Made by a program: the position numbers and the translations under genes
From: Macrostomum lignano
Taxonomy: Eukaryota
Assembly (NCBI GenBank): GCA_002269645.1
Contig: NIVC01000122.1
Span: 1 to 31,786, forward strand
Reading direction: 5' to 3'
DNA length: 31,786 nucleotides
Notes under the pieces: generated by a model
Databases searched by the model: none
Told to the model about the DNA's origin: nothing
Seen by the model: only the letters and a program-made list of their open reading frames with translations
In this document: positions 1 through 31,786 of the stretch, piece by piece
Numbering within the stretch: the stretch's first letter is position 1
Layout of the letters: every line of letters begins with the position of its first letter

Positions 1-867
1 CAGAATATTTAAAATTTCTAAGAACTTACCTTCTCATGGGAAAACTCATTTACCATGGCTACAGAATGGTTGGCAATAATTATTGACTAGCATTGGTGTG
101 ACAATTTTCATTCATATTAGTAGAAAATTCAAGTAGATGTCTGAAACATATTTTATATAAAGTGTTACACAGCCAATTTTAATGCAATTTTAAAGTTTCA
201 CAAAATTCTGGAAGCAATATAACAGAAATAAAAAAAATCTTGAAAAGGCATACTGAAAAAATGATAGTATCTTTTTTGCTTAGGCCCAATGTTGTACAAC
301 AGTTTTTTTTAAACAATAAATACAGATAATAGCAACCATCATAAAGGACAATAAATAAACAAGTAGATTATCAATTATAAAACAGCTTCACTATCCCAAA
401 GCCTATTACCAAGGGTACCATTGCAATGGCACTTTCACATGAATACCAAAGCTACAAAAAAACTCATTAGAAGTTATAAATTTTCAAAAAGTTTAACAAA
501 ATGAATGCTAGCTAGTTTAGCAAGGTTGACTGGAATGTGCACATCTAATTCACGAATTTTGCTTATTCCCTGATGAAAAAAGTATTACATTTATAAACCT
601 AGCCAGCTTAATTTATCTAGCATTTAGAGTTTATTCAACTTAAAATAAATATAATAAATAACAAACAATTATAAAATTGAAAATATTATCATAATCAAAT
701 AAGCCTAATAACAAATATTATTCTTTGTTTTGCCTTTAAAGCACATTTGAAACTGGTTAAATATGTAGTTATTGAAATGAATTTCAAATTCAAAACATTA
801 GTTTCAAGATATTTAATACAAAAAATATATATTATCATTTTACAAGCAGATAGAATAGAATCTTGTA

Positions 868-1044
868 TATAAATGTGCAACACCTAGCCAATCTGGCCAG
901 CTGACGAGGGGCCCAGCCAAGGAATGTTGCAAAAATGACCACCCAATAAAATATAATTGTAGTACTAATTAGATGACAAGCCAAAAAGTTGGTCAAAAAG
1001 TAAGTTGCATAGCCAGTGTAAATCAAGGGGGTTCCATATGCATG
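868..1044 (-). mobile_element. Old, internally deleted non-autonomous hAT-type MITE (copy A), inverted relative to the copy at 1661-1934
   Basis: Reverse complement aligns to both ends of 1661-1934. Decayed TIRs are tataaatgtgcaac (868-881) and gttccatatgcatg (1031-1044). The 8-bp flanks ATCTTGTA/ATCTAGTG match 6/8. Confidence 0.6.
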
Positions 1045-1660
1045 ATCTAGTGGCTTTACTTAGCAATTGGATAATTATATAAGAAAGGCCAGACAATATA
1101 CCATCTTCAATGCCTAAATTTCTTAGATCACCTAGAATTGTATGACCAGCAGCCACTTAAAACTGCAAATGGAAACAAACAATTTAGCCTTCTTCAAGCT
1201 ATATATATGAGACATAATGTTATTTTTATAATAACATCAACAAAATATGCCAACAATAGAATATATAGCTAGTTTCAAGGGGTGCCTGAATGCTAGGTCA
1301 CAAATAACTGCCATGGTGCTAGCCAAATTAAAAGTGATAGTATCAACTAGTAGGCAGTTGATGAAATGCCTAGTGTAAGCTTACTTCCATTAGTACGAGG
1401 TGCCTATAGTGTTAGCTATGGCTTACTTGCTAGAGTTATCAATGGCACAACAGGTTTGGATAGACTAAGCTGGCAAAATGATACAAAGCTATATTTGTCA
1501 CTTGTGCACAGCAAATCTTGGAAGTAGCATACAATAGGCCAGCATATGCTAGATCAATTTGTTGCTTTTATGGCTTTCTATAGTCCAGATCATACAAAGT
1601 GCACAAGGTTAATGAAATGGGTAGCAATGCTTCCTTGCTATTTCTGGTCATATGGAGTCC

Positions 1661-1934
1661 CATACATGCGCAACCCCCCTGATTTACACTGGCCATGCGA
1701 CTTACTTTTTGACAAAAATGCGACTTACCTGTGAAAGAAACCCTAAAGCAAAATAAACGCTTATTTGGGTAAACGGCAGGAGTAACTATGACTGTCTTAT
1801 CAGGCCTAAATGCCTCGGCATCTAATTAGTACTACGTCCGTATTCTTTGGGTGGCATTTTTGCGACTTACCCCTGGTCCACCACAATTTACGGTGGCCAG
1901 ATCGGCCAGGTCGGCCAGCAGTTGCGCATGTATG
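1661..1934 (+). mobile_element. Non-autonomous hAT-type MITE (copy B), 274 bp
   Basis: Perfect 14-bp TIR CATACATGCGCAAC (1661-1674 / 1921-1934) and perfect 8-bp TSD TGGAGTCC (1653-1660 / 1935-1942). An 8-bp TSD with CA..TG ends is typical of hAT. Confidence 0.85.
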
Positions 1935-3748
1935 TGGAGTCCCCTGCAAATAAGTCATGCTGAGTACATGCTAGAATGCTTCAAACCAATGCATGCCAAT
2001 ACCAATCATTGCTTCAAACGAACACTGATTGCAGTTGCAATAATAAAGGACCTTTTGTAGTTGCAACAATAAAGGACCTTTTTAGCAATTTTTATAATGT
2101 AAACATGTAAAACTAAACTAAAAATATAACATATATATCTACTAAAAAACTGTTGATATACTTAACATTATATACACTAATCCTATTTAATACTTCTAGA
2201 AAAAACACTCCTAATTTATCTTTTACTTATTTAAATATGGCAAGTTCTGCAAGTATTGCATTTCTTTGGCTCCCCAACAGAGGGCATAGATTGCTAGTGT
2301 CCTCTATAGTTCCCAAATATGCAATGTGCACATAGAATTTTTTGTTCTGCATAATAGATGTGGGAGGGTTGGATCAAATCCACCAAGTGTGTACCAATGG
2401 ACCAGGGGGAGGGGATTGCAAGTTGGAGCATTGTAACAATAAAGGACCTTTTTGTGTTTTGACTTTATGATATGAGACTATAGATAAAAAATGCTTATAG
2501 AATTGCTTCTTTTCTTGCAACCTAAATATATTTTATTGCTTTTTAGTTATTAAATTAACTATGTTCCTTTTAATGAAAATGTATAACTCTTATTTAAAAT
2601 AAGAATTTATGTCATGTTTTAAAAGGACTAGGATATACTAAAAAGATAAAACTAATAAAAATATAAAGAGACTAAAGACTAAGGACTAAAAATATTTTCC
2701 ATATGGCACAGCTAGGCTATTATATAGCAAACCAAAAAAATTATCAACTCTTTGATACATGCTATACATGAGGTACAAGACTGCTTTAGACCTTGTTGCA
2801 TATAAGAATTTTCCCTAAAAATAGTATCTTTAGGAATATGGCATGCTATGCATGCATGTTAACACTTTTTAAATGCATGCTGAAAAATTCTGTCATGCAT
2901 TATACCTTTTGGAGGTAGGATAGCTTTCTAATAGTATAATACAACTTATATTGTACTTTTTATGATTTTTTTAATAAAAAAGTCAAGTGATTTTAAAATC
3001 AGCTCTTAGTTTGATTTGGCCTATATACTTTTTATTAACATTAAACTTCTAATTATTAGAACAAATTTTGTGGCAACTTTACTGCCAATTGTAAGAGACT
3101 AAACAAGTGCTAAGATAGAATGTTAGGATTAGGCCTAACCAGATTATATGTCTATTAGGTTAGAGAGGAAAAAGAAGAAAGGAGAGGTGAAGGAATAAGG
3201 ATTAATCTCAAAGTGACCGAGGTTTGAGATCACTTCATTGGCTAGTTGACAAAACAACTAATGAGAAAACCAAGTTGAGGAAATCGCTAGTTGACAAAAT
3301 GCTAGTTGACAAAATGACTAGGACCCATATATACTACTATTTGTATTTGTTATGTCATTCAATTAAATAATGATTATTAAACCTAGAAATAAACTCATTG
3401 ATAGTTAAAATGCTTAGTCAAACTCTGTCAGTAATAGAGTTTGTTCCTTTTAATAGTGATAGAGCCTAAACTTGAAAAAATGGTACTAAATAAACATTCA
3501 TACATAGTGTGAAATGTACAAAATCCTATTTATTGTAATTGTAACTTAAACTCTGTTGTCTATATGTATTTACTTATGTAAAAGTATGTATTTACGTATG
3601 CCCTGCTACTTGCAAATTCTAGGCCCCTAACACAAAATGCATTTGCATATTCTACTAACCTCCTACTAATATCCCTAACAATGATTTACTGTTCTGCAAA
3701 TTGTTTACACCTTTACCCTGCATCCTATTCTATGCAATTCTAATTCCA

Positions 3749-3890
3749 AAAAGAGAGGAGAGAGAATTGAGGAAATAGGAGAGAAGAGAGGAGAGGAGAA
3801 GGAAAAAGAGTAGAAAGGAGAGAGGACAGGAGAGGACTAGAGGAGTGATAGAAAAGTGGACATGGATGAGAAGAGTGAGGAGAGGAGAGA
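3749..3890. repeat. Purine-rich (AG/GAGAG) low-complexity tract
   Basis: Imperfect agaggagagg repeats seen directly. Confidence 0.7.
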
Positions 3891-5368
3891 AGTTTTAAAG
3901 GCCTCAAATCTTAATTTAATACACATTTACTCCAACTTTTGTTTACCTATATCCCCACTACTTACAAGTGTTTGTTTGAGTATGACTTTAGATTTAGGAA
4001 TGCATGGAAAAACAGTTCTGGGGATCGGAATTCAGCGGGTTCAAAATCCGCGGGTTTCAACAGCTCGCTAGTATTATAAAATAGATAAAAGCATATTACA
4101 ATTTTAATGATTAGTATTTTTCATACACTGTTCTTTACTAAATAGTACCAAGTCCACACACATAAAAGTGATCGAAACAATGATTAATAAAAAAATTCCA
4201 TTTGAACGTACCTTCCGGGAAAAGCCCTAATGTCTTGTATGTACATTTAAGCAGTAAAACATTTTATTGATCAAAATATGTAGTTATCGTAAATTGTGCT
4301 TTTGTTGGTACAAAAAAACCTAAAGCCCTAAGTTACTTACATGTAAATGCCTCAGCCTCCCTTCACAACATTGATATCAAATACGTCCCTATAAGCTCCA
4401 AAATTAAATAAGCCAGGTCTCAGTCATGAACAGTACACACTAGTTAAACTAGCATAAACACTATAGCTGCAATCTTTGATTTGACGATTCTGTCGAAACC
4501 GTAATTTGTAACGAATTTACATGTATACAAATTGTACATGCTAGTGTCCAGTGTTATATACTGGCACGTACATGTTAATTTATTTAATGTACAATGTATG
4601 TACATTCACACTTACACATAGTAATTTTACATATAATACATTAATGATATCTGAGAACTCCCGGGTGTGACGTTGTCAGTTAAGGTGGCCCCGACAAGGG
4701 CCGTTTTAGCGTAAGCAGTGCCATTTTATAATATCGTTAATTTGATGTCATTTAGATAGTCTCGTACTCTAACGTCTGCTTATAGTAACGCCCAAGGAAT
4801 TTTAACAACATTGCGCGACGTTCGTAAAGCCTAATGTACAATGCGATCGATGTAATTTTTGTTTTCAAGTTGGTTTTCTTGCCGGCCAATAGGAAGGCCG
4901 CGCATATTTTATGCTAGCCTAAAATTAAGCTTTCCTTGTGCGCCCACCCCCAGCCCGCTCGTTATCATCCTGTCTGGCTGATAGTGCTGCCTATATTCCA
5001 TATCATTGCCATCATACCATCGCAGTCCATCGTCGTAACCTATTAGCTATCCATCACCATTTCTGTTGCCTGCCGCAGTGCCCAAAATACCATAGTAACG
5101 GTCTAACGGATTCAGCTCCCAATCAGGCCCAGTCCCTCTCTTTATTGCCGACTGGAATGTATAGCGAGCGAGCCTATTTAACCATAATAAATAATCGCCA
5201 TTGTACCGTACAACTGTGTTAAGTCTGAGTGCTACCGCCACACCAATTGCCTCCGTTGTTATTTGTCTTCGTTATTTAATCCTGGGATGTCGTCATAATC
5301 GTCACACCGAGTTTCAACAAGTTTCAACAAAGATCAACCATTTCGTCGAACAGCTAAAACAAAGTAAA

Positions 5369-5374
5369 TTTATT
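5369..5374 (-). terminator. Putative polyadenylation signal AATAAA for TYW3
   Basis: AATAAA on the minus strand about 70 nt downstream of the TGA at 5442-5444. Position only. Confidence 0.4.
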
Positions 5375-5441
5375 TTTATAGTAAGGGAGACAATCTACAC
5401 AATTTTCGAAATATCTATAGAACAATTAGCAATAAACAAAT

Positions 5442-8400
5442 TCACTGAACAGAGTATTCAAGCTGTTCTTTTGAGCTTCGAAAACGATTGCGAAATTCAG
5501 TTAGAAATTTGTCGCGACGCTCCGCTGTGACTTGCATGCGCTGGTTGAGCAGGCTGACTAGCTGGTCTAGGTACTGGAATGAATGAAGATAGTAATAAAT
5601 TAATAAGTATATTCTTAATTACTTATCACTAGCTTTTTTAACAGACAGGATTGCTGCACCTAGCCATCTACAGTATAAACAACCCACCCTACCCGCCCGA
5701 TGACCCAATGACAAGTGGCAACGCTGTGGTACAATCTTCTCAGGCATATACGATGGCTCGGGGAATTGCTGAGATGTCATGGCTCGTAGGGGAATTGCTG
5801 AGATGTCATGGCTCATAGGGGAATTGCTGAGATGTCATGCTTCATAGGGGAATTGCTGAGATGTCATGGCTCATAGGGGAATTGCTGAGATGTCATGGCT
5901 CATAGGGGAATTGCTGAGATTTCATGGTTCATAGGGAAATTGCTGAGATGTCATGGCTCATAGGGGAAATTATTGAGACGTCATGGCTCATAGGGGGAAT
6001 TGCTGACATGTCATGGCTCAAAGGGGGAATTGTTGAGATGTCATGGCTCATAGGGGAATTGCTGAGATGTCATGGTTCATAGGGGAATTGCTGAGATTTC
6101 ATGGTTCATAGGGAAATTGCTGAGATGTCATGGCTCATAGGGGAATTGCTGAGATGTCATGGTTCATAGGGGAATTGCTGAGATTTCATGGTTCATAGGG
6201 AAATTGCTGAGATGTCATGGCTCATAGGGGAAATTATTGAGACGTCATGGCTCATAGGGGGAATTGCTGACATGTCATGGCTCAAAGGGGGAATTGTTGA
6301 GATGTCATGGCTCATAGAGGGAATTGCTGAGACGTCATGGCTCATAGGGGGAATTGCTGAGATGCCATGGCTCATAGGGGGGAATTGCTGAAATCGAAAT
6401 GCTGTGGCTCATGGTGGTTGCTCAGATTTTAAGGGTCAAATGGGAGTTCTTGGTAGGCCAAGCATCAAAGGGAGAGTTAGGATTAATCGTTCTTTGTTGC
6501 TTTCTCAACGGGATTGAGAAATTTAGATTGCTAGTCTTCCTATATTAACTATACTAAGAATAGTTTGTCGGTATTGTAGTGCATGCGCCCTTGTCGGTTG
6601 GCAGGGCGCGTTGCACTTTGGGGCTGGCTAGGGGGGTTGGCGGGCGTGGCAGGGTCTGGCCGGCGGCCGGGCTTTGCGCGTGCCCCTCCCCAGCCGTGCC
6701 CCTGCCCCGTGCTCAGGGCTGGTTGGCTGCGGCCAAGCCAGCTTTGGCGCGGGTGCGGCCCCTCCCCCTAGGCGGGGTTTTGATTGGCTGGCCGGCGCGG
6801 CCAGTCACTTTTCTTTGGTAGTTGCTTAGCCGGTGGGGCCGTCTGCCCCACGGTTTGGGGTATTTATTGCGTGACTCTGCGTTTTGCCCACGCCCTGCGT
6901 ACTTTTGTAGTACTTATTGTAGTACTGTATCGGTTACTCTATTTAGTGTGTACAACCTACAGAACAGTATCGAAACTAGAAGCACTCGAGAGTGTACCAT
7001 CACACCTCGAGCCGCAGCGTGAACTCTGAGTGTCACAACACTAGAAAGATTGACCTATTATCGCAGAGCGTCGTCACGCCTGCTCGTATCCATAAAAGTA
7101 CAGAGAGAGCGTCACTACGCCTGTTATATTACGTATATTATATCGTACTCGAGACTGGGCACCCAAACCGACCCGGGTTAGGACAGTATGTGTGATCAAT
7201 TTTAGCAAAAACGTCTTTCCTATAAACAGATCAATTCAAATACTTAGTCAGTCATCGTATTCAGCAACGCGACTTCTTGACATTCAAATGTTCAGTTTCA
7301 AAATTTTTACCCGTTAAAACATTTTAACCCAAATAGCTGAGTTTCATACCTCATCAGGAACAATTACTTTGCCGCTATTGTTGGTGAGTGGCACTTCCAT
7401 AATTTGTGAAGATCTGATTGCCTAGAAAATTGGACAGACAAATATATGTAAACGAGGCATACATTTACATGAATAACTGCAATGCGTAACTTTTTTATTT
7501 GTAGATAAAAACCTGCTTACCACTGTAAATCTGTCATTTTTGCCCACAACGATTCCTGATTCACGAAAACCACTGTTCAGACCGCAGATCAACTGCAAAA
7601 TCAACATGAATTGCTTGAAAGATTGAGGATCTGGGAAGCTGAGGGTGGCCCAGCAACTGAGGATCTGGGAAGCTGAGGGTGGCCCAGCAACTGAGGATCT
7701 GGAGCTGAGGGTGGCCCTGCAACTGAGGATCTGAGATGCTGAGGGTGGCCCAGCAACTGAGGATCTGGGAAGCTGAGGGTGGCCCTGCAACTGAGGATCT
7801 GAGATGCTGAGGGTGGCTCAGCAACTGAGAATCTGGGAGGCTGGGCCAGCAAATGAGGATCTGGGAAGCCGATGGTGGCACTGCAACTAAGGATCTGGGA
7901 AGCCGATGGTGGCCCTGCAACTGAGGATCTGAGATGCTGAGGGTGGCTCAGCAGCTGAGAATCTGGGAGGCTGGCCCTGCAACTGAGGATCTGAGATGCT
8001 GAGGGTGGCTCAGCAACTGAGGATCTGAGATGCTGAGGGTGGCTCAGCAACTGAGGATCTGGGAGGCTGGGCCAGCAACTGAGGATCTGGGAGGCTGGCC
8101 CTGCAACTGAGGATCTGAGAAGCTGAGGGTGGCCCTGCAACTGAGGATCTGAGAAGCTGAGGGTGGCCCTGCAAATGAGGATCTAGGAAGCTGAGGGTGG
8201 CCCAGCGACTGAGGATCTGGGAATCTGAGGGTGGCCCTGCAACTGAGGATCTGTCAAGCTGAGGGTAACCCTGCAACTTAGGATCTAGGAAGCTGAGGGT
8301 GGCCCTGCAACTGAGGATCTGGGAGGCTGGCCCAGCAACTGAGGATCTGGGAGGCTGGCCCAGCAACTGAGGATCTGGGAGGCTGGCCCTGTAACTGAGG

Positions 8401-8955
8401 ATCTGGGAAGCTGGCCCATCAACTGACACTCTGGGAGCCTGGCGCAGCAACTCGGGATCTGGGAACCGTTAGAGGCTGGCTAAGGGAGTCTAGGATCAGA
8501 AGCCAAAAAAGTTCTGAAAAGGGTAATATGACAAAGTAAAAACAAGCTTTACCAGACACCTAGCCGTTTCCATATCAGCGCATTGACAATGCAGAATGAA
8601 GGGCTCAAACTTTGCAAAGACGATGCCACCAGTTGTGACATTTCTCAAGCTGTCCTGCAACTGTTCCAGGTTAATTGGCTCATGAAGCACCAGCAGCCAG
8701 TTGCAGTTGGTCTTCCTAATATTTTCAAGCTTCTAAAACAATTTTAAGTTGATAATCAAGAATATTCAAGGTTTTAAATCTAGGATATTGAAAACAAAGA
8801 AAACACTCTTTAAAAGCTAATAGACATACCTGGTAGACTACAATTCTACCAGAACATGAGCTAGTTGTTGACAGCTTTGGATCTATGTTGATCTCATCAA
8901 TCATGTCTCTGATTGGAGAATCGATCTCTCCTTTTCGACTTTTATCTTCTGCCAT
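5442..8955 (-). CDS. TYW3: tRNA wybutosine-synthesizing protein 3 (SAM-dependent tRNA-Phe G37 methyltransferase). Exons 8955-8830, 8732-8553, 7592-7521, 7421-7350, 5573-5442; 193 aa as assembled, 5' end uncertain
   Basis: All four introns are GT-AG and phase 0. Joined protein: MAEDKSRKGEIDSPIRDMIDEINIDPKLSTTSSCSGRIVVYQ/KLENIRKTNCNWLLVLHEP...KFEPFILHCQCADMETARCL/LICGLNSGFRESGIVVGKNDRFTV/AIRSSQIMEVPLTNNSGKVIVPDE/YLDQLVSLLNQRMQVTAERRDKF...*. It contains the TYW3 motifs SRKGxID, TTSSCxGR, KFEPFxLH and SGFRxSG, colinear with human TYW3 as recalled. Confidence 0.92.
5755..6391. repeat. 29-30 bp minisatellite (GGAATTGCTGAGATGTCATGGCTCATAGGG), about 21 units, in TYW3 intron 4
   Basis: Tandem units read directly; length variation is in the G run. 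Confidence 0.95.
6576..7190. other. GC/CpG-rich block of unknown origin inside TYW3 intron 4
   Basis: Very GC-rich at 6576-6850 with GC-box-like runs and ATTGG (reverse CCAAT) at about 6783, followed by CpG-rich sequence to about 7190. No recognisable ORF or termini. Confidence 0.4.
7621..8466. repeat. About 34-bp tandem repeat (GCTGAGGGTGGCCCAGCAACTGAGGATCTGGGAA) with 29-bp deletion variants, filling most of TYW3 intron 2
   Basis: About 26 tandem units read directly between the acceptor at 7593 and the donor at 8552. Confidence 0.95.
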
Positions 8956-9249
8956 ACTAAGGTATAACAGAAATCATGAAGTTATTCAAGTCGATAAAAA
9001 ATTGTTGATAGTTGTATAAATCTTATTTAGCATTTAGTTTGTTTGCAATAAAAACAACAAACTGTTCAAAATATATTTTTATATAGGCCTAGTCAAATTT
9101 AAATTAATAAAAACAACTTTGAAACTGTTAATCATGGCATAGAAAATGCTTACCCATTACCCAAAAGACTCTACTAACCTTAAAATAATACCCTAAAGCA
9201 TATGGATTTAACATTTCAATAGTATAACACTTTAACACAAAGATATATA

Positions 9250-10630
9250 TGAGGGTTGTTCAGAAAGATAAAACATGCATATCTTTTTTTGAGTCACTAC
9301 TTTGTCTTGAAACTTTATACCATAGACAAATATCATATGTTGAATTTTTTAAAGCTAGAGTGGTCTTGTTTAAGCCAGGCATTTCCTTTTTGCAGTGTTT
9401 TTAGTCATACTAATTTTTTTCACTATGCTGAATAATAAAGAAGCAAAGCAGGGTGTCATTTAGCTTTTGTGAAAGCAAGGGAAGCAACAAGTGAAAATTC
9501 TTTGCAAGGTGCAAGCAACATATGTTAAATATGTACCATAAAAAACCATGGTTAACAAGTGATGGTCGATGACCTTCTATGGAGTAGCTGGCCTGCCACC
9601 ACAGTCAACAGGTCAAATATCAAGCTTGTGTGTTGTGCTCTGGATGTTGACTGCCAAGCCACAGTGGGAGAGTTGTCAACCATTACTGGCATCTCATCAA
9701 TGGCCATTCACTCAATGATGATGGTTGAGCTCAATATGTTGCGTATTGTTGCTTGTTGGGTCCCAAAAATTCTGACAGCAGCAAGAGCAGGTCCAGGTGT
9801 ATCAGCAGCTCCTCCAGTCATATCGCAGTGAATCAGTGATCTCAACTTTTTGGATTGGATTATGACTAGGGATGAATCCTGGTTCCATTATAGTGCGCCA
9901 GAGCCCCAAGATACAGAGCAGTGTGTGGAAGGCTAGCCAAGAGCCCACACCTGTCAAGGCCTTGACTGCACCTTTAGCTGGCAAGCAAATGGCCACTGTC
10001 ATCTGGGACAAGGAGGGCATTCTGCTCATTGAATGGCTTCCCAATGGTGCCACAATCAACAGTGAGTACCAAGTCCAAGTCCAAATCCAAGTCTTGCAGA
10101 AGTTGCATAAAGCTATCAAGGCTTAGCAACATGGCAAGCTGAGTTGTGGCATCTTGCTTCAGCATGACAATGCTAGGCTGCATACCAGCCAGGCAACAAT
10201 AGCTACCATTTGGGAATAACAAGTCAATCACAAGTCCCATACAGTCTCATTCCCATAGTCATACAGTGCAAACATGTTTAATGAGCCTGGAAATATCTAT
10301 CCTCAAGAATGTGGCTAATTGCTAATGGGCAACCAAAAATAGCCATTGGCAACTGGATTTTGAGCCCCAAGGGCCAGCTGGTAACTAGATTTCCAACCCT
10401 AAAAAACCCAGAGTATAGCTCTCTACAGACCCTGGCATTGGCTATCAGCTAGTAAGTCAGCAGGTCACCTGCCAATTTCTATGCTGCCAGCATTGTGAAG
10501 TTGCGTAAGAGATGGCACAAATGCATAAGTCTCAAGGGTGCCTATATTGAGAAGCAGGAAGAGTAGCATTACATTTTTCAATCCATTAATGTTAAAAATG
10601 TTTGATTGCAAACTTTCAAAACAACCCTCA
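9250..10630 (+). mobile_element. Decayed Tc1/mariner (mariner, irritans-like) DNA transposon, 1381 bp
   Basis: TIRs TGAGGGTTGTTCAGAAAG / TGAGGGTTGTTTTGAAAG match 16/18, with TA on both flanks. Frameshifted transposase remnants: WVPKILT, MTRDESW, MATVIWDKEGILLIEWLPNGATINSEY, LLQHDNARLH, PYS, KLRKRWHKCISLKGAYIEK. Confidence 0.9.
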
Positions 10631-11010
10631 TACATATGACAATTCTGCTAGTTTCTTATAGTTGAGCTGATTTACTTAACAATTTAGATTATACCAAGAT
10701 GAGGTTTTATTGGTACTATCTAAAGTGAGCAATGTATCCAAATATAATTTGCCAACTACTTGAAGCTGTATATTTGATAATTGATAAAAATCTATGACAA
10801 GAAATAACTTAGTTTGGCATGCAATAACTTAGTCTTTGTAGAATTGTAGTAGCTAAAGGATTATCTTTATGGCAAGCATAGGACAATGCCAGAGAAGCGC
10901 TGGCAAAGAAGCGCCAAGAGACCAGAGCAACATTTAGTATGCTTTAACATAATCATACATGCCCAACCTCAAAATTTTACCCATCTGGTACAACTTAGTT
11001 TTGTCTAGAT

Positions 11011-11105
11011 TTGCGACTTAGTTCTTCCCAATTGCAACTTAGTTCCTCCTAATTGCAACTTAGTTCCTCTTGATTGTGACTTAGTTCCATTGATTGCAAC
11101 CTAAT
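11011..11105. repeat. About 21-bp subterminal tandem repeat (TTGCAACTTAGTTCCTCCYAA), about 5 units, within hAT copy C
   Basis: Read directly. Confidence 0.8.
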
Positions 11106-11119
11106 TTTCACTTTGTATA

Positions 11120-11240
11120 TGACTTTTCTTGTCTTTTTCTTTTTTCTTTTCTTTCTCTTTCTCTTTCCTCTTTTTCCTCTCTCTCTCTTTTCTTTTTTTC
11201 TTTTTCTTTTCTTTTCCTCTCCTTTCTTTCTTCCTCCAAT
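11120..11240. repeat. Pyrimidine-rich (CT/T) low-complexity tract
   Basis: Read directly; source of the spurious F/L/S-rich ORFs. Confidence 0.75.
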
Positions 11241-13006
11241 TTTTTGTTTTTTGCATTTTTTAATTTGGCAAATTACCTTGGCTAGTGGCTATTTCACCTG
11301 TCCAGTTTGAACAAATTTATAGTTACTTTGGTGACAGTCACTTTGGTGACATCCATTTTGGTAACAAGTTAGGCCCACCTTAGTGACAATATAATGTGTA
11401 TATAATTTCATATTGAGGCTGAAATAAATACTCTAAATAAGTCTCTCATAATTTGATACCTTGTTTAAATAGGCCAGTTTCAAAAAGGAAGTCTTTATTT
11501 TGTTAAAGTAAGTTGTTTCCAAGAAATAGCACATATTTTCTTATTTTAAGATTTCTTTTCAAAGCAAAAGGACTTTTCAGAAACATGCCAATCACTTTTA
11601 CACTTTTTTATTTTGTCAAAAATAGAACTTTTCAAAAGCTTATACTTGTACTAATGTAAAATGAAAATTACAGGTTAGATTAAGGGTTAGATTTAATTTT
11701 CATGTTTATTTCTTAGAAACCCTTCACTTAAAAAAGTAGTTATGTCCCTTAAATATTTTTATCTTAACTTGACAGAACATTAGGACTAAAATAATTGCTA
11801 AAAAACTATTTTAACCTAAATTTCAAATTGATTTGTAAAATTGAAATAAAAAAGTAAAATAAAAAAAACTAGAATTTTCATTCCAGCGTATATGCCTGCC
11901 ATGATCCAGACTATAGGATATGCATTTATCACCAAAGTAACCTGTCATCATAATGGATGTCACTGAAGTAACTATCACTAAAGTAACCAGTTCCCATTTG
12001 GACAGGTCAGATGGGTATTGGGCATGTATGAACATAATGATCTCAAATTTCTCCTAATGCCAATAATGATATATTTATAAAACAAATTTTAATATACCTA
12101 TAAATAGGCCTATTGATTAAGTTGGATTAGATTAATTAGATTGAATAAAATTAACAAAATTTAAATGCCAATTATACCAAAAAAATAAATATAAAGAGCA
12201 ATTCAATACTGTCATATAACAATTTAATACTGACTCTATATAACACATTGACTCCAAAGTTGTATCAAAGTAGGCTTAGTTATTTATTTATTCACTTAGG
12301 TCCCCACCTTATAATATAGAGTACAGGGCTAAAATATCATTCAATTTGACTTGAATTTTGTATTTTACAAGGTTTATATCATTTTCTATTGTCTATAAAT
12401 ATAGATTTTAAAATAGGCCTGTATTCATCATTTTTCTTTACTTATAGATGAGCCTATGTTTTTAACAATTGAACTCATTATATTTTTTGCAAATTATAAT
12501 ACTAGGCCTAGTGTAAATTAAATTTAAGGCTAATATATATATATATATATATTAGGGGGATCTAGCCTTACTCTTAAATATAAACTTAAAACCTTATAAC
12601 TCTATAAGGCCCTAGGCCTTGCTACCATTCTGAGCAGTTTAGCTAAAACGTGTAATGAAGCTACAATAGGCCTACGAAATATAACTGATTTGTGGTTTGT
12701 CTTGATCTAATCAGGAGCATTCAAGCGAAGATCAGAATCATATTCACTGAACTCGACAAAGATGCAAACTACTCCCGGACCAGTTGCAGTGCATTTATAA
12801 AATCACGTTGCTGATTTATAAAAAATATTATTGTGCTTTCTGTAAACCTTCTGAAAGCTAGCGAAAACACAAAATGGAGTAGGATTGCATTAAATCAGTT
12901 AGATTGTTTAGCTGAGATAAACCACTTTTTATTAATCAGTGGCACTTTTGTTTAGATTTTTTGCACTTTCATCCGTTAAACTTGCGAAAGTCTATGTACC
13001 ACTAAC

Positions 13007-13545
13007 GAGGACGTCTTAAGTAGAACGACGGGAAACCTCGTTTCTTAGAAAAATTTAGAAGACAGGTTTTCCAAAAAATACACTACAGAAATAGGAAGTT
13101 TTCATTTCTTCAGCACAAAAATTGCTATTGCTTTTGATAGGATGCAGATCCAGTGTTCATCTTTTGATATGTTGTGCCTTTCTTATTGCTCCATCGATAT
13201 TCATTGAGCTTTTCGTTCAGAAAATTAGGATTCTATGTTAATTTTTTATTCTACGTACATTTCCACAAGTCTTGTGCCTAAAAACCATTGAAATGCACAA
13301 CTCGGCTCATTGCATGGTTTTATGAGTCTATTTTATCATTCTTAGCTGATTGTGTAACAAATACTTGTAACAGAGATGATTACAATAAAGGTGAACACAG
13401 GATCTGCCTCCTATCAAAAGCAATAGCCATTTTTGTACTGAAAAATGAAAACTTCCTATCTCCGTAGTGTATTTTTTCGGGAAAACCTGCCTTCTAAAAT
13501 TTTCTAAGAAACAAGGTTTCCCGTCCTTCTACTTAAGTCGTCCTT
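13007..13545. mobile_element. Fold-back MITE-like element with about 160-bp inverted arms
   Basis: 13007-13164 is the reverse complement of 13386-13545 with scattered mismatches (e.g. ttaagtagaa...gggaaacc...tttcttagaaaa). No TSD resolved. Confidence 0.8.
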
Positions 13546-14558
13546 GCTATGTACACCAAGGATTTTAAACATGCCGGAAGAAGTCACAAGTCAAAGCGGT
13601 TCCGAAAAAAGCTGCAGACAGCGGCTGTTCTTGACGTAGACCTAGCTGTAAGACATGCACCGGCAATGGGTTAAAAGACCGTGGGCTAAAAAACCGTGTA
13701 TCTCGTGTATAGAGATTGGCCTAACGAGTGGAACACGGTTGGCGGCTGAGAAAGCGGATCTCAAACGTAATAAAGCGAAACGTTTATTTATTTAGGCGAG
13801 TTTTTATTTATTGGTTCGTAAAGAAAACATAAAAATAGAAATGGAGGCAGAGACAAGACAAGGCCGTGCAGGGCTATAAGTGCCGGCGCGGCCGACACCC
13901 CATGCCACACCTCTACCCCCACCAGAGTACAGAGGCATGTACGTACAGCGACACCCCTTACTCATCAGAGATTAACGATTGCAATATGTACGAGTACATG
14001 TGATAGGTAACATCCCCGAGGAGTACTTGTAGACATATCATTAGCACTGTACATGTATATGTGTAGCACAAATAAAAAGTGCAATTATGCAACCCGCCCC
14101 TATAACTGAAAACATATGTCAATTACGCCCGGCTGGGAGCTTTTCCGCGCGCGTACCCTTGCCTGGTCTTCAGGCTCTATTTCTTATAAAGTCGATCTTT
14201 GCAGGCTCTGGAAAAAGTCTTCAGGGCCAGGCCCTGTCCCGGCCTTTGTCATCGAGTCAACGGCAAGCGCAGCAGCATCCTGACTGTTTGTCTCGGTCAT
14301 TGTGGACTTCCTGGTCACCGGCAGTTTGAAACTCTGGTTCGTTCGATCAAGTTTCGTCCCCTTCTATATGCGTTACAGCTTCACGATGAACAGCGCTGAT
14401 GCATTGTGTAACAATGGCCAAAACAGGTTATGGAATGATCATCAAATTATGGCCCACCCAATAAAGCCCACCCAGACGATCAACTGTCGGAGAGATAGGA
14501 AAGCCAGGAAAACGAAAGCAAAAACGAACATTCGCATTTTTTAGTGAACACTGGTGTC

Positions 14559-14728
14559 AACAGTGATGTGATGTGAACAGTGATGTGAACAGTGATGTGA
14601 ACAGTGATGTGAACAGTGATGTGAACAGTGATGTGAACAGTGATGTGAATAGTAATGCGAACAGTGATGTGAACGGTGATGCGAACAGTGATGCGAACAG
14701 TGATGTGAACAGTGATGTGAACAGTATG
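14559..14728. repeat. 12-bp tandem repeat (GTGAACAGTGAT), about 14 units
   Basis: Read directly; generates the spurious LFTS ORF. Confidence 0.95.
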
Positions 14729-16625
14729 TGATAGTAATTACATATCAACTGCTTGTTTTACTTGTAGAGTTTCATTTCTACATACATGCAAGGGTACATC
14801 TGTGAGCTATTAATTCGTGCATATATCATGTCGCTTTGACCCTAAATCTCTTTTTAAGACTTACTAAGCATTGTGAGGCAATGCAGACAAAATCTGCTGC
14901 GTGGCCAAATGCGCTGCAGGAAAAAGCATTGCGGGCAAACCTCGGTGGGAAAAGGCAATTCGTCTGCGGGCAAATCTCGTGGACTCAAATTTATCTTAAT
15001 TTAATATTATCAATACAAGAGTTAGAAATCCGAGCGCAATTTAGAGCGCCCCTGAACCCCATTCCATCATTTTCAGCCGGACCAGGAGAATATCAGCCAG
15101 AACTGCATCGGAGGGCAGGCCCGCGGTGAACAACCGATCGATGGCGGCTGCGGACCCCCCTGGCAACGGGCCGGCCAAGAGACAACTTGGACGAATTTAG
15201 AGAAGGCACGGATGTTTCGGAGATGAGAAGAAGAATTTACAGTTGACGGGGAGGTGTCTAAAAGTATTGTGAGGGACAGAGGCCTAGGATAGGGGAGGCC
15301 GCATCTAACTCAACCAATGCGTTAAAATCCCCACTCCGTGGCAGAGCTGACTTCCCTAGCAACTAGCTAGTTTATTGCTTTTGGGCTACACAGCTCTATC
15401 AGTATCAGGGGCAGCGTCTCCTCTCAAAACTTTGCGAATGCATACCGTTGACAGGCAATGCAGGAGAACACTCTGGGCCTTGGGGCAATAACACCGGTGA
15501 GCGCGGAATCAACTCTCTCCTGTTAAGCGGTCGGCCTATAGGCAAAATTAATAAAGCCCAGGTCCACTCCGCACCAGGGCTACCATGTAGGTGCGGCCTT
15601 AATGATGTGCTGGACAGGTTGAGGTAACGTTGCAGTTGCGTGCGGTAGACGTTACCATAGAAATATAAGGTACATTTATGGTACGCGCCTCTGAGAAGTA
15701 GGGTTAGGATAGAATGAGAAGAAGGGTAAGAAGTACGAGTAGGATAAGAACTAGTTACCAGCCAATGTGAGACCTCCATTTGAGACAACCACCTCCTTCT
15801 TAAGCGTGCCATTCAATTTGTCGGTTCTCTGTAGTCACAGCGGTAAACGAGAATAAAAACGCCGAATACACCTTTTACTGTTTTAAATACTGGGTCAAAC
15901 TGAAAGAGTCGTAACAGGTGTTTTTATATATTTGCAGGCGACACAGCAATAATGGCAACCCTAGTGTATCTGAACGGAACGATTCCACCATCATTTTATA
16001 CATGAAATGCACACTTTTCACAATTCAGCTCTTTCCTAGCACTTTTCGATTGAGAACTCGCTTAAAGCATCCGAGAAGAATCCCTTTAATCTTTGGCTGT
16101 AGCAGGCTTGAGTCCCGTCTCAACAGCGAGATTCTTCACAATCGACTGCTTGCAGTAGGGCCATCATTGTTTTTGTATATTCCACTTCTGCCCTTCACTT
16201 ATGCTATCAAATCATATTTTTAGCGATTAAAACTGGCATGTCAGCATCTATAACTGAACTCGTATAGATATGAGTATACAGCACAATTTAACTAAGAATG
16301 TCTTCAGTATACTGCAATAATGGCATTAAACGACCTGCCCTCAACCGACCTTAAAGAGCTATCAAAACATATTTTAGTGAATAAAATATATTTAATCCCC
16401 TTAGATTTACCATGGAAAGAATACCATGGAATAAAGCAATAGCTCACGACAAGTCATGCAAACAATGCTCTAAGAACCAATCTACTAGTTTTGAGTGCGA
16501 ACCTTGGCATGTACAGTACCTTGCGGGAAGAAGGGCTCAGCAAGTCAGAGAAATATCTACTTGGTTGGTCACCACAAACCAATAAAAATAGCAGTGGGAA
16601 GGAAGCCTTTATTATTTGGTCCTCC

Positions 16626-16639
16626 GTTTCCATGGTAAC
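16626..16639 (+). promoter_or_regulatory. X-box (RFX-binding)-like motif GTTTCCATGGTAAC upstream of lectin 1
   Basis: Matches the GTNNCC-AT-GGNAAC consensus, 110 nt before the ATG at 16750. Counterparts lie upstream of both paralogs. Confidence 0.6.
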
Positions 16640-16749
16640 GAAAAACGGATAAATGTTGTCTGATATACGCATGTGAGAAAACTGCAAAACACAATTCGTT
16701 CTCATCTGCAAGTCAATAGCTGCCTCAAACTTCTAACTTTAACCTAGCA

Positions 16750-19700
16750 ATGAGCCGGGTTCTCAGCTTCCTATCGGCAGTGCTCATGTCTTCTGCTCTG
16801 GTGAGCAGCGCGGCCAGATTCGAGCTCGGTGCCGCAATCAACCGAACTCTCCCAGTCGCGTTTGAAGTCGGGCACGTCACCCAGGCGCGTCACTGCTCTC
16901 AGCTGTGCTCACAAATAGCCGAGTGCTTCGGATTCTACTCGGTGCAGAACAAGGCGGGACCCTGCGGACTGTTCAACGCGACCGCCTTCTACTGGAAGAG
17001 CTCGTGGACAGCCGCCGGATCGGAGCAGCAGTTTGACGTCTTCGTGATTGATGTCGGTAAGTGTCGGCTCGTGCTCATCACTGACCTAAATGGATCTCAG
17101 CCCCTCAGTAGGGTATGCAATTGTCTTCAACGGGCACAGTACTTGAGTGCCCGGGTAGTAAACGCCAAGGATCTACGAGAATTGCCCACAGATGACATTT
17201 TTACGCTCGGAGAATCTTCCTTATTGTATTGACAGCATGCCGCACAGGTAACTTATAGAGTACATGTGGTTTGCATCCTTGCCTAGAGCAGACGGCTTTC
17301 TAACCAGCCTACACCGTCACTTCAAAGAAGTGAGGAGTTTGGAAGTGATTGGCAATTAATGTCGCATTTCAGAAGTTTGAAAAAACCTATAAAGCTGCTC
17401 CTATCGCGTCCGTGAAACGAAACAGATGCATTGGTAAGCTGAGCGGCTTTTTCAGGCAATCACTGAAGAGGTTGCTATGAAGCTCGGAGCGTATTATGAT
17501 TGAACTAGGCCTGTGAAACTACACGACGAAGTTTTCTGCACGTTATGTACGCATTCTGGATTTAGAGGGCGTGAGGGGCTCCACCAGATGATGAAGGACG
17601 CTATTGTCTTTTTCCGAGGAGGTTGGGACGGACTGCGTCGACTTGGTCATGTCAGGTAAAGAGAAGTAAACCAACGGTAACAACCTATGCACCGGAAAGC
17701 AGATTAAGATTGTATGCCTTTAGCTGCGGTGCGCCATTATTTAAGCTTGTTGTCTCGTCTCGTGAAGCAAAATTCTCTTTGGAGCAGTGGTAAAGTACAA
17801 CGCAAGTTCTAGGTAATATCACCTGAACGGCATGGCATGATGGCTCGGATTTCTAGGAGGTTGAATCCATCACGCAAGTAGACAAATCATTGCGTCTGTG
17901 CTAACACTGTTGTCACGAATCTATTGAACCGAGGTATTGCGATCGGCGACATCCAATGTATTGATGGTCATTAAAGACCCGAGTAGTCCTGAGGTACACA
18001 AAGTATATTTCGCCAACTAAGAAACGGCAATTGTCAAACGCTCTGACCATTGCTTCTCTCCAGAAAATTTCGACATCTCTTCTCTTTTTTCTCTTCATTA
18101 AAGTGCACGGTGAAAACCCAGAGTGTCCTTTCGTTACAGTTTGCACGGCAAGTTCGTCGGAATTTGGATTGGTGCATTCTGTCATCCAGAGAGGTGGCAA
18201 AACGCACAACAGGTTTTAGGGATTTTTAGACCACCCAGCAGATCGCTGCCATCAACTGGCCACTAACAGAAACTGGGTAATTTTTATGGATGGGCCTAAT
18301 TTTCACTGTAACTCCAAGAGTACTATCGGGACAGAAGCGAATTGGCTGAGGATGAGCAAGTTTCAGTAAAAGGAGTGACACTTGAGCAGTTGAGATTCAT
18401 GTTACTCGAGAGAGAGGCGTCACTGAACCTGTTGGCAGGGCAATCACTGCTAACAATTGTGCTGGCTAGAGATGCGCTGCAACCGATTGTTTGGATTGTG
18501 TTTGCAGCGACATCAGTTTAAAGAGTTGAAATTTTGTAAATTTTGAGGCTTTCAATTTTTGACTTGAAAATATAATTTATAATTTATAATTTTATGTAAA
18601 TAAAAGCTAAAGTCGTTTCTTCTCTACTGGCCAATGGTTCCATAACAGCATGATAAATTAAGTTGTCTAATGACTTACCTTCCAGAGTCAACTCAAACCA
18701 TGGAGTATTCAATATAGCTTTTTGCGATTGAATTCAGCCAAATTGTAAAACCTTTCAGCCAATGGAGATTTTGCCTTCACTTCAGCTGTTTCTACCATAG
18801 ACTATTTAGGACACACCGGTTAGCTGCGTGAGAAAAGCACTGACTGAAAGTCTTGGCTGAAGTCTAGGTTTTTCAGTTGGGCTGAAATAATTTACAGGAG
18901 CGGGAAAGCTAGCCGGTGTGTCCTAAATAGTCTATGGTAGAAGCCACCGAAGTGAAGGAAAAATCTTCATTGGCTGAAAGGTTTTGCAGTTTGGCTGAAT
19001 TCAATCGCAAAAAGCTATACTTGGGACGGGAAACTACAGACGCTAGAGGCCAGCTATTAATAACTTAATCCTCGAAAAAACATTACTTGGATAGTTTCTA
19101 CCTTGTAGTCAGTGATAGTTTGTGTCTGTGGTACATGTTGCATGCTACATTCGTGGTTAGCCTTATCTTAGGCTTGGCCATAGAAGAATGCTTTTAAACG
19201 AGCCTCAAACTTTGTTCACAATGAATTGCGAGTCTTCTGAGTGATTAAGTTGTCCTTCACTCCAACACTTGGCCATAAAACTCTATAAGCTAGGGTCTCG
19301 TTTTTCATGTCCACTGCTCCAAATAGCATGACAAAGGCATTATCTGTGGTCCTGTCCGCAAAATCCAGCAGGAAGCACAGATATATCTAGATGGACCACT
19401 TCAGCCGCCTGGCCGCAGCGCAAAAACCCCGGGGTAAAGACTATAAACTGCGCCGCTCCAGATATATTCTGGTTTAGAAGTTCAATGTTTTGCTTGGGTT
19501 TTGACCTTGCTGGCTAGGCATGAAATATGTAATCGGTGCAGTGCTCTAAAATGTATATGATGCCATTGTTTTACAGACGAGCAGAAGCTGAGCTTGACGA
19601 GCTGCACCCAGAGTTCCGTTGCTTTTGGCGGCGTCTGCACCAGAGCCATCGATAACAACACCAACCAAGCATGGAGCTCTGGCTCATGCACCCATACTGA

Positions 19701-19977
19701 AGGAGGAATCCCGAACCAGTGGTGGGAGGCCCAGCTTCTGCGGCAGTCCATTGTTTCTCACGTAGTCATCTACAACAGGCAGAACGCCTCACATCGGTTG
19801 AACAACTTTGAGCTGCTTGTGGACGGCGTCCAGTGCCGCAGTGTCAACGTGTCGGTGCCATTCTCTGTTGGCAACTTCACCTGCCAGATGGCCGGATCCA
19901 GCATTCGAGTCCAGAGTCGCCGTAGCGATGCTCTCACGCTGTGCGAGTTCGAGGCATACGGGAATTACCTTCCTTGA
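16750..19977 (+). CDS. Secreted PAN/Apple + F-type lectin (FTP / F5-F8 type C-like) protein, paralog 1. Exons 16750-17056 and 19577-19977; 235 aa
   Basis: Signal peptide MSRVLSFLSAVLMSSALVSSA; PAN core CSQLCSQIAECFGF...C. Phase-1 intron G|GTAAGT...TTACAG|AC. FTLD motifs RAIDNN, CTHT, NQWW, YNR, LTLCEFEAYG. Sugar motif altered to H-x27-RQNASHR. Confidence 0.88.
18713..19019. mobile_element. Palindromic MITE, 307 bp, with about 113-bp inverted arms, in the lectin 1 intron
   Basis: 18713-18825 is the near-perfect reverse complement of 18907-19019, with TA at both outer ends. Confidence 0.85.
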
Positions 19978-20612
19978 CTGGTTGAGTGATTCAGTGAGTG
20001 TGTTAATGAGCGCGAGTAAGTGACAAGGCAATGATCGATTACGATACGAATTCAGACTTTGAGCTAAACTTTAATTAAGTAATCAAACCTTTCTCTGAGC
20101 TGAACTAGTTGACATTCCGAGTAGGAAATTATTGATGTAAGTACTTTGTAATTCCACCATTTCGACAAATTGGAACTTTTTCTGAAAAATGTTTGATACA
20201 TTTTGTTTGCAACAAACCTTTTCTGTTTCCGAAGAATACACATTTCCAATCCGAATTGAAAAAGGATTTAGCTCCTAGCAAACGAGTTGCTGATATTGCC
20301 AATATTCCTATTTATCACAAATATCGCTTGTGCTTTTTATCCAGCACTGCACTTTCGATTTAGAAATCTTAAACAAATAGAAACATTTGTTTTCATCGAT
20401 GGCTTGACTGCAAATTTTTAAATACTTGCAATGATATTCCAGAATAGTTGCAGTCGTCCTGATCTCAAAATCTGCAAAGGTTCTACTCCCAGTAGCATGC
20501 ATGCAGTCCAGAAATAAGAAAAATTTTTTTGGAATGTCCCTCGACCCAGCTGAGCTGGCCGCTTATCAAGACGCGACTTAAAATGTGAAACCAGGAAAGC
20601 CAAATCTGGCCC

Positions 20613-21110
20613 TTCAGCCCGATTCTCTGGAACTTGGTCATGAACGAGTTGCTCAGCAGCCCGCTTCCGGATCCGGTTCAGGAAATCGGCTACACGTGGA
20701 CCATCACCCTCGGTTCTTGGACGCCTCATCCACCTTGCCGAACGCTGAGCACTCAGCTGCGGTCTCACGCTCCCTGTTCGAGTCTAAACCGTGGCTATCA
20801 TGCTCACCAGCTAATGATACTGCAGGATGGAACCGCTCTCCATCTGAGGCAAACCCGTTGACATAGAGAAACAAACCAGATGTCTGGGCGTCACCATTGA
20901 CCATTAGGTTGCGCTGGACCCCCACATGTCCAAACTAAGCCCGCAAAGCTTTCGTGACTCTAGTGCAGATCCACGGAGCTTTCGGTGCCACCTGGGGCCT
21001 CACCCCCTGATTTGATGGATTTACACTTGCCATTGTGAGACCAGCCATCTTCCCTGCCGTTTTTATTTGGAAAAGGGATTATTGAAACTCTTAACAAGGT
21101 GCAAGGCCGC
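20613..21110 (+). mobile_element. Degenerate non-LTR retrotransposon reverse-transcriptase fragment (R1/Loa-like)
   Basis: Frameshifted motifs FSPILWNLVMNELL..LPD.VQEIGY (decayed YADD), KQTRCLGVTIDH-RLRWTPH, FGATWGLTP, IVRPAI, LNKVQ. Confidence 0.75.
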
Positions 21111-21710
21111 ACTCGCTGAGCTCCAACGGGGTGTCAATAAAGTATAATCCAAGACACCTGACCATGAGTTAGGTGAGTGGCCACTTCGATCATAATTGTA
21201 ATATGCAAATACAGCAGGAAAATATACTGCAGCTATACATTTTACATTTTTCAGTTGTGACAGATGTGACAGCTGCATTACTAACGACTCTAATTATGCA
21301 ATACTAGCGAGAAAAAAACAGACAGCAGATGCATTTTAATTGCTCAAGCATATACTCTATCCTGGGAGAATAAAATATCTGATAGCCTACAATTCAGTAT
21401 ATAAATGCTCTGTAAAATGATGGAGTATTAACTGCTCCAATGAAAAAAATTATTGGTAGAGAGTGCAACCCCAACTCAAATTTTTAACGCAGATCAGCCT
21501 CAAGCGGAATTATATTGCTTTTAGCCACAAAATTTTAATGAGAAAATTCGTCGCAACACATGTACAATGTCAATACAACTCCGTGACCCATGTACAGTAC
21601 CTTGCGGGAAGAAGGGTTCAGCAAGTCAGAGAAATATCTACTTATTTATTCACCGCAAACCAATAGAAATAGCAGTGGGAAGGAAGCCTTTATTTTTTGC
21701 ATGGTCCTCA

Positions 21711-21724
21711 GTTTCCATGGTAGC
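21711..21724 (+). promoter_or_regulatory. X-box-like motif GTTTCCATGGTAGC upstream of lectin 2
   Basis: One mismatch to the lectin 1 motif, 136 nt before the ATG at 21861, within duplicated upstream sequence. Confidence 0.5.
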
Positions 21725-21860
21725 GAAAAGAGATTTGCGTACATCCCAAAGCGGATAAATGTTGTCTGATATACGCATGCGAGAAACTGAAAAAATAGAA
21801 TAATTCGCTGTGGCCTGCAAGTCAATAGCTCCGTTTCAAACTTCTAATTGTAACCTAGCA

Positions 21861-23962
21861 ATGAGCCGGATTCTCAGCTTCCTATCGGCAGTGCTCATGT
21901 CTTCTGCTCTGGTGAGCAGCGCGGCCAGATTCGAGCTCGGTGCCGCAGTCAACCGAACTCTCCCAGTCGCGTTTGAAGTCGCTCAAAGCTTCAACCAGCG
22001 TCACTGCTCTCAGCTGTGCTCACAAATAGCCGAGTGCTTCGGATTCTACTCGGTGCAGAACAAGGCGGGACCCTGCGGACTGTTCAATGCGACCGCCTTC
22101 TACTGGAAGAGCTCGTGGACAGCCGCCGGATCGGAGCAGCAGTTTGACGTCTTCGTGATTGATGGCAGTAAGTATCAATCAGCTTCTTTAAACCTGCATG
22201 ATTGCCAGAGGCACACCATGTGATGATCGCATTAAATGATCACAAAAGGTTGTTGCGGTTGCCTGCAGTGTGCTTAGAGTGGCCCTTATTAGGAATTTAA
22301 AGTAGGCCCGCAAGAGTCTCAAGGTTCAATGTGCATGCATAGCTAGCATGTCTTTTCCGCAGAGACGCAAGAGCTTTTTAAATTTGTTTCTGTACCTTTT
22401 TTCCTCAATCCCCTATCTGTCCAGTATCCCCTATCTAACAGTAGGTCCCCTAATATCTGTCTGTCTTGGCAACGCTCCTGAGATAATCTGATCTGAAAAA
22501 CTGATACAACACTACACTCGTATTATTGGCATCTTAGCTAGGCACAAGGAGGACCGTGTCCCCCCCGATAGACTGGCAAACAGTACGATGCCCCCCTGAC
22601 AACAAATTTATGTAGCGTTCCTGTTCTCCCTAGTGCTGGCAGTGGCACCCTACAATGGCGCCCTAGAGTTGGCGCCTCTGGTAAATGCGCCAATTAAAAA
22701 TTATCCTCCTTTCGAAGTGAGCTGAAAAACTATCTCTATTAATTATATATAAAGCAGTACTGCATGGGCTCTTTCCATTTGTTTCGCGGTGGCCAGTGCT
22801 GAAACAGTATAGCGTTTGTTTTATAGACGTTTTATCAGGCTCATTTCAGCAATAAGGATTAATAATGGCAAGGAGGATGGGAGACAGAAATGTGCACAGA
22901 TCCCCTAGAAGACATTGACTTGTTGATTCTTAGCAGATCTTGTCTATCTTCTTGGGTTGCTGCGCAAGTAATTGCAAGAACGTCCAAGATCTTTGCTATA
23001 ATAATACTTAGATAAACTTACCAGGTCTGGGCGACTTGCTACATCGTACAAGATCTTAGCTTTTAAATCTTTTTATAGCTTCGAATCGCATATTTTTTTA
23101 ATTTATTGTCCTATTTTCTCATAAAATAAAATATAGTTCAATTAGAACACTTTAGCCAAATGAAAAACGAAAAAACGTACCTCCCATCTTAGAAGATCCT
23201 GCAAGAACCGAGCAGATTGAGAAGATCTGCTAAGAATGGCACAGAGACAAGATCTGCTAAGTTTGAGAAACAGAATGTCCAAGCATGGGAAGCAGTCGCA
23301 CGTATTCGCATATACAGTATCAGTGTAGCTCTTGATTATCTATTCACATAATGACACAGCTGGATATACTTGTAACCCTCTAGACAGGGTTGACCCTGGT
23401 GCGTGTCTTGATGGCACCATGATGAGCCATGTTCGAGCAGAAAATAGCCCAAAAATGTTTGCTTATTTCTGGATTGTTATGCTACTGGAAGTAGTAGCTA
23501 GCAGATTGTCAGATCAGGAAGATTTCTAACTATCCCGGAATATCAATTATTTCAGACTGGACAGTACGGCAGCTCTCCATCTCCAACTGCAGCCAGAGCT
23601 CAGTGCTATACTCGGCAGTTTGTAGTCGAACTATCGATGGAAACAATAATCCAAGTTATTCTGCAGGATCCTGCACGCACACGGACCAATTTCCCAATCA
23701 ATGGTGGGAGGCTGAATTGCTTCAACCGTCAATTGTCACGCACGTGGTCCTGTACAACCGCCAGGATTGCTGTGTCGAGCGGCTTAACAACTTCTCCTTG
23801 TTGGTGAACGATGCCGTATGCGCCCAGGTAAGCCGATCGACACCATTCTCAGTTGGCAACTTCTCCTGGCTGGGCGCTGGCAGCAGAATTCGGATTGAGA
23901 ATAACCTGAACGATGCGCTTTGCATTTGCGAGTTTGAAGCGTTCGGCATCTATTTTCCTTGA
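21861..23962 (+). CDS. Secreted PAN/Apple + F-type lectin, paralog 2. Exons 21861-22167 and 23556-23962; 237 aa
   Basis: Exon 1 is nearly identical to paralog 1. Phase-1 intron A|GTAAGT...TTTCAG|AC. Canonical fucose-binding motif H-x26-RQDCCVER, plus TIDGN and LCICEFEAFG. Confidence 0.9.
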
Positions 23963-25070
23963 GAATTCTGAGTCGACAAATGTAAGAAATGCAGGATAGG
24001 AAGTTGTCAGTTTTTAGTACCTTCTGGTTTTCTGAATTGCAAACAAAGTATGTGCTTTTAACATTACATCGACGGATAAAGAAGTCATACATGTACGTCG
24101 TCTGAACGTCGATGTAATTTAAAAGTACATAAATGTCATCGACGTAGGATTGCTGTAGAGGATTACTGCAAACAGAGAATAGGCTTCTGGGGCGTACAAC
24201 AAAGTCTCTGCTGCATGAAACCCCTGTAGTAAAAAATCAAGTTAAAACTTCTGTTCCTTTGCTATACTATATAGTCACGCAATCTCGTTAATTTTTCTCG
24301 ATAGAGATGGCTAGATGTTGTAGCTGGATAGGATCGTTTCTTAGAAGTTATTGTTTTTTAAGGAAACAAATCCACACGCTGCATGGTCATGTTTTGAAAG
24401 GTTAACTATTAGTTTTCCATTCTTTTGAACTTATTATAGGCAATCTCTGTAGCATGAGTTCTGATCAAATTTTTGACGATCTTCAACTTAAAAATGATAT
24501 TGTGATGTACTTCATGGAGGTTAGTTATACTGGTCTGCAGACTTTGTTCAACGATCCCTTGACTGTCGCTCTGATTTAATTAAAAGACTAAAGGCCAATT
24601 AAAAGACTAAAAGACAAATTACATGTTGTTATTTTTACATGTAATCTTATGAACCTCTAGCTAATCATATCTAACTTAATCTATAGCCAAGTTAATCGAA
24701 GTTTGTTTTACTCATAGTACATCTCAAAATGAAAAGGTTGGATTATTTACCGAAGCCTTTTTGAAGCGTACAACATGTATGATTTGTCTTTTTTCACTCG
24801 CCCTTCTTTCATGTTCTAGCATTGTCTTGTGACGCGTAAAGACAAACTAGAAGTTCTTTTTTCGTCAGAGCATGTTACAATAGCTGCAGGCAATTGGCAG
24901 TTTAAATTGAATTTTTATTTAATATTTTCCTTTATAACGAAAATATCGACGATTTGTTTCAATATTCTAATGAATAAATGCAACCGTAAAAGCTAAGAAG
25001 TAAATAAACGAGCCATCTGACACGCCCTGCTCTATGACCTTGCATGCGAGGCTGCGTTGGTAGTGGTAGT

Positions 25071-26935
<1,865 letters not shown>

Positions 26936-28564
26936 GTTGTTGTTGTTATTGTTGTTAACTTTAGTCGAAATACGTTGCATTTTTCCGTTACCGTTCATAT
27001 GCCTACTGAACATGTACACGAGCTATTTGACCATTTTTCTGATATTATTCTTATCACATAACAGCCTTTGGGTCGTAAAGCATGGACATCAGGGAGGACG
27101 TCCATGACTTGGAAGCATCTATTCATCTCACAGCCAGGAATGAGGCAATTCTGCTCATTCCGCTCACTCCTGAGCACATACAAGCGCGCCAATGCTGTAC
27201 GCAGACGTACTCATAAATACACTCAGGGTGTTCAGCGGCCCTGACTTTCAAATCATCAACTTTCTAACCCAGCTTGAGAGTTGGCCACAGTCCCCAGGTC
27301 AAATTTTTGTGCACATATTGCCGCGCACGGGATGGAAACAGGTATAGATCGAGGTTGTAGGGCGAGAGTCAGACGCGTTTTATCGCTGGGCTGCTATCTG
27401 CTCCGCTTCATATGCCTAACTTTTGCATAACATGGCACGGACGTATGGTAACTTCCTGGCACGTATGTCTAATGTACTTTTACTACTGATGTATCACGTA
27501 TAGCCGGTAGCGTATACAGTATTATCTACTGCAAGTAGCGTACACTGTATGTGTATCTCAGGTCTGAGTTATTATTTGGCACTATTGACTATCTCTAACA
27601 TTTATTAATTACTCCTATGGAGAATGTCTCTCAGTCAGGGCGTTTCACAGGATCAGAGAGTCACGGCTGTGATACAATGACCTTCTCTGATAAATTCTCC
27701 CAATGACCTAAGGAAATGAATAAAGTCTGTTTCAAAAGCTGGGAAAGTATTGGGAAAGTAAAGTACTCGATCGCTTTAATTTTAGCGATCGAGTTGAAAA
27801 GTCGACAAAAAGTTTTTTCAAATGTTTGGAATGTTGGAACGTTGTTTTTGACCTCTCAGTTTCTGGCCTTCTATTTATACTACATTTTGGAAAAGATTCT
27901 AACAATTTTTTTGTAAAATGTGATTTTAATAGCTCGTACATTACATTATAAAAGATTTAGCGGAAATTTGAAATACAGTAATTTCTAAGAAAGCAGAAGC
28001 TATACTGTACTTCCAAGAAAGAGAGCAGTATAACTATTTATAACTTTGTTGGATGCTTGACTGCCTCAACAGCGTCGCGATGTGTTTCAAAACCTTCTCT
28101 CGTTGTTATACTAATTACTTGTAGTTAGTGTTTACTGTTAACGAAAACTGTATTTGGCCAAGCAATATTCAAACACGCATAATTTATTGACAGGATCCTG
28201 CGGAAAATTCCCTTAGTACATTTTTCATTTATCCCAGATTTTAAGCGAGAAAATACACGGTGACAATAATTGTGGAATAATATCGGGAATAATGAGTAAT
28301 ATTGGTAATATTCCAAAAGAACAGGACAAATATAACAAATTTCAACCAGTTTTTCTCAACAAATTTCAACTTTCGTCAAACCGGTAAAAACCTGAAGTAC
28401 TTGTATAAAAAATTGTAAACTCGACATGTCGAAAAATTTTTGCTTAGACAAAGGTTTGATTACTCAATTAGAGCTTCTCTCAAAGTCTGAATTCTTATCG
28501 CAATCGATTTTTGACTCGTCAACTCGCTAAATAATTAACACACGCACTGAATCACTCGAACCAG

Positions 28565-29614
28565 TCAAGGAAGGTAATTCCCGTATGCCTCGAACTCGCA
28601 CAGCGTGAGAGCATCGCTACGGCGACTCTGGACTCGAATCCTGGATCCGGCCATCTGGCAGGTGAAGTTGCCAACAGAGAACGGCACCGACACGCTGACA
28701 CTGCGGCACTGGACGCCGTCCACAAGCAGCTCAAAGTTGTTCAACCGCTCTGCACAGCAATCCTGCCTGTTGTAGATGACTACGTGAGAAACAATGGACT
28801 GCCGCAGAAGCTGGGCCTCCCACCACTGGTTCGGGATTTCGCCAGTATGACTGCATGAACCAGACCTCCACGCTTGGTTCGTGTTGCCATCGATGGCTCT
28901 GGTGCAGACGCCGCGGTAACCAAGGGAACTCTGAGAACATCTTGTCAAGCTCAGCTTCTTTTTGTCTGCAAAAAGACAGCATGTATATAAATTTAAGAAC
29001 GCTGCACCAATTGACACATCCATATTTCGTCCCTAGCAAACAAGGCCAAGACCCAAGCAAAACAGGAAGAGTTTTCTTGGCACATGTTGTTCTCGTTGTC
29101 ATGTTCTTGTTCTTGTAGTTGGACTTCAAAACAGCGCAACTGCTGAAGTAGTTTTTGCGACGCAATAACCGTTAAGTTGAAGAAAAACGCTTACGTTACT
29201 GAGAGGCTGAGCTCCATGCTCTTACCACTACACCTAGGTTTGTTTTGCATGTAGGCTAGTGATGAGCACGAGCCGACACTTACCGACATCAACCACGAAG
29301 ATGTCAAACTGATGCTCCGATCCGGCGGATGTCCACGAGCTCTTCCAGTAGAAGGCGGTCGCGTTGAACAGTCCGCAGGGTCCCGCCTTGTTCTGCACCG
29401 AGTAGAATCCGAAGCACTCGGCTATTTGTGAGCACAGCTGAGAGCAGTGACGCTGGTTGAAGCTGTGCGCGACTTCAAACGCGACTGGGTGAGTTCGGTT
29501 GACTGCGGCACCGAGCTGGAGCTCGAATCTGGCCGCGCTGCTCACCAGAGCAGAAGAAACGATAGCTGTGATGAGGCTCAGAAGCTGAGCAGAGGCTCTC
29601 ATTGAAGACTGCAT
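28565..29614 (-). CDS. Secreted PAN/Apple + F-type lectin, paralog 3 (inverted). Exons 29614 (or 29602)-29284 and 28965-28565; 243 or 239 aa
   Basis: Signal peptide and PAN core as in the paralogs. Phase-1 318-nt intron G|GTAAGT...TTGCAG|AC. Canonical H-x26-RQDCCAER, plus AIDGN and LTLCEFEAYG. Confidence 0.9.
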
Positions 29615-29712
29615 TTCCTACACAGTGAGGGAGATATGGTTTCCTAATTGTGCAGGCGCGCGTTTCCAACCGGTAGTTTAAACCTTTTCGTGTATGCTCA
29701 AAGGCTTTTTGT

Positions 29713-29726
29713 TTTACCATAGCAAC
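29713..29726 (-). promoter_or_regulatory. X-box-like motif GTTGCTATGGTAAA upstream of lectin 3
   Basis: Strong GTTGCT half-site plus ATGGTAA, 110 nt before the ATG at 29602, the same spacing as paralog 1 despite dissimilar surrounding sequence. Confidence 0.5.
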
Positions 29727-30329
29727 GAAATGCGATAGCATGCCTAGGAGTGAAAATTTCTTTGCCTTTCGAGTAGCACAGCTTGTGGCTGCTGAGCCTC
29801 CGTTGGCAAACAAAATTTTTGCGCAGCTTCTCTTCTTTCAAGGACTTTTACTAATTGCCTCGTCTGCCTTTTTTCCAGAGAGCTCTTTTTCTCCTGCAGG
29901 CAAAGTTTTTTGTAAGTGTCGGTAAACTGCATATTTTAACTTGACAACGGAATAGGTAGAATTTCCTCACTGGTTGTGGGAAAATTTCGCAGAAGGTCGC
30001 GGTATGCTTTTACATCGACACAATGGCAATTATTTTTTACCATTATCTTATAATTGCTCCCCATGTGGTTTCCCGATTTCATCATGTGAATTTTTTTTGC
30101 CTTAGAGTGAATTGGGTGGCATAATGACATCTGCGTTGAGCATAATACAGAAACATATAATTACAATGCCCTTCTAAAATTATGAAATATATTGCATATT
30201 TTTGCAATCTCAGTCACATACTAAATAATCTACTATTGCGTCGTGGCGGCCCCAAATATTCTGCCAATATTGATTTTCGAAGCAGTAAAAGTAGTGGATC
30301 CGTCCATCAGTGATTGACTTTCCATTAGC

Positions 30330-30404
30330 GGGGGCTGTAGCCCGGTGGTCCAGCGCGGCGCTCTGATATGCCAGCGGCCCAGGCTCGACTCCAAGTGCAG
30401 TCAC
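30330..30404 (+). mobile_element. Degenerate tRNA-like sequence (tRNA-derived SINE head or tRNA pseudogene)
   Basis: A-box-like TAGCCCGGTGG, anticodon-loop-like CTGATAT, B-box-like GGCTCGACTCC, partial acceptor stem GGCTGTA/TGCAGTC. The T stem is mismatched, so it is unlikely to be a functional tRNA. Confidence 0.55.
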
Positions 30405-30554
30405 ATTAATTTGGGGCTGAATTCGAATCTCAGCTTGGGTCTGATCGTGCAATTAACGCCATTCAGTGCCAACCCCCAAGGCACAGTGAAGTGTACATGC
30501 CTAACGATAAATAAAGTTTGGGCCGCTGTACACTCCTAGCGGAGTGGAGCGAGC

Positions 30555-30946
30555 GTCTATCTCGGCGGTCTGGTTCACGGCGTCCGCGAAGATTTGCGGC
30601 ATCGCTGCGGGCTTGCCTGGACTGCCTTTTGTTCTGTGAGGGCAGTTCTGCAGTCAAAGGCCCTACCCGACCGCCAGAGGGCGGCGCTGTTTCAGGCAGT
30701 GATCGAGATCGTCCTGCTGTACAACGCCGAGACGTGGACGCTGACAGAGTCGCTCGAGCAACAAGCTGACGCGGCGCATGCTGGCCTGCTGCGTGCGGCC
30801 TTCAATATCTGCTACGAGCGAGTGACCTGTTGTGCCGTCGGCGATTCCAGCTGGCAGGCCACATCATCCGCGCCGAGTCCTACTGCCCACAGCCGGTGCA
30901 GGAGGTGCTGCTGCTGACGCTGCAGGCACCCTACCCGCGGGGCAGG
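30555..30946 (+). mobile_element. RTE-like non-LTR retrotransposon, C-terminal RT fragment, frameshifted
   Basis: VYLGGLV...AWTAF..VRAVL...LFQAVIEIVLLYNAETWTLT...LLRAAF, then a frame change to RRFQLAGHIIR. YLG, LLYxxETW and LAGHIxR are RTE-type motifs. Confidence 0.8.
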
Positions 30947-31786
30947 TTCGCACTCGGTGTTTCGTCCACTTCCTACTGGCTGCGGATACGGCCTGGCCCT
31001 GAGGCGCGCCCTGTGATGCTGAACGCGTATTCTGTTGCTGTTGAGTGAGTGTTTGCCTCCTGTGCGTATGACTGCGTACGTATCCGCGCGCTTGTATTTA
31101 TGTTCGACATCCTACTCAGGGAATGTCGGGGGAACGGGCAGTAATGCAAAGTCGCTTAAAGTGCGCCAGGGTGCAAACAACCCCCTGTCTCTAATAAAAT
31201 AATTTCGTTCGCCTATTAAATTGTTTTTTTTTCGTAGCGAGTAAAGGTTCGTTGGCAACAGCATCAAATGAGGCTCCAATTTCGAAAGAGTGATATATAA
31301 ACACACAAAGAATATTTGCAAGTCACTGGAAAAAAATATGATGACGTAAAAATTGGCCTCATTCGATGGTGGCTTGAACAGTAATATTCAATATTTAGAT
31401 TTACTGACCACCTCTGAAACTGTCTTAGCTTCAAAAGATTTCTTCCATTTACATACAAAAAGATCTGCCAAGTTCAGCTTTTATGCTTGGCTCTTTTCAA
31501 AGATGAAAATTTCATATTACTTGTAAATACTCGTAGGTTTGGTTATCAATAGTGAGCGGATAATTCTTCTAACCAACAACGCTTCCTATTTTCTCGAAAG
31601 TTTAAAAGGTAAAAAGGACTAATTTGACTAACTCGTATTAAAATATATATATTTATGATTTTCAAAAGAAACTCCTCTGAAAAATTGAACATCAAGCTAA
31701 TTTGAAAGTTATAATGTTTGTTCTTTTCATTATCTCCCTGCTATTATTGCTGCAGCTATTGCGCAGGTCAAGAATCGAACCCCAAC

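What the first reader, a model, noticed from the sequence alone, without database searches (positions are those of the whole stretch)
16508..29730. Cluster of secreted PAN + F-type lectins diversified specifically in ligand-binding loops
Seen: three 2-exon genes, one exon per domain, with a phase-1 junction. Between paralogs 1 and 3 the FTLD framework is almost identical (3 nt differences in the last ~170 nt). Changes cluster in loops: SVAFG/SLGYR, DNN/DGN, THTEGG/SHTGE, RQNASHR/RQDCCAER. Paralog 2 has a much more divergent FTLD on a near-identical PAN exon. Established: in eel agglutinin AAA, loops (CDRs) around the His-Arg-Arg triad set fucose specificity, and oyster sperm bindin is an F-lectin diversified by recombination and selection. 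Inference: a rapidly diversifying glycan-recognition repertoire (immunity, mucus/adhesion or gamete recognition). This is the best candidate for an undescribed system in this window.
Basis: partly seen in the sequence, partly recalled or inferred. Interest (0 to 1): 0.75.

Follow-up and report, generated by a model that had tools for sequence, protein, structure and literature searches.

The report
Flatworm PAN-like plus F-lectin gene cluster
Three neighbouring genes of the flatworm Macrostomum lignano encode small secreted proteins made of a PAN/apple-like module and a fucose-type (F-type) lectin domain; the apparent "loop-only" diversification is mostly a by-product of gene conversion between the copies, so this is an uncharacterised but fairly ordinary lineage-specific lectin family.

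Summary
There are three intact two-exon genes: g1 + 16750-17056/19577-19977, g2 + 21861-22167/23556-23962, g3 - 29614-29284/28965-28565. All use GT-AG introns with a phase-1 junction. Exon 1 encodes a signal peptide plus a 4-Cys PAN/apple-like module. Exon 2 encodes an F-type lectin domain (FTLD), confirmed by sequence and by fold.

The window is Macrostomum lignano. The architecture belongs to a family seen only in that species. UniProt names its members automatically ("Apple/FTP domain-containing"), and I found no paper on it.

The interpretation (selective diversification of ligand-binding loops) is not supported.
- Amino-acid differences between g1 and g3 do cluster in loops (p=6e-5), but so do synonymous differences.
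- The "identical framework" is a roughly 300-nt gene-conversion tract that runs past the stop codon.
- pN/pS is below 1 in loops (0.56) and in framework (0.35).
- The g2-g3 comparison and family-wide entropy show no excess variation in loops.
- Exon 1 is homogenised among all three genes.

Two residual oddities concern g1. It has two short, highly divergent islands inside converted tracts: the CDR4 fucose motif (DCCAE to NASH) and a PAN loop. It has also gained three N-glycosylation sequons (P about 0.001). Interest is low to moderate.

The parts
16508..16749 (+). g1 upstream block (putative promoter/5'UTR), homologous to the g2 upstream block 21589-21860
   Evidence: Self-BLAST: 16508-17065 vs 21589-22176, 87.8%. 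Upstream part: 28 substitutions in 242 ungapped positions, plus indels. g3 upstream is unrelated.
16750..17056 (+). g1 exon 1: signal peptide plus 4-Cys PAN/apple-like module, ending in phase 1 before GTAAGT
   Evidence: PAN evidence.
16870..16887 (+). g1-specific divergent island in the PAN-like module (GHVTQA vs AHSFNQ/AQSFNQ) inside an otherwise near-identical exon. It sits in the family's most variable N-domain stretch.
   Evidence: Three-way alignment and site patterns. Entropy string. No donor sequence in the window.
19577..19977 (+). g1 exon 2: F-type lectin domain with degenerate fucose motif (RQNASHR) and cation motif (AIDNN); stop at 19975-19977
19708..20007 (+). Gene-conversion tract shared with g3 (28838-28534): about 98.5% identical outside the CDR4 island, and it extends about 30 nt past the stop codon
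   Evidence: synonymous 3/61 vs noncoding flanks 56/230, p=5e-4; longest identical run 81 nt, permutation p<1e-4.
19783..19794 (+). CDR4 island in g1 (NASH replacing DCCAE of g3 at 28762-28748). It loses the Asp81 and Cys82-Cys83 equivalents, is 1 aa shorter, and creates an NAS sequon.
   Evidence: about 57% identity in the patch. No donor in the window. The same NASHR is in UniProt A0A1I8J772.
21861..22167 (+). g2 exon 1: signal peptide plus PAN-like module
   Evidence: 94.8% identical to g1 exon 1.
23556..23962 (+). g2 exon 2: divergent FTLD with canonical H...RQDCCVER and TIDGN motifs
   Evidence: dS vs g1 and g3 is saturated; pN about 0.28-0.30.
29284..29614 (-). g3 exon 1: a different signal peptide plus PAN-like module (6-nt AGCTCC duplication gives an extra LQ)
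28565..28965 (-). g3 exon 2: canonical FTLD (His150, Arg177, Asp179, Cys180-181, Arg184; AIDGN)
25060..27100 (.). Spacer between the tail-to-tail genes g2 and g3: (AGT)n microsatellite 25060-25449 and a frameshifted retroelement remnant (RNase H, minus strand, 25662-26352)

Best explanation
The region is a tandem/inverted cluster of three paralogous Macrostomum lignano genes.

Product. Each gene encodes a secreted protein of about 210 aa (mature form). It consists of an N-terminal 4-Cys PAN/apple-like module (exon 1, together with the signal peptide) and a C-terminal F-type lectin domain (exon 2).

Binding sites.
- g2 and g3 keep the complete fucose-recognition motif (His-X26-Arg-X-Asp-Cys-Cys-X2-Arg) and the cation motif (hhDGN). 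They are most likely Ca-stabilised lectins that bind alpha-L-fucose or similar sugars.
- The PAN-like module probably supplies a second binding or oligomerisation surface, so the protein would act as a soluble cross-linker, agglutinin or opsonin. This step is inferred.
- g1 has lost the Asp and the vicinal Cys-Cys. Its CDR4 is one residue shorter, it has DNN in place of DGN, and it has gained three N-glycosylation sequons. It is most likely a paralog with switched specificity, a masked binding face, or no fucose binding. This step is also inferred.

Evolution.
- The mature part of exon 1 is homogenised among all three genes.
- g1 shares its upstream region and signal peptide with g2.
- g1 shares the start of intron 1, exon 2 and the 3' flank with g3.
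- A recent tract of about 300 nt (19708-20007) has erased divergence in the 3' two-thirds of the g1 and g3 FTLD exons.
- The 'variable loops' mostly lie in the unconverted 5' third, whose synonymous divergence equals that of the flanking non-coding DNA.

The FTLD exon evolves under purifying selection (pN/pS about 0.3-0.4 overall).
For: Gene models, splice sites and phase.

FTLD identity:
- Pfam F5_F8_type_C_2, E 1e-12.
- PDB sequence hits: FBP32 4e-32, SpX-1, AAA.
- AF2 model with FTLD pLDDT above 90.
- Foldseek top hits: 3cqo, 1k12 (TM 0.73, rmsd 2.1 A), 2j1r, 3le0.
- Motif mapping to AAA His52/Arg79/Asp81/Cys82-83/Arg86 and to the Asp38-Gly39-Asn40 cation motif.

PAN-like identity:
- The N-domain profile hits multi-PAN proteins at whole-library E 4e-13 to 6e-9. 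The matched stretches lie in Pfam PAN_1/PAN_4 domains.
- hhalign aligns all four Cys with a PAN_1 repeat (E 6e-5, probability 65%).
- UniProt names paralogs 'Apple/CW domain-containing'.

Species and family: the closest protein is M. lignano A0A1I8J772, a mis-fused model of g1 exon 2 plus g2. All two-domain relatives are from M. lignano.

Mosaic structure and conversion:
- Self-BLAST blocks and alignments.
- g1-g3 exon 2: 5' part 81% identical, pS 0.35. 3' part 95% identical, or 98.5% outside the CDR4 island, pS 0.05. Fisher p=4e-4.
- 3' tract versus non-coding flanks p=5e-4; 5' part versus flanks p=0.25; longest identical run 81 nt, permutation p<1e-4.
- g2 exon 1 dS is 0.04, against saturated dS in its exon 2.

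No loop-specific selection.
Against: - There is no expression, protein or binding evidence. Sugar specificity is inferred from motif conservation alone.
- Pfam's own PAN models do not reach E<=10 on any family member. The isolated N-domain folds poorly (pLDDT 47).
- Conversion does not by itself explain why two short, highly divergent islands (CDR4 and the PAN loop) survive inside converted tracts of g1.
- It also does not explain why N-domain differences between g1 and g3 are 15 nonsynonymous to 0 synonymous (p=0.026). Some selection on specific patches is therefore not excluded.
- With three sequences, the pN/pS estimates for individual loops rest on 1-6 changes each.
Confidence: 0.75

Rival explanations
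1. The paralogs are a rapidly diversifying glycan-recognition repertoire, in which positive selection acts specifically on the ligand-binding loops while the framework is conserved (as in eel fucolectin isoforms or oyster bindin).
For: - Amino-acid differences between g1 and g3 are enriched in CDR1, CDR2, the His loop and CDR4 (14/39 vs 6/93, p=5.6e-5).
- CDR1 alone has 4 nonsynonymous to 1 synonymous change (pN/pS 1.5).
- The CDR4 island persists inside an otherwise homogenised tract.
- Family members differ in the primary motif: DCCAER, DCCVER, DCCADR, DMSPER, NCCPES, NASHR.
- CDR1 and the post-His loop are the most variable FTLD loops in the family (entropy 1.55-1.58), as in eel isoforms (PMC5712786).
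Against: - Synonymous changes co-cluster with the amino-acid changes (pS 0.31 vs 0.08).
- pN/pS is below 1 for loops overall (0.56) and does not differ clearly from framework (0.35).
- Within the unconverted 5' part, loops give 0.47 and framework 0.26, on 9 vs 4 nonsynonymous changes.
- g2-g3 shows no loop enrichment (p=1; pN 0.27 vs 0.28).
- Family entropy is 1.22 in loops vs 1.19 in framework, p=0.9.
- The identical 'framework' extends into the 3'UTR and has far lower silent divergence than the flanks.
Confidence: 0.15
2. g1 is a decaying copy, a lectin pseudogene in the making. Its motif losses would be neutral degeneration, and the ORF would be kept open only because gene conversion keeps re-copying intact sequence from g2 and g3.
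For: - g1 has lost the Asp81 and Cys82-Cys83 equivalents, shortened CDR4, and changed the cation-motif Gly.
- Where g2 can polarise the FTLD differences, 9 are g1-derived and 3 are g3-derived.
Against: - The ORF is intact, with canonical splice sites and an even number of Cys.
- The His and both Arg of the triad are retained.
- The same NASHR allele, with one other amino-acid difference, is in the UniProt M. lignano protein A0A1I8J772.
- Loss of the vicinal Cys-Cys with a one-residue-shorter CDR4 also occurs in the C-terminal FTLD of FBP32 (alignment; PMC5712786) and in the paralog P0060 (DMS).
- A gain of three N-glycosylation sequons is unlikely under random mutation (P about 0.001).
- The 9:3 asymmetry is not significant.
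Confidence: 0.1
3. The three 'paralogs' are an assembly artefact: collapsed or duplicated haplotypes or homeologues of the partly polyploid M. lignano genome, not a real local cluster.
For: M. lignano assemblies are known, from general knowledge, to contain duplicated regions. The UniProt model differs from the window by a few residues.
Against: - The copies have unrelated introns of 2520, 1388 and 318 nt.
- They have different flanks and different orientation (g3 is inverted).
- g3 has a different signal peptide.
- g2's FTLD exon is only 59-61% identical to the others.
Haplotype duplicates would be collinear and near-identical throughout.
Confidence: 0.02

Closest known systems
Single-domain and binary fish F-type lectins (Anguilla anguilla agglutinin AAA, PDB 1K12; striped bass MsaFBP32, PDB 3CQO)
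   Same: - Same fold. These are the top Foldseek and sequence hits.
- g2 and g3 carry the same motifs: His-X26-Arg-X-Asp-Cys-Cys-X2-Arg and hhDGN.
- The equivalents of disulfides Cys50-Cys146 and Cys108-Cys124 are present in g3.
- CDR1 is short, as in FBP32.
- g1's loss of the vicinal Cys-Cys with a one-residue-shorter CDR4 parallels the C-terminal FTLD of FBP32.
   Different: - An N-terminal PAN/apple-like module replaces a lone or tandem FTLD.
- A family-specific Cys pair brackets CDR1 (C120...C131 in g3).
- g1 also lacks the Asp and the cation-motif Gly.
- No binding data exist.
- The host is a flatworm.
Oyster (Crassostrea gigas) sperm bindin F-lectin repeats
   Same: Both are FTLD genes in which recombination creates mosaic variants, and in which some copies depart from the His-Arg-Arg motif (PMC5712786; compare P0040 and g1).
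   Different: - Bindin shows positive selection at eight pocket sites, recombination in an intron that lies inside each FTLD, and alternative splicing of 1-5 repeats.
- Here each FTLD is a single exon.
- Recombination here homogenises sequence (conversion tracts), and pN/pS is below 1.
- Gamete expression is unknown.
Nematode secreted C-type lectin + CW/PAN-3 proteins (CTLD class IV); plant G-type lectin + PAN receptor ectodomains
   Same: All combine a carbohydrate-recognition domain with a PAN-superfamily module in secreted or extracellular proteins that belong to lineage-specific expansions (PMC5297725).
   Different: The lectin domain is of a different kind (C-type or bulb-type rather than F-type), the domain order differs, and there is no homology outside the PAN module.
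UniProt M. lignano entries A0A1I8J772, A0A1I8IT94, A0A1I8J533, A0A1I8FP23, A0A1I8H7G8 and others ('FTP/Apple/CW domain-containing protein')
   Same: They belong to the same family and species. A0A1I8J772 contains g1 exon 2 and g2 almost verbatim.
   Different: - They are automatic, partly wrong models. A0A1I8J772 fuses g1 exon 2, an intergenic ORF and g2.
- None of them corresponds to g3.
- None has a functional annotation or a publication.

Membership tests
F-type lectin domain (FTLD / fucolectin) | F-type jelly-roll beta-barrel fold | tested here: met
   AF2 model of g3 has FTLD pLDDT 90-97. Foldseek best hits are 3cqo, 1k12 (TMt 0.73, rmsd 2.1), 2j1r and 3le0, all at probability 1.00.
F-type lectin domain (FTLD / fucolectin) | Fucose-binding sequence motif H-X26-R-X-D-X4-R/K, with vicinal Cys-Cys in canonical members | tested here: met
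   g3 has H150...R177-Q-D-C-C-A-E-R184, and g2 has H...RQDCCVER, with AAA spacing (motif from PMC5712786 and PMC5297725). The motif is NOT met in g1: RQNASHR has Asp replaced by Asn, no Cys-Cys, a segment one residue shorter, and His-Arg spacing one residue longer.
F-type lectin domain (FTLD / fucolectin) | Cation-binding motif hhDGx after 3-10 helix h3 | tested here: met
   g3 has AIDGN and g2 has TIDGN, aligned to AAA A36-I-D38-G-N40. g1 has AIDNN (Gly to Asn), as does paralog P0060 (AMDNN).
F-type lectin domain (FTLD / fucolectin) | Binding of alpha-L-fucose or fucosylated glycans | not testable with these tools
   Needs recombinant protein and glycan arrays or haemagglutination inhibition.
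PAN/apple module (Pfam clan PAN) | Significant match to a curated PAN-family HMM (PAN_1, PAN_2, PAN_3, PAN_4) | tested here: not met
   No PAN family hit at E<=1 for g1-g3, nor at E<=10 for four paralogs and the isolated N-domain.
PAN/apple module (Pfam clan PAN) | Conserved 4-6 Cys core (C-x3-C-x5/6-C ... C) homologous to PAN domains | tested here: met
   - The N-domain profile hits proteins made of PAN_1/PAN_4 repeats (P0020 4e-13, P0021 7e-12, P0023 2.5e-9, P0025 6.5e-9).
- hhalign aligns all four Cys with a PAN_1 repeat of a Cystoisospora 'PAN domain protein' (E 6e-5, probability 65%).
- UniProt rules call paralogs 'Apple' or 'CW' domain proteins.
PAN/apple module (Pfam clan PAN) | Fold: an alpha-helix packed on an antiparallel beta-sheet and tied by disulfides | tested here: inconclusive
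   The full-length model gives the order beta-alpha-beta-beta-alpha-beta at pLDDT about 75. The isolated-domain model is poor (pLDDT 47). Foldseek output was dominated by the FTLD, so no PAN structure match could be read.
Diversifying F-lectin repertoire (oyster bindin / eel isoform type) | Excess nonsynonymous change (dN/dS>1) at sites around the binding pocket relative to the framework | tested here: not met
   pN/pS in loops vs framework is 0.56 vs 0.35 (g1-g3), 0.33 vs 0.38 (g2-g3) and 0.38 vs 0.40 (g1-g2). There is no amino-acid enrichment in loops for g2-g3 (p=1). Family entropy is 1.22 vs 1.19. Power is low, with three DNA sequences.
Diversifying F-lectin repertoire (oyster bindin / eel isoform type) | Recombination between copies | tested here: met
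   Mosaic homology blocks and heterogeneous silent divergence. Here, however, recombination acts mainly to homogenise the copies.
Diversifying F-lectin repertoire (oyster bindin / eel isoform type) | Expression in gametes, serum or mucus, with a recognition role | not testable with these tools
   No expression data were reachable.

The most novel reading that the evidence does not exclude
Gene conversion continually homogenises these paralogs, while selection keeps a few short specificity-determining patches divergent. The patches would be the CDR4 fucose motif and the hypervariable beta1-alpha loop of the PAN-like module. In g1, selection would also have added three N-glycans on or near the binding face. 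The cluster would then be part of a Macrostomum-specific recognition repertoire, immune or reproductive, built from PAN and F-lectin modules. g1 would be a glycan-masked or non-fucose-binding specificity variant.
Probability: 0.15. Interest if true: 0.55.

Novelty: new variant of a known kind. Interest (0 to 1): 0.3.

Why it matters
F-type lectins are a well-studied recognition family with roles in immunity, fertilisation and bacterial virulence. They are known to occur in mosaic architectures.

A PAN/apple-like plus FTLD architecture is not mentioned in the two F-lectin reviews I read, nor in any full-text hit. Here it appears as a multigene family restricted to one flatworm. M. lignano is a genetically tractable model (transgenesis, RNAi), so the family could be tested directly for a role in mucosal immunity, feeding or reproduction.

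The practical lesson is methodological. In tandem families, 'identical framework plus variable loops' can be produced by gene-conversion tracts. It should not be read as positive selection unless synonymous sites and flanking DNA are checked.

The finding also flags a mis-fused public gene model.

Tried and rejected
- Pfam scans of the N-domain for PAN families gave no hit, even at E<=10.
- AF2 on the isolated N-domain with six sequences gave an unusable model (pLDDT 47), so no fold search was run on it.
- Foldseek with the full-length model returned only FTLD, discoidin and CBM32 matches in the listed rows.
- I looked in the window for a donor of the two g1 islands, on both strands and with up to 3 mismatches. 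None was found. Templated mutation from a local sequence is therefore not supported; a donor elsewhere in the genome could not be tested.
- I tried to fetch further genomic copies or transcripts by exact protein. No family-wide codon analysis was therefore possible.
- Literature searches for Macrostomum or Platyhelminthes with F-type lectin, fucolectin or apple domain found nothing relevant. Bishnoi et al. 2015, the FTLD architecture survey, is not held.
- g1-g2 upstream divergence versus exon-1 synonymous divergence was not significant (p=0.13). Conversion of exon 1 between g1 and g2 therefore rests on the contrast with exon 2, not on that test.
- The excess of nonsynonymous change in the N-domain (15:0 for g1-g3, p=0.026) shrinks to 17:2 on the three-taxon tree. 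It is dominated by one 18-nt patch that may be a single event, so I do not claim positive selection there.
- The assembly-artefact and pseudogene readings were considered and given low weight (see rivals).

Full report
WHAT IS THERE

The window is eukaryotic DNA with about 40-48% GC in this region. ORF listing and direct reading give three two-exon genes, which I assembled and translated:
- g1, + strand: 16750-17056 / 19577-19977, 235 aa.
- g2, + strand: 21861-22167 / 23556-23962, 237 aa.
- g3, - strand: 29614-29284 / 28965-28565, 242 aa.

All three have GTAAGT donors and (Y)nCAG acceptors, and the junction splits a codon after its first base (phase 1). tblastn of the three proteins against the window finds exactly three copies of each exon and no degenerate extras. 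g1 and g2 are head-to-tail. g3 is inverted, tail-to-tail with g2. Between g2 and g3 lies a 4.6-kb spacer with an (AGT)n microsatellite of about 130 copies and a frameshifted retroelement RNase H remnant.

DOMAINS

The exon-2 product is an F-type lectin domain.
- Pfam matches only the generic F5_F8_type_C_2 and F5_F8_type_C models.
- phmmer against PDB sequences hits striped bass FBP32 (4e-32), S. pneumoniae SpX-1, eel agglutinin AAA and lectinolysin.
- An AlphaFold2 model of g3 has pLDDT 90-97 over this domain.
- Foldseek ranks 3cqo, 1k12 (TM 0.73, rmsd 2.1 A), 2j1r and 3le0 first.

I aligned the domain to AAA and used the residue roles given in the F-lectin review PMC5712786.
- g3 has His150, Arg177, Asp179, Cys180-Cys181 and Arg184, which correspond to AAA His52, Arg79, Asp81, Cys82-83 and Arg86.
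- g3 has AIDGN, the hhDGx cation motif.
- g3 has the Cys equivalents of AAA Cys50-146 and Cys108-124. g2 has the first pair but lacks the Cys124 equivalent (Trp) and carries an extra Cys (LCIC).
- g2 has the same fucose and cation motifs.

The exon-1 product is a hydrophobic signal peptide followed by a module of about 85 aa with the pattern C-x3-C-x5-C-x12-C.
- Pfam's PAN models do not detect it.
- A profile of six family N-domains searched against 1.84 billion representative proteins finds, beyond family members, proteins built of PAN_1/PAN_4 repeats at whole-library E 4e-13 to 6e-9.
- hhalign puts all four Cys in register with a PAN_1 repeat.
- UniProt names paralogs 'Apple' or 'CW domain-containing'.
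- In the full-length model the module has the order beta-alpha-beta-beta-alpha-beta at pLDDT about 75. The isolated-domain model failed.

I therefore call the module PAN/apple-like, with the fold unconfirmed.

ORIGIN AND FAMILY

The nearest database protein is Macrostomum lignano A0A1I8J772. It is a wrong model that fuses g1 exon 2, an intergenic ORF (20634-20861) and g2. It reproduces g1's unusual NASHR motif.

All proteins that combine this N-domain with an FTLD are from M. lignano, and they fall into at least eight clusters at under 50% identity.

Family members vary in the primary motif:
- DCCAER, DCCVER, DCCADR and DCCAGR.
- DMSPER together with DNN (P0060).
- One lineage (P0040) has lost His, Arg and Arg altogether (SCSNT ... 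NNDNCCPES).

I found no publication on the family. FTLD motifs in 'planaria' were noted long ago (PMC5712786).

TESTING 'DIVERSIFIED SPECIFICALLY IN LOOPS'

Of the differing columns, 14 of 39 fall in CDR1, the cation motif plus CDR2, the His loop and CDR4, against 6 of 93 in the rest (p=5.6e-5). The DNA tells a different story.

1. Self-BLAST and alignments show a mosaic.
   - g1 and g2 share about 240 nt upstream and the signal peptide.
   - The mature part of exon 1 is near-identical in all three genes.
   - g1 and g3 share the first 30 nt of intron 1, the last 90 nt of the intron, exon 2 and about 170 nt of 3' flank.
   - g2's exon 2 is only 59-61% identical to the others, with saturated dS, although its exon 1 has dS about 0.04.

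2. Identity varies sharply along the g1-g3 exon-2 block.

   | Segment | Identity |
   |---|---|
   | intron end | 74% |
   | first 129 nt of the exon | 81% |
   | remaining 272 nt of the exon | 95% (98.5% outside an 18-nt patch) |
   | first 30 nt after the stop | 94% |
   | rest of the 3' flank | 72% |

3. Synonymous divergence follows the same pattern.
   - It is 10/28 sites in the 5' part and 3/61 in the 3' part (p=4e-4).
   - The 3' value is far below the non-coding flanks (56/230, p=5e-4). The 5' value is not (p=0.25).
   - The longest identical run is 81 nt (permutation p<1e-4).
   - The 'conserved framework' is therefore a recent conversion tract (about 19708-20007 in g1, 28838-28534 in g3), not evidence of constraint. 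The 'variable loops' CDR1, CDR2 and the His loop simply lie in the older, unconverted segment.

4. pN/pS is 0.56 in loops and 0.35 in framework for g1-g3, and 0.47 versus 0.26 within the unconverted part. For g2-g3 it is 0.33 versus 0.38, with no amino-acid enrichment in loops (15/39 versus 37/93, p=1).

5. Over eight family members, column entropy is 1.22 in loops and 1.19 in framework (p=0.9). CDR1 (1.58) and the His loop (1.55) are variable, and CDR4 (0.77) is the most conserved.

WHAT REMAINS ODD

g1 carries two short, strongly divergent islands inside otherwise homogenised sequence. Both are derived in g1, because g2 and g3 agree with each other at these sites.
- 19783-19794 (NASH for DCCAE). 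This removes the Asp and the vicinal disulfide and shortens CDR4 by one residue.
- 16870-16887 (GHVTQA for AHSFNQ). This lies in the family's most variable N-domain stretch.

No donor exists in the window.

g1's derived changes also create three new N-glycosylation sequons:
- N129-N-T in the cation motif;
- N172-A-S in CDR4;
- N193-V-S, near the top of a strand by alignment to AAA Gly112 (its position on the binding face is inferred).

In a simulation of 17 random amino-acid replacements on the g3 FTLD, three or more gains occurred in 0.1% of trials. This test was post hoc.

N-domain differences between g1 and g3 are 15 nonsynonymous to 0 synonymous (p=0.026). On the three-taxon tree this becomes 17:2, and it is dominated by the one patch.

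These points keep open a minority reading in which selection maintains a few specificity patches against conversion.

MECHANISM (SHOWN VERSUS INFERRED)

Shown:
- gene structure;
- FTLD fold and motifs;
- PAN-like homology;
- mosaic conversion;
- overall purifying selection on the FTLD.

Inferred:
- secretion, from the N-terminal hydrophobic leader and the absence of any other hydrophobic segment;
- fucose or related-sugar binding by g2 and g3;
- altered or lost binding in g1;
- a cross-linking, agglutinin-like role that uses the PAN-like module as a second interaction surface.

The biological context (gut or mucosal defence, food capture, reproduction) is unknown. UEA-I, a lectin specific for alpha1,2-fucose, gave only background staining on M. 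lignano (PMC4890501). That weakly favours exogenous ligands, or non-H-type endogenous ligands.

COMPARISON AND VERDICT

g2 and g3 meet the tested defining features of F-type lectins. g1 fails the sequence motifs but keeps the fold and the basic triad. The loss of the Cys-Cys in g1 has a precedent in the C-terminal FTLD of FBP32.

The architecture parallels the nematode CTLD+CW(PAN) proteins (PMC5297725) but has not, to my knowledge, been described for FTLDs.

Unlike oyster bindin, there is no sign of pocket-centred positive selection, and recombination here homogenises the copies.

This is a real, intact, lineage-specific lectin cluster: a new variant of a known kind. Its interest is modest, and the headline inference is largely explained by gene conversion.

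Noticed in passing
window 19577-19977 (g1 exon 2): codons for N129, N172, N193: g1-derived substitutions create three new N-glycosylation sequons (NNT, NAS, NVS) in the FTLD. Two lie in the cation motif and in CDR4. Random-replacement simulation gives P(>=3 gains) of about 0.001. g1 and g2 each have 6 sequons; g3 has 3.
   Followed up: partly
window 19577-23962 vs UniProt A0A1I8J772 (P0001): The public M. lignano gene model fuses g1 exon 2, an intergenic ORF (20634-20861) and g2 into one 368-aa protein. Its g2 exon-1 part carries g3-like residues (ELQL, TSAG). This hints at allelic or assembly variation caused by conversion.
   Followed up: partly
window 18713-19019 (g1 intron): A 307-bp near-perfect palindrome (arms about 77% complementary over the whole length), MITE-like, inside the 2.5-kb intron of g1.
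   Followed up: no
window 25060-25449 and 25662-26352 (-): An (AGT)n microsatellite of about 130 copies, followed by a frameshifted retroelement remnant with RNase H matches (Pfam E 1e-6 and 3e-5). Both lie in the spacer between g2 and g3.
   Followed up: partly
window 5760-6391 and 7624-8465: Two minisatellite arrays: a 29-nt unit x 21 copies, and a 34-nt unit x 24 copies with higher-order 96/130-nt periodicity. They are upstream of the cluster, and no coding signal was recognised.
   Followed up: no
window 13008-13164 vs 13544-13387; 14568-14731: A 157-nt inverted repeat pair (90.6% identical, about 220 nt apart) and a 12-nt tandem repeat x 14. These are probably transposon termini and a microsatellite.
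   Followed up: no
family members P0040/P0062/P0063 and P0060/P0022 (M. lignano): One paralog lineage has lost the whole His-Arg-Arg triad (SCSNT ... NNDNCCPES). Another has DNN plus DMS in place of DGN plus DCC. The family therefore includes members that are unlikely to bind fucose in the canonical way.
   Followed up: partly
g3 residues C120 and C131 (window about 28938-28903, minus strand) and the equivalents in all family members: A family-specific Cys pair (C-x10-C) brackets CDR1. It is absent from AAA and FBP32. It probably forms an extra disulfide that constrains the CDR1 loop (inferred, not modelled at the distance level).
   Followed up: no
window 20432-20528 vs 23545-23451: A 99-nt inverted similarity (79%) between the g1-g2 intergenic region and the very end of the g2 intron, just upstream of g2 exon 2. 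It may be a repeat-element fragment.
   Followed up: no
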